NCBI RefSeq assembly: GCF_044324785.1
Contig: NZ_CP172127.1
Reading direction: 5' to 3' (one strand)
Source: Escherichia coli
GTDB taxonomy: Bacteria; Pseudomonadota; Gammaproteobacteria; Enterobacterales; Enterobacteriaceae
Length of the DNA: 64,000 nt
Part shown: positions 1 to 64,000 of the stretch, piece after piece
Numbering within the stretch: position 1 is the first letter of the stretch
Layout: every line of letters begins with the position of its first letter
Position numbers and translations under genes: made by a program
The notes under the pieces: generated by a model
The model's input: the letters and a program-made list of their open reading frames with translations, nothing else
What the model was told of the DNA's origin: nothing
Databases searched by the model: none

Positions 1-57
1 CAGTTTCGCGAAATGAAACTGATGCGTAACCCGGGGTGTGAGGTGTGTGGGCAGTAA
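1..57 (+). CDS. moeB: MoeB (molybdopterin-synthase adenylyltransferase), 3-prime end only
   Basis: In-frame translation QFREMKLMRNPGCEVCGQ then TAA at 55-57 matches the MoeB C-terminus as I recall it; K-12 gene order places moeB next to fsaA. Confidence 0.7.
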   Translation, partial: QFREMKLMRNPGCEVCGQ

Positions 58-130
58 TTGCCACCTCAGGCCAGATAAGACGTAGCAGGCATCGGTGCAC
101 TCCGCCACGTCATCAGCAATTTATGAAGAT

Positions 131-160
131 GCAGAACGTCCGGTTAAATCGACGTTCTGC
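131..160. terminator. 10-bp inverted repeat (gcagaacgtc...gacgttctgc) between convergent moeB and fsaA; overlaps the fsaA stop codon
   Basis: Inverted repeat read directly from the sequence; no strong U-tract on either side. Confidence 0.35.
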
Positions 161-806
161 CAAACGCTCCCAGCCAGTCCTGTTCAAACTTCGCCACAGC
201 GGCATCAACCGCCGGATAGCTAATCATCTGTTGTGCCACATCCAGCGGCAGAGTAATTGATTCACACCCTGCCAGTAAGCAGTCCAGCGCCTGACGCGGG
301 GTTTTGAAACTCGCGGCTAACACTTTCGCCTGCGGCGCATGCATTTTCAATAACTGGTGTAAGTCGGTCACAGTCTGAATACCGCTACCGCCCTGAGCAT
401 CAATACGATTAACGTAAGGCGCAACATATTCCGCACCTGCCAGCGCCGACAGCAGCCCTTGTGCTGCGCCATATACCGCGGTTCCCAGCGTCGGAATCCC
501 TTCCGCTTTTAACATCTTAATAGCTGCCAGCCCCTCGGCGGTCACCGGAACTTTCACCACGATATCCGCAATAATAGAACGCAATTTACGTGCGTCATTC
601 ACCATCCCTTCAGCAGTGGTAGCCATTACCTGGGCAAACAGACGCCCCTGACCGCCCATCGCTTCATGAAGTTCCGGAAGCACAACCTCCAGCGGTTTTT
701 TACCCGCGGCGATAATGCTTGGGTTAGTGGTCACACCCGCCAGCGGAAAAATACGTGACAGCGCCTTCACCGCAACAACGTCTGAAGTATCCAGATACAG
801 TTCCAT
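144..806 (-). CDS. fsaA: fructose-6-phosphate aldolase 1
   Basis: ORF 144..878 (-); internal start [10 protein letters not shown] at 806 gives 220 aa; transaldolase-like sequence recognised as FsaA. Confidence 0.9.
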
Positions 807-936
807 AACCATCCTCAAAATGTACTTTTTGTCTGAATGTAGACTATCACGGGAAAACTCTCTGAACAGTTGACGCACATCAATCTAACTTTCATTCGAA
901 AGTATTTTAATGTTTGAACGAAACAGAGAGGCAACT

Positions 937-1836
937 ATGATTTTCAATATTCAGCGCTACTCGACCCATGATGGCCCCGGTATCCGCACGGTCGTATTTC
1001 TTAAAGGCTGTTCGCTGGGCTGCCGCTGGTGTCAGAACCCGGAAAGCCGCGCCCGCACGCAGGATCTGCTGTATGACGCACGTCTGTGTCTGGAAGGCTG
1101 CGAGCTGTGCGCTAAGGCCGCGCCGGAAGTGATTGAGCGCGCGCTGAATGGCTTGCTTATTCATCGGGAAAAGTTAACCCCGGAGCATCTGACAGCGTTA
1201 ACCGACTGCTGCCCGACACAGGCGTTAACCGTATGTGGTGAAGTGAAAAGCGTTGAGGAGATAATGAAGACCGTTCTGCGCGATAAACCGTTTTACGATC
1301 GCAGCGGCGGCGGCTTAACGCTTTCTGGCGGTGAACCCTTTATGCAGCCGGAAATGGCGATGGCGCTACTGCAAGCCAGCCACGAGGCCGGCATTCATAC
1401 TGCGGTAGAAACCTGTCTGCATGTGCCGTGGAAATATATCACCCCTTCTCTGCCCTATATCGATCTGTTTCTTGCCGATTTAAAACACGTTGCCGACGCA
1501 CCGTTTAAACAGTGGACCGACGGTAATGCCGCCAGGGTGCTGGATAACCTGAAAAAACTCGCCGCAGCGGGCAAAAAAATCATTATCCGCGTGCCGCTGA
1601 TTCAGGGCTTTAATGCCGACGAAACCTCTGTAAAAGCCATTACCGATTTTGCCGCCGACGAGCTGCACGTTGGCGAAATTCATTTCCTGCCCTACCACAC
1701 GCTGGGCATCAACAAATATCACTTACTTAATCTGCCCTATGACGCCCCGGAAAAACCGCTTGATGCGCCAGAACTGCTCGACTTTGCCCAGCAGTATGCC
1801 TGCCAGAAAGGGTTAACCGCGACCTTACGAGGATAA
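937..1836 (+). CDS. ybiY: glycyl-radical enzyme activating enzyme (radical SAM, PflA-like)
   Basis: ORF 910..1836; ATG at 937 has GAGAGG 5 nt upstream; CxxxCxxC radical SAM motif ([14 protein letters not shown]) plus extra Cys clusters. Confidence 0.85.
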
Positions 1837-1841
1837 CAACC

Positions 1842-4274
1842 ATGACCACACTGAAACTGGATACGCTCAGCGACCGCATTAAAGCGCACAAAAATGCGCT
1901 GGTGCATATTGTGAAACCGCCGGTCTGTACCGAGCGCGCGCAGCACTATACTGAGATGTATCAACAACATCTCGATAAGCCGATCCCGGTACGTCGCGCG
2001 CTGGCGCTGGCGCATCACCTGGCGAATCGCACCATCTGGATCAAGCACGATGAGTTGATCATTGGCAACCAGGCAAGCGAAGTTCGCGCCGCGCCGATCT
2101 TCCCGGAATATACCGTCTCCTGGATCGAAAAAGAGATTGATGATCTGGCGGATCGTCCGGGTGCTGGTTTTGCGGTGAGCGAAGAGAACAAACGTGTTCT
2201 GCATGAAGTGTGCCCTTGGTGGCGCGGTCAGACGGTACAGGATCGCTGCTACGGCATGTTTACCGATGAGCAAAAAGGTCTGCTGGCGACCGGAATCATT
2301 AAAGCGGAAGGCAATATGACCTCCGGCGATGCGCACCTGGCGGTGAATTTCCCGCTACTGCTGGAAAAAGGTCTTGATGGTCTGCGCGAGAAAGTAGCGG
2401 AACGTCGCTCGCGCATCAACCTGACGGTGCTGGAAGATTTGCACGGCGAGCAGTTCCTGAAAGCGATTGATATCGTGCTGGTGGCAGTCAGTGAACACAT
2501 TGAACGTTTCGCTGCCCTGGCGCGTGAAATGGCAGCCACTGAAACCCGCGAAAGCCGTCGCGATGAACTGCTGGCGATAGCAGAAAACTGCGATCTTATC
2601 GCCCACCAGCCGCCGCAGACTTTCTGGCAGGCGCTGCAACTGTGCTACTTCATCCAGTTGATTTTGCAGATCGAATCTAACGGTCACTCGGTATCGTTTG
2701 GTCGTATGGACCAGTATCTCTACCCGTACTATCGCCGCGACGTTGAACTGAACCAGACACTGGATCGTGAACACGCCATCGAGATGCTGCATAGCTGCTG
2801 GTTAAAATTGCTGGAAGTGAACAAAATCCGCTCCGGCTCGCACTCGAAAGCCTCTGCGGGAAGTCCGCTGTATCAGAACGTCACCATTGGCGGACAAAAT
2901 CTGGTTGATGGTCAACCAATGGACGCGGTGAATCCACTCTCTTACGCGATCCTCGAATCCTGCGGTCGCCTGCGTTCTACTCAGCCTAACCTCAGCGTGC
3001 GTTACCATGCAGGAATGAGCAACGATTTCCTCGACGCCTGCGTACAGGTGATCCGCTGCGGCTTCGGGATGCCGGCGTTCAACAACGACGAAATCGTCAT
3101 CCCGGAATTTATTAAACTCGGTATTGAACCGCAGGACGCTTACGACTATGCAGCGATTGGTTGTATCGAAACCGCCGTCGGTGGCAAATGGGGCTATCGC
3201 TGTACCGGCATGAGCTTTATCAACTTCGCCCGCGTGATGCTGGCGGCGCTGGAAGGCGGGCGTGATGCCACCAGCGGCAAAGTGTTCCTGCCACAAGAAA
3301 AAGCGTTGTCAGCGGGTAACTTCAACAACTTCGATGAAGTAATGGACGCATGGGATACGCAAATCCGTTACTACACGCGTAAATCAATCGAAATCGAATA
3401 TGTCGTCGACACCATGCTGGAAGAGAACGTACACGATATTCTCTGCTCGGCGCTGGTGGATGACTGTATTGAGCGAGCGAAAAGTATCAAGCAAGGCGGC
3501 GCTAAATATGACTGGGTTTCTGGCCTGCAGGTCGGCATTGCTAACCTCGGCAACAGCCTGGCGGCAGTGAAGAAACTGGTATTTGAACAGGGCGCGATTG
3601 GTCAGCAACAGCTGGCTGCCGCACTGGCGGATGACTTCGACGGCCTGACTCACGAGCAGCTGCGTCAGCGGCTGATTAACGGTGCGCCTAAGTACGGCAA
3701 CGACGATGATACTGTCGATACGCTGCTGGCTCGCGCTTATCAGACCTATATCGACGAACTAAAACAGTACCATAACCCGCGCTATGGTCGTGGTCCGGTT
3801 GGCGGCAATTATTACGCGGGTACGTCATCTATCTCCGCTAACGTACCCTTTGGCGCGCAGACGATGGCAACGCCGGACGGGCGTAAAGCCCACACCCCGC
3901 TGGCAGAAGGCGCTAGTCCGGCCTCCGGTACTGATCATCTTGGCCCTACTGCGGTCATTGGCTCAGTGGGTAAACTGCCTACGGCCGCGATTCTCGGCGG
4001 CGTGTTGCTCAACCAGAAACTGAATCCGGCAACGCTGGAGAACGAATCTGACAAGCAGAAACTGATGATCCTGCTACGCACCTTCTTTGAAGTGCATAAA
4101 GGCTGGCATATTCAGTACAACATCGTTTCCCGCGAAACGCTGCTGGAAGCGAAAAAACATCCGGATCAGTACCGCGATCTGGTAGTGCGTGTCGCGGGTT
4201 ATTCCGCCTTCTTCACTGCGCTCTCTCCAGACGCACAGGACGATATCATCGCCCGTACTGAACATATGCTGTAA
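1842..4274 (+). CDS. ybiW: glycyl radical enzyme, pyruvate formate-lyase family (PflF/YbiW)
   Basis: 810 aa; C-terminal glycyl radical motif RVAGYSAFF; immediately downstream of its activase. Confidence 0.9.
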
Positions 4275-4419
4275 CTCTTCCGCCCGGCGGCCACCGTCGC
4301 CGGGCCAAATCATTCACATCATCAATTTCATCCTCGCTTTCATTCGAAATATAATTTGTGCTCTGCGTCACATTGTTATTACACTGTTACGGTTTCATTT
4401 TCGAGCCAGGAGCACACCT

Positions 4420-5235
4420 ATGAGCGTAAAAGTTATCGTCACAGACATGGACGGTACTTTTCTTAACGACGCCAAAACGTACAACCAACCACGTTTTATG
4501 GCGCAATATCAGGAACTGAAAAAGCGCGGCATTAAGTTCGTTGTCGCCAGCGGTAATCAGTATTACCAGCTTATTTCGTTCTTTCCTGAGCTAAAGGATG
4601 AGATCTCTTTTGTCGCGGAAAACGGCGCACTGGTTTACGAACATGGCAAGCAACTGTTCCACGGCGAACTGACCCGACATGAATCGCGGATTGTTATTGG
4701 CGAGTTGCTAAAAGATAAGCAACTCAATTTTGTCGCCTGCGGTCTGCAAAGTGCATATGTCAGCGAAAACGCCCCCGAAGCATTCGTCGCACTGATGGCA
4801 AAACACTACCATCGCCTGAAACCTGTAAAAGATTATCAGGAGATTGACGACGTACTGTTCAAGTTTTCGCTCAACCTGCCGGATGAACAAATCCCGTTAG
4901 TGATCGACAAACTGCACGTAGCGCTCGACGGCATTATGAAGCCGGTTACCAGTGGTTTTGGCTTTATCGACCTGATTATTCCTGGCCTGCATAAAGCGAA
5001 TGGTATTTCGCGGTTACTGAAACGCTGGGATCTGTCACCGCAAAATGTGGTAGCGATTGGCGACAGCGGTAACGATGCGGAGATGCTGAAAATGGCGCGT
5101 TATTCCTTTGCGATGGGCAATGCTGCGGAAAACATTAAACAAATCGCCCGTTACGCTACCGATGATAATAATCATGAAGGCGCGCTGAATGTGATTCAGG
5201 CGGTGCTGGATAACACATCCCCTTTTAACAGCTGA
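4420..5235 (+). CDS. ybiV: HAD-family sugar phosphatase
   Basis: Internal ATG at 4420 of ORF 4189..5235; N-terminal HAD motif VTDMDGTFL; 271 aa. Confidence 0.9.
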
Positions 5236-5242
5236 CCTCTCT

Positions 5243-5278
5243 ACCGGAGCTATGCGCTCCGGTTTTCCCTTCTTTTTA
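5243..5278 (+). terminator. rho-independent terminator after ybiV
   Basis: Hairpin ccggagctatgcgctccgg followed by a T-rich tract. Confidence 0.55.
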
Positions 5279-5386
5279 CATCCTTTACATCACATCAAAT
5301 CATTAAACTTCCATTAACTTATTTATAACTTATATTGTCACATGCAAATCAGCATAGTTTCGAATGAAAGTTAATGCGAGGTGGTT

Positions 5387-6652
5387 ATGGCTTCTACTTT
5401 TACCAGCGACACATTGCCTGCCGATCACAAAGCAGCTATCCGTCAGATGAAGCACGCGCTGCGGGCGCAGCTTGGCGACGTCCAGCAGATCTTTAATCAG
5501 CTAAGCGATGACATTGCCACGCGAGTGGCTGAAATCAACGCACTCAAAGCACAGGGCGATGCCGTCTGGCCGGTGCTGTCTTATGCCGATATCAAAGCAG
5601 GTCATGTTACTGCAGAGCAGCGCGAACAAATTAAACGTCGCGGTTGTGCGGTGATAAAAGGCCATTTCCCCCGCGAACAAGCGCTAGGCTGGGATCAGTC
5701 GATGCTGGACTATCTGGACCGCAACCGCTTTGACGAGGTCTACAAAGGCCCCGGCGATAATTTCTTCGGGACACTCAGCGCTTCACGTCCCGAGATTTAC
5801 CCCATCTACTGGTCGCAGGCGCAAATGCAGGCCCGCCAGAGTGAAGAAATGGCGAATGTGCAGTCGTTTCTCAATCGTCTGTGGACATTTGAAAGTGATG
5901 GAAAGCAATGGTTTAACCCGGATGTGAGCGTCATCTACCCTGACCGTATCCGCCGCCGTCCGCCCGGAACGACCTCCAAAGGTCTTGGAGCGCATACCGA
6001 CTCCGGGGCGCTGGAACGCTGGCTGCTTCCAGCGTATCAGCACGTTTTCGCCAACGTCTTTAATGGCAATCTGGCGAAATACGATCCCTGGCATGCGGCA
6101 CATCGTACGGAAGTTGAAGAGTACACGGTGGACAACACCACCAAATGTTCCGTGTTTCGGACATTCCAGGGCTGGACAGCGCTCTCTGATATGCTGCCTG
6201 GTCAGGGGTTGCTGCACGTCGTGCCCATTCCTGAAGCCATGGCGTACGTACTGTTACGTCCGCTGCTTGATGATGTGCCGGAGGATGAACTGTGCGGCGT
6301 AGCGCCCGGAAGAGTGTTGCCGGTATCAGAGCAATGGCATCCACTGTTAATTGAGGCGTTAACCAGCATTCCAAAACTCGAGGCCGGAGACTCCGTCTGG
6401 TGGCACTGCGACGTCATCCATTCCGTTGCCCCCGTTGAAAATCAACAGGGTTGGGGCAACGTGATGTACATTCCTGCGGCACCGATGTGCGAGAAAAATC
6501 TTGCCTACGCGCACAAGGTGAAGGCCGCACTGGAAAAAGGCGCATCGCCGGGCGACTTCCCGCGCGAGGACTATGAAACAAACTGGGAAGGACGCTTTAC
6601 GCTTGCCGACCTCAACATTCACGGTAAGCGAGCGTTGGGAATCGACAGCTGA
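5387..6652 (+). CDS. ybiU: DUF1479-family protein YbiU
   Basis: ORF 5381..6652; ATG at 5387 has GAGG upstream; 421 aa recognised as YbiU. Confidence 0.85.
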   Translation: MASTFTSDTLPADHKAAIRQMKHALRAQLGDVQQIFNQLSDDIATRVAEINALKAQGDAVWPVLSYADIKAGHVTAEQREQIKRRGCAVIKGHFPREQALGWDQSMLDYLDRNRFDEVYKGPGDNFFGTLSASRPEIYPIYWSQAQMQARQSEEMANVQSFLNRLWTFESDGKQWFNPDVSVIYPDRIRRRPPGTTSKGLGAHTDSGALERWLLPAYQHVFANVFNGNLAKYDPWHAAHRTEVEEYTVDNTTKCSVFRTFQGWTALSDMLPGQGLLHVVPIPEAMAYVLLRPLLDDVPEDELCGVAPGRVLPVSEQWHPLLIEALTSIPKLEAGDSVWWHCDVIHSVAPVENQQGWGNVMYIPAAPMCEKNLAYAHKVKAALEKGASPGDFPREDYETNWEGRFTLADLNIHGKRALGIDS

Positions 6653-7722
6653 GTGTCGTACAGCCCTTCCCGTTCCACGGCGGTGTTCCCTTTTCCTGGG
6701 CGAACCCGCCGCACTGACTCCCGCACCGCCAATCGTCCGTGCAGCAGCAGCGAGCCCACCGGAGCATCCGGGCGAATCAGCCGCTGTTGCAACATTTGCA
6801 CCGCTTCATTGCCTAGCTCATCGCGTGGCACATGCACAGCCGTCAGGGGAACATCCTCGATTGCCGCAAGGTTAAAGCCGTCGATACTCATCACCGAGAC
6901 ATCCTGTGGTACGCGCAGACCACGACGATGTAGCGCATTTACCGTTCCCGCCGCCATAAAATCCCCGCCGACCAGAAACGCCGTCGGCAACGTCTTGCCA
7001 TTGGCGGCATCCAGCCACGCTCCGACCTTTTCTTCCGCTTCTTTAGCGCTAAAACTGCTGATATTCAGCAAATGACGGTCATGGTGAAAGGCCAGATTAT
7101 GCTGACGCCATGATTCTTTAATCCCTGCAAACCGCTGCTCCATAGTGTAGCGGCGCAGGCACATCACATTCATCACCTCCCGGTGACCCATTTCAAACAG
7201 ATAGCGGGCGGCGAACGCGCCAATTAACCGATGGTCCGGCGCAATCGCCGGGAGGCGCATTCGTTCATCACGGCAGTTGATCAGCACACAAGGCTTAGCG
7301 AGATCGGCGGCCAGATCATGGATGTGCGGATCGTCAATCCCCAGCAGGATCGCCGCCTGCGTATCTGCTTCATTCATCCGCGAGAGAAATAGCGCGGGAT
7401 CGCTGTCAAACTCCTCCAGCGCGCAGTAACGCAGCCGCACTTCATGCGGCGATAACGCTTTGCTGATGCTCTGGATCACACGGTAATAAAAGATATCAGA
7501 TCGTTGGTCAAAAGCGCGTTGCGGCGCGAAAATAATCAGGTTGTTCAGCAACATACGACCTGCTGCCATGCCATCCATCACGCCCAACTCACGCGCGCAG
7601 GCCAGCACCTGTTCGCGAGCGCGTGCACTGGTATTCGCTTTGCCAGCCAGCACCCGCGAAACCGTACTCGGCGATAGCCCGGTACGTGCGGCGATATCGG
7701 CGATTTTCAGCTTCTTGTCCAT
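6619..7722 (-). CDS. LacI-family transcriptional regulator (accessory locus)
   Basis: ORF 6619..7800 (-); likely start MDKKLKIADIAARTGLSPSTVSRVL (HTH at N-terminus) at 7722; periplasmic-binding-protein-like core; 3-prime end overlaps ybiU by 34 bp. Confidence 0.8.
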   Translation of the reverse strand: MDKKLKIADIAARTGLSPSTVSRVLAGKANTSARAREQVLACARELGVMDGMAAGRMLLNNLIIFAPQRAFDQRSDIFYYRVIQSISKALSPHEVRLRYCALEEFDSDPALFLSRMNEADTQAAILLGIDDPHIHDLAADLAKPCVLINCRDERMRLPAIAPDHRLIGAFAARYLFEMGHREVMNVMCLRRYTMEQRFAGIKESWRQHNLAFHHDRHLLNISSFSAKEAEEKVGAWLDAANGKTLPTAFLVGGDFMAAGTVNALHRRGLRVPQDVSVMSIDGFNLAAIEDVPLTAVHVPRDELGNEAVQMLQQRLIRPDAPVGSLLLHGRLAVRESVRRVRPGKGNTAVEREGLYDTQLSIPNARLP

Positions 7723-8016
7723 TTTGTGATCTGCCTCTAATTCGGAAATGACAGAATTTTCATGAGCAAAAAAGCCCATTCTGTCTGGCATTAAATCCAT
7801 TTCAGTAATGTATATCAGTCACTCATGGAAAAACGTGCACAAAACCCGCTTTCTTTCGCTTTTAGGGTCTCTTACTGTGAATTGGTAGAACAACTTCCAT
7901 ACAAAAATAATGGAAAAACGAACAACAAAGACTTTATTTATCAAAAAGTTAAAAGTGGTGTGACAACTCCATTCTGACGTTGCCGCACAAACCCTATACC
8001 ATTCTGTGGAGTGCAT

Positions 8017-9318
8017 ATGAGTCAGGGTATCAATAACGATATGACTGCCAGTAAACCGCGCCATATCGTCAAAAATCTGCGTTGGTGGATACTGGTCCTT
8101 TTTTTGCTCGGTGTTACTGTCAACTACATCACGCGTAACTCGCTGGGTATTCTCGCCCCCGAACTGAAAAGCAGCCTGGGGATTACCACCGAACAATATT
8201 CCTGGATTGTAGGTGCTTTCCAGCTCGCCTATACCCTATTCCAACCGTTGTGCGGATGGCTGATTGACGTCATTGGCCTCAAACTGGGCTTTATGATCTG
8301 CGCGGGACTGTGGGCACTGGCCTGTCTGATGCATGCGGGGGCGGGAAACTGGGTACATCTGGCGCTGTTGCGCTTCTTTATGGGCGGTGCGGAAGCCGCA
8401 GCAACCCCAGCAAACGCCAAAACCATCGGTGAATGGTTTCCAAAATCAGAACGCCCGATCGCCGCAGGCTGGGCAGGCGTCGGTTTTTCCATCGGTGCCA
8501 TGCTGGCCCCACCGATTATCTATTTTGCCCACGCTTCATTCGGCTGGCAGGGTGCATTTATGTTCACTGGCATCCTGGCGATGCTGTGGGTCGTGCTGTG
8601 GTGGGCGTTCTATCACAGCCCGGATAAGCATCCTAACCTCAGCAAAGCCGAGCTGGACTTTATTCGCCAGGATAACGAAGCGCCCCCGGTCAAGTTACCC
8701 TTTCTGACCGCACTGAAAACCGTGGGCAAAAATAAACGCTTTTACGGTATCGCTATCCCGGCCTTTATGGCAGAACCGGCGTGGGCGGTGATGAGTTTCT
8801 GGGTTCCGCTATACCTGTCCAAAACCTATGGCATGGACCTGAAGCAGATCGCATTATTCGCCTGGTTGCCGTTCCTCGCCGCTGATCTTGGCAGTATTGC
8901 CAGCGGCTATCTGACCAAACTTTACACCCGCCTGTTTGGGCTGAGTCGTGTGAACTCCGTTGTCGCATCATCGGTCAGTGGCGCATTCCTGATGGTTTCG
9001 CTGGCGGTGATGGCCTTTACCAATAACCCGTATATCGCCATCGTCCTTATCTCCATCGGCGGCTTCGGTCACCAGATCATCTCCTGCATGCTAAGCGCAC
9101 TGGTGGTGGAATCCTTCGACAAAGGTCAGATGGCCACTGTTAACGGCATGCGCGGTTCTGCCGCGTGGATCGCAAGTTTCCTGTTCTCCCTGATAATCGG
9201 GGTTACCGCAGACAAAATCGGCTTTAACCCCCTGTTTATCGCCATGGGCTTCTTTGACCTGATTGGCGCTTTCTTCCTGGTCACCTTTATTGCTGAACGT
9301 CGCGCAAAACGCGCCTGA
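8017..9318 (+). CDS. MFS transporter, anion:cation symporter family, ExuT (hexuronate transporter)-like
   Basis: ORF 8011..9318; ATG at 8017 has GGAG 5 nt upstream; N-terminal region aligns by eye with ExuT (LRWW..TRN...QYSWI...GEWFPKSER...IGAMLAPPI). Confidence 0.8.
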   Translation: MSQGINNDMTASKPRHIVKNLRWWILVLFLLGVTVNYITRNSLGILAPELKSSLGITTEQYSWIVGAFQLAYTLFQPLCGWLIDVIGLKLGFMICAGLWALACLMHAGAGNWVHLALLRFFMGGAEAAATPANAKTIGEWFPKSERPIAAGWAGVGFSIGAMLAPPIIYFAHASFGWQGAFMFTGILAMLWVVLWWAFYHSPDKHPNLSKAELDFIRQDNEAPPVKLPFLTALKTVGKNKRFYGIAIPAFMAEPAWAVMSFWVPLYLSKTYGMDLKQIALFAWLPFLAADLGSIASGYLTKLYTRLFGLSRVNSVVASSVSGAFLMVSLAVMAFTNNPYIAIVLISIGGFGHQIISCMLSALVVESFDKGQMATVNGMRGSAAWIASFLFSLIIGVTADKIGFNPLFIAMGFFDLIGAFFLVTFIAERRAKRA

Positions 9319-9332
9319 GAGTGGATGTAAAC

Positions 9333-11696
9333 ATGAAAACGCTGAAAAACTGGACCCTGCACAAACAGTCTGCCCACCACGTTGAACTGCTGGTCGATGG
9401 CCAGCATATCCTGTGCCTGTACGTGCTGGAAGAAAATCTGTTCCGCGTGCTGTTAAAACGCAAAGGCGAGCTGGCGCTGGATCGCACCTGGAGCATTGCT
9501 CCGGCGCAGGATGTGCCATGGGAAGGGCGCAGCCGCGAAGATCTCAGCGGCTTTAGCCTGCCCGCGTGGACATTGATCCAGCACGACGACACCGTGGTTA
9601 TCGCCACCGAGTCACTGCGTGTCACCGTTCACCAGCCGCTGTGGCTGGAGTGGCACTATCGTAACAACGAAGGCGAATGGCTGCCGTTGGTGAATGACCG
9701 CCCGACCAGCGCTTATCTGCTGAATGCCCACGGCGATGGCGTGGCACACTATCAGAGCCGTCGTAAAGATGAACGCTTTTATGGCCTCGGAGATAAAGCC
9801 GGCGACCTGCAACGCAACGGTAAACGTTACGAGATGCGTAACCTCGACGCGATGGGCTACAACGCCGTTAGTACTGACCCGCTGTACAAACACATTCCAT
9901 TCACCATCACCCGCCGCGATGACATTAGCTTCGGCCTGTTTTATGACAACCTCAGCAGCTGCTGGCTGGATCTGGGCAACGAGATCGACAACTACCACAC
10001 CGCCTATCGCCGCTGGCAGGCGGAAGCGGGTGATATCGACTACTACCTGTTTACCGGCGAACGCGTACTTGATATCACCAAAGCCTTCGTACGCCTGACC
10101 GGAAAAACCCTGTTCGGACCGAAATGGAGCCTGGGCTACAGCGGTTCAACTATGCACTACACCGATGCGCCGGACGCACAAAATCAGTTGATGAACTTTA
10201 TCCGCCTGTGTGAAGAACATGCAATTCCCTGCGATTCGTTCCAGCTCTCTTCCGGTTATACCTCAATTAACGGCAAACGCTATGTGTTCAACTGGAACTA
10301 CGACAAAGTGCCGCAGCCGAAAGTGATGAGCCAGGCATTTCACAATGCTGGTTTGCACCTGGCCGCCAATATCAAGCCGTGCCTGTTGCAGGATCACCCA
10401 CGCTATAACGAAGTGGCAGAAAGAGGACTGTTCATCCGTGATTCAGAAACAGATGAACCAGAACGTTCCAGCTTCTGGGATGACGAAGGTTCTAACCTCG
10501 ACTTTACTAATCCGCAGACCATCCAGTGGTGGCAGGAAGGCGTGACCACACAGCTTCTGGAGATGGGTATCGACTCCACCTGGAACGACAACAACGAATT
10601 CGAAGTATGGGACGGTGAAGCACGCTGTCACGGCTTTGGTCAGACGATCGCGATCAAACATATTCGCCCAGTGATGCCACTGCTGATGATGCGAGCCTCG
10701 ATGGAAGCCCAGCAGCGTTTCGCTCCGGAAAAACGTCCGTACTTGATCTCCCGCTCCGGCTGCGCGGGAATGCAGCGCTACGTGCAGACCTGGAGTGGCG
10801 ATAACCGCACTAGCTGGGACACTCTGCGCTACAACACCCGCATGGGTCTGGGGATGAGCCTCTCCGGGTTGTATAACCTCGGTCACGACGTCGGCGGTTT
10901 CTCCGGTGATAAACCGGACCCGGAACTGTTTGTACGCTGGGTACAAAACGGCGTGATGCATCCGCGCTTTACGATTCACTCATGGAACGATGACCATACC
11001 GTAAACGAACCGTGGATGTATCCGGGCGTCACTCCGGCGATCCGCAGCGCTATTGAGTTGCGCTATCGCCTGCTGCCCTACTTTTATACCCTGATGTGGC
11101 AGGCATACGCCGATGATGAACCAATGCTACGTCCGACTTTCCTTGACCACGAGCACGACGTTCAGACTTTTGAAGAGTGTGATGACTTCCTGCTTGGTCG
11201 CGATATTTTGGTTGCCAGCGTCGTAGAGCAAGGCGAGCGCCAGCGCCGTGTATGGCTGCCAGATAACGAAACTGGCTGGTACGATTTCTACAACGGCGAA
11301 TGGTTCAGTGGCGGTCAGTGGATCACCCTCGACGCACCGCTGGAGAAACTGCCGCTGATGGTGCGTGCCGGGGCTGGTCTACCGCTCAGCAAACGCATCA
11401 CCTATGTGAGCGCAGAACAAGACGATACCCGCGAACTGAAACTGTTCCCGCTGAAAGGTGTGGGCACAACGTCCGGCCTGCTGTTTGAAGACGATGGCGA
11501 AAGCTGGGGCTACCAAACTGGTAATGCGCTTTGGGTGGAATGGGAAATGGTTTGCGATGGGGCGACCATCAACCTGAAAGTCAACGCGCGCGGGGATTAT
11601 CGTCCTGCATGGAGTGCACTGAAAGTGTCATTACCATTGGAAGAAAAACGCACGCTGCTGGTCAATGGTGTTGAAGGGAGTGAATGGATGCGTTAA
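9333..11696 (+). CDS. glycoside hydrolase family 31 (alpha-glycosidase), specificity unknown
   Basis: ORF 9321..11696 (GTG at 9321 or ATG at 9333); GH31 motifs GIDSTWNDNNE (nucleophile region) and RSGCAGMQRYVQTWSGDNRTSW (acid/base region). Confidence 0.8.
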   Translation: MKTLKNWTLHKQSAHHVELLVDGQHILCLYVLEENLFRVLLKRKGELALDRTWSIAPAQDVPWEGRSREDLSGFSLPAWTLIQHDDTVVIATESLRVTVHQPLWLEWHYRNNEGEWLPLVNDRPTSAYLLNAHGDGVAHYQSRRKDERFYGLGDKAGDLQRNGKRYEMRNLDAMGYNAVSTDPLYKHIPFTITRRDDISFGLFYDNLSSCWLDLGNEIDNYHTAYRRWQAEAGDIDYYLFTGERVLDITKAFVRLTGKTLFGPKWSLGYSGSTMHYTDAPDAQNQLMNFIRLCEEHAIPCDSFQLSSGYTSINGKRYVFNWNYDKVPQPKVMSQAFHNAGLHLAANIKPCLLQDHPRYNEVAERGLFIRDSETDEPERSSFWDDEGSNLDFTNPQTIQWWQEGVTTQLLEMGIDSTWNDNNEFEVWDGEARCHGFGQTIAIKHIRPVMPLLMMRASMEAQQRFAPEKRPYLISRSGCAGMQRYVQTWSGDNRTSWDTLRYNTRMGLGMSLSGLYNLGHDVGGFSGDKPDPELFVRWVQNGVMHPRFTIHSWNDDHTVNEPWMYPGVTPAIRSAIELRYRLLPYFYTLMWQAYADDEPMLRPTFLDHEHDVQTFEECDDFLLGRDILVASVVEQGERQRRVWLPDNETGWYDFYNGEWFSGGQWITLDAPLEKLPLMVRAGAGLPLSKRITYVSAEQDDTRELKLFPLKGVGTTSGLLFEDDGESWGYQTGNALWVEWEMVCDGATINLKVNARGDYRPAWSALKVSLPLEEKRTLLVNGVEGSEWMR

Positions 11697-11875
11697 ATCA
11701 TTACCGGGGCCGGGAGGCGACTGCACCTTACCCGGTCCAGCCATCGAATCCTTTACCTCAGTATTTCACGCTGCAGGAAGGCAGCAAACCTGTAAACCCC
11801 GGGAGCTTAAATAAGTAAGTGACCGGGGTGAACAGGTGAAGCCAATGCATCTGCCGCATGAAAGACGGCGGGGAA

Positions 11876-13471
11876 TTAACCGTCGATCCCTTTACTACGC
11901 AGGTAATCTTCGTAATTACCGCTAAAGTCAATAACGCGTTCCGGGGTGATTTCCAGAATGCGGGTCGCCAGGGAGCTTACGAACTCACGGTCGTGTGAAA
12001 CAAAGATCAGCGTGCCCTGATACAGTTCCAGCGCCATGTTCAGCGACTCGATGGATTCCATATCCAGGTGGTTGGTCGGTTCGTCCATGATCAGAATGTT
12101 CGGCTTCTGCATCATTAACTTACCAAACAGCATCCGCCCTTTTTCCCCACCGGAAAGCACTTTCGCTGGTTTTTTGATGTCGTCCTGGCTGAACAGCAAA
12201 CGACCGAGAATGCTGCGTACCGCCTGCTCGTCATCGCCTTCCTGCTTCCACTGGCTCATCCATTCGAACACGGTCAGATCATTTTCAAACTCATATTCGT
12301 GGTCCTGAGCATAGTAACCAATGCGCGCGTTTTCAGACCATTTTACGGTGCCGCTGTCCGGTTGCAGATCGCCCACCAGCGTTTTCAGCAGCGTTGATTT
12401 ACCGACGCCGTTGGTACCCAGTACCGCAAGTTTTTCACCGACCTCCAGCAGCAGGTTGAGATTTTTAAACAGTGGACCGTTATCAAACCCTTTGGTCAGA
12501 CCTTCCACTTCCAGCGCGTTACGGAACAGTTTCTTATCCTGTTCAAAACGGATGAACGGGTTCTGACGGCTGGAGGCTTTCACCTCTTCCAGTTTGATTT
12601 TATCAATCTGGCGCGCGCGCGAAGTTGCCTGGCGAGATTTCGAGGCGTTGGCGCTAAAGCGGCTAACGAAAGATTGCAGCTCAGCAATCTGCGCTTTCTT
12701 CTTGGCGTTATCAGCCAGCAGACGTTCACGCGCCTGGGTCGCCGCCGTCATGTACTCATCGTAGTTGCCCGGATAAACGCGCAGCTCGCCGTAATCCAGA
12801 TCCGCCATATGGGTACAAACCATGTTAAGGAAGTGACGGTCGTGCGAGATGATGATCATGGTGCTGTCACGCTCGTTCAGCACCTGTTCCAGCCAACGAA
12901 TGGTGTCGATGTCGAGGTTGTTGGTCGGTTCGTCGAGCAGGAGAATGTCTGGATCAGCAAAAAGCGCCTGTGCCAGCAGCACACGCAGCTTCCAGCCAGG
13001 AGCAACTTCACTCATCGGGCCGTAGTGCTGTTCCACTGGAATTCCCACGCCAAGCAACAATTCACCGGCGCGAGCTTCCGCAGAGTAACCGTCCATTTCG
13101 CCGTATTTCACTTCCAGATCGGCCACTTTATAGCCGTCTTCTTCACTCATTTCCGGCAAAGCATAGATGCGGTCACGCTCCTGCTTCACTTCCCACAACT
13201 CTTTATGCCCCATGATCACCGTATCCAGCACAGTGAACTCTTCAAAGGCAAACTGATCCTGACGCAGCTTACCAATGCGCTCGTTGGGATCGAGGGAAAC
13301 GTTACCCAACGTCGGCTCTAAGTCGCCGCCGAGGATCTTCATAAAGGTGGATTTACCACTACCGTTCGCGCCAATCAGGCCGTAACGGTTGCCGCCGCCA
13401 AATTTGACGGAAATGTTTTCAAACAACGGCTTACTGCCGAACTGCATGGTGACGTTACTGGAAACTAACAC
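11876..13471 (-). CDS. ybiT: ABC-F family ATPase (tandem ABC domains) YbiT
   Basis: 531 aa; two Walker A motifs ([18 protein letters not shown]) and ABC signature motifs. Confidence 0.9.
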
Positions 13472-13689
13472 AGGCGTATCCTGAAAAGAGATATGACAAA
13501 CCGCGCATTATGCCATAAGTCTGAAAGAAGATCCTGCTCCTCGCTTAAGGTCTACACTCAAGCCAAAGGCAAAAAATGTGATTTCGTACACATCTGATTT
13601 CACTGTGAGCTGGAATGAACTTATAATGCGCTTCCAATACTCTAATATTCTCAACCCAATGGCCTGCCAGGCACAAAATCTCGCTTAAC

Positions 13690-14610
13690 ATGAATATGAA
13701 ATTGAAAACATTATTCGCAGCGGCCTTCGCTGTTGTCGGCTTTTGCAGTACCGCCTCTGCGGTAACTTATCCTCTGCCAACCGACGGGAGTCGCCTGGTT
13801 GGTCAGAATCAGGTGATCACCATTCCTGAAGGTAACACTCAGCCGCTGGAGTATTTTGCCGCCGAGTACCAGATGGGGCTTTCCAATATGATGGAAGCGA
13901 ACCCCGGTGTGGATACCTTCCTGCCGAAAGGCGGTACTGTACTGAACATTCCGCAGCAGCTGATCCTGCCGGATACCGTTCATGAAGGCATCGTCATTAA
14001 CAGTGCAGAGATGCGTCTGTATTACTATCCGAAAGGAACCAACACTGTTATCGTGCTGCCGATCGGCATTGGTCAGTTAGGCAAAGACACGCCTATCAAC
14101 TGGACCACCAAAGTTGAGCGTAAAAAAGCAGGCCCGACCTGGACGCCGACCGCCAAAATGCACGCAGAGTACCGCGCTGCGGGCGAACCGCTTCCGGCTG
14201 TCGTTCCGGCAGGTCCGGATAACCCGATGGGTCTGTATGCACTCTACATCGGTCGCCTGTACGCTATCCATGGCACCAACGCCAACTTCGGTATCGGCCT
14301 GCGTGTAAGTCATGGCTGTGTGCGTCTGCGTAACGAAGACATTAAATTCCTGTTCGAGAAAGTGCCTGTCGGTACTCGCGTGCAGTTTATTGATGAGCCG
14401 GTGAAAGCGACTACCGAACCAGACGGCAGCCGTTACATTGAAGTCCATAACCCGCTGTCTACCACCGAAGCCCAGTTTGAAGGTCAGGAAATTGTGCCAA
14501 TTACCCTGACGAAGAGCGTGCAGACAGTGACCGGTCAGCCAGATGTTGATCAGGTTGTTCTGGATGAAGCGATCAAAAATCGTTCCGGGATGCCGGTTCG
14601 TCTGAATTAA
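13690..14610 (+). CDS. ldtB: L,D-transpeptidase LdtB (YbiS)
   Basis: 306 aa; signal peptide; catalytic motif [20 protein letters not shown]. Confidence 0.9.
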
Positions 14611-14630
14611 TCGTCAAAACGTAAAACAGA

Positions 14631-14659
14631 GGCGGACTCATCATCCGCCTTTTTTATTT
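14631..14659 (+). terminator. rho-independent terminator between convergent ldtB and ybiR
   Basis: Hairpin ggcggactcatcatccgcc followed by ttttttatttg. Confidence 0.7.
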
Positions 14660-14667
14660 GCCAGACC

Positions 14668-15786
14668 CTACCAGGCCGGGATCATAACCAACAAAACGTA
14701 TCCCACCAGCGCCGCCCACAACAGCATCGGTATTGAATAGAGATGGAAACGCCACCAGATACGGCGATCGTTCGCCATCCGTAACGCAATCAAATTTGCC
14801 AGCGATCCGGGTAATAAACCAAAGCCACCTACGTTAACCGCCCATGCCAGCAGCAACGACGGCGGCACATAATTGAGCAGCAAAATGGTACTCGGCACGT
14901 TACTGATCACCTGCGATAAACCGATTGCCGTTAACCATAACCCGGGTTCAGATAAATGACTCACGTTACCCAACACACCTTGCAACGCTGGAAGCTGGGT
15001 CAGTAAATGGACGTCGATAAACATCGCCATAAACACCAGCAGCAGCGTCCAGTCCACACTCAACACCACGCGACGTGCCAGCAGCGCAAAGCCCGCCGCC
15101 ACAATCACCAGTCCCCACAGCTCTTGTTTTAACTCCAGCGCCGTCAGAAAGACGATATACAGCCCCAGACAACTCCACACCAGCCGCGGTTTCCACTCCG
15201 GAGTTTGCACCCCCGTATGGTATTGGAGTGCCTTTCCAGGGAAACAACACCAGCACAGGAGCAGGAGCGTCAGCATCATTGCGCCAGCCAGTGGTGCCAT
15301 TTGGGCAATAAATCCGGCAAACGAAAGACCAGAACGTCCCCAGATAAGAATATTTTGCGGGTTGCCAATTGGCGTCAGTAGCGAACCAGCGTTGACTGCC
15401 AGCGCCTCAAAAATAATCAGCCGATTAACCGGGATCTCACACAGTCTTTTGAGCGTGATAGTCAGCGGAACAACTATAAACAGCGCGACATCGTTGGTCA
15501 GAAAGGTAGAAAGCAGCGCCGCCGCCAGCACCATAAACATCGCCAGCCGACGCTCCGTAGCAAAGCGGCGCACCATTTTGCGCCCCAGCACATCAAAATA
15601 ACCGCTTAGCTCCACACCTTTAGTCAGCAGCATCAGGCCGCTTAAGGTGATGATGGTGTGCCAGTCGATAGCAGCAGGCCAGGATTTCGGTGCAAAGGGA
15701 ACAAAAAAACTTAATCCGATGCCAACAAGAATTAATAACTGAAAAAAACGATCGCCTTGCAGCGTGCGTAAAAAAGGCAGGCTCAT
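14668..15786 (-). CDS. ybiR: inner membrane transporter YbiR (anion permease family)
   Basis: 372 aa polytopic membrane protein recognised as YbiR. Confidence 0.9.
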
Positions 15787-16250
15787 TTGGCACCGTGTTT
15801 CTGGGTAAACAAACGAAAGGCATCCAGCGTCTCTTCACTAACATGGTGCTCCATGCCTTCCGCGTCGCGACGGGCGATTTCCGGACTGACGCCCAACACC
15901 AACAAGAAATTTTCGACTATCTGATGTCGCTCGCGGCTTTCCTGCGCCAGTTTCTCTCCTTCTGCCGTTAAAAACACGCCACGCCAGGGGATCATTTCAA
16001 TCAGCCCCATGGTTGCCAGCCGCTTAAGCATTTTCGCCACCGTCGGTTGCGAAACCCCCAGACGAGCAGCCATGTCCACCTGACGAGCTTCCCCCACTTC
16101 CCTGATCAAGTCAGAAATCAGCTCAACGTAATCATCAATAAGCTCGCGCCGATGCGCCTCTCTGACCTGGCGGAACCCTTCAACGTGCTCTTCCACGTTC
16201 ACTAACTGCGTCACTTTTTTTGCTGTTGGCGTACCTGCGCGACGACTCAT
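15783..16250 (-). CDS. mntR: manganese-responsive transcriptional regulator MntR
   Basis: 155 aa DtxR-family sequence recognised as MntR; 4-bp overlap with ybiR. Confidence 0.9.
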
Positions 16251-16351
16251 TGTGCTTCCTCATTATGGTGACGCATACCTAGCGTTCTCATTTCGTGCGC
16301 ACATTGTAAACCAGAGTTGCGAAGGTACAAAAAATTAACGTTTTAGCAATA

Positions 16352-16380
16352 GCTATATAATATAGCCTGTGCTATATCTG
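16352..16380. promoter_or_regulatory. candidate MntR operator in the mntS promoter region
   Basis: Near-palindrome gctatataatatagc plus adjacent gctatatctg upstream of mntS; resembles MntR box half-sites (TAGC/GCTAT). Confidence 0.4.
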
Positions 16381-16435
16381 TATGTAATGCAATCATCCCT
16401 CAAGGATCGACGGGATTAGCAAGTCAGGAGGTCTT

Positions 16436-16564
16436 ATGAATGAGTTCAAGAGGTGTATGCGCGTGTTTAGTCATTCTCCCTTTAAAGTACGGTTAATGCT
16501 GCTCTCTATGTTGTGCGATATGGTCAACAACAAACCGCAGCAAGATAAACCTTCCGATAAATAG
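16436..16564 (+). CDS. mntS: small protein MntS (42 aa)
   Basis: Translation MNEFKRCMRVFSHSPFKVRLMLLSMLCDMVNNKPQQDKPSDK read by hand; absent from the ORF track (<60 aa); SD-like AGGAGG upstream. Confidence 0.8.
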   Translation: MNEFKRCMRVFSHSPFKVRLMLLSMLCDMVNNKPQQDKPSDK

Positions 16565-16835
16565 CGGCGTCGCGGTACGCCGCTTCACTCCTGCTTTTAT
16601 GCAGGCACAACGCGTTTTGGTCTGAAAAACCCCACTTTTTGTCGGATTTGCAATCCCCTTCGCAAAAGATTTGTTCGTCAGTAGTTGACCTGAACGGCGG
16701 CTCGCTCTATCTTCTTGCAGCCCTGCGTATATTGCGGCTCGCGGATGCGGACCCCTTTCCCCTCTTCACGCACTCTTGCAGGTATTGACCCTTGACGCCA
16801 GGGTAAGCACATGGCGTTTGTTACGATAGTGGCAT

Positions 16836-18419
16836 ATGAATTTAACCCTCAAAGAATCGCTTGTTACCCGTAGCCGGGTATTTAGCCCGTGGACTGCGTT
16901 CTACTTTTTACAGTCGCTATTAATTAACCTCGGCTTAGGTTATCCCTTCAGTTTGCTCTACACCGCTGCGTTTACGGCTATTTTGCTTTTGCTATGGCGA
17001 ACATTGCCTCGCGTACAAAAAGTTCTGGTCGGTGTCAGTTCGCTGGTGGCGGCTTGTTATTTCCCTTTTGCTCAGGCCTACGGCGCGCCTAATTTCAATA
17101 CATTGCTGGCATTGCACTCCACCAATATGGAAGAGTCGACCGAAATCCTGACGATTTTTCCGTGGTACAGCTACCTGGTCGGCTTATTTATTTTTGCGCT
17201 CGGCGTAATAGCAATCAGGCGAAAAAAAGAGAATGAAAAAGCGCGCTGGAATACCTTCGACAGCCTGTGTCTGGTATTCAGTGTGGCGACATTTTTTGTT
17301 GCTCCCGTGCAAAACCTGGCCTGGGGCGGCGTATTTAAACTGAAAGATACTGGCTATCCGGTATTTCGTTTTGCTAAGGATGTCATCGTCAATAATAACG
17401 AGGTGATTGAAGAGCAAGAACGGATGGCAAAACTGTCCGGAATGAAAGATACCTGGACGGTCACTGCCGTTAAGCCGAAATATCAGACTTATGTGGTGGT
17501 GATCGGTGAAAGCGCGCGTCGCGATGCCCTCGGTGCCTTTGGCGGTCACTGGGACAATACCCCGTTTGCCAGCAGCGTTAACGGTTTGATATTTGCTGAC
17601 TACATTGCCGCCAGTGGCTCCACGCAGAAATCGCTTGGCTTAACGCTCAATCGCGTAGTCGATGGCAAACCACAGTTTCAGGATAACTTTGTCACCCTGG
17701 CAAATCGCGCGGGCTTCCAGACCTGGTGGTTTTCCAACCAGGGCCAAATCGGCGAATACGATACCGCCATCGCCAGCATCGCCAAACGTGCAGATGAAGT
17801 GTACTTCCTGAAAGAAGGTAATTTTGAAGCAGATAAAAACACGAAAGACGAAGCGTTACTGGATATGACCGCTCAAGTGCTGGCACAAGAGCACTCGCAA
17901 CCGCGGCTGATTGTTCTACATCTGATGGGCTCACATCCGCAGGCCTGCGACCGGACACAAGGCAAATACGAAACCTTTGTGCAATCGAAAGAAACGTCGT
18001 GCTATCTCTATACCATGACGCAAACGGACGATTTACTGCGCAAGCTGTACGATCAGTTACGCAACAGCGGCAGCAGCTTCTCGCTGGTTTACTTTTCTGA
18101 CCACGGTCTGGCTTTTAAAGAGCGCGGCAAAGACGTGCAATACCTTGCCCATGATGATAAGTATCAGCAAAATTTCCAGGTGCCTTTTATGGTCATTTCG
18201 AGCGACGATAAAGCGCATCGGGTGATTAAAGCCCGCCGCTCAGCCAATGACTTCTTAGGTTTTTTCTCCCAGTGGACGGGAATTAAAGCGAAGGAAATTA
18301 ACATCAAATACCCGTTTATATCTGAGAAGAAAGCCGGGCCGATATACATCACCAACTTCCAGTTACAGAAGGTAGATTACAACCATCTCGGAACCGATAT
18401 TTTCGACCCGAAACCTTAA
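16836..18419 (+). CDS. opgE: phosphoethanolamine transferase OpgE (YbiP)
   Basis: 527 aa; N-terminal membrane domain plus sulfatase-like domain. Confidence 0.9.
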   Translation: MNLTLKESLVTRSRVFSPWTAFYFLQSLLINLGLGYPFSLLYTAAFTAILLLLWRTLPRVQKVLVGVSSLVAACYFPFAQAYGAPNFNTLLALHSTNMEESTEILTIFPWYSYLVGLFIFALGVIAIRRKKENEKARWNTFDSLCLVFSVATFFVAPVQNLAWGGVFKLKDTGYPVFRFAKDVIVNNNEVIEEQERMAKLSGMKDTWTVTAVKPKYQTYVVVIGESARRDALGAFGGHWDNTPFASSVNGLIFADYIAASGSTQKSLGLTLNRVVDGKPQFQDNFVTLANRAGFQTWWFSNQGQIGEYDTAIASIAKRADEVYFLKEGNFEADKNTKDEALLDMTAQVLAQEHSQPRLIVLHLMGSHPQACDRTQGKYETFVQSKETSCYLYTMTQTDDLLRKLYDQLRNSGSSFSLVYFSDHGLAFKERGKDVQYLAHDDKYQQNFQVPFMVISSDDKAHRVIKARRSANDFLGFFSQWTGIKAKEINIKYPFISEKKAGPIYITNFQLQKVDYNHLGTDIFDPKP

Positions 18420-18427
18420 AAACAAAA

Positions 18428-18453
18428 ATCCGCCCCGAGAGGCGGATTTTTTA
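18428..18453. terminator. bidirectional rho-independent terminator between convergent opgE and ompX
   Basis: Hairpin atccgccccgagaggcggat flanked by an A-run and a T-run. Confidence 0.75.
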
Positions 18454-18467
18454 TATCACCGAAGTGA

Positions 18468-18983
18468 TTAGAAGCGGTAACCAACACCGGCAATCCAGGT
18501 GCCTACGTCAACGCTACGAATACGGCTCTGCTCGTAAGAGAAGTCCAGAGCAACGTTTTCCATCGGGTTGAACTGCAGACCAGCACCGTAGGAGAAACCG
18601 TAGTCGCTGGTGTCGTGTTTGTAGGTCGGGTATTCAGTGGTCTGGAATTTACCATAACCCACACCCACTACACCGTAGATGCTTGCCCAGTCGTTAATGC
18701 GGTAAGCCGGACCAGCAGTGATGCCGTAGTACTGGTTTTTGTTGTAGTCACCAGAGCTTGCAGTACGGCTTTTCTCGGTGTAAGTGAAAGAACCGATCAC
18801 ACCCAGCGGGCTGTTGTCTTCTTCATAGCGGTATTTCAGGTTGAAACCGCCCATTTTGTTCATTTGGCCCTGAGCGTCGCTCTGTGCGTAACCGCCAGTT
18901 ACGGTAGAAGTCGCAGCTACGGAAGTACCTGCGGTGAAAGCCAGAACTGCGGCCAGTGCTGAAAGACATGCAATTTTTTTCAT
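18468..18983 (-). CDS. ompX: outer membrane protein OmpX
   Basis: Start MKKIACLS at 18983 (171 aa); beta-barrel ending in terminal F. Confidence 0.9.
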   Translation of the reverse strand: MKKIACLSALAAVLAFTAGTSVAATSTVTGGYAQSDAQGQMNKMGGFNLKYRYEEDNSPLGVIGSFTYTEKSRTASSGDYNKNQYYGITAGPAYRINDWASIYGVVGVGYGKFQTTEYPTYKHDTSDYGFSYGAGLQFNPMENVALDFSYEQSRIRSVDVGTWIAGVGYRF

Positions 18984-19335
18984 AACCACCTCAAATGTGA
19001 TTCAAATAAGTCCTAAGTTTTAAATATATCAAAAATTAATGGGAAACTCTTCGCGATTTGTGATGTCTAACGGGCCATTTCATGTAACAGAACGTTTCCA
19101 TACACCGCTATCCATCTAAATTTAAATCACTTTTTCAGAGAACTGCGTAAGTATTACGCATGTTTTCCCTGTCATTCATCCAGATTATTCCTAATCACCA
19201 GACTAATGATTCCATCAATCCTGGCGCATTTTAGTCAAAACGGGGGAAAATTTTTTCAACAAATGCTCAACCAGCATTGGGTATATCCAGTACACTCCAC
19301 GCTTTACTTAAGTCTAGATATTTGTGGGAGAAAGG

Positions 19336-20223
19336 ATGCCTGGTTCATTACGTAAAATGCCGGTCTGGTTACCAATAGTCATATTGCTCGTTGCCATGGC
19401 GTCTATTCAGGGTGGAGCCTCGTTAGCTAAGTCACTTTTTCCTCTGGTGGGCGCACCGGGTGTCACTGCGCTACGTCTGGCATTAGGAACGCTGATCCTC
19501 ATCGCGTTCTTTAAGCCATGGCGACTGCGCTTTGCCAAAGAGCAGCGGTTACCGCTGTTGTTTTACGGCGTTTCGCTGGGTGGGATGAATTATCTTTTTT
19601 ATCTTTCTATTCAGACAGTACCGCTGGGTATTGCGGTGGCGCTGGAGTTCACCGGACCACTGGCGGTGGCGCTGTTCTCTTCTCGTCGCCCGGTAGATTT
19701 CGTCTGGGTTGTTCTGGCGGTTCTTGGTCTGTGGTTCCTGCTACCGCTGGGGCAAGACGTTTCCCATGTCGATTTAACCGGCTGTGCGCTGGCTCTGGGG
19801 GCCGGGGCTTGTTGGGCTATTTACATTTTAAGTGGGCAACGCGCAGGAGCGGAACATGGCCCTGCGACGGTGGCAATTGGTTCGTTGATTGCAGCGTTAA
19901 TTTTCGTGCCAATTGGAGCGCTTCAGGCTGGTGAAGCACTCTGGCACTGGTCGGTTATTCCATTGGGTCTGGCGGTCGCTATTCTCTCGACCGCTCTGCC
20001 TTATTCGCTGGAAATGATTGCCCTCACCCGTTTGCCAACACGGACATTTGGTACGCTGATGAGCATGGAACCGGCGCTGGCTGCCGTTTCCGGGATGATT
20101 TTCCTCGGAGAAACACTGACACCCATACAGCTGCTGGCGCTCGGCGCTATCATCGCCGCTTCAATGGGGTCTACGCTGACAGTACGCAAAGAGAGCAAAA
20201 TAAAAGAATTAGACATTAATTAA
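19336..20223 (+). CDS. rhtA: threonine/homoserine exporter RhtA (DMT family)
   Basis: ORF 19324..20223; start MPGSLRKMPVWL at 19336 (295 aa). Confidence 0.85.
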   Translation: MPGSLRKMPVWLPIVILLVAMASIQGGASLAKSLFPLVGAPGVTALRLALGTLILIAFFKPWRLRFAKEQRLPLLFYGVSLGGMNYLFYLSIQTVPLGIAVALEFTGPLAVALFSSRRPVDFVWVVLAVLGLWFLLPLGQDVSHVDLTGCALALGAGACWAIYILSGQRAGAEHGPATVAIGSLIAALIFVPIGALQAGEALWHWSVIPLGLAVAILSTALPYSLEMIALTRLPTRTFGTLMSMEPALAAVSGMIFLGETLTPIQLLALGAIIAASMGSTLTVRKESKIKELDIN

Positions 20224-20231
20224 ATTTACAT

Positions 20232-20268
20232 TTCTGCATGGTTATGCATAACCATGCAGAATTTCTCG
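20232..20268 (+). terminator. perfect 30-bp palindrome plus T-rich tract after rhtA
   Basis: ttctgcatggttatg/cataaccatgcagaa is exactly self-complementary and is followed by tttctcg. Confidence 0.6.
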
Positions 20269-20377
20269 CTACTTTTCCTCTACACCGTCTTTATATATCG
20301 AATTATGCAAAAGCATATTTATTCCGAAAATTCCTGGCGAGCCAATAAATAAGAATTGTTCTTATCAATATAACTAA

Positions 20378-21025
<648 letters not shown>

Positions 21026-21354
21026 ATCCATCGCTGATGGTGCAGAACTTTAGTACACGATAAAAGCGGCTTCCTGACAGGAGGCCGTTTTGTTTTGTAG
21101 CCCGCCTCAACGCACTTATTTAGTGCATCCATCTGCTATCCCCAGCTGGTTAAGTAAATTTTTTGTATCCACATCATCACACAATCGTTACATAACGATT
21201 GTTTTTTCATCAGGTTTTACGCTAAATAATCACTGTGTTGAGTGCACAATTTTAGCGCACCAGTTTGGTGCCCCAGAATGGTGCATCTTCAGGGTATTGC
21301 CCTATAAATCGTGCATCACGTTTTTACCGCATCTCGATAAATCAATGAGTTGCA

Positions 21355-21376
21355 AAACTGGCACGATTTTTTCATA
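21355..21376 (+). promoter_or_regulatory. sigma-54-type promoter (glnHp2-like)
   Basis: TGGCAC at 21359-21364 followed by a -12-like element about 50 bp upstream of glnH. Confidence 0.5.
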
Positions 21377-21413
21377 TATGTGAATGTCACGCAGGGGATC
21401 GTCCCGTGGATAG

Positions 21414-22175
<762 letters not shown>

Positions 22176-22195
22176 TAACGCTACGCCTGTAAAGC

Positions 22196-22258
22196 GCACT
22201 GGCAGTTCCCTCTCCCCTCTGGGGAGAGGATTAGGGTGAGGGGCGCAAACCCGCTCCG
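22196..22258 (+). repeat. GC-rich intercistronic stem-loop / repeat-like element between glnH and glnP
   Basis: cctctcccctctggggagagg forms a 9-bp stem with 3-nt loop, followed by gggtgaggggcgc. Confidence 0.5.
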
Positions 22259-22313
22259 GGGCCATTAATTACCCTGAATTTGATTATTTACACCACGGTA
22301 ACAGGAACAACAT

Positions 22314-22973
22314 ATGCAGTTTGACTGGAGTGCCATCTGGCCTGCCATTCCGCTTCTGATTGAAGGTGCCAAAATGACCCTGTGGATTTCGGTCCTCGGT
22401 CTGGCTGGCGGCCTGGTGATCGGATTGCTGGCAGGTTTTGCACGCACCTTCGGTGGTTGGATAGCCAACCACGTCGCGCTGGTCTTTATTGAAGTGATCC
22501 GCGGCACACCTATCGTCGTCCAGGTGATGTTTATCTACTTTGCCCTGCCGATGGCGTTTAACGACTTACGCATCGACCCGTTTACTGCGGCGGTGGTCAC
22601 CATCATGATCAACTCCGGCGCGTACATTGCAGAAATCACGCGTGGTGCGGTGCTGTCTATTCACAAAGGTTTTCGTGAAGCAGGACTGGCGCTCGGTCTT
22701 TCACGTTGGGAAACCATTCGCTACGTCATTTTACCGCTGGCATTGCGTCGTATGCTGCCGCCGCTGGGTAACCAGTGGATCATCAGCATTAAAGACACCT
22801 CGCTGTTTATTGTTATCGGCGTGGCGGAACTGACCCGTCAGGGGCAAGAAATTATTGCCGGTAACTTCCGCGCCCTTGAGATCTGGAGCGCCGTGGCGGT
22901 GTTCTATCTGATTATTACCCTGGTGCTGAGCTTTATTCTGCGTCGTCTGGAAAGAAGGATGAAAATCCTGTGA
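22314..22973 (+). CDS. glnP: glutamine ABC transporter permease
   Basis: 219 aa polar amino acid ABC permease. Confidence 0.9.
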
Positions 22974-23692
22974 TTGAATTTAAAAACGTCTCCAAGCATT
23001 TTGGTCCAACCCAGGTGCTGCACAATATCGATTTGAACATTGCTCAGGGCGAAGTCGTGGTGATTATCGGGCCGTCCGGTTCCGGTAAATCGACCCTGCT
23101 GCGCTGCATCAACAAACTGGAAGAAATCACCTCCGGCGATCTGATTGTCGATGGCCTGAAGGTTAACGATCCGAAAGTTGACGAGCGCCTGATTCGCCAG
23201 GAAGCAGGTATGGTGTTCCAGCAGTTTTACCTCTTCCCGCATCTGACGGCGCTGGAAAACGTCATGTTTGGTCCGCTACGCGTGCGTGGCGCGAACAAAG
23301 AAGAGGCGGAAAAACTGGCGCGTGAGCTGCTGGCGAAAGTCGGCCTGGCAGAACGCGCTCACCACTACCCTTCCGAGCTTTCTGGTGGTCAACAGCAGCG
23401 TGTGGCGATCGCACGCGCGCTGGCGGTGAAGCCGAAAATGATGCTGTTTGATGAACCGACTTCCGCTCTTGACCCGGAACTGCGCCATGAAGTGCTGAAG
23501 GTTATGCAGGATCTGGCTGAAGAAGGGATGACGATGGTGATCGTGACACACGAAATCGGTTTTGCCGAGAAAGTAGCTTCGCGCCTGATCTTTATCGACA
23601 AAGGCCGGATTGCGGAAGATGGCGATCCGCAGGTGTTGATCAAGAACCCACCGAGCCAGCGCTTGCAGGAATTTTTGCAGCACGTCTCTTAA
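22970..23692 (+). CDS. glnQ: glutamine ABC transporter ATP-binding protein
   Basis: 240 aa; Walker [10 protein letters not shown]; signature LSGGQQQR; 4-bp overlap with glnP. Confidence 0.9.
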
Positions 23693-23700
23693 CTTCTCAG

Positions 23701-23724
23701 CCTCCCTTTCCCCCGAAAGGGAGG
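23701..23724 (+). terminator. stem-loop after glnQ
   Basis: cctcccttt...aaagggagg hairpin; weak U-tract. Confidence 0.45.
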
Positions 23725-23808
23725 CACACCAGATTCCTCTCATTTAAAATCGCCCCTCCCCCAGCATCTATACTTATCTTTTTGCTCTGTTTTCTCACTG
23801 GAGGAGTC

Positions 23809-26034
23809 ATGCGGTGGATCCTGTTCATCCTCTTCTGCCTGCTGGGCGCACCTGCCCACGCGGTATCCATACCCGGCGTTACAACCACAACGACAACGGA
23901 CTCAACGACTGAACCGGCCCCGGAACCGGATATCGAACAAAAAAAAGCGGCCTATGGCGCACTGGCGGATGTGCTGGATAATGACACCTCGCGTAAAGAG
24001 TTGATCGACCAGTTGCGCACCGTCGCCGCGACGCCCCCTGCGGAACCCGTACCGAAGATCGTGCCGCCGACGCTGGTTGAAGAGCAAACCGTGCTGCAAA
24101 AAGTCACCGAAGTCAGCCGCCATTATGGTGAAGCCCTTTCCGCCCGCTTCGGACAACTTTATCGCAATATCACCGGCTCCCCGCATAAGCCGTTTAATCC
24201 ACAAACCTTCAGCAATGCGTTGACCCATTTTTCAATGTTAGCGGTATTAGTGTTTGGTTTTTACTGGCTGATTCGCCTGTGCGCACTTCCGCTGTATCGC
24301 AAAATGGGTCAGTGGGCGCGGCAAAAAAATCGTGAGCGCAGTAACTGGTTGCAGCTTCCGGCGATGATTATCGGGGCGTTTATTATCGACCTGCTGTTAC
24401 TGGCGCTGACATTGTTTGTCGGCCAGGTATTAAGCGACAACCTGAATGCGGGCAGTCGCACCATCGCTTTCCAACAAAGTTTGTTTCTCAACGCCTTTGC
24501 CCTGATTGAATTTTTCAAAGCTGTACTACGCCTGATTTTTTGCCCAAATGTGGCGGAGCTGCGCCCGTTCACGATTCAGGACGAGAGCGCCCGTTACTGG
24601 AGTCGTCGCCTGAGCTGGTTAAGCAGCCTGATTGGCTATGGCCTGATTGTGGCCGTGCCGATTATCTCTAATCAGGTGAATGTACAGATAGGTGCGCTGG
24701 CGAACGTCATCATTATGCTGTGCATGACGGTCTGGGCGTTGTACCTGATCTTTCGTAATAAAAAAGAGATTACCCAGCATTTGCTCAACTTCGCGGAGCA
24801 TTCGCTGGCCTTTTTCAGCCTGTTTATCCGCGCCTTTGCGCTGGTGTGGCACTGGCTGGCAAGCGCCTATTTTATCGTGCTGTTTTTCTTTTCGTTGTTC
24901 GATCCGGGCAACAGCCTGAAATTTATGATGGGTGCAACGGTGCGCAGCCTGGCGATTATTGGTATCGCAGCGTTTGTTTCCGGTATGTTTTCCCGCTGGC
25001 TGGCGAAAACCATCACCCTCTCGCCACATACTCAGCGTAACTATCCAGAGCTGCAAAAACGGCTGAATGGCTGGCTTTCGGCGGCGCTGAAAACAGCGCG
25101 TATTCTGACAGTCTGCGTGGCGGTAATGCTGCTGTTGAGCGCATGGGGATTGTTCGATTTCTGGAACTGGCTGCAAAACGGTGCGGGGCAGAAAACCGTA
25201 GATATCCTGATCCGTATCGCACTCATTCTTTTCTTCTCGGCGGTTGGCTGGACGGTGCTCGCCAGTTTGATCGAAAACCGGCTGGCTTCGGATATTCATG
25301 GCCGCCCGCTACCCAGCGCCCGCACGCGTACCCTGCTGACGCTGTTTCGTAACGCGCTGGCGGTGATTATCAGTACCATCACCATCATGATTGTGTTGTC
25401 GGAAATCGGCGTCAATATCGCGCCATTGCTGGCAGGTGCCGGGGCATTAGGTCTGGCTATCTCGTTTGGTTCGCAAACGCTGGTGAAAGATATTATCACC
25501 GGGGTATTTATTCAGTTTGAAAACGGCATGAACACTGGAGATTTGGTTACTATCGGGCCGTTGACCGGTACTGTGGAACGGATGTCGATTCGCTCCGTGG
25601 GCGTGCGTCAGGATACCGGGGCGTATCACATCATTCCGTGGTCTTCGATAACCACCTTTGCTAACTTCGTCCGCGGCATTGGTTCGGTGGTGGCAAATTA
25701 CGATGTTGATCGCCATGAAGATGCTGATAAAGCCAATCAGGCACTGAAAGATGCGGTAGCTGAATTGATGGAAAACGAAGAAATTCGCGGGTTGATTATC
25801 GGTGAACCGAACTTTGCCGGGATTGTCGGCTTAAGCAATACCGCGTTTACACTGCGTGTTTCGTTCACCACGCTGCCACTCAAACAGTGGACGGTCCGCT
25901 TTGCCCTCGACAGCCAGGTGAAAAAACATTTCGACCTGGCGGGTGTTCGCGCGCCGGTACAGACTTATCAGGTGCTGCCTGCTCCGGGCGCGGCCCCGGC
26001 TGAACCGTTGCCGCCGGGGGAACCAACGCTTTAA
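23809..26034 (+). CDS. ybiO: mechanosensitive channel, MscS/MscK-like (YbiO)
   Basis: ORF 23782..26034; start [12 protein letters not shown] at 23809; signal peptide, multiple TM segments, MscS-like C-terminal domain. Confidence 0.85.
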
Positions 26035-26957
26035 CGCTGGCGATTGACAAAACGGCGGCGCTGCTCGTCGTTCATAAAGGTCCAGGCAATAAAGCGACTC
26101 TGCTTTTGCCCCTGGGCCATCTCTTTTTTAACCACCTTCACCGCGCCCACGTCCGTCAGGGCACGATACAACGGCGGTAAGTTTTCACCACGAGATACCA
26201 GTGAGGTAAACCACATCACCTGCTTCGCGAAGCCTTTGCTCTCTTCAATCATCTTTTTGATAAAGGTGACTTCACCGCCTTCACACCACAACTCCTGTTG
26301 CTGGCCGCCAAAGTTCAGTGCATCGTCTTTGTTTAGCCCCAGGTTACGGCGTTTACGTTCACTACCTGCCCGTGCCGCAGCGGCGGAATCGTGGAATGGC
26401 GGGTTACACAAGGTCGCGTCGTATTGCTCGTTTTTATGGATGATGCCGTTAAAAATCGCCCCACTCTCTTTTTGCCGACGCAGACGAATGGCGCGGTTAA
26501 GCCCCGGATTAGCACTGATGATCGCCTGCGCACTGCTTAACGCCTGGCTGCTGGTTTCACTACCAGTAAAACGCCAGCCATATTCATGTACGCCAATCAG
26601 CGGGTAAATACAGTTCGCACCAACGCCGATATCCAGAATGCTGGCATTAGCTGGAATTGTTCCGCTTGCTTCTGCCAGTAAATCGGCAAGGTGATGAATA
26701 TAATCCGCCCGGCCCGGTACTGGTGGGCAGAGAAAACCGTCGGGGATATCCCAGTTCGCTACGGCGTAAAAATGGGCCAGCAACGCCTTATTGAGCGCCT
26801 TCACCGCCAGCGGATTGGCAAAGTCTACGCTTTGCTCCCCGGCGGGTGTAAGCGTGAGGAATTGCCTGAGTTCAGGATTGACCTGACAAAGCGTGGCGAG
26901 ATCGTAGCGGCTGTGATGACGGTTGCGCGGATGCAACCCCGGTTTCTGGGCGGACAT
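26031..26957 (-). CDS. rlmF: 23S rRNA m6A1618 methyltransferase RlmF
   Basis: ORF 26031..27038 (-); start [12 protein letters not shown] at 26957 (308 aa); SAM-dependent MTase motifs. Confidence 0.85.
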
Positions 26958-27232
26958 AGCATTCTCCTTTAAGCAGCGGCGTAAGATACCCGCATAACGC
27001 GACAGGGTAAATATCTGGCTGCGTTTATCATTCCCCAAAACCTTAACATGGCTATGGTTTATGGCAATTCATCATAAAAATCAGCATCATGCATTTCATT
27101 GATTTGTCTTATTTTGTAAAAATATATCGTTCAAAAAATAAGCACATCTCTGTCAATTTTTTGCGTCATTTTCATCGCCCAGGCGACCTACACTTATCAG
27201 GCACTACCCGTTGTATTTATGAGGATGTCATT

Positions 27233-27493
27233 ATGAAAAAGTGCCTCACACTACTGATTGCCACCGTCCTGAGCGGAATCTCTCTCACGGCTTATGCCGC
27301 GCAACCGATGAGTAACCTGGACAGCGGTCAGCTACGGCCCGCCGGTACCGTTTCGGCAACTGGCGCATCAAACCTAAGCGATCTGGAGGATAAACTGGCA
27401 GAAAAAGCGCGCGAGCAAGGCGCGAAAGGTTATGTCATTAATTCCGCAGGCGGAAATGACCAGATGTTCGGTACTGCAACCATCTACAAATAA
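27233..27493 (+). CDS. mcbA: DUF1471 (YdgH/BhsA/McbA-like) periplasmic protein
   Basis: Internal ATG at 27233 of ORF 27089..27493; 86 aa with signal peptide; symbol assigned from K-12 gene order and could be swapped with ybiJ. Confidence 0.7.
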   Translation: MKKCLTLLIATVLSGISLTAYAAQPMSNLDSGQLRPAGTVSATGASNLSDLEDKLAEKAREQGAKGYVINSAGGNDQMFGTATIYK

Positions 27494-27627
27494 CCCCACC
27501 AACGTAACTGCATTCGCCTCTGGATGCAGTTTTCGCCTGTTTTGTAATCAAAAAACATCAAATATGAACGCAATGTAAATAAATGTATTTCTTTTTCGCG
27601 CAATGGGTGATAGAAAATCGCGCCAAG

Positions 27628-27655
27628 TGATAATGCTTATCAAAATTATTATCAC
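27628..27655 (+). promoter_or_regulatory. Fur box upstream of fiu
   Basis: tgataatgcttatcaaaattattatcac matches GATAATGATAATCATTATC-type Fur operator. Confidence 0.75.
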
Positions 27656-27757
27656 TTGCACGAACACTATCACGAGATTAACAGTGGCATCGCATCCGCA
27701 GAGAGGCTTTCTCGTGGCAGTGAAAATTTCAACATATAAGAAAAAGTCACCTGCAAA

Positions 27758-30040
27758 ATGGAAAACAATCGCAATTTCCCTGCCAGACAATTTCATTCGC
27801 TCACGTTCTTTGCCGGTCTTTGTATTGGCATCACGCCTGTGGCTCAGGCACTCGCCGCCGAAGGGCAAGCAAACGCGGATGACACGCTGGTTGTCGAAGC
27901 ATCAACGCCTTCGCTTTATGCGCCACAACAATCTGCTGATCCGAAATTCTCGCGTCCGGTAGCGGATACTACCCGCACGATGACGGTGATTTCTGAACAA
28001 GTGATTAAAGATCAGGGCGCAACCAACCTTACCGACGCGCTCAAAAACGTCCCCGGCGTGGGTGCGTTTTTTGCGGGTGAGAACGGTAACTCCACCACTG
28101 GCGACGCCATTTATATGCGTGGTGCCGATACCTCTAACAGTATTTATATTGATGGCATTCGCGATATCGGCAGCGTCTCGCGCGACACCTTCAATACCGA
28201 GCAGGTCGAAGTGATTAAAGGGCCGTCCGGCACCGACTACGGGCGCAGCGCACCGACGGGCTCGATCAATATGATCAGCAAGCAGCCGCGCAATGACTCA
28301 GGCATTGACGCCTCCGCGAGTATTGGCAGCGCCTGGTTCCGCCGCGGCACGCTGGACGTCAATCAGGTCATTGGTGATACCACTGCGGTGCGCCTGAATG
28401 TGATGGGTGAAAAAACGCACGATGCCGGACGCGACAAAGTCAAAAATGAGCGTTACGGCGTCGCCCCTTCTGTCGCTTTTGGCCTTGGCACAGCGAATCG
28501 TTTGTATCTTAATTATCTACATGTCACCCAGCACAACACGCCAGACGGCGGCATTCCGACCATCGGTTTGCCGGGCTATTCTGCCCCATCTGCGGGAGCG
28601 GCGGCCCTGAATCATTCCGGAAAAGTAGATACGCATAACTTTTATGGCACGGATTCCGATTACGACGATTCGACCACCGATACCGCTACCATGCGTTTTG
28701 AGCACGATATCAACGATAACACCACCATTCGCAATACTACCCGTTGGTCGCGCGTGAAGCAGGATTACCTGATGACGGCGATTATGGGCGGGGCGTCGAA
28801 TATTACCCAGCCCACCAGCGATGTGAATAGCTGGACCTGGTCACGCACGGCGAATACTAAAGATGTGAGTAATAAAATTCTCACCAACCAGACCAACCTG
28901 ACCTCGACGTTCTATACCGGTTCTATCGGTCATGATGTCAGTACCGGCGTGGAATTTACCCGTGAAACGCAGACTAACTACGGCGTTAATCCGGTGACGT
29001 TACCTGCGGTAAATATTTATCATCCTGACAGCAGCATTCATCCCGGCGGCCTGACGCGCAACGGCGCAAACGCCAATGGTCAGACGGATACCTTCGCAAT
29101 TTACGCTTTCGATACGCTGCAAATCACCCGTGATTTTGAGCTGAACGGCGGGATCCGTCTGGATAATTATCATACTGAATATGACAGTGCCACCGCCTGC
29201 GGCGGCAGCGGACGCGGTGCCATCACCTGCCCTGCTGGCGTGGCAAAAGGTTCTCCGGTCACCACCGTCGATACCGCCAAGTCGGGCAATCTGGTGAACT
29301 GGAAAGCCGGGGCGCTGTATCACCTGACGGAAAACGGCAATGTCTATATTAACTATGCTGTTTCCCAGCAGCCTCCGGGCGGCAACAACTTCGCCCTTGC
29401 GCAGTCTGGCAGCGGTAACAGTGCCAACCGCACCGATTTTAAACCGCAAAAAGCCAACACCAGCGAGATTGGCACCAAATGGCAGGTTCTGGATAAACGC
29501 CTGTTGCTCACCGCCGCGCTGTTCCGTACTGATATCGAAAATGAAGTTGAGCAAAATGATGACGGAACTTACTCGCAATACGGTAAGAAACGCGTCGAAG
29601 GCTATGAGATATCCGTGGCCGGGAATATCACTCCCGCGTGGCAGGTGATTGGCGGCTATACCCAGCAAAAAGCAACCATCAAAAACGGCAAAGATGTTGC
29701 CCAGGATGGTTCCTCATCGCTGCCGTATACCCCGGAGCACGCCTTTACCTTATGGAGCCAGTATCAGGCAACCGATGATATTTCCGTTGGTGCGGGCGCA
29801 CGCTATATCGGCAGTATGCATAAAGGTTCTGACGGCGCGGTGGGAACGCCAGCGTTTACCGAAGGTTATTGGGTCGCCGACGCTAAACTGGGGTATCGGG
29901 TTAATCGCAATCTCGACTTCCAGCTAAACGTCTACAACCTGTTTGATACCGATTACGTCGCCTCAATCAACAAGAGCGGCTACCGTTATCACCCGGGCGA
30001 GCCAAGAACCTTCCTGCTCACGGCCAATATGCATTTCTGA
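27758..30040 (+). CDS. fiu: TonB-dependent catecholate siderophore receptor Fiu
   Basis: 760 aa; signal peptide; TonB box region; C-terminal aromatic residue. Confidence 0.9.
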
Positions 30041-30081
30041 TTCAGATGTGGGGCGCAGGCCCCACTTTTTGGAGAACTTGT

Positions 30082-30759
30082 ATGATGTACCACATTCCCG
30101 GCGTGCTATCGCCAAAGGACGTCGCCCGTTTTCGCGAACAACTGGAACAAGCCGAATGGGTGGATGGACGCGTCACCACTGGCGCACAAGGTGCGCAAGT
30201 TAAGAACAATCAACAGGTAGACACCCGCAGCACGTTATACGCCGCCCTGCAAAATGAGGTGCTGAACGCGGTTAACCAACATGCTTTGTTCTTTGCCGCG
30301 GCCTTACCGCGTACCCTTTCCACGCCGCTGTTTAATCGCTATCAGAACAATGAAACCTATGGTTTTCATGTGGATGGCGCAGTACGCAGTCACCCACAAA
30401 ACGGCTGGATGCGCACTGACCTTTCTGCCACACTGTTTTTAAGCGATCCACAAAGCTACGACGGCGGCGAACTGGTCGTTAATGACACCTTCGGACAACA
30501 TCGGGTAAAACTCCCGGCAGGCGATCTGGTGTTGTATCCCTCCAGCAGCTTGCATTGCGTGACACCCGTAACCCGCGGCGTACGAGTGGCATCATTTATG
30601 TGGATCCAGTCGATGATCCGTGATGATAAAAAGCGCGCCATGCTGTTTGAACTGGACAACAATATTCAGTCGCTGAAAAGCCGCTACGGCGAAAGTGAAG
30701 AGATCCTGTCGCTGCTCAATCTTTATCATAATCTGCTGCGGGAATGGTCGGAGATCTGA
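30082..30759 (+). CDS. ybiX: Fe(II)/2-oxoglutarate-dependent oxygenase YbiX (PKHD-type hydroxylase)
   Basis: ORF 30046..30759; ATG at 30082 has GGAG upstream; 225 aa. Confidence 0.85.
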
Positions 30760-30832
30760 CGCTTGAACTGCCCGAGTTCGTCCCTATATTAGCTACACTT
30801 AACTGTACAAGTATTGATATGGGGAGGACGAT

Positions 30833-31099
30833 ATGGCATCCGGTTGGGCTAACGATGACGCCGTCAACGAACAGATCAACAGTACAATTGAAGATGCGAT
30901 TGCCCGCGCTCGGGGTGAAATTCCGCGTGGTGAAAGCCTGTATGAATGTGAAGAGTGCGGCGCACCTATCCCACAGGCCCGTCGGGAAGCCATTCCTGGC
31001 GTGCGCTTATGCATTCATTGTCAGCAGGAGAAAGATTTACAAAAACCAGCTTATACAGGATATAATCGCAGAGGTTCGAAAGACAGCCAGTTACGTTAA
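30833..31099 (+). CDS. ybiI: DksA/TraR-family C4-type zinc finger protein YbiI
   Basis: 88 aa with CxxC...CxxC (CEECG...CIHC). Confidence 0.85.
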   Translation: MASGWANDDAVNEQINSTIEDAIARARGEIPRGESLYECEECGAPIPQARREAIPGVRLCIHCQQEKDLQKPAYTGYNRRGSKDSQLR

Positions 31100-31363
31100 C
31101 TACAACTGGCGGGATGTATAGCGAGTATAATTTGTATTTTGCGTGGCATTCCGTGCCTTTAACGCTGTCGTGACTGCCACGCTGCATAAAACAAGTCCAT
31201 AAGTTCAACAAATAAATGGATTATCAGTATGTTAGATATCAATCAATTTATTTGAACAAGGCGGTCAATTCTCTTCGATTTTATCTCTCGAAAAAAAACG
31301 TGATACTCATCACATCGACGAAACAACGTCACTTATACAAAAATCACCTGCGAGAGATTAATT

Positions 31364-31624
31364 ATGAAAACTATCAATACTGTTGTTGCTGCTATGGCTC
31401 TTTCAACTCTGTCATTTGGCGTGTTTGCCGCGGAACCGGTAACGGCATCCCAGGCACAGAACATGAATAAAATCGGCGTGGTTTCTGCCGATGGCGCATC
31501 CACCCTCGATGCCCTGGAAGCGAAACTGGCTGAGAAAGCTGCGGCAGCTGGGGCGAGTGGATACAGCATCACTTCTGCCACCAACAACAATAAATTAAGC
31601 GGTACTGCGGTAATTTATAAGTAA
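31364..31624 (+). CDS. ybiJ: DUF1471 periplasmic protein (paralogue of the gene at 27233)
   Basis: 86 aa with signal peptide; symbol by gene order. Confidence 0.7.
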   Translation: MKTINTVVAAMALSTLSFGVFAAEPVTASQAQNMNKIGVVSADGASTLDALEAKLAEKAAAAGASGYSITSATNNNKLSGTAVIYK

Positions 31625-31735
31625 TTCGTAAGCCGGATCAGTCGTTTACGCTACGTCCAGCACAAGTATTTCCCTGTCTGTTTGCCGACAGACGCATATG
31701 CTCTAACCCTCATTGATCCTATATTACCCTTGTTT

Positions 31736-31764
31736 GCCCGTCCGTTACTGGACGGGCTTTTTTG
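31736..31764 (+). terminator. rho-independent terminator downstream of ybiJ
   Basis: gcccgtccgttactggacgggc followed by ttttttg. Confidence 0.7.
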
Positions 31765-32473
31765 TGCACAGAAAACCCCCAGCTAGGCTGGGGGTTCCGG
31801 AAAGCTTTCAGCTTTGAGCCAGTTATTAAAACCCCTTTTGATTTGTTAAAACACCTTGCGGTCTGGCAACTGCAAGTGTCAAACAAGAAATCAAAAGGGG
31901 GTCCCAATGGGGGACGAAAAGAGCTTAGCGCACACCCGCTGGAACTGTAAATATCACATAGTTTTTGCGCCGAAATACCGAAGACTGGCGTTTTACGGAG
32001 AGAAGCGTAGGGCGATAGGCAGTATTTTGAGAAAGCTGTGTGAGTGGAAAAGCGTACGGATTCTGGAAGCAGAGTGCTGCGCAGATCATATCCATATGCT
32101 TGTGGAAATCCCACCCAAAATGAGCGTATCCGGCTTTATGGGATATCTGAAAGGGAAAAGCAGTCTGATGCTTTACGAGCAGTTTGGGGATTTGAAATTC
32201 AAATACAGAAACAGGGAGTTCTGGTGCCGAGGGTACTATGTCGATACGGTGGGTAAGAACACGGCGAAGATACAGGACTACATAAAGCACCAGCTTGAAG
32301 AGGATAAAATGGGGGAGCAGTTATCGATTCCATATCCGGGCAGCCCGTTTACGGGCCGTAAGTAACGAAGTTGAATGCAAATGTCAGATCGTATGCGCCT
32401 GTTAGGGCGCGGCTGGTAACAGAGCCTTACAGGCGCATTTGAAAAACCTCCGGCTATGCCGGAGGATATTTAT
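31758..32473 (+). mobile_element. IS200 insertion sequence (ends approximate)
   Basis: Y1 transposase gene flanked by similar subterminal hairpins (cccccagc-tag-gctggggg at 31776-31794 and cctccggc-tat-gccggagg at 32447-32465); RBS-sequestering stem-loop at 31829-31904; about 0.7 kb. Confidence 0.75.
31907..32365 (+). CDS. tnpA: IS200 transposase TnpA (Y1/HUH)
   Basis: ORF 31856..32365; start MGDEKSLAHTRWNC at 31907 (152 aa); HUH motif HIHMLVEI and catalytic Tyr region. Confidence 0.9.
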   Translation: MGDEKSLAHTRWNCKYHIVFAPKYRRLAFYGEKRRAIGSILRKLCEWKSVRILEAECCADHIHMLVEIPPKMSVSGFMGYLKGKSSLMLYEQFGDLKFKYRNREFWCRGYYVDTVGKNTAKIQDYIKHQLEEDKMGEQLSIPYPGSPFTGRK

Positions 32474-33694
<1,221 letters not shown>

Positions 33695-33699
33695 GAAAA

Positions 33700-34662
<963 letters not shown>

Positions 34663-34689
34663 TTACGACTCCTTACCTGACTCACATCA

Positions 34690-36840
34690 TTAACGCCGCC
34701 GACGGCGTGGGGATTTCGTTTTTTCTTTCTTTTTAACTATACCTTCAGGGACTTCCGGTTGCTCTATCGGAAATACCGGTAATGCATCCAGTAGCCGCTT
34801 GCCATAATTTTTGGTCAGCAAGCGTTTGTCGTAAATCACCACTTCGCCCCAGCAACCGTGGCTTCGAATCAGTCGCCCAACCTGCTGAATCAGGTTAAAC
34901 GAGGCGCTCGGCAGGCTTTGCACCTCAAACGGATAGCGGTTGAGGCTTTTCAGCCATTCTCCTTCGGTGATCACCACCGGGCTGTCGATGGGCGGAAAAG
35001 CGATTTTGTGGATATGCACCTGGCTGAGCAGATCGCCTTTCAAATCAAGCCCTTCGGCAAATGACTGCAAGCCCACCAGCACGCTACGCTCACCGTTGGC
35101 AACGCGTTTGCGGTGCAGTTCAACTAAACGGTAACGCGGCTGATCGCCCTGCACCAGCAACATCAGGCGTAAATCCGTCACATAGTCGAGAAACCGCTGC
35201 ATCGCCCGTCCGCTGGCAAACAGTACCAACATACCGAGATGTTTTTTGCTCTCCACCTGTTTACGGAAAAAGGCCGCCATTTCGGCAATGTGCTGCTCTT
35301 CGTTGTCGATGGAAGGCTCAACGCGCATCCGGGGAATAACAATTTTGCCCTGTTCGCAGTGGTTAAAGGGCGAATCCAGCGCCACAAAGCGGTCGCCCGC
35401 TTTCTCTTTCAGCCCGCTCATCTCCTGCAAACGCGAAAAACTGTTCAGCGAACGCAAGGTTGCGGAAGTGACAATAATGTGCGGAATACTGCGCCACAGC
35501 AGCCTTTCCAGCTGATCGCTGACACGAATACCCACGCAGTGAAACCAGAGATGCAGCTGCCCTTCGCGCTCTTCCCGCGTCGCCCATTTGGTCACCGGCG
35601 CACCGGAAGATTGCGCCAGAGACGCCAGCCGCCAGAGTTTGCTTTGCGCCTCGAACATCCCCAGCGCGCGGTTCATCTGCAAAATCAACCGATGCAGACG
35701 TACAATGTCATGGCTGCCGGTTTTCTCACTTAAATCGTTAAGAAATAACTCCGCCAGACCACGCAGCATCTCGGTGAGTTTTGCCAGCCGTTGGCAGATC
35801 TCCAGCACTTCATCAGGCAGTTCGCCCATCGCAAAACGGTGCTCTGCCTCCTGCCCGGCAGGCATGTAGAGGTTGAGAATGTTGTTTAACGAGGCGATAA
35901 GCTCATACAACTCTTCACAATGGGCATTCAAACGCTCGGGGATCGCCAGCGGAGGGATGGTCTTCGGGCGAAACTGCTCCATACAGGTAGCGACCAGTTT
36001 CGTGAACAAGTCCAGCTGTAGCCGATACCAGGGCGCGGTGATTTCGGCGCTCATCTCCAGCGCATCCCGTGCCACATCCGGCAGGTGATGACCTTCGTCC
36101 AGCACCAGCAGTAAATTTTTCGGGTCAGGCAATACGGCTTCGCTTTCCATCGCCGCCATCACCAGCGCATGGTTTGCCACTACAACTTCCGCTTCCTGAA
36201 TTTCCCGACGAGCGACAAAAAACGGGCATTCGCGATAGTAATAACAGTTGCGGTTGAGGCAGCTGGCTTTGTCGGTACTCAACCGACGCCAGAGATCATC
36301 ATCAATGGCGATATCCGTATGATCGCGCAGACCATCCCATTTATAAGTGTCGAGATCGCCCTTCAACTTTGCACAACGCTTTTGCTCTTCCTGATTGTTC
36401 GGCGTCAGCTCGTCGTCAAGAAACGCCAGCAGATCCTGTTGCGTGGGTTCAGTACTGGCAAGCGCTGTCAGATTACGCGGGCAAACGTAGCGCCCACGCC
36501 CAAAAGCGGCAGTGAATTTAAGATCGGGAATGATCTTTTTCAGCAATGGTAAATCTTTGCTGTAGATCTGATCCTGCAACGCCACGTTGGCGGTACTCAC
36601 CACCAACGTTTTTTGCTCTTCGCGGGCAATGGCGATGCCGGGAATCAAATAGGAGAGCGTTTTCCCAACGCCGGTGGGTGCTTCAATCGCCAGATGCCGC
36701 CCTTCTTCTCCGGCCAGCGTTTTGGCGACGTCCGCAATCATCTGCCGCTGCGGCGCACGGGGAATAAAGTCGGGGATCTGTTCCTGAAGCGCCTTATACC
36801 AGGCGGCAATTTGCGCTTTAAGCGCGGCGGTTAATGCCAT
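34690..36840 (-). CDS. dinG: ATP-dependent DNA helicase DinG
   Basis: 716 aa; Walker A APTGVGKT; DEGH box; Fe-S cluster cysteines. Confidence 0.9.
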   Translation of the reverse strand: MALTAALKAQIAAWYKALQEQIPDFIPRAPQRQMIADVAKTLAGEEGRHLAIEAPTGVGKTLSYLIPGIAIAREEQKTLVVSTANVALQDQIYSKDLPLLKKIIPDLKFTAAFGRGRYVCPRNLTALASTEPTQQDLLAFLDDELTPNNQEEQKRCAKLKGDLDTYKWDGLRDHTDIAIDDDLWRRLSTDKASCLNRNCYYYRECPFFVARREIQEAEVVVANHALVMAAMESEAVLPDPKNLLLVLDEGHHLPDVARDALEMSAEITAPWYRLQLDLFTKLVATCMEQFRPKTIPPLAIPERLNAHCEELYELIASLNNILNLYMPAGQEAEHRFAMGELPDEVLEICQRLAKLTEMLRGLAELFLNDLSEKTGSHDIVRLHRLILQMNRALGMFEAQSKLWRLASLAQSSGAPVTKWATREEREGQLHLWFHCVGIRVSDQLERLLWRSIPHIIVTSATLRSLNSFSRLQEMSGLKEKAGDRFVALDSPFNHCEQGKIVIPRMRVEPSIDNEEQHIAEMAAFFRKQVESKKHLGMLVLFASGRAMQRFLDYVTDLRLMLLVQGDQPRYRLVELHRKRVANGERSVLVGLQSFAEGLDLKGDLLSQVHIHKIAFPPIDSPVVITEGEWLKSLNRYPFEVQSLPSASFNLIQQVGRLIRSHGCWGEVVIYDKRLLTKNYGKRLLDALPVFPIEQPEVPEGIVKKKEKTKSPRRRRR

Positions 36841-36854
36841 GAGAAAACCTGAAA

Positions 36855-36874
36855 TACTGTATAAACAGCCAATA
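36855..36874. promoter_or_regulatory. LexA (SOS) box of dinG, asymmetric type
   Basis: tactgtataaacagccaata immediately upstream of the dinG start; CTG...CAG half-sites with non-canonical spacing. Confidence 0.6.
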
Positions 36875-37010
36875 TTGTGGCATTTTTCGGTTTTCAGGGG
36901 TAATGGTTTTTCTGTTTCTGGAAAGCGGCTCGCAATAACGTTTTCTGGAAGTGAGATTTTCCCGCAGCAGAAGAAACATCATTGCGTAGTAAAAGACAAT
37001 GCACGCAGGC

Positions 37011-37292
37011 TTATTGCGCTGGTGGCCATTGCAGGGCGGTATGCAAAACACGCAGTACCGAGAGCGTATCGCCCTCCACTTGGTAGATCAGCACATAATG
37101 CGGTCTGACAACGGCTTCATGAGTGCCAGCGACTCGTCCGGCCCGATACATCTGCGGGCGTTCACAAACCTGTTCCGCAATGGCTTCAAATTGATTATCA
37201 AGGGCAATTGCCGCTTGCGGATTATCTTTACTGATGTATACCATGATTTGCTCCCTGTCAGACAGGGACATTGGCTTCCATTCCAGACGCAT
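37011..37292 (-). CDS. RelE/ParE-family toxin (ParE-like), 93 aa
   Basis: Pattern typical of ParE/RelE-fold toxins (YISKDNPQAA ... YVLIYQVEGDTLSVLRVLHTALQWP); start ATG overlaps the upstream stop (TAATG). Confidence 0.7.
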   Translation of the reverse strand: MRLEWKPMSLSDREQIMVYISKDNPQAAIALDNQFEAIAEQVCERPQMYRAGRVAGTHEAVVRPHYVLIYQVEGDTLSVLRVLHTALQWPPAQ

Positions 37293-37732
37293 TAATCCCC
37301 CTTCAACAAGGCTTTTTTACGGGCAGCAAATAGACTTTTGGCCTCTTCATGAGAGAGCGCTGGGCGTGGATCGTCAATGGCGGCCTGCACCTGCTCTCGA
37401 AACCAGGCATCATACGCGGCAGCTTCATGAGCTCGTTTTAATGCCTCTGCCCTGTCAGGTCGGGTCGTTTTCTTCTGACCATCCGGGTCGTAATTAGAGG
37501 CGTCGACTTCAAACCGGGCAATACCAACATCTTTCAGGTAGTTGACAACCGTTTCCAGCCGTTTGAACAGGCGGATTTGCCGACTGCGTTGTGCTGCAAG
37601 AGGCCGTTCAGTGTGGCCGTATTTCACGGTCAACGACCAGCCTCCCTGGGTGCCAATAACGTGTGCTGCATCCACTACGCCAGACTCAACCAGTTTATGT
37701 AAGGTTGAGTGATCGATCGTTTCTGGTGCCAT
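37292..37732 (-). CDS. putative antitoxin partner of the ParE-like toxin, atypically long (146 aa), function unknown
   Basis: Coupled to the toxin gene by a 1-nt overlap; AGAGG about 10 nt upstream of the ATG; no confident family assignment by eye. Confidence 0.55.
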   Translation of the reverse strand: MAPETIDHSTLHKLVESGVVDAAHVIGTQGGWSLTVKYGHTERPLAAQRSRQIRLFKRLETVVNYLKDVGIARFEVDASNYDPDGQKKTTRPDRAEALKRAHEAAAYDAWFREQVQAAIDDPRPALSHEEAKSLFAARKKALLKGD

Positions 37733-37768
37733 AATGCGCTAACCTCTTTGTATACAGCATGCAATTTA

Positions 37769-37812
37769 TAATTAAAGATAGCGCAATTAATAATTAAAGA
37801 TAGCGCAATTAA
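37769..37812. repeat. perfect tandem direct repeat, 2 x 22 bp, in the promoter region of the toxin-antitoxin-like operon
   Basis: taattaaagatagcgcaattaa at 37769-37790 and again at 37791-37812, 37-80 bp upstream of the start at 37732; candidate operator. Confidence 0.6.
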
Positions 37813-37909
37813 TAATAAATTGCATTTTTTGATCGTAAATTGTCCAGGGTGAAATTGCGGTAGAAAGAGACTTGTTGCGAAGATGCCGGGCATCGCCCGG
37901 CATAAAAAG

Positions 37910-39271
37910 TTACTGCGCAGCGGCAGGTTTACGCGGACGGCGGCGACGTTGTTGTTCGCCTGCCGGTTTGGCATCGCCGAGACGACGAGACGGTTTTTCT
38001 GCAGGTTTTGCGCTTGCAGATTTTGCACCACCTTCAGCGCGGCGTGGTTGCTGTTGACCGCGACCACCGCCTTGTCCACGACCGCCGCCACGTTGCTGGC
38101 GACCATTCTGGATCGGTTCGGCTTTGATTGACGGGTCCGGCTCATAGCCCGGAATCGCAATGCGCGGGATCTCTTTTTTCAGCAGTTTTTCGATATCACG
38201 CAGCAGTTTGTGTTCATCCACACACACCAGCGATAACGCTTCACCGGTGGCTGCGGCACGACCGGTACGCCCGATACGGTGGACATAATCTTCCGGTACG
38301 TTTGGCAGTTCATAGTTGACCACGTGCGGCAGCTCTTCAATATCCAGGCCGCGCGCAGCGATGTCAGTTGCCACCAGTACACGAATATCGCCCGATTTAA
38401 AATCGGCCAGCGCACGGGTACGCGCACCTTGCGATTTATTACCGTGGATCGCCGCACTGCGGATGCCATCTTTATTGAGCTGTTCAGCCAGATGGTTAGC
38501 GCCATGTTTGGTACGGGTAAACACCAGCACCTGCTGCCAGTTCCCTTTCCCAATCATGTGCGACAGCAATTCGCGTTTGCGTTTCTTATCAACAAAGTGA
38601 ACATGCTGGGTCACCTGATCAGACGCGGTATTGCGGCGTGCCACTTCGATTTCCAGCGGGTTGTGCAGCAGTTTTTCCGCCAGGTTTTTAATATCGTCAG
38701 AGAAAGTGGCGGAGAACAACAGGTTCTGGCGCTTCGCTGGCAGCTTAGTCAACACACGACGGATATCGTGGATAAAGCCCATATCGAGCATGCGGTCAGC
38801 TTCATCGAGGACGAGAATTTCAACCTGATCCAGCTTCACTGCATTCTGATGTTCCAGGTCCAGCAAACGTCCCGGCGTTGCCACCAGCACATCAACGCCA
38901 CCGCGCAGCTTCATCATCTGCGGGTTGATGCTGACGCCACCAAACACCACCAGCGAACGAATGTTCAGGTATTTGCTGTAATCACGGACGTTTTCGCCAA
39001 TCTGCGCCGCCAGTTCACGGGTCGGGGTAAGAATGAGCGCACGTACCGGACGACGCCCTTTGGCGTGCGGCTGGCGAGTGATCAGGTGTTGCAACAGCGG
39101 CAGCGTAAAGCCCGCTGTTTTGCCGGTACCGGTCTGGGCACTGGCCATCAGGTCGCGGCCCTCCAGCACCGCAGGGATCGCCTGCTGCTGAATAGGGGTG
39201 GGTTCACGGTAACCCTGCTCGGCAACGGCGCGCAGGATATCAGGGCTTAAACCCAAAGAATCGAAAGACAT
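37910..39271 (-). CDS. rhlE: ATP-dependent RNA helicase RhlE (DEAD-box)
   Basis: 453 aa; Q motif, Walker [13 protein letters not shown] box, RG-rich C-terminal tail. Confidence 0.9.
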
Positions 39272-39499
39272 AACTACTCCGAACCGCCCCGACCGTTACC
39301 GGTGTAGTTTTCAGGGAGATACTGAAAAGGAAAATGACAAAAACCACAATGTCATGAGGGAGCGGAGTGTAGCAGTTTTTGTGACGCAGCGCATAAATTA
39401 TCCCTGTGACTGGCGTAGCTAAAATTCTTAGCCATACTGGACAACTCCCCTATGGAGTCATAATCTTAATCAATCATTTGATTAAGAATGGACTGTGTG

Positions 39500-42890
<3,391 letters not shown>

Positions 42891-42898
<8 letters not shown>

Positions 42899-44024
42899 TC
42901 CGATCCTGTCCTGGCGTCGCGTGCGGGCACTGTGCGTCAAAGAGACGCGGCAGATCGTTCGCGATCCGAGTAGCTGGCTGATTGCGGTGGTGATCCCGCT
43001 GCTACTGCTGTTTATTTTTGGTTACGGCATTAACCTCGACTCCAGCAAGCTGCGGGTCGGGATTTTACTGGAACAGCGTAGCGAAGCGGCGCTGGATTTC
43101 ACCCACACCATGACCGGTTCGCCCTACATCGACGCCACCATCAGCGATAACCGTCAGGAATTGATCGCCAAAATGCAGGCAGGGAAAATTCGCGGTCTGG
43201 TGGTTATTCCCGTGGATTTCGCCGAACAGATGGAGCGCGCCAACGCCACCGCACCGATTCAGGTGATCACCGACGGCAGTGAGCCGAATACCGCTAACTT
43301 TGTGCAGGGGTATGTCGAAGGGATCTGGCAGATCTGGCAAATGCAGCGGGCGGAGGATAACGGGCAGACTTTTGAGCCGCTTATTGATGTACAAACCCGC
43401 TACTGGTTTAACCCGGCGGCAATAAGCCAGCACTTTATTATCCCCGGTGCGGTGACCATTATCATGACGGTCATCGGCGCGATCCTCACCTCGCTGGTGG
43501 TGGCGCGAGAATGGGAACGCGGCACCATGGAGGCTCTGCTCTCTACGGAGATTACCCGCACGGAACTGCTGCTGTGTAAGCTGATCCCTTATTACTTTCT
43601 CGGGATGCTGGCGATGTTGCTGTGTATGCTGGTGTCAGTGTTTATTCTCGGCGTACCGTATCGCGGTTCGCTGCTGATTCTGTTTTTTATCTCCAGCCTG
43701 TTTTTACTCAGTACCCTGGGGATGGGGCTGCTGATTTCCACGATAACCCGCAACCAGTTCAATGCCGCTCAGGTCGCTCTGAACGCGGCTTTTCTGCCGT
43801 CGATTATGCTTTCCGGCTTTATTTTTCAAATCGACAGTATGCCCGCGGTGATCCGCGCGGTGACGTACATTATTCCCGCTCGTTATTTCGTCAGCACCCT
43901 GCAAAGCCTGTTCCTCGCCGGGAATATTCCAGTGGTGCTGGTGGTAAACGTGCTGTTTTTGATCGCTTCGGCGGTGATGTTTATCGGCCTGACGTGGCTG
44001 AAAACCAAACGTCGGCTGGATTAG
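42891..44024 (+). CDS. ybhS: ABC-2 family permease YbhS
   Basis: ORF 42885..44024; start [10 protein letters not shown] at 42891. Confidence 0.85.
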
Positions 44025-44034
44025 GGAGAAGAGC

Positions 44035-45141
44035 ATGTTTCATCGCTTATGGACGTTAATCCGCAAAGAGTTGCAGTCGCTGCTGCGCGAACCGCAAACC
44101 CGTGCGATTCTGATTTTACCCGTGCTGATTCAGGTGATCCTGTTCCCGTTCGCCGCCACGCTGGAAGTGACTAACGCCACCATCGCCATCTACGATGAAG
44201 ATAACGGCGAGCACTCGGTAGAACTTACTCAACGTTTTGCCCGCGCCAGCGCCTTTACCCATGTGCTGCTACTGAAAAGCCCGCAGGAGATCCGCCCGAC
44301 CATCGACACGCAAAAGGCGTTACTACTGGTACGTTTCCCGGCTGACTTCTCGCGCAAACTGGATACCTTCCAGACCGCGCCGTTGCAGTTGATCCTCGAC
44401 GGGCGTAACTCCAACAGTGCGCAAATTGCCGCTAACTACCTGCAACAGATCGTCAAAAATTATCAGCAGGAGCTGCTGGAAGGAAAACCGAAACCCAACA
44501 ACAGCGAGCTGGTAGTACGCAACTGGTATAACCCGAATCTCGACTACAAATGGTTTGTGGTGCCGTCGCTGATCGCCATGATCACCACTATCGGCGTAAT
44601 GATCGTCACTTCACTTTCTGTCGCCCGCGAACGTGAACAAGGTACGCTCGATCAGTTACTGGTCTCACCGCTCACTACCTGGCAGATCTTCATCGGCAAA
44701 GCCGTACCGGCATTAATTGTCGCCACCTTCCAGGCCACCATTGTGCTGGCGATTGGTATCTGGGCGTATCAAATCCCCTTCGCCGGATCGCTGGCGCTGT
44801 TCTACTTTACGATGGTGATTTACGGTTTATCGCTGGTGGGATTCGGTCTGTTGATTTCATCACTCTGCTCGACACAACAGCAGGCGTTTATCGGCGTGTT
44901 TGTTTTTATGATGCCCGCCATTCTCCTTTCCGGTTACGTTTCTCCGGTGGAAAACATGCCAGTATGGCTGCAAAACCTGACGTGGATTAACCCTATTCGC
45001 CACTTTACGGACATTACCAAGCAGATTTATTTGAAGGATGCGAGTCTGGATATTGTGTGGAATAGTTTGTGGCCGCTACTGGTGATAACGGCCACGACAG
45101 GGTCAGCGGCGTACGCGATGTTTAGACGTAAGGTGATGTAA
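44035..45141 (+). CDS. ybhR: ABC-2 family permease YbhR
   Basis: 368 aa, paralogous to YbhS. Confidence 0.85.
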
Positions 45142-45513
45142 CTTCTTATCTTTCGCCAGCAAAGACACTACCGCCGGGCCGGCAAGGATTGCCAGCCCTG
45201 CAATTGCCAGCAAAAAGTTGTTTTCCAGTACGCGGGACAACAGCCACAGCACAATCAGCGCTGCGCCAAAATACCAGGTCGTAGTCAGCTCTTCCAGCAC
45301 GTCTGCCACCTCACGCCAGCGTTGCTCGGGGTGGCGCTGAAACACCAGCATCATCACTACCGTGACACAATACAGTGCGCATAATCCCACGCCGACGTGA
45401 ACCAGAGTCTTACTCATCCAGCCCACCACCAGCAGCGCCACTACCAGTAAATGCAACATAATCTGCCAGCAACTTAGACCCGTTGCGACACGAACACGTT
45501 GTTGCCACTTCAT
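45103..45513 (-). CDS. ybhQ: inner membrane protein YbhQ
   Basis: 136 aa, four predicted TM segments; 39-bp convergent overlap with ybhR. Confidence 0.8.
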
Positions 45514-45645
45514 GGCTTCTCTCCTGAAGAATTTATCTCTACTTACTCAGAGTACCGAACTTTACGGAAAATTCCGTAAGACCGCACCTTTTTGTGACGC
45601 CGACTACACTATTTCAATGAGATAAGAGGCAAAGACAGGAAAATT

Positions 45646-46407
45646 ATGCCCGATCAAACACAACAATTTTCGTTCAAGGTGCTCACCATCAATATTCACA
45701 AAGGCTTTACCGCGTTTAACCGACGCTTCATTTTGCCGGAACTTCGCGACGCCGTGCGTACCGTCAGCGCCGATATTGTTTGCCTGCAGGAAGTGATGGG
45801 CGCGCACGAAGTTCATCCGCTGCATGTGGAAAACTGGCCCGATACTTCGCACTACGAGTTTCTCGCCGACACTATGTGGAGCGATTTTGCCTATGGTCGC
45901 AATGCCGTATACCCGGAAGGGCATCACGGTAACGCGGTTCTTTCACGTTATCCCATTGAACATTATGAGAATCGTGATGTTTCGGTCGATGGTGCGGAAA
46001 AGCGCGGCGTGCTCTACTGCCGCATTGTGCCGCCGATGACCGGGAAAGCGATTCATGTGATGTGTGTACATCTGGGCCTGCGTGAGGCGCACCGTCAGGC
46101 GCAGCTTGCGATGCTCGCCGAATGGGTGAATGAGCTGCCGGACGGCGAACCGGTATTGGTGGCGGGTGATTTCAACGACTGGCGGCAAAAAGCTAATCAT
46201 CCGTTAAAAGTGCAGGCCGGGCTGGATGAGATATTTACCCGCGCCCACGGACGCCCGGCGCGCACGTTTCCGGTGCAATTTCCTCTACTACGACTGGACA
46301 GGATCTACGTCAAAAATGCCAGCGCCAGCGCGCCAACCGCGTTGCCGCTGCGGACATGGCGACACCTTTCTGATCATGCCCCTTTAAGTGCGGAGATTCA
46401 TTTATGA
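45646..46407 (+). CDS. ybhP: endonuclease/exonuclease/phosphatase-family protein YbhP
   Basis: 253 aa recognised as YbhP. Confidence 0.85.
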
Positions 46408-47645
46408 AATGTAGCTGGCGCGAAGGCAATAAGATCCAGTTGCTGGAAAACGGCGAGCAATATTATCCCGCGGTGTTTAAGGCGATTGGCGAGGCACAAG
46501 AACGCATCATTCTTGAAACGTTTATCTGGTTTGAGGATGACGTCGGCAAACAGCTGCATGCGGCGCTACTGGCAGCAGCGCAACGCGGGGTAAAAGCGGA
46601 AGTCTTGCTGGATGGCTACGGTTCGCCGGATCTCAGCGATGAGTTTGTCAATGAACTGACGGCAGCTGGCGTGGTGTTCCGCTACTACGATCCCCGCCCT
46701 CGCCTTTTTGGTATGCGCACCAATGTGTTTCGCCGGATGCATCGCAAAATTGTGGTGATCGACGCGCGTATTGCCTTTATTGGCGGGTTGAACTACTCCG
46801 CCGAGCATATGTCCAGCTACGGTCCGGAGGCTAAACAGGATTACGCGGTACGCCTCGAAGGGCCGATTGTCGAAGATATTCTCCAGTTTGAGCTGGAAAA
46901 CTTGCCAGGACAAAGCGCGGCACGACGCTGGTGGCGACGTCATCATAAAGCGGAAGAAAATCGCCAGCCGGGAGAAGCGCAGGTATTGCTGGTCTGGCGC
47001 GATAACGAAGAACATCGCGATGATATCGAACGCCACTATCTGAAAATGCTCACTCAGGCGCGGCGGGAAGTGATTATCGCCAACGCCTACTTCTTCCCCG
47101 GCTATCGATTTTTACACGCCTTGCGTAAAGCGGCACGGCGCGGGGTGCGGATCAAACTGATCATTCAGGGCGAACCGGATATGCCGATTGTCAGAGTCGG
47201 TGCACGCTTGCTGTATAACTATCTGGTTAAAGGCGGCGTTCAGGTGTTTGAGTACCGCCGCCGTCCGCTACATGGCAAAGTGGCATTGATGGACGATCAC
47301 TGGGCGACGGTAGGGTCCAGTAATCTCGATCCGCTCAGTTTGTCACTGAATCTCGAAGCAAATGTCATCATCCACGATCGTCATTTTAACCAGACGCTGC
47401 GTGATAATCTGAACGGCATTATCGCCGCAGACTGCCAGCAGGTGGATGAAACCATGCTGCCCAAACGCACCTGGTGGAATCTGACCAAAAGCGTGCTGGC
47501 GTTCCACTTTTTACGCCACTTCCCGGCGCTGGTCGGCTGGCTTCCGGCACACACACCACGTCTGGCGCAGGTTGACCCGCCCGCTCAGCCGACAATGGAA
47601 ACGCAGGATCGGGTAGAAACTGAAAACACGGGGGTAAAACCCTGA
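46404..47645 (+). CDS. clsB: cardiolipin synthase B (phospholipase D family)
   Basis: 413 aa; two HKD motifs ([16 protein letters not shown]). Confidence 0.9.
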
Positions 47646-48601
47646 TGAGTAAATCACACCCGCGCTGGCGCTTAGCAAAGAAGATCCTCACCTGGCTGTT
47701 TTTTATCGCGGTGATTGTGTTGCTGGTGGTCTACGCCAAAAAGGTGGACTGGGAAGAGGTCTGGAAGGTCATCCGCGACTACAATCGCGTTGCGCTGCTT
47801 AGTGCGGTCGGGCTGGTGGTCGTCAGTTATCTGATTTACGGCTGCTATGACCTGCTCGCCCGCTTTTACTGCGGTCACAAACTGGCGAAGCGCCAGGTGA
47901 TGCTGGTGTCGTTTATCTGCTACGCCTTCAACCTGACGCTCAGTACCTGGGTCGGCGGCATTGGTATGCGCTATCGTTTGTACTCCCGGCTAGGGTTACC
48001 GGGCAGCACCATTACGCGGATTTTCTCGCTGAGTATTACCACCAACTGGCTGGGCTATATTTTACTGGCGGGGATTATCTTTACCGCGGGCGTGGTGGAG
48101 CTGCCGGATCACTGGTATGTCGATCAAACTACACTGCGTATTCTCGGCATTGGCTTATTGATGATTATCGCGGTTTATTTGTGGTTTTGCGCTTTCGCGA
48201 AGCACCGCCATATGACCATCAAAGGGCAAAAACTGGTGCTGCCTTCATGGAAATTTGCCCTCGCCCAGATGCTGATTTCCAGCGTTAACTGGATGGTAAT
48301 GGGAGCGATTATCTGGCTGTTACTCGGTCAAAGCGTAAACTATTTCTTTGTACTGGGTGTGTTGCTGGTTAGTAGCATTGCTGGCGTCATCGTGCATATT
48401 CCGGCGGGAATTGGTGTGCTGGAAGCGGTATTTATCGCGCTACTGGCTGGGGAGCATACCTCCAAAGGCACAATTATCGCCGCCCTGCTCGCTTACCGTG
48501 TGCTGTATTACTTTATCCCACTGCTGCTGGCGCTGATCTGTTACCTGCTACTGGAAAGTCAGGCGAAGAAGCTACGGGCGAAAAATGAAGCGGCGATGTG
48601 A
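47645..48601 (+). CDS. ybhN: inner membrane protein YbhN
   Basis: 318 aa polytopic membrane protein; overlaps clsB stop. Confidence 0.85.
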   Translation: MSKSHPRWRLAKKILTWLFFIAVIVLLVVYAKKVDWEEVWKVIRDYNRVALLSAVGLVVVSYLIYGCYDLLARFYCGHKLAKRQVMLVSFICYAFNLTLSTWVGGIGMRYRLYSRLGLPGSTITRIFSLSITTNWLGYILLAGIIFTAGVVELPDHWYVDQTTLRILGIGLLMIIAVYLWFCAFAKHRHMTIKGQKLVLPSWKFALAQMLISSVNWMVMGAIIWLLLGQSVNYFFVLGVLLVSSIAGVIVHIPAGIGVLEAVFIALLAGEHTSKGTIIAALLAYRVLYYFIPLLLALICYLLLESQAKKLRAKNEAAM

Positions 48602-48636
48602 AGTTTAGTTAAGTTCTTTAGTATGTGCATTTACGA

Positions 48637-49086
48637 CTAATGAAAAAAACGCGTATGCCTTTGCCAGACAAGCGTTATCGCTATTGCTGCAAGAATCCCA
48701 AAGAAGCCGATAAAATAGTAATAGAGTGTTAATGCACCTGTAACAGCGCAACGAACCGGACTCCACAATTCTTCGCTATGGCATTTTCCTGCCAGTTCAA
48801 GGAGCTTATTTCGTCCATGCGAGATAATGCCTGACCATAAAACAATCATTAAGCAACTTATTACCCAAATGGGCCGTTCACTCATTAATGCGGCATTCAC
48901 GATGATCACCAGGGCCAACCCTGTCAACGTCATCATAATGATAAAACGGTGAGAACCAGGATCAACATTAAATAATAAACCGGCCAGCATACTGATTAAA
49001 AACATCGCGCCCGCAGTGCTGAACACAAGGATAATGGCAGATACAGGAAGTGACTGCTCCCCGTCCTGTCGGGCGAGGCTTCCCAC
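48637..49086 (-). pseudogene. ybhM: ybhM (BAX-inhibitor/YccA family), C-terminal fragment; upper boundary approximate (about 49030)
   Basis: Minus-strand ORF whose TM-rich sequence continues the N-terminal fragment at 50769..51113; separated from it by the tnpA/tnpB element. Confidence 0.65.
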
Positions 49087-49089
49087 TTC

Positions 49090-50259
49090 TTAAGCCGCAA
49101 CCGTCTGTGTGACGGATTTATGCTGGCCTCCATGGGCAGAAACGACGAGTCCCGCCGCTTGTAATTCCAGTATGCCCTTGCGTTTGATGTTGAGCGCCGC
49201 GTTGATATCGCGGTCATGTTCAACTCCACACTCTGGACACTGCCAGATGCGCTTACGTAATGGCATCTCCGACATTTTGTGACCGCAGCAGTGGCAGGTT
49301 TTCGAACTGGCGAACCATTGATCCAGTTTCACCAGATGCACACCTTTCTCTGCTGCTTTATATTCCAGTTTTGTGATGAATCCAGACCATCCAGCATCGC
49401 CTATCGCACGAGCCAGATGGTGATTTTTCATCATATTTGCCGTTTTCAATTTCTCGACAATTACCGCTTGGTTTTCGTCAACAATTGCGCGAGATAACTT
49501 GTGCTGGAAATCGGCACGGGCACTGGCTACCCGTTCGTGAACGGCTGCAAGTTGTATTCTGGCTTTGCGCCTGTTTGCGCTCCCTTTTTTCTTACGGGAC
49601 AGTGCTTTCTGCTTCCGGCGCAGGTTGCGACTTGCATTGATTAGGTGGCGGGGACTGGCAATTTTATTGCCGTCCGATTTGATGACAAAATGCGCCAGCC
49701 CCATATCCAGCCCTGTCACATTTGATATCAGTGCGGGCTTTGCCGGCGCTTCCATCCCGTCGTCACAGAGTAACGACGCGTAGTATTTCCCGGTTGCGCT
49801 GCGGCTCAACGTGATACTTTTCAGCATTCCCGTAATTTCACGATGTAAACGCGCTTCAATCGGCAAGATTTTCGGTATTTTTATCGCACCATCAAGGACT
49901 TTTATGCCAACACAATGATAGCTCGATTGTCTGCCGTGTTTACTTTTAAAGGTAGGTTTACCTGCTTTCAGTTTCGGATTGAAAAAGTTAGAAAAAGCCA
50001 CGTCGAGGTTAATTACCGCCTGCTGCAACGCAATAGAATCATATTCTTTAAGCCATCCATACCGGCGGGATTTCTTCGCCACTGCAAGCAGTGGTTTGAG
50101 GTCTTTACGCGGGTTTAAATTTACGCGGTGCCGCTGGTAAGAATGTTTCTTGATATGCAGAGCTTTGTTGTACGCAAAACGCACTGCACCGAACTGGGCG
50201 TTGATAAATTCAGCCTGTTCTGGTGTCGGGTAGATGCGTACTTTTGTTGCTCTTAACAT
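49090..50259 (-). CDS. tnpB: TnpB (IS605-family OrfB; RuvC-like RNA-guided endonuclease)
   Basis: 389 aa; RuvC-I GLDMG, zinc finger CHCCG...CPECG, RuvC-III HDRDINAALN; apparently intact. Confidence 0.85.
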   Translation of the reverse strand: MLRATKVRIYPTPEQAEFINAQFGAVRFAYNKALHIKKHSYQRHRVNLNPRKDLKPLLAVAKKSRRYGWLKEYDSIALQQAVINLDVAFSNFFNPKLKAGKPTFKSKHGRQSSYHCVGIKVLDGAIKIPKILPIEARLHREITGMLKSITLSRSATGKYYASLLCDDGMEAPAKPALISNVTGLDMGLAHFVIKSDGNKIASPRHLINASRNLRRKQKALSRKKKGSANRRKARIQLAAVHERVASARADFQHKLSRAIVDENQAVIVEKLKTANMMKNHHLARAIGDAGWSGFITKLEYKAAEKGVHLVKLDQWFASSKTCHCCGHKMSEMPLRKRIWQCPECGVEHDRDINAALNIKRKGILELQAAGLVVSAHGGQHKSVTQTVAA

Positions 50260-50315
50260 AATCAGCGCTCATTGATATAATGCTTTTATTTTAACACTTT
50301 AGGTGAATATATCAA

Positions 50316-50741
50316 TTGAGTAATCATGATGATTTACTGGCGGGATTTCTCCGCAAACGACACAGTGTCAGTAAGCTGGTTGTGCACCTTATTTTTACGA
50401 CAAAGTATCGACGCAAACTATTCGACAGTCAGATGATCGCTCAGTTGCGTGAGGCTTTTGGCTCCGCTGCGGCAAAGCTTGAATGCGAAATTATTGAGAT
50501 GGACGGGGAGCCAGACCATGTACACCTGCTGGTGGCCTACCCGCCAAAACTGGCGGTCAGTGTGATGGTCAATAATTTAAAATCGGTATCATCACGTTTG
50601 CTACGCCAGCAGAACGCGCATTTACGTATGCAGAGTAAAACGGGGCTTTTGTGGTCGAGATCGTACTTTGTCTGTAGCACCGGAGGGGCAACGATTGAAA
50701 CGCTCAGAGCCTACGTTCAGAGTCAGTCAACACCTGATTGA
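50316..50741 (+). CDS. tnpA: IS200/IS605-family transposase TnpA (Y1/HUH)
   Basis: 141 aa; HUH motif HVHLLV; C-terminal Tyr in RAYVQSQ. Confidence 0.85.
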   Translation: MSNHDDLLAGFLRKRHSVSKLVVHLIFTTKYRRKLFDSQMIAQLREAFGSAAAKLECEIIEMDGEPDHVHLLVAYPPKLAVSVMVNNLKSVSSRLLRQQNAHLRMQSKTGLLWSRSYFVCSTGGATIETLRAYVQSQSTPD

Positions 50742-50768
50742 TCTTTAAAGCCCTGCGGGCTTTTCGCC

Positions 50769-51113
50769 TTATATCCCCGCCCGCATTGGGCGAGGGTTTA
50801 CGGCGTTTTTCGCTAAACTTGCAACGACAATCGCCACCAAAGAGAGTAAAAACAGATATATTACGCCTGCGATGGCGGCATTTATCTTGTTGATATCCTT
50901 ACTTAAGCCATACATACAAAGTAATAATAACCCTATGGCGACATACATTGGTGGTGAATCATATTTGGTTGCCGTAATTTCGAGATACTTAGCTCCCCAG
51001 GCCAGTCCTGCGGTTGCCACCAAACCTAAAGCGGTAATGAGCCATATACCGTTTAATATCCTGGCCTCGTGCTGAAAATCTAATTTATTGCTGTTTTGCG
51101 AGTATGATTCCAT
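50769..51113 (-). pseudogene. ybhM: ybhM N-terminal fragment; the reading frame runs into the IS end and stops
   Basis: ORF 50769..51140 (-); start MESYSQNSNKLDF at 51113; last codons (NPRPMRAGI) overlie the IS subterminal hairpins. Confidence 0.65.
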
Positions 51114-51318
51114 TCTTTTAGTTGTCCTTAGAAAAAACATTAATATTTACCATCAATAAATTTAAAGCCACGCATACAAAATACTTTTTTATTTATGGAT
51201 ACGGAAAACGCTTCCGCTCGCTCATAAGGCATATTTTATACCTGGTACTTGTTAAGTGTCGTTTTTTCGTAAGAAAAAATCCCGACACATGGCCGGGATA
51301 TTGATGGTGAAAAAAGAA

Positions 51319-52023
51319 TTAACGGCGGTTGCCGAAGATCCGCAGCAACATCAGGAACAGGTTGATGAAGTCCAGATACAAGGTTAACGCGCCAAGAATG
51401 GAATATTTGCGCAGGTTCGACGTGTCGCGGGTATCAATCTGCTCACCCATATTTTTCAGTTTCTGCGTGTCATACGCCGTCAATCCGACAAAGACAATCA
51501 CGCCGATGTAGGTGACTGCCCACATCAATGCTTCGCTTTTCAGCCAGAAGTTGACCAACGATGCCAGCACAATGCCGATTAACGCCATAAACAGCATATT
51601 GCCAAAGCCGCTTAGATCGCGCTTCGTGGTGTAACCGTACAGGCTCATTGCGCCAAACATCCCGGCAGTAACGACGAAAGTACTGGCGATAGAAGCAGCG
51701 GTATAGACAATGAAAATACTGGAAAGCGTAAGACCCGTCAGCGCCGAATAAAGCATAAAGAGCATCGTCGTCACACCTGCGCTCAGCTTTTGAATCATCG
51801 CTGATAACACAATAACCAATGCTAATTGCGCGATGATCAGACCGATTAAAAAGACACGGTTAGTGAACAACAGCTCCATCACGGCCGCGGAATTAGCCGC
51901 ATACCAGGCAACAAATGCGGTCAGCAACAAGCCAACGGTCATCCAGCCATAGACTTGCGCCATATAAGTTTGCAAGCCAGCCCGGGGTTGTACAATTGAA
52001 TCAGAACGTGGGAATCTGTCCAT
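51319..52023 (-). CDS. ybhL: BAX-inhibitor/YccA-family inner membrane protein YbhL
   Basis: ORF 51319..52104 (-); start MDRFPRSDSIVQ at 52023 (234 aa). Confidence 0.85.
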   Translation of the reverse strand: MDRFPRSDSIVQPRAGLQTYMAQVYGWMTVGLLLTAFVAWYAANSAAVMELLFTNRVFLIGLIIAQLALVIVLSAMIQKLSAGVTTMLFMLYSALTGLTLSSIFIVYTAASIASTFVVTAGMFGAMSLYGYTTKRDLSGFGNMLFMALIGIVLASLVNFWLKSEALMWAVTYIGVIVFVGLTAYDTQKLKNMGEQIDTRDTSNLRKYSILGALTLYLDFINLFLMLLRIFGNRR

Positions 52024-52122
52024 GATGATCTCCTGAAGATATAAGGAATATCTTAAGGATACTGCAAAATGATGAGGCTGTGCATCGACGCAGCGTAAAC
52101 GCATGTACTGAGCGGTGAAATT

Positions 52123-52153
52123 GCCGGACGCAGCGGTGCCTTATCCGGCTAAC
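52123..52153. repeat. REP (repetitive extragenic palindromic) element downstream of moaE
   Basis: gccggacgcagcggtgccttatccggctaac closely matches the REP consensus. Confidence 0.7.
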
Positions 52154-52159
52154 AAAAAA

Positions 52160-52612
52160 CTACCAGCGTTTTGCCGCCTGCTGATCGCTCTCCCGAGCTT
52201 CAACCCAGCGGTCGCCTTCCGGCGTGGCTTCACGCTTCCAGAACGGTGCGCGGGTTTTGAGATAATCCATAATAAACTGCCCGGCTTCAAACGCACTGCT
52301 GCGATGCGCACTGGTGACACCGACAAAAACGATTTCATCTCCCGGCCATAATTCCCCGATGCGGTGAATCACCGTGACGCGCCCCAGCGGCCAGCGGTTA
52401 CGCGCTTCATCGACAATTTCTGCCAGTGCTTTTTCAGTCATCCCCGGATAGTGTTCGAGGGTTAATGCTTTGACGCTGTCGCCAAGGTTATGGTTGCGCA
52501 CCTTACCGGTAAAGGTGACTACCGCACCGTCTTCATCACGCTCCGCCAGCCACGGATACTCTTCTCCTACGCTGAATGGCTGCGGGCCGACAACAATTTT
52601 GGTTTCTGCCAT
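52160..52612 (-). CDS. moaE: molybdopterin synthase catalytic subunit MoaE
   Basis: 150 aa recognised as MoaE. Confidence 0.9.
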   Translation of the reverse strand: MAETKIVVGPQPFSVGEEYPWLAERDEDGAVVTFTGKVRNHNLGDSVKALTLEHYPGMTEKALAEIVDEARNRWPLGRVTVIHRIGELWPGDEIVFVGVTSAHRSSAFEAGQFIMDYLKTRAPFWKREATPEGDRWVEARESDQQAAKRW

Positions 52613-52613
52613 C

Positions 52614-52859
52614 TTAACCTCCGGTTACCGGCGGGAAGAAAGCCACTTCGTCGCCGTCAGTCAGCGGATGGTCAAAACTCACCAGCGTCTGGTTGACGGC
52701 AGCCAGCAATTTGCCATCTTCCAGCGCCAGCGCCCAGCGATCGCTCTGCGCAGCCAGATGTTGGCGTAACGCTTCAACGGTTGGGAAATCCGCAGCCACT
52801 TCGGTTGCATCTGTTCCCACCAACTCGCGCACCTGGGCGAAAAAAAGAACTTTAATCAT
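52614..52859 (-). CDS. moaD: molybdopterin synthase sulfur-carrier subunit MoaD
   Basis: ORF 52614..52922 (-); start [13 protein letters not shown] at 52859 (81 aa); C-terminal GG. Confidence 0.85.
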
Positions 52860-53337
52860 CCGCTTCCACCTTAAAGTCACCCGACTTGCCGCCGCTCTTT
52901 GCCAGCAAACGTACCGGACCAATCACCATATCTTTTTGCACCGCTTTGCACATGTCATAAATGGTCAGCGCCGCCACGGAGGCCGCGGTTAATGCTTCCA
53001 TTTCGACACCGGTTTTCCCGGTCAGGCGGCATAAGGTTTCTATACGTACCCGATTGTGCTCCGGCTCGGCCTGTAAATTGACTTCAACTTTGCTGAGCAT
53101 CAGCGGGTGACAGAGCGGGATCAGATCCCAGGTGCGTTTTGCCGCCTGAATACCGGCAATACGCGCAGTGGCAAATACGTCGCCTTTGTGGTGGCGACCA
53201 TCAATAATCATCGCCAGCGTCTCGCTGCGCATGGTGACAAAGGCTTCGGCGCGCGCTTCACGCACGGTTTCCGCTTTGGCGGAGACATCCACCATGTGCG
53301 CTTCGCCAGCGGCGTTGATATGGGTCAGTTGCGACAT
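52852..53337 (-). CDS. moaC: cyclic pyranopterin monophosphate synthase MoaC
   Basis: 161 aa recognised as MoaC. Confidence 0.9.
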
Positions 53338-53339
53338 AC

Positions 53340-53852
53340 TTATTTCTTCAAATGTGGATGGAAATTACACGGACGCGTACGGGCATCCAGCTGCGGCGCG
53401 ATGATATTTTCCCATGCGGTACGGCACGCTTTGGTCGAACCCGGCATGGCGAAAATCAGCGTTTTGTTAGCGACGCCCGCTACCGCACGAGATTGCAACG
53501 TGGAAGTGCCAATCTCTTCAAACGACAACATACGGAACACTTCACCAAAACCTTCAACTTCACGGTCGAACAACGGCAGCAATGCTTCGGGAGCCTGATC
53601 ACCTTCCGTCAGGCCAGTCCCCCCCGTAATCAACACCACTTGTACATCGTCGCTGGCGATCCACGCAGATACCTGAGCGCGAATAGCGTAGCGGTTTTCT
53701 TTCACAATGGCTTTATCGACAACGTGATGGCCCGCTTCTTGCGCCGAATCGCGCAGATAGTGACCGGAGGTATCGTCTTCTTCACCGCGACGATTAGAAA
53801 CCGTAAGAATAGCAATACGGGTCGGGATAAATTCAGTGCTTACCTGACTCAT
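53340..53852 (-). CDS. moaB: molybdenum cofactor biosynthesis protein MoaB
   Basis: 170 aa MogA/MoaB-family. Confidence 0.9.
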
Positions 53853-53873
53853 CTGATCTCTCCTTTTGACGTT

Positions 53874-54863
53874 TTAGCCGCCAATGTACGATAAGTTTTG
53901 CGTAATACCGGTGTTGTTTTGATGCAGGAAATGGGTCTGTTTCTTCTCCCGCAGCGCCGCTGAAATACGCGCTTCCAGCGCCTGTTGCTGGGTATCGTCT
54001 TCCAGCAGATCGCGCAGGTTAACGCCGCCTTCACCAAACAGGCAGAGATGGAGTTTACCAGTGGAGGAAACGCGCAGGCGGTTGCAAGTGGCGCAGAAGT
54101 CTTTTTCATACGGCATGATAAGGCCAATCTCTCCGGCGTAATCCGGATGACAAAAGACTTGCGCGGGACCGTCGCTGCGTTGACGTAATTGGTGGATCCA
54201 GCCGCGACGCAGTAGCTCGTCACGCAGAACCTGACCAGAGATGTGATGCTTACGGAAGAGCTCGCTGCCCTCGCCCGTTTCCATCAATTCGATGAAACGC
54301 AGCTGGATAGGGCGATGCTGGATCCAGTTCAGAAAGGTGTCGAGCTGATGATGATTAACATCACGCATCAGCACGGTATTGACTTTGACCTTCTCAAAAC
54401 CGGCCTCAAATGCAGCATCGATCCCTGCCATGACCTGGTTGAATTTATCCTGCCCGGTAATGGCATGAAACTGGCGAGCGTCAAGGCTATCAACGCTGAC
54501 GTTGATGCCAGTAAGTCCCGCATCGCGCCAGTTCGCCACATCGCGTTCCAGACGGTAACCATTGGTGGTGACCGCAATCTGGCGGATAGCGTCGTTTTCC
54601 CGCACAGCGACGATGATATCGGTAAAGTCGCGGCGTAAAGACGGCTCACCGCCTGTCAGGCGCACTTTTTCGGTGCCCAGACTGGCAAAGGCGCGCGTAA
54701 CCCGGCGAATTTCATCGACGGTAAGAAAGCCTTTATTGGTGACGCCGCTCGGTTTGTAGCCATCCGGCAGGCAGTAGGTGCAACGAAAGTTACACACATC
54801 AGTAATCGACAGGCGCAAGTAGTAAAACTTACGCGCAAATGCATCAGTCAGTTGTGAAGCCAT
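53874..54863 (-). CDS. moaA: GTP 3',8-cyclase MoaA (radical SAM)
   Basis: ORF 53874..54944 (-); start [19 protein letters not shown] at 54863 (329 aa); CxxxCxxC motif CNFRCTYC. Confidence 0.9.
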
Positions 54864-54869
54864 GTACAC

Positions 54870-55010
54870 CTTTCCAGATACGGGAGGCGAAGTCATTTCT
54901 TCCTTCGCCCTGGTGGCAATCTTTACGAGCATTGTCACGGCCAAAGCACCGTATCAGTTGACCCAGGTGCAGAGGCTAGAGTGTTTAGTGGTTAAGCCGA
55001 TACTAGCGTG
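54870..55010 (-). ncRNA. candidate molybdenum cofactor (Moco) riboswitch in the moaA leader (boundaries approximate)
   Basis: Long leader between promoter and moaA start; placement follows the known Moco RNA motif upstream of moaA; I did not fold it or score a covariance model. Confidence 0.45.
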
Positions 55011-55038
55011 TAAATGAGATTTTTACCATCCACACTTT

Positions 55039-55062
55039 CGCTATGTAATCATGTATATAGCG
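55039..55062. promoter_or_regulatory. candidate ModE operator upstream of the moa operon
   Basis: Inverted repeat cgctatgtaatcatgtatatagcg (CGCTAT ... ATAGCG). Confidence 0.45.
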
Positions 55063-55199
55063 TCATGATCGTGCTATTTCGCTACAGAATAAGGGAAAAT
55101 GGCGGTTTTACTTTGATATACATCATCAGGAAGGCATAGCGTACATCGTCCTTTAGAGGTAGAAGAAAATAGTTTGTATCCTCAATATTGGCAGGTTAA

Positions 55200-56168
<969 letters not shown>

Positions 56169-56169
56169 C

Positions 56170-56198
56170 ACGAAGCCGGAAGAATATTCCGGCTTCGT
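56170..56198. terminator. bidirectional terminator hairpin between convergent ybhK and uvrB
   Basis: acgaagccgg-aagaatatt-ccggcttcgt. Confidence 0.6.
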
Positions 56199-56205
56199 CA
56201 TCTTG

Positions 56206-58227
56206 TCACGACGCGGCAATAAACAACTCACGCAGCTGATGCAACTGGTCACGAATTTGCGCCGCTTCTTCGAACTCCAGATTTTGCGCGTGTTGCATCA
56301 TCAGCCCTTCCAGTTCATGGATTTTCTGCTGCAACGCTTTCGGCGACATATCCATCGGCACATTATCCGGCTCAACAATCGGTCGCGCTTTTCCTCTGCC
56401 CTTCGCTTTGGTTTTGGCAATGTTCTGCCCCAGCGCCAGGATATCGACCACTTTCTTGTTCAAGCCCTGCGGCGTAATACCGTGTTCCTCGTTGTACTTC
56501 TGCTGTTTCTCGCGGCGACGTTCGGTTTCGCCAATCGCTTTCGCCATTGACGGGGTGATCTTATCGCCGTAGAGAATCGCTTTACCGTTAACGTTACGCG
56601 CCGCACGACCAATAGTCTGGATCAACGAACGTTCAGAACGCAGGAAGCCTTCTTTGTCGGCGTCGAGGATCGCCACCAGCGAAACCTCCGGCATATCCAG
56701 ACCTTCGCGCAGTAAGTTGATCCCCACCAGCACGTCGAACTCGCCCAGACGCAAGTCGCGGATAATCTCCATACGTTCGACGGTGTCGATATCTGAGTGA
56801 AGATAACGCACGCGCTCGCCGTGTTCTTCGAGATATTCCGTGAGATCTTCCGCCATTCGCTTGGTCAGTGTGGTGACCAGCACGCGTTCGTTAATTGCCG
56901 CTCGCTGACGAATCTCCGATAGAAGATCATCGACCTGTGTCGCCACTGGCCGCACTTCGATAATCGGATCAAGCAATCCGGTTGGACGCACCACCTGATC
57001 CACCACATCGCCGCCGGATTTTTCCAGCTCGTAATTACCCGGCGTCGCCGAAACATAGATGGTTTGCGGCGCTAATGCTTCGAACTCTTCAAATTTCAGC
57101 GGACGGTTATCCAGCGCTGATGGCAGGCGGAAGCCATACTCCACCAGCGTCTCTTTACGCGCCCGGTCACCGCGATACATGCCGCCAATTTGCGGAATGG
57201 TAACGTGAGATTCATCGACCACCAGCAGCCCATCGGCAGGCAGGTAATCAAACAGCGTCGGCGGTGGCTCACCCGGTCCACGACCGGAGAGGAAGCGCGA
57301 GTAGTTCTCAATCCCGGAACAGTAGCCCAGCTCGTTCATCATCTCCAGATCAAACTGGGTACGCTGGGTCAGCCGCTGCTCTTCAAGCAACTTGTTGTTC
57401 TCCAACAGCACTTTGCGTCTGGCGGCCAGTTCTTCTTTGATCTCTTCCATCGCCTGTACGATGCGCTCGCGCGGCGTGACGTAGTGCGTTTTCGGGTAGA
57501 TGGTAAAACGTGGAATAGTGGAAACAATCTGCCCGGTGAGCGGGTCAAATAACGACAATCGTTCCACTTCCTCGTCAAACAGCTCCACGCGAAGTGCAAT
57601 GTCATCCGATTCTGCCGGGAAGATATCAATCACCTCACCACGAACGCGGAAAGTACCACGCTGGAATGCCTGATCATTACGAGCGTATTGCAGCTCCGCC
57701 AGTCGGCGCAGGATCGCGCGCTGATCGATAATCATGCCGACCGTGAGATGGAGCATCATCTTGAGATATAAATCAGGATCGCCCAGACCATAAATCGCGG
57801 AAACAGACGCCACCACAACCACATCACGCCGCTCCAGCATCGCTTTGGTAGCGGACAAACGCATCTGCTCAATATGTTCGTTTACCGAGGCATCTTTCTC
57901 AATGAAGGTGTCGGAACTCGGTACATAGGCTTCCGGCTGATAGTAGTCGTAGTAGGAGACGAAATACTCCACCGCGTTTTCCGGGAAGAACTCTTTCATT
58001 TCGCCATACAGCTGGGCCGCCAGCGTTTTGTTGGGCGCAAGTACCATGGTAGGGCGCTGAAGGTCAGCAATGACATTGGCAATGGTGAAGGTTTTCCCGG
58101 AGCCAGTCACGCCAAGTAACGTCTGGTGCGCCAGGCCATCTTCCAGCCCCTCTTCGAGACGTCGAATCGCCTCTGGCTGATCGCCAGAAGGTTTAAAAGC
58201 GGAATTCAGTTTGAACGGTTTACTCAT
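56206..58227 (-). CDS. uvrB: excinuclease ABC subunit B
   Basis: 673 aa; Walker A GVTGSGKT; helicase motifs; C-terminal UVR domain. Confidence 0.95.
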
Positions 58228-58301
58228 GAGTCGCTACCTGAAGGAGTTGGGCGGGCAGGTATGTAATTTTACTCGTCGTACTTAATTATGCCAACAAATT
58301 A

Positions 58302-58321
58302 TACTGGATAAAAAAACAGTT
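58302..58321. promoter_or_regulatory. LexA (SOS) box in the uvrB promoter
   Basis: Minus-strand reading aCTGtttttttatcCAGta fits CTG-N10-CAG. Confidence 0.7.
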
Positions 58322-58623
58322 CCTCACCATAATATTTCTGTTACAGCGTAAACTCCGCTGTCAATCATGAGCAAAATTTACTCTGTGGCGAGATAAAACT
58401 CCGGCCTTACCGGGTTATCCCCAAAGCAACGGCTTTTTTAACATTTGTCAAGATGAGTGATGACAGTTTTATGGCAAGAGATGCCTCTTCAGTGACTGCC
58501 ATTGCAATTATCTAACCAGTTAAAAAATAAAAGATATTTCTTTAAGCCGTCTTTAACGCCAATTCGCGTGCAAGCCGCGTATTCTCTCGCTTGCCTCGTG
58601 TTTTCTAACTCTAATACACATGG

Positions 58624-58646
58624 TTATCCACAGGAATAGTGGATAA
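58624..58646. promoter_or_regulatory. pair of inverted DnaA-box-like 9-mers in the distal uvrB promoter region
   Basis: ttatccaca and its near-reverse-complement agtggataa separated by 5 bp. Confidence 0.5.
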
Positions 58647-58805
58647 CTGTCTGCAGCCCCTATCCCCCGCCGCCTGGGCAATTCCCACATTCATCGCATG
58701 ATGCGGAAGTAAAATTTTTTTCGTGATTATTTTAGAATTTAATTGGTTAAATTGCAGTCAACCGAAGACGCGATCTCGCTCGCAATTTAACCAAATACAG
58801 GATGG

Positions 58806-59483
58806 CTACAGCAAGGCAAGGTTTATGTACTTTCCGGTTGCCGCATTTTCTGGATTTTCTGCAAGCCAGGGGATCTCTCCCAGCAGCGGCGCGGGAATCA
58901 TGCGGGTGAGCGTGGCCATATATTCAGCGTGACGTTTTCCAGGAGGCGTGACATCATTCGCCACCCAACCTGCCAGAGTCAGTCCGGCGTGTTGTATTGC
59001 CTGTGCCGTCAACATCGCGTGATTAATGCAGCCGAGTTTCACGCCAACTACCAGTATCACCGGCAGTTGTTCCTGTGTTACCCAATCCGCAAAAGTGAAA
59101 GTGTCAGAAAGCGGCGTAAACCAGCCGCCAGCACCTTCCACTAACACCCAGTCAGCCTGTTGTTCAAGCGCGCGTAATCCGGCGCTCATTACCAATGATT
59201 CTATCGGCCTGCCCTCTTGTGCGCTGATGATGTGCGGCGAAGTGGGTTCTGCGAAGGTGTAAGGATTTACCGTTGCGTAATCCAGCTGCAGGCTACTGTT
59301 GCGCTGTAACGCCAGCGCGTCACTATTACGTAAGCCTTTCGGGGTCTTTTCGCTGCCAGAGGCGACCGGTTTATAACCTGCCGTCCGATAACCTGCTACC
59401 TTCGCGGCTTGTAAAAGTGCACAACTGGCGACAGTTTTCCCCACTTCGGTATCTGTTCCGGTGACAAAATAACGTTTACTCAC
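58806..59483 (-). CDS. bioD: dethiobiotin synthetase BioD
   Basis: ORF 58806..59489 (-); probable GTG start at 59483 ([17 protein letters not shown]); P-loop. Confidence 0.85.
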
Positions 59484-60231
59484 GAGCAATTACTCCCAAA
59501 AAAAGATGATACGTCAGAGGATATCGCCCCTGTTGTTGCGGCCAAGCCAGTTGTAATCGCTGCAACTGCGAACGCGTTAATATTCGCGGGTCGCGCCCTT
59601 CATGAAGATGCGTGGCACCGATGCCTTTCAGCGAACGCATGGCACTGAGCGCATCAGCAAACCACAGCGTGATGGGCTGAATATGATGTTGATAATCCAC
59701 GCCGTTCAGCGACTGTTCGATTTCATCTGGCGGTAAAAAGCGATTAGCATGCGGGCGCTCGTCCACCGCCTGCCACGCCTGATGTAATTCAGGGAGCGAT
59801 CCCTGCACCAGCGTGGTAAACGCGACCACGCCTCCGGGGCGCACCACCCGATACAGCTCGCGAAGTGCCGTGGATAAATTACCGCACCACTGTACCGCGA
59901 GATTGCTCCATGCAAGATCGAAGGTTGCAGTCGCTAACGGCAGGGATTCGATATCTCCCGCCAGATAATGGTCTGCGGCATCCTTCTGGCGAGCCTGAAC
60001 AAGCATTGGCGGCGAGAGATCTAACGCCGTCACCTGCGCGTGACGTTCCCGCCAATGGCGGCTCATCCAGCCAGGTCCACAACCCGCGTCCAGTACGTGG
60101 GTGTATTTACGCTGTGGGAGCATTGCCAGTAAGACGTCAGCACTCTGGCGCTGTAACTCTGCGTGTTGCTCATAGTGCGCGGCTGCCCGACCAAATGCCG
60201 CTGCAATGGCTTGTTTATTAACCGTTGCCAT
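59476..60231 (-). CDS. bioC: malonyl-ACP O-methyltransferase BioC
   Basis: ORF 59476..60270 (-); start [13 protein letters not shown] at 60231 (251 aa); SAM MTase motif LDAGCGPG. Confidence 0.85.
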
Positions 60232-61372
60232 GCAGCACCTCCAGCAGACGGTCGATATCCTGCATTTCATGCGCGGCGGTTAGTGTCAAGCGCAGTCGCG
60301 CAGTACCAGCGGGTACGGTTGGCGGGCGAATCGCCGTGACCCAGCAGCCTTGCTGGCGCAGTTTTTCTGCCAGTTGTAACGCACGGCTGTTATCACCGAC
60401 GATCAATGGCTGGATGGCGCTGCATGAATCAGCCAGCGTAAACGGCAAATCCTGTACTCCGGCACGAAAACGCGCAATGAGTGACACCAGTTTTTCGCGC
60501 CGTGCATCACCCTCATCACAGCGAATGACCGCCAGCGACGCACGTAATGCCTGCGCCTGAGCGGGCGGCATACTGGTGCTGTAGATAAGATGGCGGGCGA
60601 ATTGCAGCAGATAATCCGCCACCGTACTGGAGCAAAGCACCGCTGCCCCGCTGACGCCAAATCCTTTGCCAAAAGTCACCACCAGCAATTCTGGTTTTAC
60701 CTTTTGCAGCCAGCAGCTGCCACGCCCCTGCTCCCCGATAACGCCCGTGCCGTGGGCATCATCAACCATCAACCAGCCATTGTGCTGTTGCGTTACCTGC
60801 TGGATTTCCGCCAGTGGCGCACTATCGCCGTCCATGCTGAACACGCCTTCTGTCACCACCAGTTGCTGCCCCGGACAGGGGGAAGCAAGCAGTCGCGCCA
60901 GATGAGCGACATCGTTATGGGTAAAACGTCGAAGCTGCGACGGGCTTAAACTGGCAGCCTCCAGCAATGAGGCATGGCTAAGCCGGTCGGCAACAATACG
61001 GTCCTCTTTCGCCATCATCGCGGCAATGACTGCCTGATTAGCGGCAAAACCAGAGATAAACAGCAGTGCCCGCGAATAGCCCAGCCACTCGGCCAGTTCT
61101 TCTTCCAGCGCCTGATGTGCCACGCTATAACCGCTGACGTGACCGGAACCGCCGCTACCGACGCCAAATTGCTCCGCTCCCTGCTTCCATGCACGAATGA
61201 TGTCCGGATGATGGCTTAAGCCGAGGTAATCATTGCTGGAAAAGTTCAGATACTGGCGATCATCCGCCACCAGCCAGCGTCCGGCCCCTTGCGCCACTGG
61301 ATAACGGCGACGCAGGGCATCGGCAGCACGCCGCGCATCGAGCGCCGCGTTGATTTTCTCCTGCCAGCTCAT
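60218..61372 (-). CDS. bioF: 8-amino-7-oxononanoate synthase BioF
   Basis: 384 aa PLP-dependent; lysine motif region TFGKGFG. Confidence 0.9.
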
Positions 61373-62409
61373 AGTGCTGCCGCGTTGTAATATTCGTCAG
61401 TGTCCGGGGTCATCAGTGCCTGCTCCAGACGCTGCTGTTGTTCGTTATCCCCTGCCAGCACGGCAGTTTGCTGCGGATTTAGCCCCAGTTTGCGGAACAG
61501 TTGCAGGTCTTTATCTTCTTCCGGATTCGGCGTGGTTAGCAGTTTGCAACCGTAGAAAATTGAGTTAGCCCCGGCCATAAAGCACATCGCCTGAGTCTGT
61601 TCATTCATCTGCTCGCGTCCGGCAGAAAGGCGCACGTATGAGGTCGGCATCATGATCCGCGCTACGGCAATGGTGCGAATAAAATCAAAGGCATCGACAT
61701 CATCGTTATCCGCCAGTGGAGTGCCTTTCACCTTCACCAGCATGTTGATTGGCACGCTTTCCGGCGGCGTCGGCAGGTTTGCCAGTTGCAGTAATAATCC
61801 GGCGCGATCTTTCACCGTTTCGCCTAAGCCCACAATGCCACCTGAGCAGACTTTGATCCCGGCATCGCGCACTTTTTCCAGCGTATCAAGGCGTTCCTGA
61901 TAAGTGCGTGTGGTGATGATATTGCCGTAAAACTCCGGCGAGGTGTCGAGGTTGTGGTTGTAGTAATCCAGCCCGGCGTTCGCAAGGCGCTGCGCCTGAG
62001 ATTCACTCAACGTACCCAGCGTCATACACGCCTCCAGCCCCATCGCTTTTACTCCCTGCACCATTTGTTCCAGGTAGGGCATATCGCGTTCGTGGGGATT
62101 CTTCCACGCCGCGCCCATACAGAAACGTGTTGATCCCGCCGCTTTCGCTTTGCGCGCCGACTCCAGCACCTGTTCAACTTCCATCAGCCGCTCGGCTTCC
62201 AGCCCGGTTTTATAGCGCGAGCTTTGCGGGCAATATTTGCAATCTTCCGGACAAGCTCCGGTTTTAATCGACAGCAAAGTGCTGACCTGCACCTGACGTG
62301 GATCGAAATGCTGACGATGCACCTGCTGCGCTTCAAACAGCAGATCCAGCAACGGTTTTTCAAATAATTCTGTGACTTGCGACAATGTCCAGCGTGGGCG
62401 GTGAGCCAT
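61369..62409 (-). CDS. bioB: biotin synthase BioB (radical SAM)
   Basis: 346 aa; CxxxCxxC motif CPEDCKYC. Confidence 0.95.
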
Positions 62410-62454
62410 GGGGCTTCTCCAAAACGTGTTTTTTGTTGTTAATTCGGTGTAGAC

Positions 62455-62494
62455 TCGTAAACCTAAATCTTTTCAATTTGGTTTACAAGTCGAT
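62455..62494. promoter_or_regulatory. bio operator (BirA binding palindrome) in the divergent bioB/bioA promoter region
   Basis: ttgtaaacc...ggtttacaa inverted repeat (cgtaaacctaaatcttttcaatttggtttacaagtc). Confidence 0.75.
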
Positions 62495-62495
62495 T

Positions 62496-63785
62496 ATGAC
62501 AACGGACGATCTTGCCTTTGACCAACGCCATATCTGGCACCCATACACATCCATGACCTCCCCGCTACCGGTTTATCCGGTGGCGAGCGCCGAAGGTTGC
62601 GAGCTAATTTTGTCTGACGGCAGACGCCTGGTTGACGGTATGTCGTCCTGGTGGGCGGCGATCCACGGTTACAATCACCCGCAGCTTAATGCGGCGATGA
62701 AGTCGCAAATTGATGCCATGTCGCATGTGATGTTTGGCGGTATCACCCATGCGCCAGCCATTGAGCTGTGCCGCAAACTGGTGGCAATGACGCCGCAACC
62801 GCTGGAATGCGTTTTTCTCGCGGACTCCGGTTCCGTAGCGGTGGAAGTGGCGATGAAAATGGCGTTGCAGTACTGGCAAGCCAAAGGCGAAGCGCGCCAG
62901 CGTTTTCTGACCTTCCGCAATGGTTATCATGGCGATACCTTTGGCGCGATGTCGGTGTGCGATCCGGATAACTCAATGCACAGTCTGTGGAAAGGCTATC
63001 TGCCAGAAAACTTGTTTGCTCCCGCCCCGCAAAGCCGCATGGATGGTGAATGGGATGAGCGCGATATGGTGGGCTTTGCCCGCCTGATGGCGGCGCATCG
63101 TCATGAAATCGCGGCGGTGATCATTGAACCGATTGTCCAGGGCGCAGGCGGGATGCGCATCTACCATCCGGAATGGTTAAAACGAATCCGCAAAATGTGC
63201 GATCGCGAAGGTATCTTGCTGATTGCCGACGAGATCGCCACTGGATTTGGTCGTACCGGCAAACTGTTTGCCTGTGAACATGCAGATATCGCGCCGGACA
63301 TTTTGTGCCTCGGTAAAGCCTTAACCGGCGGTACAATGACCCTTTCCGCCACACTCACCACGCGCGAGGTTGCGGAAACCATCAGCAACGGCGAAGCCGG
63401 TTGCTTTATGCATGGGCCAACTTTTATGGGCAATCCGCTGGCCTGCGCGGCAGCAAACGCCAGCCTGGCGATTCTCGAATCTGGCGACTGGCAGCATCAG
63501 GTGGCGGCTATTGAAGTACAACTGCGCGAGCAACTTGCCCCCGCCTGTGACGCCAAAATGGTTGCCGATGTGCGCGTACTGGGGGCAATCGGCGTGGTCG
63601 AAACCACTCGTCCGGTGAATATGGCAGCGCTGCAAAAATTCTTTGTCGAACAAGGTGTCTGGATCCGGCCTTTTGGCAAACTGATTTACCTGATGCCGCC
63701 CTATATTATTCTCCCGCAACAGTTGCAGCGTCTGACCGCAGCGGTTAATCGTGCGGTGCAGGATGAAACATTTTTTTGCCAATAA
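62496..63785 (+). CDS. bioA: adenosylmethionine-8-amino-7-oxononanoate aminotransferase BioA
   Basis: ORF 62385..63785; start [17 protein letters not shown] at 62496 (429 aa). Confidence 0.9.
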
Positions 63786-63843
63786 CGGGAAGTCAGCGTG
63801 AGGGTTTCTGGCTACACTTTCTGCAAACTAGAAAGGAGGGTTC

Positions 63844-64000
63844 ATGAAACTCATCAGTAATGATCTGCGCGATGGCGATAAGTTGCCGCATCGTCATGTC
63901 TTTAACGGCATGGGTTACGATGGCGATAATATTTCACCGCATCTGGCGTGGGATGATGTTCCTGCGGGAACGAAAAGTTTTGTCGTCACCTGCTACGACC
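63844..64000 (+). CDS. ybhB: YbhB (PEBP/RKIP-family), 5-prime part only; runs off the window
   Basis: AGGAGGG SD then ATG at 63844; translation MKLISNDLRDGDKLPHRHVFNGMGYDGDNISPHLAWDDVPAGTKSFVVTCYD. Confidence 0.75.
   Translation, partial: MKLISNDLRDGDKLPHRHVFNGMGYDGDNISPHLAWDDVPAGTKSFVVTCYD

Follow-up and report, generated by a model that had tools for sequence, protein, structure and literature searches.

Two DUF1471 genes on either side of fiu-ybiX-ybiI in Escherichia coli: probable local duplicates under separate regulation

Genes and RNAs at the locus

The window (the whole 64-kb stretch of DNA analysed) comes from an E. coli chromosome. Its ORFs at positions 27233–27493 and 31364–31624, both on the + strand, correspond to two known genes of E. 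coli, mcbA (ybiM) and ybiJ, each coding for an 86 amino acid, probably periplasmic protein of the DUF1471 family. The former was identified from its ORF, the RefSeq annotation (strain 98210; K-12 b0806), a PF07338 match at 2e-19 and an AF2 model; the latter from its ORF, its K-12 counterpart (b0802) and a PF07338 match at 7e-18. The mcbA ORF has an alternative upstream ATG at 27089, the annotated start being at 27233. With a gathering cutoff of 27 bits for PF07338 (YdgH_BhsA-like, formerly DUF1471), McbA scores 69.8 and YbiJ 64.8 bits, and both cover positions 1–55 of the 55-position profile. A six-frame phmmer scan found them to be the sole DUF1471 ORFs within the window. The two proteins are 47% identical in a gapless, end-to-end alignment (E = 7e-16), and their C-termini, GYVINSAGGNDQMFGTATIYK and GYSITSATNNNKLSGTAVIYK, match exactly those quoted in a preliminary description of this DNA, which had presented them as similar and the two 86 amino acid proteins as paralogues; both points are borne out. 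Of 5426 complete E. coli genomes, 5415 carry near-identical DNA with these gene names. The K-12 genes (McbA/YbiM, b0806; YbiJ, b0802) are the same genes, with 99–100% protein identity and the same neighbours in the same order.

The annotation places three genes between the pair, as had been described, all on the + strand: fiu (27758–30040), coding for a catecholate siderophore TonB-dependent receptor with Plug and TonB_dep_Rec_b-barrel domains; ybiX (30082–30759), for a PKHD-type 2OG-Fe(II) hydroxylase with PF13640 (2OG-Fe(II) oxygenase) and PF18331 (PKHD_C) domains; and ybiI (30833–31099), for a DksA/TraR C4 zinc-finger protein (PF01258). The view that these three genes respond to iron agrees with a Fur box over the fiu promoter (27629–27653, +), which overlaps a promoter-like −10 element (GATAAT) and is the only strong one in the window, fitting the 19-bp Fur consensus better than any other site there (4 mismatches, overlapping matches); a 4-mismatch site is found upstream of fiu in every fiu-bearing locus. 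It also agrees with the quoted part of a published table, where fiu, ybiX and ybiI belong to the Fur-1 iModulon and fiu to the core Fur regulon (PMC10164565). Fur acts at the fiu promoter, its effect reaching ybiX and probably ybiI. In the fiu/ybiX gap, the terminator scan detected a GC-rich hairpin followed by UUUUU (30048–30065, +; −19.3 kcal/mol, z = −3.9), possibly an attenuating terminator. The ybiX-ybiI spacer contains a promoter-like site (30763–30790, +; TTGAAC-16-TATATT) which is kept in E. albertii despite the loss of fiu-ybiX; binding of sigma-S and other holoenzymes in this spacer has been reported by genomic SELEX (PMC5493296).

Downstream of ybiJ lies ZbiJ (asYbiE; 31669–31765, +; K-12 b4814), an sRNA derived from the ybiJ 3'UTR, the expression and Hfq binding of which are known from the literature. 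Its predicted fold is stable (−26.6 kcal/mol, z = −4.6) and its terminator hairpin (31736–31757) is followed by U6. The region is 96.9% identical to K-12 over 130 nt, and the 3' 65 nt of ZbiJ are 80–87% conserved in Citrobacter, Enterobacter and Lelliottia. Antisense to its 5' part is ybiE (31638–31697, −; K-12 b4769), an intact ORF for a 19 amino acid small protein, MRLSANRQGNTCAGRSVND. In comparison with K-12, this strain lacks an ~89-nt REP element downstream of ybiJ and carries an IS200 past the ZbiJ terminator (31764–32468, +; tnpA 31907–32365). The insertion, recognized by the break in K-12 homology and a Y1_Tnp domain, lies in the U-tract of the terminator beside the hcxB stop codon. 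Its junction occurs in 2 of 5426 genomes, and the Rfam family STnc490 matches within it, at 31774–31897.

Protein features and fold

The N-termini of McbA and YbiJ, read by eye, look like Sec signals, MKKCLTLLIATVLSGISLTAYA|AQP and MKTINTVVAAMALSTLSFGVFA|AEP respectively, with a basic N-region, a hydrophobic core and a small-x-small cleavage site (AYA|A or VFA|A). Residues 1–20 have low pLDDT in the AF2 model of McbA, the RefSeq name of McbA includes 'periplasmic', and a YbiJ-msfGFP fusion was reported to be envelope-enriched. The mature forms would be Sec-exported periplasmic proteins of roughly 64 residues with the DUF1471 alpha+beta fold. The core of the McbA model (pLDDT ~90) consists of a strand (36–45), a helix (48–61) and two strands (66–73 and 78–85), i.e. 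a beta-alpha-beta-beta arrangement. Its top Foldseek matches, to structures of SrfN, YdgH and YahO, are 2JNA/2MA8 (SrfN), 4EVU and 2M2J (YdgH) and 2NOC; in this model, made for McbA alone, the mixed alpha+beta fold common to SrfN, YahO and YdgH is present. By sequence, both McbA and YbiJ match 2NOC and 2MA4.

The McbA core also resembles that of RcsF (2Y1B; Foldseek probability 1.00, TM 0.55, rmsd 2.2 Å), a likeness in fold only, identity being 13%; an RcsF-like fold has already been published for YbiJ and RclB. Membership of the RcsF lipoprotein family was rejected, given this low identity and the lack of a lipobox and of a lipidated N-terminal tail in McbA and YbiJ. YbiJ lacks cysteine altogether, and McbA contains a single one, at residue 4.

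Every confirmed locus and named homologue comes from Enterobacteriaceae or Yersinia, in agreement with the published confinement of DUF1471 to Enterobacterales. The literature likewise concurs with the preliminary description in linking the family to stress and biofilms and in calling it poorly understood. By analogy with relatives, McbA and YbiJ are probably periplasmic proteins which are induced by stress and bind partners in the periplasm or outer membrane, and which may thereby influence envelope permeability, the targeting of proteases, or signalling through Rcs or colanic acid. BhsA with its effect on copper permeability, YjfN as an activator of DegP and the RcsF-like fold serve as precedents (PMC12096828).

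Regulation of mcbA and ybiJ

The preliminary description implied that the two DUF1471 genes share iron regulation with, or are functionally tied to, the receptor. However, no Fur-like site was found upstream of mcbA or ybiJ at 18 loci (E. coli and 17 others), where the best candidates have 7–10 mismatches to the 19-bp consensus, and neither gene is in the part of the Fur-1 iModulon table that is quoted (PMC10164565). Terminators and published regulators are separate for the two genes. mcbA is followed by an intrinsic-terminator-like hairpin and UUUU (27507–27533, +; −14.1 kcal/mol, z = −3.6), the arms of which are conserved in E. albertii, Citrobacter and Enterobacter; the ybiJ/ZbiJ terminator has a z-score of −4.0. 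The gaps upstream of fiu and of ybiJ are each of 264 bp, and the former, separating mcbA from fiu, holds the fiu promoter and its Fur box. Upstream of ybiJ, a conserved box for the LysR-type regulator YhaJ (TCA-N7-TGA; 31243–31255, +) coincides with published mutations, at −120 and −112/−111 relative to the ybiJ ATG, which abolish induction (PMC5031710); in an alignment of the promoter region from 11 taxa, its TCA and GA are invariant. The palindrome GTGATACTyATCAC (31300–31313, +), which has no assigned binding protein, forms a nearly invariant block in the alignment. The published regulators of ybiJ are YhaJ and low pH: at pH 4.4 the gene is induced with a log2 fold change of 5.9, rising alongside Fur-regulon genes, e.g. 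fhuF and nrdHI. McbR is the published regulator of mcbA, according to papers citing Zhang et al. (2008).

A single mcbA-fiu-ybiX-ybiI-ybiJ operon was rejected because of the mcbA terminator hairpin, the fiu promoter in the spacer and the conserved promoter region at ybiJ. mcbA and ybiJ are better viewed as putative single-gene transcription units, the one repressed by McbR, the other induced by YhaJ (hydroquinone-type aromatics) and by low pH and also giving rise to the Hfq-associated ZbiJ. There is no sign of iron control of either gene or of dependence on fiu-ybiX.

No significant hairpin was detected after ybiI (z = −0.7), and transcription of the Fur-controlled message might in part continue into ybiJ. 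One alternative takes ybiI-ybiJ-ZbiJ as the meaningful unit, with ybiJ/ZbiJ partly transcribed from the fiu-ybiX-ybiI message under Fur control and ZbiJ feeding back on iron-uptake mRNAs. ybiI adjoins ybiJ at near-constant spacing in 23 of 25 related loci and belongs to the Fur-1 iModulon as quoted, the seed region of ZbiJ is conserved across genera, and RNA of the ybiJ-hcxB spacer (ZbiJ) was found, mostly under iron starvation, joined to fepA in published RIL-seq chimeras. Nevertheless, we consider this alternative distinctly unlikely: the quoted Fur-1 listing does not include ybiJ, the region holding the ybiJ promoter and YhaJ box shows conservation of its own, the demonstrated target of ZbiJ is rpoS, our duplex screen gave no outstanding local target, and ybiJ occurs without ybiI in Pluralibacter. 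The ZbiJ-fepA chimeras are the one real iron thread at the locus and possibly reflect an indirect iron connection of the ybiJ unit. A more speculative proposal ties this unit, not the pair as such, to catechol and iron chemistry: YhaJ turns on ybiJ when benzenediol-type aromatics are present, the nearby Fiu takes up breakdown products of catecholates, ZbiJ would pair with fepA mRNA in iron starvation, and the RcsF-like YbiJ and McbA could dock on TonB-dependent barrels such as Fiu. We give it very little credence; if true, the locus would be a loosely linked catecholate-handling module with protein, sRNA and receptor layers.

Locus history and comparison with known systems

Gene content was compared among 25 related loci with a YbiJ orthologue (74–100% identity), a set which does not include Salmonella and Klebsiella. 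The order rlmF-mcbA-[variable cargo]-ybiI-ybiJ is found in Escherichia, Citrobacter, Enterobacter and Lelliottia. Of the 20 loci with both mcbA and ybiJ, 12 lack fiu-ybiX. Scars of its deletion are visible in E. albertii, which retains 35 nt from the 5' end of fiu and the last 17 nt of ybiX, and in two genomes of Citrobacter, those of C. werkmanii and C. youngae ATCC 29220, which retain the last ~23 nt of ybiX. No scar was detectable in the Enterobacter and Lelliottia loci, which also lack fiu-ybiX, through either loss or failure to gain it, and in Pseudescherichia (P. vulneris) other genes fill the slot. Pseudocitrobacter has fiu-ybiX-ybiI-ybiJ without mcbA, Superficieibacter lacks mcbA, Salmonella was reported to have no McbA (Eletsky et al.), and in Pluralibacter mcbA and ybiJ are adjacent. 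fiu-ybiX is dispensable cargo between mcbA and ybiI. The conserved core is the ybiI-ybiJ-ZbiJ block, with mcbA upstream in most sampled genera and fiu-ybiX in a variable slot between mcbA and ybiI; the bracketing thus arose incidentally as the genomes evolved and marks neither an operon nor a functional unit.

The significance that the preliminary description implicitly gave to the bracketing finds no support in this comparison, since many relatives have lost or replaced fiu-ybiX yet retain both DUF1471 genes. Under functional coupling, McbA and/or YbiJ would be iron-responsive periplasmic proteins that assist Fiu or the handling of catecholate iron, and this partnership would be why their genes have stayed on either side of fiu. 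The genes are close and on the same strand, their fold resembles that of RcsF, which docks into outer-membrane barrels, ybiJ rises with Fur genes at pH 4.4, and the fepA chimeras form during iron starvation. Set against the missing Fur boxes and the quoted Fur-1 table without either gene, against the persistence of both genes in E. albertii, the two Citrobacter genomes, Enterobacter and Lelliottia, and against receptor loci without mcbA (Pseudocitrobacter) and the reported absence of McbA from Salmonella, this coupling is hardly credible. The bracketing should not count as evidence for DUF1471 proteins in iron uptake. E. albertii and some Citrobacter provide natural 'deletion mutants' for judging whether the DUF1471 genes are independent of Fiu.

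How the pair itself arose was considered separately. By simple arithmetic, taking ~10 DUF1471 genes and a genome of 4.64 Mb, two specified members would fall within 4.4 kb by chance with p ~0.002, and at least one of the 45 possible pairs with p ~0.08. The proximity of mcbA and ybiJ is inherited and not coincidental, because it is preserved across genera. In a neighbour-joining tree (60 columns, 300 bootstrap replicates), the McbA and YbiJ clades each received 95% support. BhsA/YcfR (b1112), a third member of the same DUF1471 sub-branch, grouped with them in 256 of 300 replicates. McbA and YbiJ were sisters in 150 (50%), whereas YbiJ joined BhsA in 76 and McbA joined BhsA in 26. That the sisters are recovered in only half of the replicates would suit an origin without local duplication, in which the ancestor of mcbA was a bhsA-like gene brought close to ybiJ by an independent transfer or translocation; so would the equal similarity of McbA to BhsA (47%, Eletsky et al.) and the absence of mcbA from Salmonella, Pseudocitrobacter and Superficieibacter. 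We hold this to be unlikely, though it merits more weight than the iron-based alternatives: McbA with YbiJ is still the commonest grouping, the two genes lie on the same strand and are syntenic across taxa, mcbA keeps its orientation and position beside rlmF across five genera, the pair is adjacent in Pluralibacter, and adjacent DUF1471 pairs occur elsewhere, e.g. yjfN-bsmA. Most likely, mcbA and ybiJ descend from an old local duplication positioned beside ybiI.

Taken as a whole, the locus is quite probably best explained as two known genes, old local duplicates under separate regulation, with fiu-ybiX as cargo between them. The literature and the RefSeq annotation already cover both genes and their paralogy, the control of fiu by Fur and the obscure function of the family; the mcbA|ybiI junction as a variable slot with repeated, scarred loss of fiu-ybiX is a modest comparative addition.

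Three further known systems bear comparison with the locus. BhsA/YcfR is stress-induced with a published effect on envelope copper permeability, phenotypes described so far for BhsA and not for McbA or YbiJ, and its 3'UTR yields an sRNA (BhsB) as that of ybiJ yields ZbiJ; unlike mcbA and ybiJ, however, bhsA lies at an unlinked locus, beside comR. yjfN-bsmA is another pair of neighbouring E. coli DUF1471 paralogues, cited as evidence that the family grew by local duplication (Eletsky et al.); its genes are directly adjacent (148 bp), whereas mcbA and ybiJ are parted in E. coli by 3.9 kb of unrelated genes. Finally, fiu-ybiX itself is a self-contained, Fur-repressed receptor-plus-oxygenase module of a type widespread in Proteobacteria, where the pairing is kept as PiuA-PiuC (Pseudomonas, Acinetobacter) and CciT-CciO (Caulobacter) (PMC12004943). 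In these, as in Fiu-YbiX, a TonB-dependent receptor under Fur control precedes a 2OG-Fe(II) oxygenase, but no DUF1471 genes flank them.

Locus layout and iron control of fiu, ybiX and ybiI

Gene order was taken from two annotations, that of a collinear strain in RefSeq and that of K-12, whose chromosome runs in the reverse orientation to the window. In these, ybiO and then rlmF (minus strand) lie upstream of mcbA (27233–27493), which is followed by fiu (27758–30040), ybiX (30082–30759), ybiI (30833–31099), ybiJ (31364–31624) and, on the minus strand, hcxB. The preliminary description had two secreted DUF1471 paralogues bracketing an iron-responsive cluster, and the annotated order mcbA-fiu-ybiX-ybiI-ybiJ agrees with this. 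Both ORFs encode 86 amino acids and end exactly in the C-termini quoted there, both products match PF07338 well over threshold, and an ungapped alignment (47% identity, E = 7e-16) confirms that they are paralogous; no other DUF1471 ORF occurs within the 64-kb window. Of 5426 complete E. coli genomes, 5415 contain the stretch 26500–32500 at 95–99% identity. That account is thus correct as a description, but the significance it suggested for the bracketing is unsupported; the pair and its setting were already known, and there is nothing new in the bracketing itself.

Two side observations concern annotation. An in-frame ATG upstream of mcbA (27089–27232) lengthens its ORF to 134 amino acids, and public databases hold McbA versions of 104, 114, 133 and 134 amino acids; the longer versions look like start-codon miscalls and not real isoforms. 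A Moco (molybdenum cofactor) riboswitch at 54851–54995 (minus strand; 103 bits versus a gathering score of 36) is the element expected ahead of E. coli moaA, with no bearing on the DUF1471 pair.

The iron response of the enclosed genes held up. No match to the strict Fur consensus (≤3 mismatches) was found anywhere in the window, and the search was then loosened to a scan ranked by mismatches, which singled out the fiu promoter: the top match of the 64 kb (27629–27653) lies over the promoter-like −10 element of fiu, and an equally good site is present upstream of fiu in every other fiu-bearing locus fetched. As quoted from PMC10164565, fiu belongs to the core Fur regulon and fiu, ybiX and ybiI are all members of the Fur-1 iModulon. 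In the spacer between the fiu and ybiX coding regions, a GC-rich hairpin (30048–30065) is followed by U5 (−19.3 kcal/mol, z = −3.9); judged from its sequence, it is a possible attenuator, which might uncouple receptor from oxygenase levels in the Fur-controlled transcript. The ybiX-ybiI spacer contains a promoter-like site, and genomic SELEX found binding of sigma-S and other holoenzymes there (PMC5493296). Given the hairpin after fiu and the promoter-like site before ybiI, the three genes appear to be co-expressed without forming a simple uninterrupted operon.

Separate inputs of mcbA and ybiJ

The bracketing had implied iron co-regulation of mcbA and ybiJ as well. This was not borne out: in 18 loci no Fur-like site was found upstream of either gene (best candidates, 7–10 mismatches), both are missing from the Fur-1 table as quoted from PMC10164565, and their published inputs are separate. 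The two genes are not part of the fiu-ybiX-ybiI unit. mcbA ends in its own terminator, a hairpin followed by U4 (z = −3.6) and kept across genera, and lies 264 bp from fiu. Its published repressor is McbR/YncC (Zhang et al. 2008, as reported in citing papers). When the region upstream of mcbA was scanned for inverted repeats that could form an operator of this GntR-type regulator, AT-rich imperfect repeats only (27071–27163) were returned; they could not be linked to a published site and are not claimed as an McbR box.

The region upstream of ybiJ is also 264 bp long, and its proximal 140 bp are ~80–87% conserved across genera. ybiJ is activated by YhaJ (PMC5031710) and strongly induced at pH 4.4 (published). 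A TCA-N7-TGA YhaJ box is located at 31243–31255; its positions −120 and −112/−111 are those whose mutation gave a 'significant decrease' in hydroquinone induction (PMC5031710), and its half-sites are invariant in an alignment of 11 taxa. Distinct from this box, a palindrome, GTGATACTyATCAC (31300–31313), ~55 nt ahead of the start codon of ybiJ, is nearly invariant in 11 taxa and is flanked by the invariant block TCAATTCTCTTCGATTTT (31265–31282); no regulator already assigned to it was found.

The preliminary description stopped at the ybiJ stop codon and so missed two genes just downstream: ZbiJ (asYbiE; K-12 b4814), an sRNA from the ybiJ 3'UTR mapped from K-12 to 31669–31765 (plus strand), and, antisense to it, the 19-amino acid small protein YbiE (31638–31697, minus strand), which is annotated in K-12 and intact in the window, where it ends in SVND and not SVNA. 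ZbiJ folds with z = −4.6 and its 3' 65 nt are 80–87% conserved across genera. Its overexpression represses rpoS translation, and RIL-seq recovered chimeras of fepA with RNA from the ZbiJ spacer, for the most part in iron-starved cells (both published). No significant hairpin follows ybiI (z = −0.7), so some Fur-dependent read-through into ybiJ/ZbiJ may occur. A duplex screen (RNA.duplexfold) of ZbiJ against the translation-initiation regions of mcbA, fiu, ybiX, ybiI and ybiJ, with 48 proxy genes for comparison, made no local gene prominent (best ybiI, rank 7/48), and was uninformative, its energies being unrealistically long-range. If the ybiJ unit is linked to iron, a prospect to which we give low probability, the link would run through the sRNA ZbiJ and not through the bracketing DUF1471 proteins.

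Strain differences were also noted here. The U-tract of the ybiJ/ZbiJ terminator is interrupted by an IS200 element (31764–32468; tnpA 31907–32365; Rfam STnc490 31774–31897), the hcxB stop codon being 1–5 nt away. With the insertion the U-run falls from 8 to 6, and hcxB acquires an IS-borne hairpin (32447–32465) as a new downstream terminator. The insertion junction is present in just two strains among 5426 complete E. coli genomes, N3 (100% identity) and 98210 (97%). A REP-like element of ~89 nt separates the ybiJ stop codon from ZbiJ in K-12 (837567–837655) and in the GTDB representative E. coli; it is absent from the window (31625–31650) and from strain 98210.

Gene content of the slot between mcbA and ybiI

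A genome collection was scanned with YbiJ as query and the window proteins were mapped onto the returned loci (designated L, each with its own coordinates). Full-length orthologues (74–100% identity) were found in 25 loci from Escherichia, Citrobacter, Enterobacter, Lelliottia, Pluralibacter, Pseudocitrobacter, Pseudescherichia and Superficieibacter, plus one distant paralogue-like match in Yersinia; five Kluyvera or unnamed loci were left out, the match being limited to the signal peptide (25–27 residues) and syntenic genes being absent. The recurring order is rlmF-mcbA-[slot]-ybiI-ybiJ-(hcxB)-ybiB. In E. coli and four Citrobacter genomes the slot is filled by fiu-ybiX. It contains no genes in E. 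albertii, C. werkmanii, C. youngae ATCC 29220 and one MAG, nor in any of the Enterobacter and Lelliottia loci. In P. vulneris it is occupied by a 7.6-kb block (L016 807–8448) with genes for an M20 peptidase, an ATC hydrolase, a Liv-type ABC transporter and a LysR regulator. Pluralibacter has an mcbA-like gene directly before ybiJ and lacks ybiI. Pseudocitrobacter has fiu-ybiX-ybiI-ybiJ without mcbA or rlmF upstream; BglG-like and OprD-like genes were seen upstream of its fiu (L014 2611–4988). Superficieibacter has a flavin-reductase-like gene (L018 7475–8110) where mcbA is expected, and McbA is reported missing from Salmonella (Eletsky et al.).

An empty slot might represent the ancestral state, with fiu-ybiX inserted there recently. 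This reading was rejected for E. albertii, C. werkmanii and C. youngae ATCC 29220 only, because remnants persist: E. albertii (L004 6777–6999) retains 35 nt of fiu 5' coding sequence together with the final 17 nt of ybiX, and in the two Citrobacter genomes (L011 8287–8432; L012 8289–8432) the final ~23 nt of ybiX are joined on directly behind the mcbA terminator. Judged from these scars, the empty slots of E. albertii and of the two Citrobacter genomes are deletions of fiu-ybiX and, since the junctions differ, independent events; as they remove the Fur box, ybiI should there have lost Fur control. Behaviour of fiu-ybiX as a cassette fits the conservation elsewhere of the receptor-plus-2OG-oxygenase pair as a two-gene module (PiuA-PiuC, CciT-CciO; PMC12004943). 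Both fiu-ybiX and mcbA come and go independently of ybiJ, evidence against an obligate functional coupling.

Predicted role and origin of McbA and YbiJ

By inspection, McbA and YbiJ both appear to carry Sec-type signal peptides. In the AlphaFold model of McbA a beta-alpha-beta-beta core is predicted with confidence (pLDDT about 90); in Foldseek the model matches the solved DUF1471 domains of SrfN, YdgH and YahO and next RcsF (TM 0.55, rmsd 2.2 Å, 13% identity). The likeness to RcsF, previously published for YbiJ and RclB (PMC12096828 among the sources), would on this model extend to McbA. Lacking a lipobox, neither protein is an RcsF-type lipoprotein. At present they are best modelled as small periplasmic binders that would modulate envelope properties under stress. 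Published precedents support this model: within the family, BhsA lowers copper permeability and YjfN activates DegP (PMC12096828); McbA overproduction causes colanic-acid mucoidy, an Rcs-type output (Eletsky et al.), and ybiJ deletion resembles elyC mutants and lowers Salmonella survival in egg white (both published).

The top 120 matches of an McbA homologue search were orthologues only, and paralogues were therefore taken from K-12 loci. The 38 DUF1471 domains of a neighbour-joining tree came from the McbA-like and YbiJ proteins of the syntenic loci and from K-12 BhsA, YhcN, YjfN, BsmA, YjfY, YahO and YdgH (three domains). Bootstrap support is 95% for the McbA clade and likewise for the YbiJ clade. 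Of 300 replicates, 150 join these two clades as sisters, 76 pair YbiJ with BhsA and 26 pair McbA with BhsA; all three form one group in 256. Read alongside the genes' common strand, their conserved synteny and their adjacency in Pluralibacter, the tree favours an old local duplication, albeit weakly because the DUF1471 domain is short. Divergence between genera has been faster for McbA-like proteins (58–73% identity) than for YbiJ (74–84%). Within this McbA/YbiJ/BhsA sub-branch mcbA has a short terminator only and no annotated sRNA; the third member, bhsA, has like ybiJ an annotated 3'UTR-derived sRNA, BhsB (K-12 bhsA locus L033 1304–1403; K-12 1169303–1169402).

Follow-up and report, generated by a model that had tools for sequence, protein, structure and literature searches.

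An intact IS200 copy in the ybiJ terminator T-run of an Escherichia coli genome, and the association of IS200 with terminators

The window, by which we mean the whole stretch of 64,000 nucleotides analysed here, contains an IS200 element (IS200/IS605 family) inserted in the T-run of the ybiJ intrinsic terminator. We consider it very likely that this is an intact and apparently transposition-competent IS200 that entered the T-run by a single-strand route. The element is a standard copy of an already known transposon, and all of the IS200 features tested were present. Its position is not accidental and follows a clear rule, as IS200 is found just behind terminators, and the ybiJ terminator is a typical IS200 target. 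The insertion has little importance for this locus itself; the wider pattern is more useful. The neighbourhood is that of E. coli fiu-ybiX-ybiI-ybiJ / hcxB(ybiC)-ybiB-dinG, in which IS200 has the same orientation as ybiJ. The features of the region, in window positions, are:

31364-31624, + strand: ybiJ
31638-31697, - strand: ybiE, small ORF of 19 aa, annotated in strain N3 and in empty alleles
31736-31763, + strand: ybiJ intrinsic terminator, hairpin GCCCGTCCGTTACTGGACGGGC (31736-31757) and the remaining T6 (31758-31763), from the terminator scan
31764-32474, + strand: IS200 element, 711 bp, GTGCACAGAAAA...GGATATTTATT, from alignment with the empty allele
31774-31796, + strand: left-end hairpin AACCCCCAGC-TAG-GCTGGGGGTT, 10-bp stem, presumed TnpA-binding subterminal hairpin, from folding
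about 31826-31915, - strand: expected art200 antisense RNA region, placed by homology only from the description of Ellis 2015 (PMC4513863), coordinates approximate
31832-31900, + strand: 5'UTR stem-loop, found in the MFE and centroid structures alike
31907-32365, + strand: tnpA, 152-aa HUH/Y1 single-strand DNA transposase, from ORF, profile search and motifs
32447-32465, both strands: right-end hairpin CCTCCGGC-TAT-GCCGGAGG, from folding and the terminator scan
32474-33559, - strand: hcxB (ybiC), hydroxycarboxylate dehydrogenase, 361 aa

The boundaries were fixed by alignment with the nearest empty allele (strain 18KM2445, L003). An IS-free allele had been proposed for comparison in the initial annotation, and this comparison revealed an insertion of 711 bp, within the range of the group (about 707-711 bp). 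The empty allele has the same ybiJ terminator hairpin followed by T7 (terminator scan). It reads GGACGGGC-TTTTTTT-AGCTGGCTAA, with AGCTGG after the T7, whereas the occupied site reads GGACGGGC-TTTTTT-(GTGCACAGAAAA...GGATATTTATT)-T-AGCTGGCTAA. As the empty T7 has become T6 + IS200 + T, the insertion occurred without target duplication. The T-run at the junction leaves some ambiguity, and the two ends of IS200 may lie up to 2 nt further left, shifting together (31762-32472). The initial annotation had delimited the element at 31758-32473; an insertion is indeed found there, but its ends are corrected to 31764-32474, and the T6 at 31758-31763 belongs to the ybiJ terminator, which is the insertion target and is host DNA outside IS200. 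The hairpin of this terminator had a DNA folding energy of -10.7 kcal/mol (z -6.8). The proposed placement between the ybiJ terminator hairpin and the ybiC stop was borne out by the empty-site alignment, as was the adjacency of the right end to that stop: the hcxB TAA (32476-32474) straddles the IS/host junction, is intact, and its complement overlaps the ybiJ terminator T-run. With both flanks joined as the query, the site was uninterrupted in 5,414 of the 5,420 matching E. coli genomes.

The ybiJ-hcxB intergenic region is also polymorphic independently of IS200. Many E. coli, for example GDSC2227PM (L004:554-800), have an extra palindromic (REP/BIME-like) segment of ~90 bp just past the ybiJ stop. 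About half of the sampled genomes carry the ~90-bp palindromic segment at this site together with a terminator T8, not T7.

IS200 lacks terminal inverted repeats. Its termini are GTGCACAG... on the left and ...ATATTTATT on the right, and subterminal hairpins lie at both ends. The two hairpins described initially are present: cccccagc-tag-gctggggg at 31776-31794, with a stem that extends to 10 bp (31774-31796), and cctccggc-tat-gccggagg at 32447-32465; both fold as predicted. No shuffled sequence folded equally well in either case (0 shuffles; z -3.7 for the left end and -5.2 for the right). The left-end hairpin occurs once in the 64-kb window and corresponds to positions 1-23 of the Rfam STnc490 model. 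The right-end hairpin is terminator-like on both strands, with the tail ATATTTATTT on the plus strand (at the tnpA end) and the tail TTTTTCAAAT on the minus strand (after hcxB). Two further Rfam matches, Ysr202 (31.5 bits vs a gathering score of 315) and anti-hemB (19.6 vs 49.5), were discarded as sub-threshold and reflecting a terminator hairpin only; that to Ysr202 arises from the minus-strand form of the right-end hairpin.

As both hairpins look like terminators, they might be thought to belong to the host, as native terminators or REP elements on either side of a gene acquired horizontally. The empty allele refutes this, since it has neither hairpin and lacks the whole 711 bp, and at other loci and in other genera the element is accompanied by both hairpins. 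We therefore give native hairpins practically no chance against hairpins that belong to IS200.

The sole gene of the element is tnpA. There is no tnpB, and the other ORFs that overlap the element are unsupported, lying over tnpA in another frame or antisense to it. The ORF of a 152-aa Y1 transposase, reported initially, is present at 31907-32365 (+). Its product matches NCBIfam transpos_IS200 (NF033573; E 2e-42, 144 bits vs a cut-off of 55) and is identical to WP_000502112.1. The HUH motif is H61-I-H63 and the catalytic Tyr is Y125; Y125F is the catalytically dead mutant in the work of Ellis et al. 2015 (PMC4513863). Relatives in the PDB include two Sulfolobus Y1 transposases, 2ec2 (E 2e-23) and 2f4f, as well as the TnpA proteins of IS608 (2a6m, E 3e-19) and ISDra2 (2xm3, E 5e-16).

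The 5' part of the element is highly structured. Its left 162 nt had an MFE of -65.2 kcal/mol (z -4.6 vs shuffles), and a long stem-loop (31832-31900) pairs CCCCUUUUGAUUU with the region that holds the Shine-Dalgarno (SD) sequence AAGGGGGU (31895-31902), so that the 3' arm contains most of the SD. The burial of the ribosome binding site in a stem-loop, given initially as 31829-31904, was thus confirmed by folding, with a closely similar span. Rfam STnc490 (RF01405) matched 31774-31897 at full length (146.4 bits vs a gathering score of 56), and by this match the art200 region is conserved. The match is on the plus strand, sense to tnpA, and includes the left-end hairpin, whereas STnc490/art200 is antisense to the tnpA 5'UTR according to Ellis et al. 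2015 (PMC4513863). It therefore marks the region and not necessarily the strand of the sRNA. A consensus scan for a sigma-70-like promoter of tnpA or art200 found none, in agreement with the IS200 literature, in which the promoter is undefined.

Salmonella enterica IS200 is the closest known system (Lam & Roth 1983; Beuzon et al. 1999; Ellis et al. 2015, PMC4513863). It likewise has a single 152-aa tnpA with Y125 and the art200/STnc490 region, and lacks inverted repeats and target duplication. Its terminator hairpin (nt ~12-34) and SD-sequestering stem-loop (nt ~69-138), mapped at nt 12-34 and nt 69-138 by Ellis 2015 (PMC4513863), have counterparts here at nt 11-33 and nt 69-137 of the element's own numbering. 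The two differ in length (707 bp quoted vs 711 bp here), and ours, likened to it by layout, is of an E. coli lineage. In Salmonella IS200 the left-end hairpin acts as a bidirectional terminator against incoming transcription (Ellis 2015, PMC4513863). By analogy, the left-end hairpin here would block read-through from ybiJ, which has a terminator of its own, while the 5'UTR stem-loop would hide the SD and the expected antisense art200 would further keep tnpA expression low.

The IS200 identity put forward in the initial annotation is upheld by the NCBIfam and Rfam matches and by the layout of Ellis et al. 2015 (PMC4513863). A failure to match IS200, or the loss of the end hairpins on alignment, had been named as grounds for rejecting it; a match was found and both hairpins are there. 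The identification rests on Rfam, NCBIfam and the near-identical copies found in 1,951 E. coli genomes. An isoform named in ISfinder has >=95% nucleotide (98% protein) identity to the ISfinder reference.

IS200 is widespread in E. coli. A near full-length copy was found in 1,951 of 5,426 complete genomes (~36%), at up to 35 places per genome; the search gave 15,764 places in 5,420 genomes, a count that includes matches to the flanks. The 711 bp of the window showed 0 differences from copies in other strains at a prophage lom/tail-fibre junction (L007) and at the rpoS 3' end (L010), and 1 difference from three further copies. These near-identical copies at different loci show that IS200 is repeated and mobile in E. 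coli genomes.

At the ybiJ site itself, IS200 was present in just two of the 5,426 complete E. coli genomes besides the window strain. One, strain N3, has the identical element and junction (100% identity over 31700-32520). The other, strain 98210, has at the ybiJ T-run a copy annotated by NCBI as IS200C. It shares the 711-bp length, the ends, the hairpins and the insertion point with the window copy, but belongs to a separate lineage, with 27 substitutions (96.2% identity), all within 31913-32430. Because the 98210 element differs at 27 positions, and the window copy is identical to copies elsewhere, sequence comparison points to two IS200 lineages having struck the ybiJ T-run independently. 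A single ancient insertion common to window/N3 and 98210 was rejected, as the elements are of different IS200 lineages.

These data also bear on whether the copy is still a live transposon. IS200 has been described as essentially dormant, and an sRNA derived from its 5'UTR regulates host genes in Salmonella, so the copy could be a fixed, immobile relic kept for its RNAs (5'tnpA, art200). Its rarity at the ybiJ site, its identity to copies at other loci, and the intact ORF, HUH/Y residues and both ends all argue against this, and we regard such a relic as very improbable. The copy is far better described as a mobile IS200 that is apparently still competent.

Where IS200 lands was examined in other copies. 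Six other E. coli copies were all directly past the hairpin and T-run that end a gene (lom, rraB, dsbA, rpoS and rluA among them as the genes concerned), in the orientation of that gene. A scan for the exact 23-nt left-end hairpin, with one genome per species, gave at least 120 loci (L012-L131). Among the matches listed, these were in Yersinia pestis, Vibrio, Brenneria, Dickeya, Edwardsiella, Oxalobacter and Mailhella/Desulfovibrio, and also in Bacillota, Peptococcaceae, Saccharibacteria and Elusimicrobiaceae MAGs. Such a distribution points to IS200 having spread widely by horizontal transfer, with a conserved terminator-like target.

The upstream flanks share a distinct pattern. Among the matches listed, 98 of 126 unique upstream flanks (78%) had a perfect-stem GC-rich hairpin with a T-rich tail that ended 3-10 nt before the IS. 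The same rule was satisfied at 53 of 5,000 random positions (1.1%), and at 8.2% of all T5+ runs. The upstream 45 nt had an MFE of -10 kcal/mol or lower at 98% of the IS200 sites among the matches listed, compared to 33% of random positions. T was found at upstream positions -6/-5/-4/-2/-1 in 103/121/106/124/113 of the 126 sites among the matches listed, and this conserved TTTNTT constitutes a short specific target 5' of IS200. The distance from stem to IS was tightly distributed, at 3-6 nt among the matches listed. The same hairpin/terminator enrichment upstream of IS200/IS605 is described in a preprint (10.1101/2025.07.22.666184), which in the literature searched was the only explicit statement that IS200 targets terminators.

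Tandem copies in Y. pestis NCTC5923 (L077, L078, L080, L094, L124) provide a further clue. In these the second copy starts immediately past the right-end hairpin and ATATTTATT(T) of the first. Since the second copy sits directly behind it, the right end of the element itself appears to resemble a target. The arrangement is as if the right end had served as an insertion site, or as if the copies were dimers.

We explain the ybiJ site by a target preference of the IS200 group for a GC-rich hairpin followed by TTTNTT. What underlies this preference is more evenly balanced. TnpA of the IS200 group may recognise the shape of a terminator (a GC-rich hairpin, with TTTNTT 3-6 nt later) as a structured single-strand target, a proposal to which we give about an even chance. 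Such a target would mimic the element's own right end, with its hairpin and ATATTTATT. If true, the rule would span Enterobacteria to Bacillota, Desulfovibrionaceae and Saccharibacteria, and would account for two IS200 lineages having independently reached one ybiJ T-run. It goes beyond the 4-5 nt targets of IS608 and ISDra2, and the idea is only partly new.

Another explanation is that the hairpin goes unrecognised, that a short T-rich target suffices, and that only harmless insertions, for example those past terminators, survive. The strong conservation of T at -6 to -1 is consistent with this, as is the need of IS608 and ISDra2 for just a 4-5 nt target, and selection would act against insertions in genes or promoters. 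However, when ORF-free T5+ runs were scored by the same strict rule, the hairpin was present at 12% of them, far below the frequency seen at the IS sites listed. The excess of strongly folding flanks over random positions, the tight spacing between stem and IS, and the Y. pestis copies inserted directly behind the right-end hairpin of another copy likewise speak against selection being the sole cause. We think that explanation rather unlikely by itself, although survival of harmless insertions could contribute part of the terminator association.

Other elements show parts of this pattern. IS1541 of Yersinia pestis has an identical 23-nt left-end hairpin, the same right end (CCTCCGGCTATGCCGGAGGATATTTATT), and the same placement behind a hairpin and T-run. 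It differs in its first 10 nt (GTGCCCAGAA vs GTGCACAGAA), in a far higher copy number and in having tandem copies. Odaert et al. are said to have proposed, in 1998, terminator-like stem-loops as hot spots for IS1541. IS608 (H. pylori) and ISDra2 (D. radiodurans) have a homologous HUH/Y1 TnpA, subterminal hairpins, and insertion 3' of a short target with no duplication; in contrast to IS200 they carry tnpB, and their targets, TTAC and TTGAT, have no reported hairpin requirement. In group IIC introns (bacterial class C), homing is directed at the 3' flank of the hairpin of an intrinsic terminator, a position that keeps harm to the host minimal. This is an analogy only, as their mechanism (retrohoming by a ribozyme and a reverse transcriptase) is unrelated.

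By analogy with the IS200/IS605 family, the element would be excised and inserted by its transposase through single-stranded DNA. Homology with IS608 and ISDra2 suggests that TnpA would bind the subterminal hairpins of the top strand and cleave 5' of the left end and 3' of the right end to give a single-strand circle, which would integrate 3' of a short target in single-stranded DNA. At ybiJ this 'peel and paste' route would place the element in the terminator T-run with no target duplication. In IS608, cleavage and target sites are read by pairing with nucleotides just 5' of each hairpin. Here, A-runs lie just 5' of both hairpins, CAGAAAA/CCCCCAGC (CCCCC) on the left and TGAAAAA/CCTCCGGC (CCTCC) on the right, and both the T-rich target (TTTNTT) and the T-rich right end (TTATT) are complementary to them. 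They could act as guide sequences that pair with the T-rich cleavage and target sites, as in IS608. The placement of IS200 behind terminators provides a model, open to testing, in which a Y1 transposase recognises its target by structure and sequence together.

The orientation of IS200 relative to replication was also analysed. Among the matches listed, the IS top strand was on the G-rich strand at 85 of 100 loci with >=2 kb of flank (p 5e-13), which agrees with the known preference of the IS200/IS605 family for the lagging-strand template. The plus strand of the window has a GC skew of -0.024, so that here the top strand of IS200 is on the C-rich strand, the minority orientation. This minority orientation suggests that the terminator is the primary determinant of position, a comparison that is confounded by gene-orientation bias.

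Effects on the neighbouring genes are probably small. ybiJ keeps its hairpin and T6, and hcxB keeps its TAA. In the empty allele there is a terminator-like site on the ybiJ strand only, and the sequence after the hairpin on the hcxB strand is AAACAAGG. As the shared hairpin has a T-run only on its ybiJ side, the empty allele does not provide hcxB with a canonical hairpin and U-tract. In the window, transcription of hcxB meets CCTCCGGCATAGCCGGAGG and TTTTT 8 nt past the stop (terminator scan, minus strand), from which we infer that IS200 gives hcxB a canonical-looking terminator (the right-end hairpin and U5). The initial annotation had raised the possibility that a native ybiC terminator was displaced or replaced. 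An IS hairpin with TTTTT does follow the stop, but the empty allele has no clear native terminator, and the IS would add a terminator-like signal where it had been thought to replace one.

The insertion also separates ybiE from hcxB by the 711 bp of IS200 with its two bidirectional hairpins. It might slightly alter the 3' ends of the hcxB and ybiJ transcripts, or ybiE expression. Overall it is strain-specific and probably near-neutral, and its presence in 2 of 5,426 complete genomes makes it usable as a lineage marker. More generally, a position almost invariably behind terminators predicts where IS200 can land, and explains its harmlessness and persistence. The ybiE product ends in ...SVND in the window and in ...SVNA in the empty allele L003, and NCBI calls the window/N3 variant a 'hypothetical protein' instead of YbiE.

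We considered whether the window might be strain N3 itself, and rejected this. The two are collinear only over 28051-36935 (99.28% identity), and several islands differ. fiu is uninterrupted in the window (~28051-28063) and split by IS4 in N3, while the IS200 insertion is common to both. Between ybiU and ybiT the window has a 5.2-kb island (6640-11882), where N3 has a copy of IS621. This island encodes a LacI-family regulator (6619-7800, -), an MFS-like transporter (8011-9318, +) and a GH31 alpha-glucosidase/xylosidase-like protein (9321-11696, +). The dinG-rhlE gap of the window (36936-37909) contains a RelE/StbE-family toxin of 93 aa (37011-37292, -) and a RelB-like antitoxin of 146 aa (37292-37732, -). 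In N3 this place is taken by a 4.3-kb segment that carries espX2 together with a hypothetical gene.

A second, different element of the IS200/IS605 family is present at 49050-50812, as a 1.76-kb insertion that is absent from N3. It has a tnpB of 389 aa (49090-50259, -; NCBIfam guided_TnpB, 341 bits) and a divergent tnpA of 141 aa (50316-50741, +; transpos_IS200, 141 bits). This element splits ybhM into ORFs at 48637-49086 and 50769-51140.

Follow-up and report, generated by a model that had tools for sequence, protein, structure and literature searches.

The dinG gene lies on the minus strand of the window (the whole stretch of 64,000 nucleotides that was analysed), with its start codon (ATG) at 36840 and ybiB as the next gene downstream (Table 1). 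On the same strand, between rhlE (37910-39271) and dinG, a two-gene toxin-antitoxin module is found at 37014-37732. It encodes a 146-aa antitoxin of the PaaA2 family (Pfam PF21217) and a 93-aa toxin of the ParE/RelE family (PF05016), and this arrangement upstream of dinG is present in 324 of 5426 complete E. coli genomes. K-12 has a divergent ybiA gene at the same place. The 100 bp before the dinG ATG are identical to MG1655, with no differences in the operator or the core promoter, and the window diverges from K-12 only beyond -101, where ybiA is replaced by the toxin-antitoxin pair. Since the sequence is homologous to K-12 again from 101 bp before the ATG, the dinG promoter is untouched by the module. 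The toxin gene and dinG are separated only by a weak terminator-like hairpin (37003-37019), and transcription could conceivably run on into the LexA operator. The dinG-ybiB gene order is kept in Erwiniaceae and Dickeya and, judging from the gene arrangement, ybiB probably shares the LexA-controlled dinG transcript.

Table 1. Features of the dinG region and the uvrB operator used for comparison (HI, heterology index; positions are those of the window)
Feature	Position	Strand	Evidence or remark
ybiB	33700..34662	-	27 nt downstream of dinG; NCBIfam YbiB equivalog, 500.8 bits
dinG CDS, 716 aa, regulated gene	34690..36840	-	NCBIfam NF008729 DinG equivalog, 1054 bits; annotated as dinG in E. coli genomes
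Short 5' leader with ribosome-binding site	36841..36854	-	CAGG at 36848-36851; 80-99% conserved in Enterobacteriaceae
LexA operator (SOS box) of dinG	36855..36874	-	TTG-N10-CAG; match to the published box, HI and conservation
Consensus-like half-site	36855..36864	-	TACTGTATAA in plus-strand reading; HI 1.15; columns 88-100% conserved
Degenerate half-site	36865..36874	-	Sense TATTGGCTGT; box position 3 (36872) is T, consensus C; HI 10.31
Extended -10 element, putative	36874..36882	-	TGcCACAAT, from the phylogenetic footprint; the operator begins at its last T
Weak -35-like hexamer, putative	36898..36903	-	TTACCC, 18 nt upstream of the -10
uvrB LexA operator (comparator)	58302..58321	-	Sense AACTGTTTTTTTATCCAGTA, CTG-N10-CAG; HI 5.24, rank 1

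The operator sequence is TACTGTATAAACAGCCAATA on the plus strand, which is TATTGGCTGTTTATACAGTA on the sense strand of dinG, and its end is 14 nt from the ATG. The 20-mer and the 14-nt distance are the same as for the K-12 dinG SOS box (Lewis, Jenkins & Mount 1992; Lewis & Mount 1992). The initial annotation, which had quoted the 20-mer from within 36841-36880 and connected it with the described asymmetric dinG operator, was right in both respects; the sequence agrees letter for letter with the published, experimentally characterised dinG box (PMC8265657; PMC3009722 Table 4). In its passage on this operator, PMC8265657 calls LexA binding 'experimentally characterized', with reference to Lewis & Mount 1992. 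The dinG site is therefore an already characterised LexA operator and an ordinary finding. The 'asymmetric dinG operator' was reportedly footprinted by Lewis and Mount in 1992, as later papers recount.

A generic scan for sigma-70 promoters called no promoter at dinG, and the promoter placed here is predicted from the phylogenetic footprint. At the -10 the TG is invariant, the following n is free (C61/T10/A5/G5) and the hexamer is 96-100% conserved; the pattern TG-n-CACAAT therefore points to an extended -10 promoter that is immediately followed by the operator. In the -35-like hexamer there is a T at -62 in all 81 sequences and a T at -63 in 75%, while the remaining bases are not conserved. 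A LexA operator should overlap or abut its promoter, and the dinG box abuts the phylogenetically footprinted -10 element. As its first base is the last base of the -10, the box covers the region, approximately 7 nt downstream of the hexamer, where transcription would be expected to start.

Within E. coli, the 60 bp upstream of the ATG, which contain the operator, are identical in 5401 of 5421 complete genomes. The family alignment comprised 81 Enterobacteriaceae sequences, that is the window and 80 other species from more than 20 genera, and the block TGnCACAAT-A[G/T/A]TGGCTGTTTATACAGT shows almost no variation among these species. Columns -42 to -16, counted from the ATG, are 96-100% identical in the 81 sequences with the exception of the n in TGn and box position 3. 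Identity drops to 40-50% further upstream than about -47, and third codon positions in dinG are approximately 40-55% identical. The dinG box is thus conserved in orthologous promoters, as a LexA operator should be. Of the 81 sequences, 76 have G at box position 3, four have T and one has A. C was found at this position in none of the 81 sequences and in none of the 5421 E. coli genomes, but this absence was rejected as a sign of selection. It is not statistically meaningful alone because only about two substitution events, from the majority G to T and to A, have occurred in the 81 sequences.

Database entries for DinG are often longer at the N-terminus than the 716 aa found here. One with 11,659 member sequences has 761 aa, corresponding to a 45-residue extension, and the Enterobacter and Leclercia entries have 725 aa. 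The longer starts would put the operator and the promoter inside the coding sequence, and they are therefore probably mis-annotated start codons.

The degree of conservation raises the question of a constraint beyond or besides LexA, either a second protein bound to the CTGT-N4-ACAG palindrome or a hairpin at the 5' end of the mRNA. Apart from position 3, the whole 20-bp operator is near-invariant in more than 20 genera, even at spacer bases that are read only weakly by LexA, and the palindrome can give a 5-bp hairpin at the predicted mRNA 5' end. The leader does not, however, fold significantly better than shuffled sequences (z = -0.79; 41 of 200 shuffles fold equally well), and it has no match in Rfam. 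The left part of the block is explained by its overlap with the -10, the discriminator and the start, and the right part by the near-perfect half-site. No regulator of dinG besides LexA is mentioned in the SOS papers cited here. A second constraint of this kind is considered very unlikely.

For comparison with other LexA operators a symmetrised count matrix was made from Table 4 of PMC3009722, with 16 published E. coli operators and without dinG and uvrB, and every 20-mer of the window was scored with the Berg-von Hippel heterology index (HI), where a lower value is nearer to the consensus. The matrix is not the original one of Lewis 1994, and absolute HI values differ from published ones. The dinG box obtained rank 3 among approximately 64,000 positions and, with this matrix of 16 independent operators, an HI of 11.46, below the customary cut-off for LexA sites of HI 15 (PMC11002266). 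The value is within the range of proven weak boxes scored with the same matrix, namely polB (11.77) and dinB (9.90). These two have a similar total heterology and a graded, early derepression (PMC5999292), but they keep both CTG and CAG with mismatches spread over the box, whereas the dinG mismatches are concentrated in one half.

The two halves of the dinG box are very different. The right half equals the best half-sites of known canonical LexA operators, and only three half-sites in the whole window are as good. The other half is poorer than all 32 training half-sites of proven operators, of which the highest value is 8.57. In the 20-bp register the plus strand has CTG at 36857-59, ten bases, and CAA at 36870-72, which corresponds to TTG-N10-CAG on the sense strand. 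One of the two invariant triplets of CTG-N10-CAG is accordingly missing while the 10-bp spacing is kept, and dinG is a known exception in this respect. The canonical uvrB operator shares with dinG the 20-bp dyad, the 10 bp between the triplets, the TA flanks, the AT-rich spacer and the overlap with the promoter; it differs in having the invariant CTG where dinG has TTG, and in its much lower total HI. The ORF downstream of the uvrB box (56206..58227) is UvrB (TIGR00631, 1111 bits), and the box is canonical as had been annotated.

The initial annotation had described the dinG site as CTG and CAG half-sites at an irregular spacing, and there is indeed a CTG at 36857-59 with a CAG six bases away, at 36866-68 (CTGTATAAACAG, 36857-36868). 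On this reading LexA would recognise these two triplets at a non-standard spacing. The impression of an irregular spacing has a real basis, because the half-site moved 4 bp inward, GGCTGTTTAT, has an HI of 3.86 and outscores the in-register TATTGGCTGT. This value is like that of genuine half-sites (median 3.04), half-sites of this quality occur about once per 2700 position-strands, such an off-register half is found in dinG alone among the 18 published operators, and the internal CTGT is invariant in Enterobacteriaceae. The CAG in question, however, is part of the spacer of the 20-bp box, and the best full-site score is obtained with the half-sites 10 bp apart. With six bases between the triplets the 10-bp half-sites would overlap by 4 bp, and the triplets would be 4 bp nearer to each other and approximately 137 degrees out of phase. 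Such a geometry would appear to be without precedent, as the 17 other operators in PMC3009722 are all CTG-N10-CAG. The literature also places the deviation in the triplet and not in the spacing (PMC8265657; PMC5999292), and in PMC5999292 the dinG operator has 20 bp and its deviation is at position 18.

The pattern itself is common. CTG-N6-CAG occurs 35 times in the window compared with 13.7 expected from dinucleotide shuffles, and CTG-N10-CAG 26 times compared with 13.5. The twofold excess of both is presumably explained by CTG and CAG being favoured codons, and bare triplet-spacing patterns are therefore poor detectors of LexA sites in E. coli coding DNA.

The register is settled by two metagenomic relatives (L085 and L093, here called lineage A), which have the canonical CTG-N10-CAG boxes TACTGGCTAAAAACACAGCT and TGCTGGCTAAAAACACAGTT in base-for-base alignment with the E. 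coli 20-bp register. Their spacer is GCTAAAAACA, without the internal CTGT. The DinG protein of L085 is 53% identical to that of the window, and the nearest named proteins of this lineage are from Erwiniaceae. Furthermore, GGCTGTTT is found downstream of and outside the canonical box in a Rosenbergiella-like contig, with the counterpart CCTGTTT in Erwinia amylovora, and is therefore older than the Enterobacteriaceae box. Recognition of triplets six bases apart is thus regarded as extremely unlikely, and the asymmetry of the dinG operator is not one of spacing: the spacing is normal and one triplet is substituted. Some contact between LexA and the internal CTGT may nevertheless occur, as far as the base sequence can indicate.

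No other LexA-like site was found between dinG and rhlE (1.07 kb upstream), where the second best site has an HI of 20.5, in agreement with the annotation of a single LexA-like site upstream of dinG. A canonical box elsewhere in this region, which had been named as the finding that would overturn the interpretation, was sought and not found. Literal CTG-N10-CAG motifs at 37019 and 37391 are inside the toxin and antitoxin genes, have HI values of 22.7 and 23.5, and are attributed to chance. The runner-up, at 37740-37759 on the minus strand (TGCTGTATACAAAGAGGTTA), is just upstream of the antitoxin start at 37732 and contains one good half-site of the LexA type, TGCTGTATAC, without a matching second half; as such half-sites number 47 in the window, it is probably due to chance.

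Two sites of comparable score were found in coding sequences. The site at 26549-26568, TGCTGGTTTCACTACCAGTA, is a literal CTG-N10-CAG with rank 2 and an HI of 11.24, slightly better than dinG, but is within the rlmF coding region and probably a chance occurrence. The site at 34774-34793 (sense TACTGGATGCATTACCGGTA, HI 12.4), in the 3' end of dinG and approximately 110 bp upstream of ybiB, was treated as chance because the third-position conservation of its codons is 0.52 compared with a background of 0.55.

That the dinG box itself is a chance resemblance and not a functional operator, as its broken invariant triplet and the similar score inside rlmF might suggest, has a probability close to nil, given that first-order Markov simulations predict only about 0.09 sites of HI 11.46 or lower per 64 kb, that the box is promoter-proximal and invariant across a family in which neutral sites are saturated, and that the published LexA binding and damage induction (PMC8265657, PMC5999292, PMC8072944, PMC11002266) already refute it.

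The site is almost certainly the dinG LexA operator, a 20-bp box of normal spacing to which LexA binds as a dimer, one half being near-perfect and the other degenerate. The sequence identity of the site with the characterised operator, its statistical distinctness, register, conservation and promoter footprint come from the present analysis, and LexA binding, damage induction and early timing from the literature. The annotation 'LexA-regulated' can be applied with confidence to dinG(-ybiB).

Published data on induction are available from several studies. The dinG promoter, studied as a UV-inducible promoter fusion, is described as 'early': its ED50 is low and it is fully derepressed below 10 J/m2. 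For LexA-dependent reporter assays the dinG operator was one of the operators engineered into the recA promoter (PMC5999292). In Salmonella the dinG box is 14 bp from the ATG, HI is 10.08 for dinG and 5.66 for uvrB, and dinG is induced 10.6-fold by nalidixic acid (PMC8072944). In E. coli treated with ciprofloxacin the maximum log2 fold change is 1.69 for dinG and 1.35 for uvrB, which is under further regulation (PMC11002266).

Weak binding of LexA at dinG is supported, as the HI relative to uvrB and the published kinetics agree. The annotated expectation of weaker repression than at uvrB is consequently sound as regards a weaker hold of LexA, with the higher HI in both E. coli and Salmonella and the early, low-ED50 response. 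It does not extend to a repression that simply follows from the box: the ciprofloxacin data show that induction ratios do not simply track HI, and uvrB has its additional control.

LexA bound at the dinG box would be expected to block RNA polymerase at initiation by steric occlusion. After DNA damage, RecA-stimulated self-cleavage of LexA would free the promoter, and dinG, probably together with ybiB, would be transcribed. Binding is likely to rely on the good half-site and on dimer cooperativity and to be short-lived. Because full contacts are made at only one half-site LexA would leave the operator easily, and dinG would therefore be derepressed early, at low doses of damage.

Outside Enterobacteriaceae the promoters of 13 loci were aligned by anchoring on the -10 hexamer. 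Erwiniaceae, the accepted sister family of Enterobacteriaceae, have the same gene with the same conserved extended -10 promoter and the dinG-ybiB order of E. coli, but the box is canonical and further upstream. It was found in Pantoea ananatis, Erwinia amylovora, Mixta tenebrionis and the Rosenbergiella-like contig as TACTGTGTAAAAATACAG[G/C][C/T], that is TACTG-TGT-AAAAAT-ACAG[G/C][C/T], with HI 6.8-8.1. This box spans the -10 hexamer and is 12 bp upstream of the E. coli box position. Its CAG occupies the same triplet position as CTG in lineage A, TTG in E. coli and GTG in most Enterobacteriaceae. In lineage A the canonical box is located after the -10, which is also the location of the asymmetric box of Enterobacteriaceae.

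In six genera outside Enterobacteriaceae and core Erwiniaceae no LexA-like box was found, namely in Yersinia enterocolitica, Serratia marcescens, Pectobacterium carotovorum, Dickeya lacustris, Izhakiella capsodis and Edwardsiella piscicida, where the best HI within the 150-250 nt upstream (depending on the locus) is above 17, and the promoter is kept. The conservation of the dinG promoter across Enterobacterales thus does not extend to the LexA box. The pattern of the box-less promoters is GGCTGAC, a 17-nt spacer and TGnGACAAT, and a -35-like GGCTGAC likewise precedes the TGn-hexamer by 17 nt in Yersinia, Serratia, Pectobacterium, Dickeya, Izhakiella and Erwiniaceae. After the hexamer, Yersinia, Serratia and Izhakiella have an AG, which is identical to box positions 2-3 of most Enterobacteriaceae. 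In some of the relatives dinG is split into two overlapping ORFs, namely in Edwardsiella piscicida (L084, GCA_000711175.1) and in L085, L086 and L087 (327 + 424 aa, 521 + 194 aa), which is due either to a frameshift, a pseudogene or an assembly error.

It is possible, if not quite probable, that dinG came under SOS control late in evolution, by the assembly of a box, more than once, on a single older promoter that was free of LexA. Erwiniaceae would have built theirs across the -10, and Enterobacteriaceae and lineage A directly behind it. This hypothesis is built on the 13 loci outside Enterobacteriaceae and on the assumption that Enterobacteriaceae and Erwiniaceae are sisters. In the simplest reading of the aligned promoters the degenerate half would be promoter sequence inherited from the region after the -10 that was never a CTG half-site, which would explain the asymmetry of the operator as well as its persistence. 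The T of Escherichia and the A of E. whittamii at position 3 would then be later changes at a place that LexA no longer reads.

An origin by slippage was also considered, in which the 16-bp palindrome GGCTGT-TTAT-ACAGTA was formed when a canonical GGCTGT-TTAT-TTAT-ACAGTA lost one TTAT. It was rejected, as a box of the ancestral type is found in no relative, GGCTGTTT is outside the box in Rosenbergiella, and the lineage A spacer is different.

For the window itself the result is of little consequence, since this is a textbook SOS operator. The site does illustrate that a scan for CTG-N10-CAG misses the dinG operator and that the internal CTG invites the wrong geometry, while a matrix and half-site approach finds the right register. 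The asymmetric box suggests why dinG is an early SOS gene with a low threshold in E. coli. The comparison with relatives provides a compact example of operator turnover, with the box after the -10 in Enterobacteriaceae, over the -10 in Erwiniaceae and absent in several families.

Follow-up and report, generated by a model that had tools for sequence, protein, structure and literature searches.

In a stretch of 64,000 nucleotides of Escherichia coli DNA, the whole of which is hereafter referred to as the window, the interval between rhlE and dinG is occupied by a pair of genes that probably constitutes a chromosomal type II PaaA2-ParE toxin-antitoxin module, with an antitoxin whose N-terminal domain would read a dyad in front of its own gene, and with a location in a polymorphic slot of the chromosome. 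Judged by its sequence, the product of the upstream gene is an antitoxin of the PaaA2 type that is fused to a ParC-like N-terminal domain, and it is not a classical ParD. Apart from this front domain of the antitoxin, the pair is an ordinary, uncharacterised PaaA2-ParE module. It has already been catalogued by databases (RefSeq, UniRef) under toxin-antitoxin family names. In RefSeq, the toxin is called 'type II toxin-antitoxin system RelE/ParE family toxin', and the antitoxin is called 'antitoxin PaaA2 family protein' or 'hypothetical protein', the former name belonging to an E. coli orthologue that differs from the antitoxin by one residue. The literature was searched with the RefSeq accessions of the proteins and with the gene names of the locus, and no paper on this cassette was found.

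Organization of the locus

The features of the locus are listed in Table 1. In K-12, the rhlE-dinG interval is occupied by the gene ybiA, as the initial annotation of this DNA had expected, and ybiA runs there on the opposite strand. YbiA is an enzyme of the NADAR type, by which the ADP-ribosylation of guanine is reversed. The same annotation had seen no ORF resembling YbiA in the interval, and this absence extends to the entire 64-kb window, in which a tblastn search with K-12 YbiA gave a best E-value of 0.07, at an unrelated place. The edges of the cassette that takes the place of ybiA were fixed by alignment with K-12 and with E. coli ECE313, which has the same cassette. On the rhlE side, the edge is marked by a GC-rich hairpin that K-12 also has, while on the other side the cassette runs directly into an unchanged dinG upstream region. 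This region contains a segment, TATTGGCTGTTTATACAGTA at 36855-36874, which we take to be the SOS box of dinG. A predicted DNA-damaging toxin is encoded directly upstream of an SOS gene and in the same orientation, an arrangement that may be a coincidence.

Table 1 Features of the rhlE-dinG interval and its surroundings, with positions in the window.
Feature	Position	Strand	Evidence
dinG	34690-36840	-	ORF list
dinG upstream region, unchanged, directly downstream of the cassette	36841-36939	-	99/99 identical to K-12
Swapped cassette, 943 bp, in the K-12 ybiA slot	36940-37882	-	K-12/ECE313 alignment; blastn breakpoints
Toxin gene, 93 aa, ATG start	37011-37292	-	ORF; PF05016; PDB matches; dN/dS
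TAATG stop/start overlap of the antitoxin and toxin genes	37290-37294	-	Sequence
Antitoxin gene, 146 aa, ATG start	37292-37732	-	ORF; PF21217; PDB 3zbe; AlphaFold2; dN/dS
Helix pair with homology to the PaaA2 region that binds ParE2, codons 92-145, predicted toxin-neutralising part	37298-37459	-	3zbe_A, 5czf_A alignment; model
ParC-like domain, codons 1-80, PF28031, α-β3-α-β; proposed operator-binding/dimerisation domain	37493-37732	-	
Two tandem 22-bp units, one AATTGC half-site each	37761-37804		Repeat search
Perfect dyad GCAATT-N7-AATTGC, 19 bp, candidate operator core; spacer holds the predicted -10	37805-37823		
Predicted sigma-70 promoter, TTTACG, 16-nt spacer, TATTAT	37812-37839	-	Consensus scan, 9/12 matches
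GC-rich hairpin just downstream of rhlE, also in K-12; marks the left cassette edge	37883-37903		Inverted repeat; alignment
rhlE	37910-39271	-	ORF list

The cassette has the two-gene, minus-strand operon that the initial annotation had described, and the interval it had given, 37011-37909, agrees exactly with the limits of the flanking genes, rhlE ending at 37910 and dinG starting at 36840. The 943 bp of the cassette contain no third ORF, and no Rfam family was detected in the segment 36500-38300. The layout is that of a type II system, with the antitoxin gene first and the toxin gene adjacent to it, co-oriented and overlapping by 1 nt. This overlap, also reported previously, was read directly: the stop codon TAA of the antitoxin gene (37294-37292) and the start codon ATG of the toxin gene (37292-37290) have one base in common. 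A Shine-Dalgarno-like run, GAAGGGG (37303-37297), is located just 5' of the TAATG junction, and an AGAGG run is found 10 nt ahead of the ATG of the antitoxin gene. We propose that the TAATG junction couples the translation of the two genes.

The antitoxin

The C-terminal part of the antitoxin corresponds to PaaA2. Residues 104-130 match the Pfam family PaaA2 (PF21217) with an E-value of 4.2e-10, which identifies the partner for which the initial annotation had suggested an HMM search. The antitoxin also matches the structures of PaaA2 in the PDB (3zbe with an E-value of 2e-4, and 5czf), and its C-terminus has the PaaA2 motif Y-x-x-W-[FL]-R-x-x-V...DPRPA. A RelB-antitoxin model of NCBIfam scored 47.1 bits, which is under its cut-off of 50 and is confined to the 30 PaaA2-like residues.

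The N-terminal domain bears the name 'ParC-like' in Pfam (PF28031). It aligned to a bona fide ParC from a Xanthomonas plasmid with a BLASTP E-value of 8e-7 and an identity of 26%. Against the ParC model of NCBIfam, NF041544, it scored 33 bits for a cut-off of 95, and with this score, and with rhlE and dinG as its neighbours, it falls outside the ParC equivalog itself. A conserved cluster of basic residues, made up of R43, R49, R54 (97% conserved), K57, R58 and K67, is found in the domain.

A model of the antitoxin was made with AlphaFold2 from an alignment of 75 sequences and has a mean pLDDT of 94. In this model, helix 8-17 is followed by three strands, then by helix 59-69 and a further strand, 75-77, and a linker then leads to the two C-terminal helices, 92-120 and 128-145. 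The N-terminal domain modelled alone has a pLDDT of 91.9. It is confidently modelled as an α/β fold resembling eL38. A Foldseek search of the PDB with this domain gave nothing at E <=1e-3, the best match being eL38, and the nearest solved folds are those of eL38 and of the periplasmic domain of FtsH. No known antitoxin DNA-binding fold resembling the domain was found in the fold searches, and the search of AFDB50 returned uncharacterised relatives alone.

In a search of the whole library, the N-terminal domain matched 416 cluster representatives. Among the best 150 of these, 70 have a PaaA2-like C-terminus and 80, with a median length of 108 aa, are without it, so the ParC-like domain exists both fused and as a stand-alone protein.

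A candidate operator

The sequence upstream of the antitoxin gene contains a predicted promoter that is interlaced with the dyad GCAATT-N7-AATTGC (Table 1). This dyad has its sole exact match in the 64-kb window at this position, while the chance expectation for its 12 specified bases in the window is ~0.004. It is nested in a longer inverted repeat of 17 nt, made of segments 37759-37775 and 37809-37825. The two 22-bp units, taken together with segment 37805-37819, form a series of three half-sites at a spacing of 22 bp.

Only one 22-bp unit is found in E. coli ECE313 and in E. whittamii, compared with two in the window, and the second unit is a lineage-specific duplication. Through it, the leader is 22 nt longer and has one more half-site. 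The allele was traced via contigs encoding the exact protein. The duplication is not an artefact of assembly, since it is the same in independent NCBI assemblies that encode an identical toxin, one of which is identical to the window over 3,282 bp.

We surveyed 16 homologous loci, from chromosomes and plasmids, for the dyad with up to two mismatches. Besides the window, 10 loci from seven genera have it at a distance of 68-75 nt upstream of the start codon of the antitoxin gene, namely in E. whittamii, on a Klebsiella plasmid, in Erwinia, Pantoea and Serratia, in four Photorhabdus loci and in a betaproteobacterial MAG. With the window included, the dyad was counted 11 times in 3.4 kb of upstream DNA and 3 times in 99 kb elsewhere in the loci, a roughly 100-fold enrichment. 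Conserved at a fixed distance across seven genera, on chromosomes and on a plasmid, the dyad therefore travels with the module. It is a probable operator for autoregulation. Upstream of more distant modules (<=47% identity) and of stand-alone ParC-like genes of Aeromonas and Xanthomonas, the dyad is absent and other palindromes are present, which speaks neither for nor against DNA binding by the N-terminal domain.

If the dyad is an operator, its reader could be encoded by the module. PaaA2 is without a DNA-binding domain (PMC8630535). Since the dyad travels with the module, since neither ParE nor the PaaA2 segment binds DNA, and since a third gene is missing, the candidate reader becomes the ParC-like domain. 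It is the most economical candidate, and we infer this role for it with slightly better than even confidence. A broader proposal, which we put forward more tentatively and at somewhat less than even odds, is that PF28031 represents a previously unrecognised class of antitoxin DNA-binding domain, eL38-like in its fold, which would read GCAATT-N7-AATTGC and would be distinct from the RHH, HTH, AbrB and Phd/YefM classes.

A less likely alternative, and the most probable of the three that were considered for the locus, keeps the ParE/PaaA2 module as genuine and assigns to the ParC-like domain a role in oligomerisation, stability or partner binding instead of DNA reading. In that case, a host factor would bind the dyad, or the dyad would be mere promoter architecture. 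This agrees with the functions of the nearest folds, the periplasmic domain of FtsH being an oligomerising domain and eL38 an RNA-binding protein, and with the stand-alone members that make up about half of the family representatives, the role of which is unknown. The stand-alone ParC of NAH7, for instance, has no known function; it is dispensable for plasmid stability and had no effect on transcription of the conjugation genes tested (PMC12421886). However, the dyad has moved together with the module, between Gammaproteobacteria and Betaproteobacteria as well as to a plasmid, and this argues for a reader encoded by the module, and the conserved basic patch is found on the ParC-like domain, while a DNA-binding domain is missing from the ParE and PaaA2 segments and the cassette provides no further gene.

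The toxin

The toxin matches the Pfam family ParE_toxin (PF05016) with an E-value of 1.5e-13, in agreement with the 93-aa protein of ParE/RelE fold that had been proposed for the distal gene. It also scored 37.3 bits against the NCBIfam model RelE_StbE, above the cut-off of 27.9. PF05016 also holds RelE of E. coli K-12 and a subcluster that cleaves mRNA (PMC11980606), so that the Pfam match that the initial annotation had called for was obtained and cannot separate ParE from RelE. As neither of these models is discriminating, a profile search of the PDB and direct comparisons with RelE were used. The earlier statement that K-12 has no ParE-family toxin does not hold for the family as drawn by Pfam, of which RelE is a member, and applies only to ParE in the strict sense, of which none is known on the K-12 chromosome. 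What the comparison with K-12 showed is the lack of this cassette.

In a search of the PDB with the single sequence, the toxin matched ParE proteins only, the best of which was ParE2 from O157 (5cw7_B, E-value 2e-7), with an identity of ~30%. A profile made from the toxin and ten orthologues was then compared with all PDB sequences. ParE2 from O157 came first with an E-value of 1.3e-16, followed by ParE3 and ParE2 of M. opportunistum (Mesorhizobium), ParE1 of C. crescentus and the ParE proteins of S. oneidensis and P. aeruginosa, and the top seven structures are all of the ParE type. From these comparisons, the 93-aa toxin is assigned to ParE in the strict sense.

The toxin could instead be a RelE-like, ribosome-dependent mRNA endonuclease that does not act on gyrase or on DNA topology. 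This is improbable. The reading would account for the RelE_StbE score above cut-off, it is compatible with the mixture of RelE, ParE and mRNA-cleaving proteins in PF05016, and it is implied by the many RefSeq records in which the toxin is called 'mRNA interferase toxin, RelE/StbE family'. Moreover, ParE2 from O157, which induces SOS and colocalises with the nucleoid, was not observed to bind GyrA directly, and its target is open. Against it, ParE structures lead the profile search, and E. coli RelE is absent from the matches of the profile in the PDB; RelE-type chains (3g5o, 2khe and HP0892) were matched over short segments alone, with E-values of 0.02 or worse. A direct BLASTP comparison of the toxin with K-12 RelE was not significant, and in the weak, non-significant alignment residues K52, K54 and R61 of RelE face E, V and V of the toxin. 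The C-terminus of the toxin is also short: in the alignment of orthologues, it extends by 9 residues past the conserved His84, in a Pro-rich tail. RelE-type RNases need a C-terminal helix, and ParE proteins are without one (10.1101/2025.07.24.666505). The short Pro-rich tail therefore leaves little room for a helix of the RelE type.

The predicted pI is 5.9 for the toxin and 8.9 for the antitoxin, a charge pattern that is unusual for a toxin-antitoxin pair.

Distribution and history

The toxin-antitoxin coding region, counted as present at a coverage of at least 80%, which holds for all copies, is found in 324 of 5,426 complete E. coli genomes (~6%). It occurs once in each, always on the chromosome and always between rhlE and dinG, which supplies the comparison of synteny that the initial annotation had suggested. 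Given this presence at one site in 324 genomes and the Pfam matches of both products, the two ORFs are not a chance pair. In all of 40 rows sampled across the 324 genomes, the alignment covers 722 of 722 nt with the length unchanged. In public collections, at least 1,000 contigs encode the exact antitoxin, and 272 encode the exact toxin. The cassette is also present in E. whittamii, where the antitoxin is 99% identical, and close relatives of the toxin are on record from E. marmotae and E. ruysiae. In each of the intact orthologous loci that were examined, an ORF of the ParE type overlaps the antitoxin gene by 1-4 nt or is located 8 nt downstream. In other genera, homologous modules are found on plasmids and beside integrases and IS elements.

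The K-12 ybiA-type segment is present in 3,429 genomes at the same threshold of at least 80% coverage. In strain N3, the rhlE-dinG slot contains espX2 and a hypothetical gene, and the flank on the dinG side is 99.3% identical to that of the window. This makes the slot polymorphic: at least three cargos, namely ybiA, the toxin-antitoxin pair and espX2, are alternatives in it.

The cassette is 97.3% identical to that of ECE313, for 97.1% in dinG, and 92.5% identical to that of E. whittamii, for 93.3% in dinG; the flanks of the window share 97% identity with E. coli and 93% with E. whittamii, for which reason an assignment of the window to E. whittamii, suggested by the 99% identical antitoxin there, was rejected. 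Because the divergence of the cassette tracks that of its flanks, a long vertical residence in the genus, or an old polymorphism, fits better than a recent acquisition, and the cassette may be described as an old and stably maintained polymorphism rather than a recent insertion. The anti-phage defence models of PADLOC gave no match for either protein, PHROGs gave families of unknown function alone, and a phage collection gave one weak match to the toxin. These results therefore lend no support to an origin in a prophage or a defence island.

In comparisons with ECE313 and E. whittamii, dN/dS is 0.16-0.19 for the toxin gene and 0.04-0.06 for the antitoxin gene, values that derive from small counts, and both genes are under purifying selection. 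Attenuation is common among chromosomal toxin-antitoxin pairs. Even so, the least probable reading of the locus is a non-toxic remnant, in decay or domesticated, for which one could cite the public assembly GCA_028598205.1, of a viable strain, with an apparent 2-bp frameshift insertion in the N-terminal domain of the antitoxin and the four amino-acid differences between the toxin and the ECE313 allele, but against which stand two intact ORFs with their signs of purifying selection, the coverage of at least 80% in the 324 copies and of 722/722 in the 40 sampled rows, and the retention in the toxin of the residues that are invariant across genera in the alignment of orthologues.

Proposed mechanism and significance

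Based on these results, we propose a working model in which both genes would be co-transcribed from the AT-rich predicted promoter, and in which translation of the toxin would be coupled to that of the antitoxin at the TAATG junction. The pair of C-terminal helices of the antitoxin would wrap around ParE and neutralise it, as in the solved PaaA2-ParE2 complex. The ParC-like domain would probably dimerise and bind the dyad, together with the extra AATTGC half-sites at 22-bp spacing, over the promoter; the N-terminal dimer, alone or with the toxin as co-repressor, would then repress its own operon. When the antitoxin, presumably labile, is lost, free ParE would poison DNA gyrase or otherwise disturb DNA topology, and this would lead to DNA damage, SOS induction and growth arrest.

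The gene call itself is of little weight, the pair being already named, present in a small fraction of complete genomes and of a standard type II scheme. More would follow from the front domain of the antitoxin. If the ParC-like domain does bind DNA, operator binding and repression would be the first biochemical function for the ParC proteins of plasmids.

Comparison with known systems

The ParC family (NF041544), with members on the IncP-9 plasmid NAH7 and on plasmids of Xanthomonas, is a distant homologue of the N-terminal domain. Unlike these proteins, the antitoxin is fused to PaaA2, is paired with a toxin and is encoded outside a parAB operon. The relBE system of K-12 has the same superfamily fold (RelE/ParE), the same Pfam family and the same operon layout as the pair in the window. 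It differs in that there is no significant pairwise similarity and in that the catalytic residues of RelE are unmatched in the weak alignment.

The classical parDE systems (RK2, Caulobacter ParDE1 and Vibrio ParDE2) share with the locus a toxin of the ParE fold and a bicistronic operon, autoregulated there and putatively so here. Furthermore, in both cases the antitoxin has two parts, a C-terminal one that wraps the toxin in ParD and is predicted to do so here, and an N-terminal one that is regulatory in ParD and is proposed to be so here. However, the DNA-binding domain of ParD is a ribbon-helix-helix, whereas the N-terminal domain of the antitoxin is an eL38-like α/β fold without an RHH match, and the classical ParE toxins have weak sequence similarity to the toxin, with E-values in the profile search of 1e-3 for 3kxe and of 0.1 for 8c24.

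The closest known system is paaR2-paaA2-parE2 of the O157:H7 prophage CP-933P (PDB 5CW7, 5CZE, 5CZF and 3ZBE). Its ParE2 is the best match of the toxin in the PDB, its antitoxin has the same PaaA2 motif, and the order of antitoxin and toxin is the same. There are three differences between the two systems. The O157 system has three components, including a separate regulator, PaaR2, while only two genes are found here. PaaA2 of O157 has 63 aa and no DNA-binding domain, whereas the antitoxin of the window has an additional, folded ParC-like domain of ~80 aa that brings it to 146 aa, so that the locus departs from the architecture of a short PaaA2 with a separate PaaR. Finally, the O157 system lies within a prophage's immunity region, and the locus in the window is core-chromosomal, with no prophage context. 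One polypeptide would here combine the roles that are split between PaaR2 and PaaA2 in O157. In the work on the O157 system, the question was raised whether PaaA2 had an ancestral DNA-binding domain that decayed (PMC8630535), and the two-domain form, which is widespread, may represent the state before such a decay. The locus is a natural two-gene counterpart of the three-gene system, convenient for studying regulation of the PaaA2 type, and, if its ParC-like domain does bind the operator, it would represent the PaaA2 family in a 'complete' form with two components.

The rhlE-dinG interval and its occupants

The interval between rhlE and dinG is a polymorphic slot. Among the 5,426 complete genomes of this species, 3,429 have ybiA-type sequence and 324 have the toxin-antitoxin pair of the window. 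The slot of E. coli N3 has neither of these but the T3SS effector gene espX2 and a 561-aa hypothetical gene. Elsewhere in the window there is an insertion sequence gene, tnpA, which K-12 lacks at the corresponding place.

Table. Positions of features in the window and in the comparison loci.
Feature	Locus	Position	Remarks
Polymorphic slot	Window	36940-37882	
Weak terminator-like hairpin	Window	37003-37019	Predicted
22-bp tandem duplication	Window	37761-37804	Proposed operator region
IS200/IS605-family tnpA	Window	about 31900-32370	Between ybiE and hcxB; identified by 99.5% identity to annotated E. coli N3 region
espX2 and hypothetical gene	L005 (E. coli N3)	3428-7803	
101-aa ORF	L007 (Paraburkholderia phymatum pBPHY02)	2694-2999	Abuts antitoxin start
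Antitoxin-ParE pair	L008 (Xanthomonas hortorum plasmid)	5426-6630	Homologous to the window's pair
Antitoxin paralogue	L008 (Xanthomonas hortorum plasmid)	3989-4447	Without toxin
2-bp 'CA' insertion	L037 (GCA_028598205.1)	1143-1144	One assembly

Structure and variation of the toxin-antitoxin operon

The tandem duplication upstream of the antitoxin gene was found with the same sequence in several NCBI draft assemblies, and it was found neither in the E. coli complete-genome alleles examined nor in E. whittamii. Among these sequences, the duplication is specific to the lineage of the window. On the other side of the cassette, the upstream region of dinG, which lies on the same strand as the toxin gene and follows its stop codon by only about 140 bp, is unaltered; it includes what we take to be the non-canonical dinG SOS box (window 36855-36874). 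The weak hairpin is the only predicted obstacle that would keep transcription of the toxin-antitoxin operon from running on into dinG.

In a single assembly, the 'CA' insertion causes a frameshift at about codon 28 of the antitoxin gene, within the N-terminal domain; the PaaA2 part and the toxin remain intact. The insertion may reflect a truncation that exists in nature, or it may be a sequencing error. The computed isoelectric points of the proteins encoded by the window pair (37011-37732) are 5.85 for the toxin and 8.86 for the antitoxin, charges that are the opposite of the usual toxin-antitoxin pattern.

Related modules on plasmids

The 101-aa ORF of pBPHY02, which has integrase genes on both sides and gave no NCBIfam match, may make this locus a three-gene form of the toxin-antitoxin module. 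The plasmid of X. hortorum carries, in addition to the solitary antitoxin paralogue, an antitoxin-ParE pair that directly adjoins the replication gene and a bona fide parC (NF041544, 99.7 bits).

Follow-up and report, generated by a model that had tools for sequence, protein, structure and literature searches.

A PaaA2-family antitoxin with a ParC-like N-terminal domain: a candidate operator-binding module in an Escherichia coli toxin-antitoxin cassette

What does an antitoxin of the PaaA2 lineage do with an additional folded domain at its N-terminus? The question is raised by a two-gene locus in an Escherichia coli window, by which we mean the whole 64-kb stretch of DNA analyzed here. Canonical type II antitoxins (ParD, RelB, CcdA, Phd/YefM, MazE and HigA) combine an N-terminal DNA-binding dimerisation domain with a toxin-binding tail. 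PaaA2 is the textbook antitoxin without a DNA-binding domain and relies on a separate repressor. Three-component paaR-paaA-parE systems were reportedly described by Hallez and colleagues in 2010. The PaaA2 protein of the O157:H7 prophage CP-933P has 63 aa, is intrinsically disordered and contains no DNA-binding domain, and the paaR2-paaA2-parE2 operon is under the control of a separate repressor, PaaR2, which acts from a prophage immunity region (PMC8630535). The question of whether an ancestral PaaA2 possessed a DNA-binding domain that later decayed was raised by Jurenas et al. (2021). In the full-text literature, we found no paper on PaaA2 fused to a folded domain, on the ParC-like family described below, or on the E. 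coli cassette. For this locus, the homologies, domain boundaries, gene pairing, purifying selection and palindrome enrichment were computed here.

The antitoxin reading frame, its toxin and their cassette

An earlier note made from the DNA letters had described a 146-aa protein encoded upstream of a ParE-like toxin. The coordinates, length and gene order were right, as judged from the open reading frame list and from the toxin matches. The toxin passes the RelE/StbE model TIGR02385 (37.3 bits, cut-off 27.9), and its nearest solved relative is ParE2 from E. coli O157 (5cw7), which it matches over residues 5-90 with an E value of 2e-7. The antitoxin begins with MAPETIDH and has no internal Met in its 146 aa, as the note had stated; the peptide quoted there, GGWSL...ARFEVD, corresponds to residues 30-77. 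The protein is 100% identical to E. coli WP_001522657.1, which is already named "antitoxin PaaA2 family protein" in RefSeq (PGAP). The coordinates of all features are collected in Table 1.

Table 1 Features of the toxin-antitoxin locus and its flanks in the window
Feature	Position	Strand	Basis or remark
dinG	34690-36840	-	flanking gene
TA cassette, 942 bp, alternative allele to the K-12 ybiA segment	36940-37881	.	three-way alignment with K-12 and Ec-U9-1
ParE-like toxin gene, 93 aa	37011-37292	-	ATG overlaps the antitoxin stop (TAATG at 37292)
Antitoxin gene, 146 aa (stop included)	37292-37732	-	ORF list; N-terminal ParC-like domain, linker and PaaA2-type C-terminal region
Codons 94-146, PaaA2-type ParE-neutralising region (predicted)	37295-37453	-	PF21217, NF050103, PaaA2 alignment, AF2 helices
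Codons 83-93, variable low-confidence linker	37454-37486	-	pLDDT 63 at residues 81-90
Codons 1-82, ParC-like domain (PF28031), proposed dimerisation and operator-binding module	37487-37732	-	
Shine-Dalgarno AAGAGG	37743-37748	-	10 nt before the ATG at 37732; by sequence reading
AATTGC half-sites	37805-37810, 37783-37788, 37761-37766	-	22-bp spacing; by sequence reading
Two tandem 22-bp units (ATTATTAATTGCGCTATCTTTA x2)	37773-37816	-	repeats; 22-bp insertion relative to E. coli Ec-U9-1
Putative promoter	37797-37825	-	-35-like ATGCAA 37825-37820, 17-nt spacer, -10-like TATCTT 37802-37797
Perfect palindrome GCAAT-N9-ATTGC, proposed operator	37805-37823	.	covers -35-like hexamer and spacer
Alternative promoter by consensus scan	TTTACG 37839-37834, TATTAT 37817-37812	-	predicted
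rhlE terminator hairpin	37883-37903		perfect 9-bp hairpin
rhlE	37910-39271	-	flanking gene

The N-terminal codons of the antitoxin are under strong purifying selection. In comparisons with Erwinia, Pantoea, Serratia, Xenorhabdus and Photorhabdus, codons 1-82 show a pN of 0.13-0.22 against a saturated pS of 0.64-0.82, and the C-terminal part displays a similar purifying pattern in the same genus comparisons. Relative to E. whittamii, codons 1-82 contain 0 non-synonymous changes at a pS of 0.115. The length that had seemed atypical is a real property of the family, since it is kept in more than 900 homologues of about 145-155 aa each, with conservation over the full length. Invariant residues are spread over positions 7-76 in an alignment of 46 sequences (61-87% identity), in which conservation extends from residue 4 onward, and an exhaustive search with antitoxin residues 1-93 recovered 429 cluster representatives.

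The length of canonical PaaA2, just 63 aa (PMC8630535), is the one point that would favor reading the long frame as an annotation artefact, in which a short PaaA2-like C-terminal peptide is produced from an internal GTG or TTG and the upstream part is an untranslated leader. The selection on codons 1-82 argues against this, both in the genus comparisons and relative to E. whittamii, as do the amino-acid conservation from residue 4 in 46 diverse homologues, the absence of an internal ATG, the Shine-Dalgarno sequence before the annotated ATG, and an N-domain fold that is predicted with confidence (below). Taken together, the homologue conservation, the 429 representatives, the confident fold and a pN well below pS indicate that the N-terminal part is a real translated domain and make a short internal product very unlikely, to the point that we attach almost no weight to it. 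The notion, also voiced in the earlier note, that only a short C-terminal frame might be translated is contradicted by the pN/pS values of codons 1-82 and by conservation from the annotated ATG.

The two genes form a cassette between dinG and rhlE, flanks which match those of E. coli K-12. The cassette begins directly behind the hairpin of the rhlE terminator and stops short of the dinG promoter. The terminator, a perfect 9-bp hairpin (ATGCCGGGC / GCCCGGCAT), lies exactly at the cassette boundary and is kept in K-12. Within the cassette we identified two ORFs and an AT-rich promoter region (31% GC), and no third gene was found there. Among 5426 complete E. coli genomes, 324 (about 6%) carry the whole locus. 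The module is a presence/absence polymorphism in Escherichia, standing in place of the N-glycosidase gene ybiA.

To describe the distribution of the locus beyond Escherichia, 100,044 species genomes were scanned, which yielded 199 confirmed loci. The best 80 of these come from Enterobacterales, Pseudomonas, many Betaproteobacteria, Labrys and Methylococcales, and a ParE-like ORF lies directly downstream of the antitoxin gene in 77 of the 80; two of the three remaining loci are cut by contig ends. The two-domain antitoxin with its ParE partner recurs across Alpha-, Beta- and Gammaproteobacteria. The fused antitoxin followed by ParE is also found on plasmids of Xanthomonas, Rhizobium and Serratia. 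On the Serratia marcescens plasmid AP028507.1, a 95-aa ParE-like ORF (L004 3447-3734) overlaps the antitoxin stop and is absent from the called genes of the record.

Two further observations concern the toxin. Four substitutions (E18V, L26Q, A42V and V69I) and one additional residue set the toxin of the window apart from the E. coli Ec-U9-1 allele; the antitoxins are 100% identical. E18, A42 and V69 are common to the E. coli and E. whittamii alleles. These differences may reflect drift or attenuation in the lineage of the window. Separately, a metagenome representative of 171 aa (P0131) carries a ParC-like domain in frame with the C-terminal half of a ParE toxin (…ISGDKIKILALLHGSQQWPKN), probably the product of a deletion or frameshift that joined antitoxin and toxin.

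Domain architecture of the antitoxin

The antitoxin had been described in the earlier note as having no recognisable antitoxin fold. This proved incorrect for the C-terminus. The Pfam PaaA2 model (PF21217, "stability determinant") matches residues 104-130 with an E value of 4.2e-10, and residues 83-139 align to solved PaaA2 (3zbe, E 2e-4; 5czf). On the NCBIfam model NF050103 (type II TA RelB family antitoxin, equivalog), the protein reaches 47.1 bits and so falls narrowly short of the cut-off of 50. AlphaFold2 predicts two C-terminal helices, spanning residues 94-119 and 128-145. By sequence homology, the C-terminal region is a PaaA2-family neutralising segment. The linker that precedes it is the least conserved stretch of the homologue alignment.

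For the N-terminal domain, the description holds in so far as the domain corresponds to no solved antitoxin DNA-binding fold, whereas the further statement that the first 80 residues could not be placed does not hold. Precomputed annotations assign PF28031, "ParC-like", to all close homologues, which carry PF28031 together with PF21217; the assignment comes from these annotations, as the Pfam copy that we scanned lacks PF28031. In that copy, PaaA2 alone was matched by the whole protein and by the N-domain alignment. The NCBIfam ParC model NF041544 ("partition-associated protein") matches residues 6-83 weakly, with 33 bits and an E value of 3.5e-8 against a cut-off of 95 bits. Comparison of the N-domain alignment with ParC from plasmid Rms149 by hhalign gave a probability of 94.3% and an E value of 9.6e-8 over 65 columns. 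The N-domain is, on these profile comparisons, distantly homologous to IncP-6 ParC, but the protein does not belong to the ParC equivalog family. With both domains listed in Pfam and a PGAP name for the protein, this is not a new sequence family, and the idea of a novel class, taken as an unrecognised sequence family, has to be given up.

Rms149 ParC (IncP-6; L095 6087-6473) is a 128-aa protein whose gene adjoins that of ParG. Homology to the antitoxin N-domain is confined to ParC residues 54-118, and the N-terminal extension of ParC differs from the antitoxin N-domain. NF041544 scored up to 48 bits on ten stand-alone relatives, with one giving no match, and the KorA model NF041289 weakly matched one relative (22 bits). 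ParC has been termed an "auxiliary partition protein" (PMC4785139), and no demonstrated function for it was found in the literature. The ParC proteins of Myxococcus pMF1 and of RK2/RP4 parCBA appear to have the name alone in common with this family.

The AlphaFold model of the N-domain, calculated from a 93-sequence alignment, is an alpha+beta structure with a pLDDT of 94.7 and a pTM of 0.83. The predicted topology runs alpha1 (residues 8-17), beta (22-29), beta (31-38), beta (41-46), alpha2 (59-69) and beta (75-77). Structure prediction, which the earlier note had proposed as a check, thus gave a confident N-domain that is unlike the solved antitoxin DNA-binding folds: no fold or profile match was found to RHH/ParD/CopG, HTH-Xre, AbrB/SpoVT or Phd/YefM. 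A search of the PDB by sequence with the N-domain profile returned nothing meaningful, PHROGs gave matches to families of unknown function alone, PADLOC found no defence-system match, and no RNA family turned up in the region with Rfam. Within the domain, a cluster of basic residues is conserved (R43, R49, R51, R54, K57 and R58), R54 being nearly invariant across the family. The net charge of the domain is about 0, with 10 K+R and 10 D+E.

The ParC-like family is common on plasmids of Xanthomonas, Rhizobium and Aeromonas. Stand-alone ParC-like proteins of 80-120 aa are found on mobile elements, and some are encoded near ParA, as on a conjugative plasmid (L005). Stand-alone ParC-like genes of 79-86 aa also adjoin unrelated RelB/DinJ-RelE or RHH-ParE pairs on small mobile elements (L006 2498-3346, on a 7.5-kb Aeromonas hydrophila plasmid, and L092 877-2075). 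We considered this arrangement as support for a regulator role of the domain and rejected it as weak, because the adjacent antitoxins in L006 and L092 have RHH domains of their own and because the plasmids are tiny.

A conserved palindrome over the promoter

The upstream region of the antitoxin gene in the window (ATGCAATTTATTATTAATTGCG) holds a perfect GCAAT-N9-ATTGC palindrome, with AATTGC half-sites 22 and 44 bp downstream. This is the only perfect GCAAT-N9-ATTGC in the 64-kb window. The same element is found upstream of distant homologues in Pseudomonas (TTGCAAACTATTATTGATTGCG) and Janthinobacterium (TTGCAATCTTCTATTATTTGCG), and as variants in Rhizobium and Labrys. Allowing a spacer of 8-10 nt and at most one mismatch, we located it in 37 of 71 non-redundant upstream regions (52%). 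The corresponding frequencies were 1.2% in shuffled sequences and 2.1% in 2284 other 130-nt windows taken from these loci. The motif had been derived from the loci in which it was counted. Across the non-redundant loci, nearly all spacers measure 9 nt, and the distance from the start of the site to the ATG is 58-70 nt. The motif is absent from about a third of the loci, some of which carry other palindromes at that place. No N-domain residues were found to track the presence or absence of the palindrome, and GCAAT-N9-ATTGC was not found upstream of the stand-alone ParC-like genes; both results weigh against operator binding by the domain.

In 31 of 43 loci, a -35-like TTGCAA encloses the left half-site, and TAnnnT follows the hexamer at 15-19 nt in 27 of the 43. 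From these positions, the palindrome spans the -35 element and the spacer and ends at the -10 element. For the window, the promoter in Table 1 (ATGCAA/TATCTT) is a putative assignment by analogy with homologous loci that conserve TTGCAA-N16-18-TAnnnT. Because the left half coincides with the -35 element, part of the conservation of the palindrome could be promoter conservation.

Three divergent loci (L054, L060 and L086) lack GCAAT-N9-ATTGC and carry instead, about 60-80 nt before the start, a palindrome-like ATCACTTAA-N-AATAAA-N-GAT. This different element hints at co-evolving operator specificities. The window also has a peculiarity of its own in the tandem 22-bp units of Table 1. None of the 251 complete E. 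coli genomes with a match has the duplication, nor does the E. whittamii locus (L010). With it come one more AATTGC half-site and a second TATCTT that resembles a -10 element, and the distance between the ATG and the main palindrome grows by 22 bp to 91 nt. The repression or expression of the module could be altered as a consequence.

Proposed mechanism and its alternatives

By its C-terminal segment and its toxin, the module belongs, as far as homology can tell, to the PaaA2/ParE2 lineage, but it does not have the three-component paaR-paaA-parE organisation. Like the paaR2-paaA2-parE2 system (structures 3zbe, 5cw7 and 5czf), it has an antitoxin gene upstream of a toxin gene whose product is nearest to ParE2, and an antitoxin C-terminus of the PaaA2 family that aligns to the ParE2-binding helices of PaaA2. 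Unlike that system, it is a 942-bp cassette with neither a third gene nor a prophage context, and the folded domain of about 82 residues at the N-terminus of its antitoxin has no counterpart in PaaA2. As in the canonical bipartite antitoxins, a linker connects a folded N-domain to a C-terminus for toxin binding, a palindrome lies over the promoter and the genes are translationally coupled, whereas the N-domain here matches none of the RHH, HTH, AbrB or Phd/YefM folds. The N-domain is homologous to IncP-6/IncG ParC (NF041544; PF28031), with a score far below the cut-off, and is here fused to an antitoxin tail, in a TA operon rather than a par operon.

We propose that the locus is a self-contained two-gene type II TA module of the PaaA2/ParE2 lineage, with dimerisation and operator binding both being functions of the ParC-like domain, and we estimate the probability of this reading at about 60%. 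We infer toxin neutralisation, dimerisation, DNA binding by the N-domain and autorepression from the architecture and the promoter region. The C-terminal helices (residues about 94-146) would wrap around and neutralise the ParE-like toxin, presumed to be a gyrase poison, and a flexible linker would join this neutralising segment to the ParC-like domain (residues 1-82). The ParC-like domain would dimerise and bind GCAAT-N9-ATTGC over the -35 hexamer and spacer, with the basic cluster R43-R58 as a candidate DNA contact surface. In this way the antitoxin, alone or with the toxin, would repress its own operon, in the manner of a canonical autoregulated type II ParE module, and would itself contain the repressor function that PaaR2 has elsewhere. 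Regulatory DNA binding is the role of the domain with the best support, since four bacterial classes have kept a palindrome lying over the promoter. The suggestion of the earlier note that a DNA-binding or regulatory domain may have been added is in part supported by this palindrome. We know of no DNA-binding activity in either PaaA2 or ParE. Given two such partners, the lack of a third gene and a symmetric site linked to the cassette, operator binding by the ParC-like domain is the most economical explanation. Whether the domain represents a previously unrecognised fold for sequence-specific DNA binding and dimerisation, serving as the operator module of a large antitoxin family and thereby as the missing DNA-binding domain of the PaaA2 lineage, we put at even odds.

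The same domain might instead be a scaffold for oligomerisation or stability that affects stoichiometry or proteolysis and makes no contact with DNA, in which case the palindrome would be bound by something else or would largely be a promoter signature. Several observations speak for a scaffold: the fold resembles protein- and RNA-interaction modules more than DNA binders, the net charge of the N-domain is neutral, many loci are without the motif, the left half-site overlaps the -35 element, and the PaaA2-ParE2 complex forms large hetero-oligomers, to go by the titles of cited papers. A promoter signature does not readily account for the right half-site, ATTGC, which lies in the unconstrained spacer and yet is conserved and symmetric with the left half-site. 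Nor is another binding protein easily supplied, as the operon encodes no other candidate DNA binder and the motif stays with the cassette in four bacterial classes whose host factors differ. We therefore regard a pure scaffold as unlikely. A different kind of alternative is that the N-domain has kept a partition role derived from ParC, contacting a ParA-type ATPase or ParG and the centromere and so linking segregation to post-segregational killing. It draws on the homology to IncP-6 ParC, which adjoins ParG on Rms149, on the conjugative plasmid (L005) that carries a stand-alone ParC-like gene close to a ParA gene, and on the frequency of the family on Xanthomonas, Rhizobium and Aeromonas plasmids. 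The module, however, is chromosomal and without nearby par genes here and in most of the 80 loci. No par operon context was found in the window, where the neighbors are rhlE and dinG, and no par genes were found in L002/L003, L007 and L008. The score of 33 bits on the ParC model is far from the cut-off of 95, ParC has no demonstrated function, and parC of pRA2 was reported to be dispensable for plasmid stability, according to work cited in PMC3235114. A partition role thus appears distinctly improbable.

Operator binding by the ParC-like domain, if correct, has implications beyond this cassette. The architecture bears on whether the PaaA2 lineage once had, or elsewhere keeps, an operator-binding domain of its own, and the few folds known from antitoxin DNA-binding domains may gain a new member. 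The module is small enough for direct genetics. If the reading is true, the orphan ParC partition-associated proteins encoded by IncP-6 and other plasmids would gain a first clue to their function. A function is also suggested for the ParC-like proteins that plant pathogens, rhizobia and Aeromonas commonly carry on plasmids and that are annotated as hypothetical.

Follow-up and report, generated by a model that had tools for sequence, protein, structure and literature searches.

Tail-to-tail overlaps between convergent coding sequences are familiar in Escherichia coli, where Lillo and Krakauer (2007) counted about 58 of them (PMC2174442). The modal class consists of 4-nt overlaps, in which the shared tetramer is CTAA, TTAA, CTAG or TTAG; phase 123:321 holds 33% of the convergent overlaps of at least 5 nt; and mutation of a stop codon is, in the published general model, the usual way in which such overlaps arise (PMC2174442).

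Convergent pairs have also been catalogued by their transcripts. ExcludonFinder lists 165 convergent excludons in MG1655, among them ybhQ-ybhR and rlmF-ybiO (PMC12288877). A pair enters the list when its transcripts overlap in 50% or more of the 58 RNA-seq samples, a measure of coverage only, and validation of double-stranded RNA with p19 is stated not to be feasible for convergent pairs. In the view of the authors these pairs are units of regulation, and their synteny is reported to be higher (PMC12288877). One convergent pair with a reported regulatory effect is mscL-arfA, for which antisense crosstalk between the 3′ UTRs is described (PMC10070815).

Two further systems concern the ends of transcripts. 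Dar and Sorek 2018 describe Rho-dependent mRNAs that end just after stable stem-loops lacking a U tract; these protect the RNA from 3′ exonucleases, and the rut sites lie downstream (PMC6061677). Wang et al. reported that polymerases converging on a stem-loop can bring each other to termination there (bioRxiv 10.1101/2022.10.23.513370).

We analysed a 64,000-nt stretch of E. coli DNA (hereafter the window) that is collinear with positions 818-866 kb of K-12 MG1655, in reverse orientation and at 97-98% identity. A preliminary description had placed three convergent overlaps in it, ybhR/ybhQ (39 bp), ybiU/LacI (34 bp) and ybiO/rlmF (4 bp), and had pointed out that earlier stop codons would separate the genes. 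The open reading frame lists, the sequence and the RefSeq annotation bear out all three (Table 1); none of the six reading frames contains an earlier in-frame stop, and the overlaps stand. RefSeq annotates identical overlaps in E. coli 042, ST2747 and isolate AF40. The MG1655 annotation carries two only, ybhR/ybhQ (ybhQ 824630-825040, ybhR 825002-826108) and rlmF/ybiO (rlmF 842332-843258, ybiO 843255-845480). K-12 is without the third pair, and all the RNA data used below come from K-12, not from this strain.

The six genes are genuine coding sequences, each having Pfam matches above threshold, many orthologues and a RefSeq CDS. Because the Pfam domains run to or near the C-termini, the reading frames are fixed. 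YbhR matches ABC2_membrane_3 over residues 25-359 and ABC2_membrane_2 over residues 6-366, the YbhQ model spans residues 1-132 of 136, and the YbiU domain extends to residue 420 of a 423-aa reading frame. The LacI-family domain of the regulator ends at residue 363 of a 393-aa reading frame and the 34-bp overlap lies outside it; the last ~27 residues of YbiO are a variable Pro/Ala-rich tail beyond the last domain.

We conclude, with a probability of roughly 0.8, that the overlaps are three ordinary tail-to-tail cases between real genes, each with a separate history, and that no regulatory purpose is needed to account for them. The arrangement itself is ordinary and already known; the comparative details set out below are the sole new points.

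Table 1. Positions of the overlapping genes, the shared segments and the transcript-end features in the window
Feature	Position	Strand	Remarks
ybiU CDS	5387..6652	+	DUF1479/Gig2-like; stop TGA 6650-6652
LacI-family regulator CDS	6619..7779	-	386 aa; first gene of LacI-MFS-GH31 cluster (to 11696)
ybiU/LacI overlap	6619..6652	both	34 bp
ybiO CDS	23809..26034	+	MscS-type mechanosensitive channel; stop TAA 26032-26034
rlmF CDS	26031..26957	-	23S rRNA m6A1618 methyltransferase; stop TAA 26033-26031
ybiO/rlmF overlap	26031..26034	both	TTAA, two interlocked stop codons
ybhR CDS	44035..45141	+	368 aa; stop TAA 45139-45141; ABC-2 permease of ybhGFSR exporter; ORF list, RefSeq
ybhQ CDS	45103..45513	-	136 aa; stop TGA 45105-45103; small inner-membrane protein, PF11076
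ybhR/ybhQ shared coding segment	45103..45141	both	39 bp; codons exactly antisense-aligned (position 1 opposite 3, 2 opposite 2)
GC-rich 8-bp stem-loop (inverted repeat)	45069..45095	-	GUGGCCGU..11 nt..GCGGCCAC on ybhQ-sense RNA
Equivalent of K-12 ybhQ mRNA 3′ end	45062..45064	-	~6 nt after stem, inside ybhR
Equivalent of Rho-region peak, ybhQ read-through	44961	-	K-12 825182(+), Rho score 3.95 (PMC7815308)
Equivalent of Rho-region peak, ybhGFSR transcript	45214	+	K-12 824929(-), Rho score 3.85 (PMC7815308)

The history of the 34-bp overlap is the easiest to read. At its end the regulator carries a 10-codon C-terminal extension, QLSIPNARLP*, encoded at 6619-6651, and CAG at 6651-6649 replaces the stop codon present in Salmonella and Citrobacter. 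The protein alignment agrees: most regulator orthologues are 357 aa long and end in ...EGLYD(S/G/D), and ten extra residues are found in the proteins of Escherichia, Kluyvera and Pseudocitrobacter. The Salmonella DNA reads ...GAT AGT TAA ATG TCC ATA CCT AAT GCC CGC TTG CCG TGA, with a 4-bp TTAA overlap and the same frame downstream; the corresponding tetramer in Citrobacter is CTAA. The codons past the old stop of the regulator are homologous as far as the shared TGA, which lies opposite conserved YbiU codons. On these alignments the 34-bp overlap is a stop-loss extension of the 4-bp TTAA overlap. The ancestral tetramer grew to 34 bp once the stop of the regulator was lost (TAA in Salmonella, CAG here), and the reading frame then ran on to the next in-frame TGA, held in place by the conserved YbiU codons.

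K-12 has a 240-bp ybiT-ybiU spacer in place of the LacI-MFS-GH31 cluster, which just 576 out of 5426 complete E. coli genomes possess. Because Salmonella, Citrobacter and Kluyvera have it in the same position beside ybiU, the cluster is ancestral and has been lost from most E. coli. We considered the idea that the cluster is an inserted island whose junction made the overlap, and rejected it on the same ground; K-12 has lost the cluster.

The 4-bp overlap comes and goes. Here the ybiO/rlmF tetramer reads TTAA, and its counterpart in Salmonella and Citrobacter koseri reads CTAA. The gap between the two genes is 0 bp in Klebsiella and 47 bp in Enterobacter cancerogenus, and Kluyvera is without ybiO. 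The overlap is a member of the standard tetramer class and is evolutionarily labile, with the tetramer present in Escherichia, Salmonella and Citrobacter and absent in Klebsiella and Enterobacter.

The 39-bp ybhR/ybhQ overlap was followed across species. We assembled 80 Enterobacteriaceae species loci, retrieved through YbhQ, and the two genes are adjacent in every one. In 70 of the 80 the shared segment measures exactly 39 bp, among them loci from Escherichia, Citrobacter, Salmonella, Leclercia, Enterobacter, Kluyvera, Atlantibacter, Buttiauxella and Cedecea; it is 48 bp in Kosakonia cowanii, and it is missing in the remaining nine, which have a gap of 2-206 bp. These nine are from Raoultella, some Kosakonia, Enterobacter sp. 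JUb54 and one locus labelled Citrobacter freundii M-21. Most YbhQ homologues from Citrobacter, Salmonella, Leclercia and Enterobacter have a length of 136 aa. Opposite each stop codon, in YbhQ at the ybhR stop and the reverse, the residue is always Leu or Ser, because the genetic code requires it.

Such conservation of length would be expected anyway, because an indel frameshifts both tails and the partner's codons lock both stops. Variants in the YbhQ tail map to synonymous or conservative changes in ybhR, for instance K/E opposite TTT/TTC. The ybhR site A-10 has an entropy of 0.38 against a background mean of 1.32, and the only low four-fold site outside the stem described below lies in the overlap itself; constraint on ybhR third positions that lie opposite first positions of YbhQ codons fits with translation of the YbhQ tail. 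The ybhR/ybhQ pair is probably an old, frozen overlap in which two short basic cytoplasmic tails are encoded on opposite strands, codon-aligned, with each stop codon opposite a Leu or Ser codon of the partner. YbhR would set the sequence and the YbhQ tail would mostly follow. YbhR is, on this evidence, the constrained partner and the YbhQ tail is largely free-riding; the tails are probably neutral.

The nine loci without the overlap reveal how it can be undone. In each, YbhQ departs right after ...KDK and acquires another tail, ...FGLHQGGNAANPxKHR*, and the YbhR tail AAYAMFRRK.. is unaltered. In two Raoultella loci (L074 and L076) the sequence of the alternative YbhQ tail lies within a unit of ~122 bp present in two tandem copies, and a third Raoultella locus (L079) has one copy of the start of this unit. 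The overlap is thus probably the older state, a direction of change that the sequence comparison suggests and does not prove. Comparison across relatives could not establish an origin by stop-codon mutation for this pair.

Neither the number nor the length of the overlaps calls for a special explanation. In the antisense codon-aligned frame, stops arise solely opposite TTA, CTA and TCA codons. Such codons are scarce, making up 1.5% of the total in 16 long window genes and 4.1% in ybhR, so that a 12-codon run-on is unremarkable. By our own count three of about ten convergent pairs in the window overlap. Genome-wide, roughly 9% of convergent pairs in E. coli do so. The enrichment in the window is not significant and at most borderline (rough binomial P ~0.05 against that estimated rate of ~9%).

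The three cases therefore sit comfortably beside those of Lillo and Krakauer (PMC2174442). The orientation is the same, the 4-bp TTAA and CTAA tetramers belong to the modal class, the 34-bp case fits an origin by stop-codon mutation, and the 39-bp case is in phase 123:321. Terminators are forced into the coding sequence of the partner, as has been discussed for the 58 E. coli cases. Nothing essential is different, except that here evolutionary steps can be traced: the loss of the regulator's stop, and the extra sequence that undid the ybhR/ybhQ overlap in some genera.

The preliminary description had further proposed that, with no space for a terminator, transcripts must read antisense into the neighbour. 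Because the stop regions overlap and leave no intergenic room, each mRNA must indeed extend antisense into the neighbouring gene, and K-12 data support such reading: the ybhQ 3′ end maps inside ybhR, Rho regions occur on both strands, and the pairs are listed as excludons. The lack of intergenic room holds too, but the transcripts are not without 3′-end signals, since a hairpin and Rho regions are found within the ORF of the neighbour.

Documented transcript overlap invites a regulatory reading, raised in the preliminary description as possible antisense interference or collision, in which the overlaps are functional convergent excludons that were selected since transcription of one gene lowers the neighbour, either because RNA polymerases collide or because RNase III cuts the sense-antisense duplex; ybhQ might, for example, tune the 3′ end of the ybhGFSR mRNA. 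Both K-12 pairs are named members of the published list (PMC12288877), the ybhQ and ybhR transcripts overlap by roughly 150-250 nt (PMC7815308), and convergent polymerases can end each other at stem-loops (bioRxiv 10.1101/2022.10.23.513370). Selection for coupling could also be reflected in the 39-bp overlap of 70 of 80 loci and in the adjacency of the genes in all 80. The listing is, however, a matter of coverage, and the excludon concept implies mutually exclusive expression whereas here transcript overlap is what has been documented; the ybiU/LacI pair is not in MG1655 and hence not listed. Moreover, nine species dropped the ybhR/ybhQ overlap and kept both genes, the rlmF/ybiO overlap varies between genera and Kluyvera has no ybiO, the 34-bp overlap is plain stop-loss, and the persistence of the 39-bp overlap is what frameshifts and stop locking predict. 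Regulation is not required to explain the overlaps, because several lineages lost them and the 34-bp case is plainly mutational.

The mscL-arfA pair is a useful comparison. Like ybiO-rlmF it is an E. coli convergent pair with a mechanosensitive channel as one partner and overlapping 3′ regions, and it too is in the excludon list. It differs in that a regulatory effect is reported there (PMC10070815), whereas we found none reported for ybiO-rlmF or ybhR-ybhQ. We consider functional excludons unlikely, and we infer that regulatory coupling is absent at these overlaps.

We can say most about how the ybhQ transcript ends. In K-12 its 3′ end was placed by Term-seq at 825080(+), where it is classed both as a primary ybhQ end and as antisense to the ybhR gene (PMC7815308), and by an independent method, TRS, at 825079-825081 (PMC10687069). 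The mapped end is 39-41 nt beyond the ybhQ stop and ~79 nt into ybhR. K-12 positions were transferred to the window through collinear genes of equal length, and the window is identical to the published Term-seq flanking sequence. A hairpin identical to the one in Table 1 was drawn at the mapped end, with -19.2 kcal/mol and 2-3 U (PMC10687069).

This hairpin occupies ybhR codons -24 to -15. On the ybhQ side it begins 7 nt beyond the stop, and on the ybhR side it sits 44 nt upstream of the stop codon, within the reading frame. In its 86-nt context the minimum free energy is -21.7 kcal/mol (z = -2.6). There is no U tract after the stem; the tail is AAACUAUUCCACAC. Across 67 distinct sequences, 97.6% of cells are paired. 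Compensatory changes amount to 7 cells in 2 pairs, which is thin covariation. Where one side alone has changed in the six inner pairs, the outcome is compatible with G.U pairing in the ybhQ sense in 18 cases and gives A.C in 2.

The stem also leaves a mark on synonymous sites. The comparison covered 60 conserved four-fold degenerate sites in the last 200 codons of ybhR, 59 of them outside the overlap. At the three four-fold sites of the stem the third-position entropy is 0.26, 0.36 and 0.00 bits, against a background mean of 1.32 and minimum of 0.47, and these values are the lowest of the 59; the other Pro and Ala codons in the comparison range over 0.47-1.78 bits. All the tests on the hairpin leave phylogenetic non-independence out of account, and they are suggestive, not conclusive.

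The stem tends to decay where the ybhQ end has moved. Among the loci that keep the 39-bp overlap there are 2 mismatched stem cells in the 67 distinct sequences. Of the 10 loci in which the ybhQ end is displaced or extended, 6 have a stem that is mismatched internally, though Raoultella keeps it whole. At loci with separated genes, replacement hairpins gave a mixed picture, being strong at two loci (L039 and L065) and absent at three (L030, L074 and L076).

Could the palindrome be a by-product of the YbhR residues (W-P...A-A-T) and codon bias, or a site that acts at the level of DNA, and not an RNA 3′-end element? In favour of this, conserved amino acids set the non-synonymous positions that enter five of the eight pairs, the codons CCG and GCC/GCG occur commonly, few compensatory changes are seen, and an inverted DNA repeat would give the same symmetric changes. 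Against this, the four-fold sites of the stem are below those of other Pro and Ala codons, and the changes are not symmetric: G.U changes in the ybhQ sense occur 18 times in the inner pairs, whereas GCC to GCU at codon -16, which pairs in ybhR-sense RNA only, is never seen. In two independent maps the ybhQ 3′ end comes 5-7 nt beyond the stem, which has decayed in most lineages in which that end moved. A by-product or a DNA-level site is, in our judgement, improbable.

We propose that the hairpin is the protective 3′ stem-loop of a Rho-terminated ybhQ mRNA. Bicyclomycin-sensitive Rho regions have been mapped in K-12 on both strands (PMC7815308). The peak for ybhQ read-through has P = 5e-7 for its score of 3.95, a region-level score at 825182(+) and not at the 3′ end itself (PMC7815308); that for the ybhGFSR transcript corresponds to a position within ybhQ, 73 nt beyond the stop of ybhR. 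The RNA past the ybhQ stop has a C fraction of 0.33 and a G fraction of 0.14 in its first 78 nt, stem included, a bias that fades beyond ~50 nt, and the plus strand past the ybhR stop has C at 0.31-0.38 and G at 0.14-0.27. Consensus scans for intrinsic terminators at the three junctions returned weak candidates of 5-6 bp only, none at the mapped end; the numbers were 6 in the ybhR/ybhQ region against 2.5 expected from shuffling, and 2 against 1.5 and 2 against 1.3 at the other two. An Rfam scan of the whole window gave no match at the junctions, the hits being STnc490 and a Moco riboswitch elsewhere.

Because there is no spacer, the ybhQ mRNA runs into ybhR. Rho would terminate it ~100-150 nt downstream, and the mRNA would then be trimmed back, presumably by exonucleases, to the stem-loop embedded in ybhR; such trimming would give the sharp 3′ end seen in K-12. 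For the ybhGFSR mRNA, Rho would act within ybhQ, ~70 nt beyond the end of ybhR. In the part of ybhQ that lies beyond the ybhR stop we found neither a conserved structure nor constrained synonymous sites.

The proposal places ybhQ close to the mRNAs of Dar and Sorek 2018 (PMC6061677). In both, a stem-loop without a U tract lies just upstream of a precise end, and a Rho-dependent region lies downstream; the C-rich RNA past the ybhQ stop may be a further likeness. The difference is that the ybhQ stem-loop sits in the coding sequence of a convergent neighbour, with wobble positions constrained across genera. The bidirectional terminators and programmed collisions of Wang et al. share a convergent pair and a stem-loop near the gene boundary, but the ybhQ stem is upstream of the ybhR stop and transcription of ybhR must pass through it. 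We rejected a collision-type bidirectional terminator on these grounds: the stem is inside the ybhR ORF, upstream of its stop, and a 3′ end has been reported on the ybhQ side only.

A bolder version of the regulatory reading would make the 39-bp overlap and the ybhR hairpin together a selected coupling device, by which transcription of ybhQ acts on the ybhGFSR mRNA. Were this the case, transcription of ybhQ would reach the last ~80-180 nt of that mRNA and set its 3′ integrity or cause collisions at the stem, and a small membrane protein of uncharacterized function would be linked to control of an efflux pump. We find this very doubtful and prefer the reading in which the overlap is ordinary and the hairpin protects one transcript.

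That the overlaps are an artefact of annotation, one gene of each pair ending earlier or being untranslated, is very improbable: YbhQ and the 10-residue extension of the regulator are known here from sequence, and a PDB search with YbhR and YbhQ found no close structures (neither has a solved structure), but the six reading frames lack earlier in-frame stops and all encode conserved Pfam families, the 136-aa length and stop position of YbhQ are conserved across genera, and ybhR third positions opposite first positions of YbhQ codons are unusually constrained.

In themselves the overlaps matter little. They are in the reference annotation, statistical studies of the class go back to the 2000s, and a published excludon catalogue already contains two of the pairs, with mapped RNA ends. 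Together they make a worked example of how convergent overlaps originate (loss of a stop codon), persist (mutual locking of stop codons and tails) and are undone (sequence between the genes donates a new tail). They also illustrate that a stem-loop that probably stabilizes an mRNA can persist inside the coding sequence of a neighbour, with a clear footprint at synonymous sites. Such a footprint at gene ends is a caution for analyses of dN/dS or codon usage.

Some smaller observations complete the picture. Two published K-12 maps report no 3′ ends for rlmF/ybiO (PMC7815308, PMC10687069); ybhR, ybiU and the regulator likewise have no mapped 3′ end. A 7-bp inverted repeat at 25994-26019, after the rlmF stop, was considered as an analogue of the ybhQ hairpin and rejected, as it is unconserved in Salmonella and Citrobacter. 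The ybhQ2 promoter responded to induction of sigma-E (PMC7075262), and fsaA-moeB, at the left edge of the window, is also a listed excludon (PMC12288877).

The ybhR/ybhQ overlap is absent from several comparison loci, and there the region between the two genes carries inserted sequence. At two Raoultella loci a unit of about 122 bp stands between ybhQ and ybhR as a tandem duplicate (L074, 2884-3120; L076, 2981-3146). Single copies of a related sequence are found at five further loci (L028, L031, L039, L065 and L079, the last also from Raoultella), and at all five the insert codes for the same alternative YbhQ C-terminal tail as at the two duplicated loci. The unit may be a mobile repeat. At the other end of ybhQ, published Term-seq data place a 3' end inside the ORF itself, 60 nt from its start, at K-12 824690(+), equivalent to about 45453 (-) in the window, with an intrinsic-terminator score of 4.9 and a Rho score of 0.6. 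This 3' end may mark a site of premature termination.

A repeat element may have opened the rlmF-ybiO overlap in Enterobacter cancerogenus, where the two genes are separated by a spacer of 47 bp (L090 3913-3959). The spacer contains GCCGGGTAAGGCGAAGCCGCCACCCGGC, which by eye resembles a GC-rich hairpin of REP type.

The LacI-family gene that overlaps ybiU belongs to a LacI-MFS-GH31 cluster (window 6619-11696). Of 5426 complete E. coli genomes, only 576 have this cluster. It adjoins ybiU syntenically in Salmonella, Citrobacter and Kluyvera, and has therefore been deleted from most E. coli.

K-12 has a further tail-to-tail overlap, of 2 nt, between the hcxB coding sequence and the sRNA gene zbiJ (K-12 locus L004, 19436-19437). 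In the window IS200 takes the place of the segment that holds it: 31663-32468 is unlike K-12 and stands in place of the ybiE/zbiJ stretch. Similarly, 36940-37881 stands in place of the K-12 ybiA region. The window's ybhM is split by an insertion at 49050-50812 that K-12 lacks; its tnpB and Y1 tnpA make up a pair of IS200/IS605 type. The molybdenum cofactor riboswitch lies where expected, upstream of moaA.

Additional features annotated in the window
Feature	Position	Strand	Remarks
STnc490	31774-31897	+	Rfam match, 146 bits; precedes IS200-like Y1 transposase ORF
IS200-like Y1 transposase ORF	31856-32365	+	in segment replacing ybiE/zbiJ
ORF with PaaA2 antitoxin-like 'stability determinant' domain	37292-37732	-	E = 2e-10; in segment replacing ybiA region
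Bax1-I remnant ORF	48637-49086	-	at ybhM insertion
tnpB	49090-50259	-	OrfB_IS605 and Cas12f1-like TNB domain
Y1 tnpA	50316-50741	+	
Molybdenum cofactor riboswitch	54851-54995	-	Rfam RF01055, 103 bits

Follow-up and report, generated by a model that had tools for sequence, protein, structure and literature searches.

Two pieces of a membrane-protein gene of the BAX-inhibitor family, ybhM, lie on either side of a tnpA/tnpB element in the Escherichia coli window analysed here (64,000 nucleotides of contig NZ_CP172127.1), which raises the questions of what interrupted the gene, how the element came to lie there and whether it can still move. The element is almost certainly an intact, autonomous copy of ISEc46 that entered ybhM once, after nucleotide 301, by single-strand 'peel-and-paste' transposition, has been inherited vertically since and is still mobile. 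Its anatomy and its insertion are already known biology and show no departure from the established IS200/IS605 model.

Interruption of ybhM and limits of the element

The 5' fragment of ybhM (50813..51113, minus strand) comprised 301 nt, i.e. codons 1-100 plus one nucleotide, while the 3' fragment (48637..49049, minus strand) comprised 413 nt including the stop codon, the junction being placed by alignment to intact ybhM. When the intact gene of AST215 (L001) was aligned, window position 49049 adjoined window position 50813. The empty site read GCAAGT-TTAG/TTCCTG in K-12, N3 and AST215, with no bases gained or lost and no target-site duplication at the insertion. Deletion of 49050-50812 restored a 714-nt open frame encoding a 237-aa protein, as the original prediction of compatible frames after removal of 1763 bp had implied. 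The reconstructed gene showed 97.2% identity to K-12 ybhM, with 5 amino acid differences, and its product matched the Pfam Bax1-I domain (PF01027; E=1.5e-20) over residues 19-222, covering model positions 3-205 of 207; the fragments searched one by one with NCBIfam gave no match. In K-12 the gene is contiguous, in line with the original prediction, and the record b0787 names its product 'Bax1-I family protein YbhM'. The intact YbhM of AST215, K-12 and N3 each spanned both fragments, and the alignment thus assigned the two pieces to a single split gene rather than to different genes. The adjacent paralogue ybhL (51319-52023, minus strand) was intact, also as predicted.

In this genome ybhM is therefore a pseudogene, with YbhM cut to 100 native residues. 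As an open reading frame, the 5' piece runs into the left end (LE) of the element and gains a 14-aa IS-encoded tail before a stop codon that ends at 50769, so that the chimera comprises 114 aa. This product (EEU9146656.1 and others) had an exact record in E. coli assemblies, on 27 contigs, while an exact look-up of a 123-aa version starting at an upstream ATG returned no record. Since no further gene follows ybhM in its direction and ybhN converges on it, no polar effect of the insertion is expected. In strain 042, ybhM has been inactivated separately, by an internal stop; this fits a dispensable gene, whose family has other members such as ybhL.

The empty sites in AST215, K-12 and N3 set the ends of a complete ISEc46 copy at 49050..50812 (minus strand, 1763 bp). 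The original prediction of 49033-50795 had the length exactly right, but both boundaries were 17 bp too low. Across all 1763 bp, the element shared 99.5-99.7% identity with RefSeq-annotated ISEc46 copies, and hundreds of ISEc46 copies gave full-length matches at 99.7%, which excludes chance. The TnpA of matching elements is named 'IS200/IS605-like element ISEc46 family transposase' by NCBI, and on this basis the element can be assigned to ISEc46, a name that rests on RefSeq/NCBI annotation. The predicted IS200/IS605 membership with divergent tnpA and tnpB was borne out by NCBIfam matches for both genes (NF033573, 141 bits; NF040570, 341 bits). The active 'top' strand of the IS corresponds to the minus strand of the window, so that LE falls at 50812 and the right end (RE) at 49050. 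Many strains also carry a RefSeq-annotated ISEc46 copy within an IclR-family gene, and strain 2017.06.04CC has one between ompF and asnS. The latter copy agrees with the ybhM copy in its TnpA, divergent gene order, ends and TTAG target, and differs from it in its site, in 6 nucleotides, in 3 TnpB substitutions and in one RE-stem mismatch.

Transposition machinery and insertion site

The tnpA gene (50316..50741, plus strand), which begins with a TTG start and is transcribed toward LE, encodes a 141-aa Y1 HUH single-strand DNA transposase. It scored 141.3 bits against NF033573 (cut-off 55; E=1.8e-41) and was identical to the TnpA of the ompF-asnS copy (WP_000064874.1). Alignment to the structures of IS608 TnpA (2a6m; E=3.5e-20) and ISDra2 TnpA showed conservation of HVH (residues 68-70) and of the Tyr region near the C-terminus. 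The tnpB gene (49090..50259, minus strand) is transcribed toward RE, codirectionally with ybhM, and encodes a 389-aa RNA-guided endonuclease whose 341-bit score against NF040570 exceeded the cut-off of 100. Residues 4-380 aligned to ISDra2 TnpB (8bf8/8exa/8h1j; E=6e-75), and the protein possessed D185 (GLDMG), E269 (VIVEKL) and HDRD at 348-351, together with a zinc finger of two CxxC motifs (CHCC at 322 and CPEC at 341). Compared with the TnpB of the ompF-asnS copy (WP_000942661.1), the substitutions were T270K, H335R and R380H, of which T270K adjoins the catalytic Glu.

The target, which is also the left cleavage tetranucleotide, is 5'-TTAG on the minus strand (CTAA on the plus strand; 50813..50816), part of the ybhM sequence and not duplicated. 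TTAG lay directly 5' of LE at all six independent insertion sites compared, with a variable base at -5 and no other common flank. The left imperfect palindrome (IPL; 50775..50795, minus strand), recovered from a DNA fold of the top strand, reads CCTCGCCC-AATGC-GGGCGGGG and forms a stem of 8 bp that includes one T.G mismatch; 17 nt separate its foot from the cleavage site, and the four nucleotides 5' of the foot (AAAC; 50799-50796, minus strand) are the presumed guide G_L. The right imperfect palindrome (IPR; 49059..49078, minus strand) reads CCTCGCCC-GACA-GGACGGGG and lies 9 nt inside RE, behind a terminus of AGCAG-TCAC (49058-49050, minus strand) in which C_R is TCAC; the presumed guide G_R is GAAG (49082-49079, minus strand). 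The CCTCGCCC/GGGCGGGG type of hairpin is thus common to both ends on the top strand, while the termini themselves, CGAAAAAC... and ...GCAGTCAC, are by direct reading not inverted repeats. A lineage-specific G>A change at window position 49064 turns one C:G pair of IPR into C.A, where other copies have GGGCGGGG. Immobilisation of the copy by this change was considered and rejected, as a prophage copy in another assembly (L010) carries the same change at another TTAG site.

These features follow those of the Helicobacter pylori element IS608, the model for the mechanism of the family, which likewise combines a Y1 HUH TnpA with single-strand subterminal imperfect hairpins and tetranucleotide cleavage sites and makes no target duplication; its guide tetranucleotide at the hairpin foot has a presumed counterpart in ISEc46. 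The hairpin sequences of the two elements are unrelated, and their spacing is 17 nt (left) and 9 nt (right) in ISEc46 compared with 19 and 10 in IS608. In IS608, C_L is TTAC, G_L is AAAG and the left hairpin stands 19 nt from the cleavage site (PMC3201880). The corresponding pair in ISEc46 is a TTAG target and a G_L of AAAC, so that position four co-varies between guide and cleavage site and the ybhM copy is sequence-compatible with the IS608 rule. Whereas tnpA and tnpB are drawn codirectional in IS608, they are divergent in ISEc46. The divergent order resembles that of IS605. With ISDra2 of Deinococcus radiodurans, the paradigm for TnpB and its omega-RNA, ISEc46 shares the conserved RuvC and zinc-finger motifs of TnpB, whereas TAM, target and host differ.

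The substrates of a TnpA dimer, i.e. matching imperfect hairpins near both ends of the top strand, are present. By analogy with IS608 biochemistry, the AAAC next to the left hairpin foot would pair with TTAG and thereby determine where the left end is cleaved as well as which target is used, and integration would take place into the lagging-strand template. The GC skew of the plus strand of the window was -0.022 in all four quarters, which makes the top (minus) strand of the IS the G-rich strand and hence, probably, the lagging-strand template. The locus lies at 0.82-0.93 Mb in K-12 and 042, with moa on the plus strand of the record, and the replichore was assigned from GC skew and synteny with K-12 and 042 rather than from the origin and terminus of this genome itself. 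The preference of IS200/IS605 top strands for the lagging-strand template is a statistical bias and not absolute (PMC5027513), and the probable orientation of ISEc46 in ybhM fits it.

Inheritance and mobility of the ybhM copy

All 5,426 complete RefSeq E. coli genomes lacked the ybhM::ISEc46 junction; the site was empty in K-12 and in N3, the nearest complete genome. Scans for the exact junction in GTDB species representatives and for the exact variant RE in JGI metagenome contigs each returned 0 matches. Draft and metagenome assemblies of E. coli that diverged from the window by up to ~1% did contain the junction: three carriers (L003, L006 and L007) were 100% identical to the window, and two others were 99.8% (L004) and 99.2% (L005) identical. 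The carriers include GCA_014185105.1 and GCA_053151395.1. An origin of the window in another Escherichia species was considered, since 19 kb of flank showed only 97-98.5% identity to complete genomes; it was rejected, as the moa segment had 99.3% identity to strain 042 and all carriers listed by name were labelled E. coli. The allele is thus common to one E. coli lineage and not private to this genome, and because it is absent from 5,426 complete genomes yet present in draft assemblies, it forms a convenient lineage marker.

Divergence of the IS and of its flanks was 0.11% and 0.21%, respectively, in L004, and 0.45% and 0.97% in L005. Since ISEc46 diverges alongside its flanks, these values point to one old insertion that has been inherited vertically. 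The prophage copy in L010 was identical to the ybhM copy at 1763 of 1763 positions, which indicates that the element has stayed mobile in this lineage, and the hybrid sequence L012 implied a further copy elsewhere.

Against this account, the two ybhM pieces might not form one gene, or the junction might be an assembly artefact in which an IS contig was joined to ybhM. The probability of this is negligible: its sole hint is the absence of the junction from the complete RefSeq E. coli genomes. Three intact alleles show the pieces directly adjoining, to the nucleotide, and the joined pieces restore the full Bax1-I domain; the identical junction recurs in several NCBI and ENA assemblies independent of one another, contigs of 4.9 and 5.7 Mb among them, and 27 contigs carry the exact chimeric product. 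It is also very improbable that the element has decayed or been domesticated into a relic, whether an immobile IS or one whose TnpB now acts as a nuclease-dead, TldR-type regulator. Neither ORF is truncated, TnpA is that of the reference copy and the catalytic motifs of TnpB are intact; moreover, the 100% identical copy with the RE variant at another TTAG site, and the further copy implied by L012, argue against an immobile state. The lineage-specific mismatch in the RE hairpin, the T270K substitution beside the catalytic Glu of TnpB and the presence of ISEc46 at one site across ~1% sequence divergence would nevertheless be in line with a relic.

Possible retention of ISEc46 at ybhM

The persistence of this intact copy at ybhM may also be viewed from the side of its nuclease, as TnpB/omega-RNA-mediated transposon retention has been documented for the family (Meers et al., bioRxiv 10.1101/2023.03.14.532601). 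By this route, an omega-RNA would be transcribed from the 3' end of tnpB and RE, run into ybhM and be loaded on TnpB. By the family mechanism, its predicted guide consists of the ~16-20 nt with which the ybhM 3' fragment begins (49049 downward, 5'-TTCCTGTATCTGCCATTATC), and TTAG is the predicted TAM, giving a predicted target of TTAG+TTCCTGTATCTGCCAT. Wherever excision left a TTAG+ybhM donor joint, TnpB would then cleave it, and this cutting would favour recombinational restoration and hence the retention of ISEc46. An Rfam search of 48600-51200 detected no omega-RNA family at E<=1, and folding the 3' end of tnpB as RNA, together with RE and its flank, gave a result no better than shuffled sequences (z=-1.1).

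It is possible, though rather doubtful, that the ybhM copy is held in place by such TnpB/omega-RNA homing, with the guide and TAM predicted above. Were this the case, precise excision would recreate a cleavable ybhM site that would be repaired from the IS-bearing sister chromosome, which would explain how the insertion persisted over ~1% divergence while the variant seeded new copies in a prophage and at a ptrB-like locus. The wider proposition that the insertion was kept by selection and not by neutrality, either because the loss of YbhM is advantageous or because homing restores the IS after excision, appears unlikely. The retention of the allele across the divergence of the lineage, the independent inactivation of ybhM in strain 042, and the documented retention by TnpB in the family, with the required TAM and guide geometry present here, are consistent with it. 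However, a neutral insertion followed by vertical inheritance accounts for the same data, IS200/IS605 excision is generally rare, so that a retention mechanism is not needed, and one independent ybhM pseudogene is weak evidence.

For annotation, the single insertion described here means that ybhM should be recorded as a pseudogene disrupted by ISEc46, with boundaries at 49050-50812 and TTAG as the target. If homing does operate at this site, the ybhM copy would illustrate on a natural chromosome the retention mechanism shown with engineered constructs. The locus may in any case offer a natural setting in which to study TnpB-mediated transposon retention, but the finding matters mainly for annotation.

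Identity and boundaries of the element interrupting ybhM

The ORF listing, together with direct reading of the sequence, placed two divergent genes, tnpA and tnpB, between two minus-strand ORFs, each resembling half of one membrane protein. The 141-aa ORF at 50316-50741 (plus strand) matched the IS200/IS605 Y1 transposase (NCBIfam NF033573; 141 bits vs a cut-off of 55), and the 389-aa ORF at 49090-50259 (minus strand) matched the RNA-guided endonuclease TnpB (NF040570; 341 bits vs a cut-off of 100). TnpA kept the HUH motif (HVH 68-70) and its C-terminal Tyr region aligned to that of IS608 TnpA; TnpB matched ISDra2 TnpB structures (E = 6e-75) and kept the acidic RuvC residues and the two CxxC pairs. 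A megablast search of 5,426 complete E. coli genomes returned full-length matches to the element at 99.7% identity, among them a copy lying between ompF and asnS and another within an IclR-family gene. The matching copies were recorded in RefSeq as 'IS200/IS605-like element ISEc46 family transposase' and 'RNA-guided endonuclease InsQ/TnpB family protein'. As an IS, ISEc46 is already catalogued and turns up routinely in published E. coli mobilome reports. TnpA was identical to that of the ompF-asnS copy (WP_000064874.1), and TnpB differed from that of the same copy (WP_000942661.1) by three substitutions (T270K, H335R and R380H). The first of these, T270K (codon 270; 49450-49452), was lineage-specific and directly followed the presumed catalytic Glu269 (VIVE-K-L).

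Boundaries were mapped by aligning the window to AST215, a strain with an intact ybhM. As 49049 aligned adjacent to 50813, the inserted DNA comprises 49050-50812 (1763 bp); the original prediction had given the exact length but placed both ends 17 bp too low (49033-50795). The four bases at 50813-50816 (CTAA on the plus strand, TTAG on the minus strand) matched the flank and other IS copies alike, because every ISEc46 copy abuts the same tetranucleotide. Deleting 49050-50812 in silico gave a 714-nt ORF (237 aa), bearing out the proposed frame compatibility of the fragments after removal of 1763 bp, and the frame was lost when four further bases were deleted. The restored protein differed from K-12 YbhM by five amino acids (97.2% nucleotide identity; 20 nucleotide changes, mostly synonymous) and matched Pfam Bax1-I at model positions 3-205 of 207, across both fragments, which are thus parts of one gene as had been proposed. 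The original reading of ybhM as split by an IS200/IS605 element with divergent tnpA and tnpB was correct. In K-12 the gene is contiguous, as had been stated (b0787; empty site GCAAGT-TTAG/TTCCTG, the slash marking the insertion point), and the paralogue ybhL (51319-52023) was intact, as predicted.

Ends, target and strand of ISEc46

Since the target is situated 5' of the tnpA-proximal end, the minus strand of the window was designated the top strand. Along it, the left end (LE) reads TTAG/CGAAAAACGCCGTAAAC-CCTCGCCC-AATGC-GGGCGGGG and the right end (RE) GGGAAG-CCTCGCCC-GACA-GGACGGGG-AGCAG-TCAC/flank, with tnpA (antisense) followed by tnpB (sense) from LE to RE. Near each end lies one and the same imperfect hairpin (8 bp, with a single T.G mismatch), 17 nt (left) and 9 nt (right) from the cleavage site. 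The element has no terminal inverted repeats, and the target is not duplicated. TTAG lay directly 5' of LE at all six independent ISEc46 sites compared (ybhM, ybhL-moaE, ompF-asnS, the IclR-family gene, a prophage, and a site beside a Peptidase_S9 gene), and the base preceding it varied.

This layout is the architecture of IS608, in which the left cleavage site (C_L, TTAC) lies 19 nt 5' of the left imperfect palindrome and the right one (C_R) 10 nt 3' of the right palindrome, both being read by guide tetranucleotides at the hairpin foot (G_L = AAAG; PMC3201880). The window copy possessed AAAC at the left hairpin foot and TTAG as target; the fourth guide:target position, G:C in IS608, would become C:G in ISEc46, in apparent agreement with the base-pairing rule. 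GC skew of the plus strand was negative in four of four quarters of the window, so that the IS top strand is the G-rich strand and hence the lagging-strand template, the orientation favoured by the IS200/IS605 family (PMC5027513).

By analogy with the family, an omega-RNA would derive from the tnpB 3' end and RE and reach into ybhM, with a guide of about 5'-TTCCTGTATCTGCCAT. It would steer TnpB to the TTAG-flanked donor joint re-made on excision and thereby favour retention of the element (Meers et al.). No Rfam family matched the omega-RNA region, and a single-sequence fold of the tnpB 3' end and RE was uninformative.

Distribution, inheritance and mobility

The search of 5,426 complete E. 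coli genomes revealed no ybhM::ISEc46 junction. AST215, the single full-coverage match, carried ISEc46 between ybhL and moaE, ~1.3 kb away; this copy (L001, 3787-5549) was an independent insertion. Twenty-seven contigs, every one labelled as E. coli, have the exact 114-aa chimeric product of the interrupted gene on record, and the index lists this product in 62 blocks of the collection. Five E. coli assemblies with the junction (L003-L007) had the IS at the same nucleotide (5/5), with identities to the window of 100% (L003, L006, L007), 99.8% (L004) and 99.2% (L005). IS divergence from the window tracked flank divergence in L004 (0.11% vs 0.21%) and L005 (0.45% vs 0.97%). The nearest complete genome (N3; flanks 98.4-98.5% identical) had an IS200 insertion beside hcxB in common with the window, but its ybhM site was empty. 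The simplest reading is that the element entered ybhM once, in the ancestor of a single E. coli lineage that had already diverged from N3-like strains, and was then inherited vertically.

In L006 (GCA_053151395.1), an IS1 (5229-5998) was nested within tnpB of the same ybhM copy (window-equivalent 49885-49893), with 9 bp of overlapping flank consistent with IS1 target duplication, and inactivates TnpB.

The RE stem carried a lineage-specific G>A at 49064 that breaks one pair. Immobilisation of the ybhM copy by this change or by T270K was rejected, as an identical copy (1763/1763, RE G>A included) occupied another TTAG site in GCA_048598525.1 (L010, 1948-3710), in a lambdoid prophage between hok/gef and DUF968/rusA/Q genes. 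Phages may carry this variant between strains. A hybrid ISEc46 in GCA_040038515.1 (L012, 1900-3750) had two SNPs in its LE-proximal part, an RE flank made of the ybhM 3' fragment, ybhN and clsB, and an LE flank from another locus (the Peptidase_S9 gene), which points to homologous recombination of one ISEc46 copy with another (inversion or rearrangement), or to misassembly.

Elsewhere in the window, a second IS200/IS605-family element (~31764-32468; ~705 bp, IS200-type) lay between ybiJ/ybiE and hcxB and encoded tnpA only (31856-32365, plus strand; NF033573, E = 2.8e-42). It was absent from strain 042, 100% identical at the same site in N3, and had relatives in 2,645 of the 5,426 complete genomes. 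The segment between dinG and rhlE (~36940-37880), unlike strain 042 where ybiA occupies the place, bore a RelE/ParE-RelB-type toxin-antitoxin module (ORF at 37292-37732, minus strand, with RelB/ParC-like matches) and was only 94.7% identical to a version present full-length in 324 complete genomes.

Consequence for the host and significance

The insertion cuts off YbhM after residue 100 and adds a 14-aa tail encoded by the IS. Polar effects are unlikely, since ybhM is the last gene in its own direction and convergent with ybhN. In strain 042, ybhM is an independent pseudogene (internal stop), which suggests that the gene is dispensable. The ybhN-moaE neighbourhood was variable: besides the AST215 insertion and the internal stop, strain 042 (L009, region 17219-19914) harboured a ~2-kb island between ybhN and ybhM encoding a SUKH-4 immunity protein and DUF3969.

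This is a standard case of insertion by a known IS; its anatomy fits the established IS200/IS605 model in every testable respect, and the biology is already known. Its value is modest: it is a lineage marker and possibly a natural case for the study of TnpB-mediated retention.
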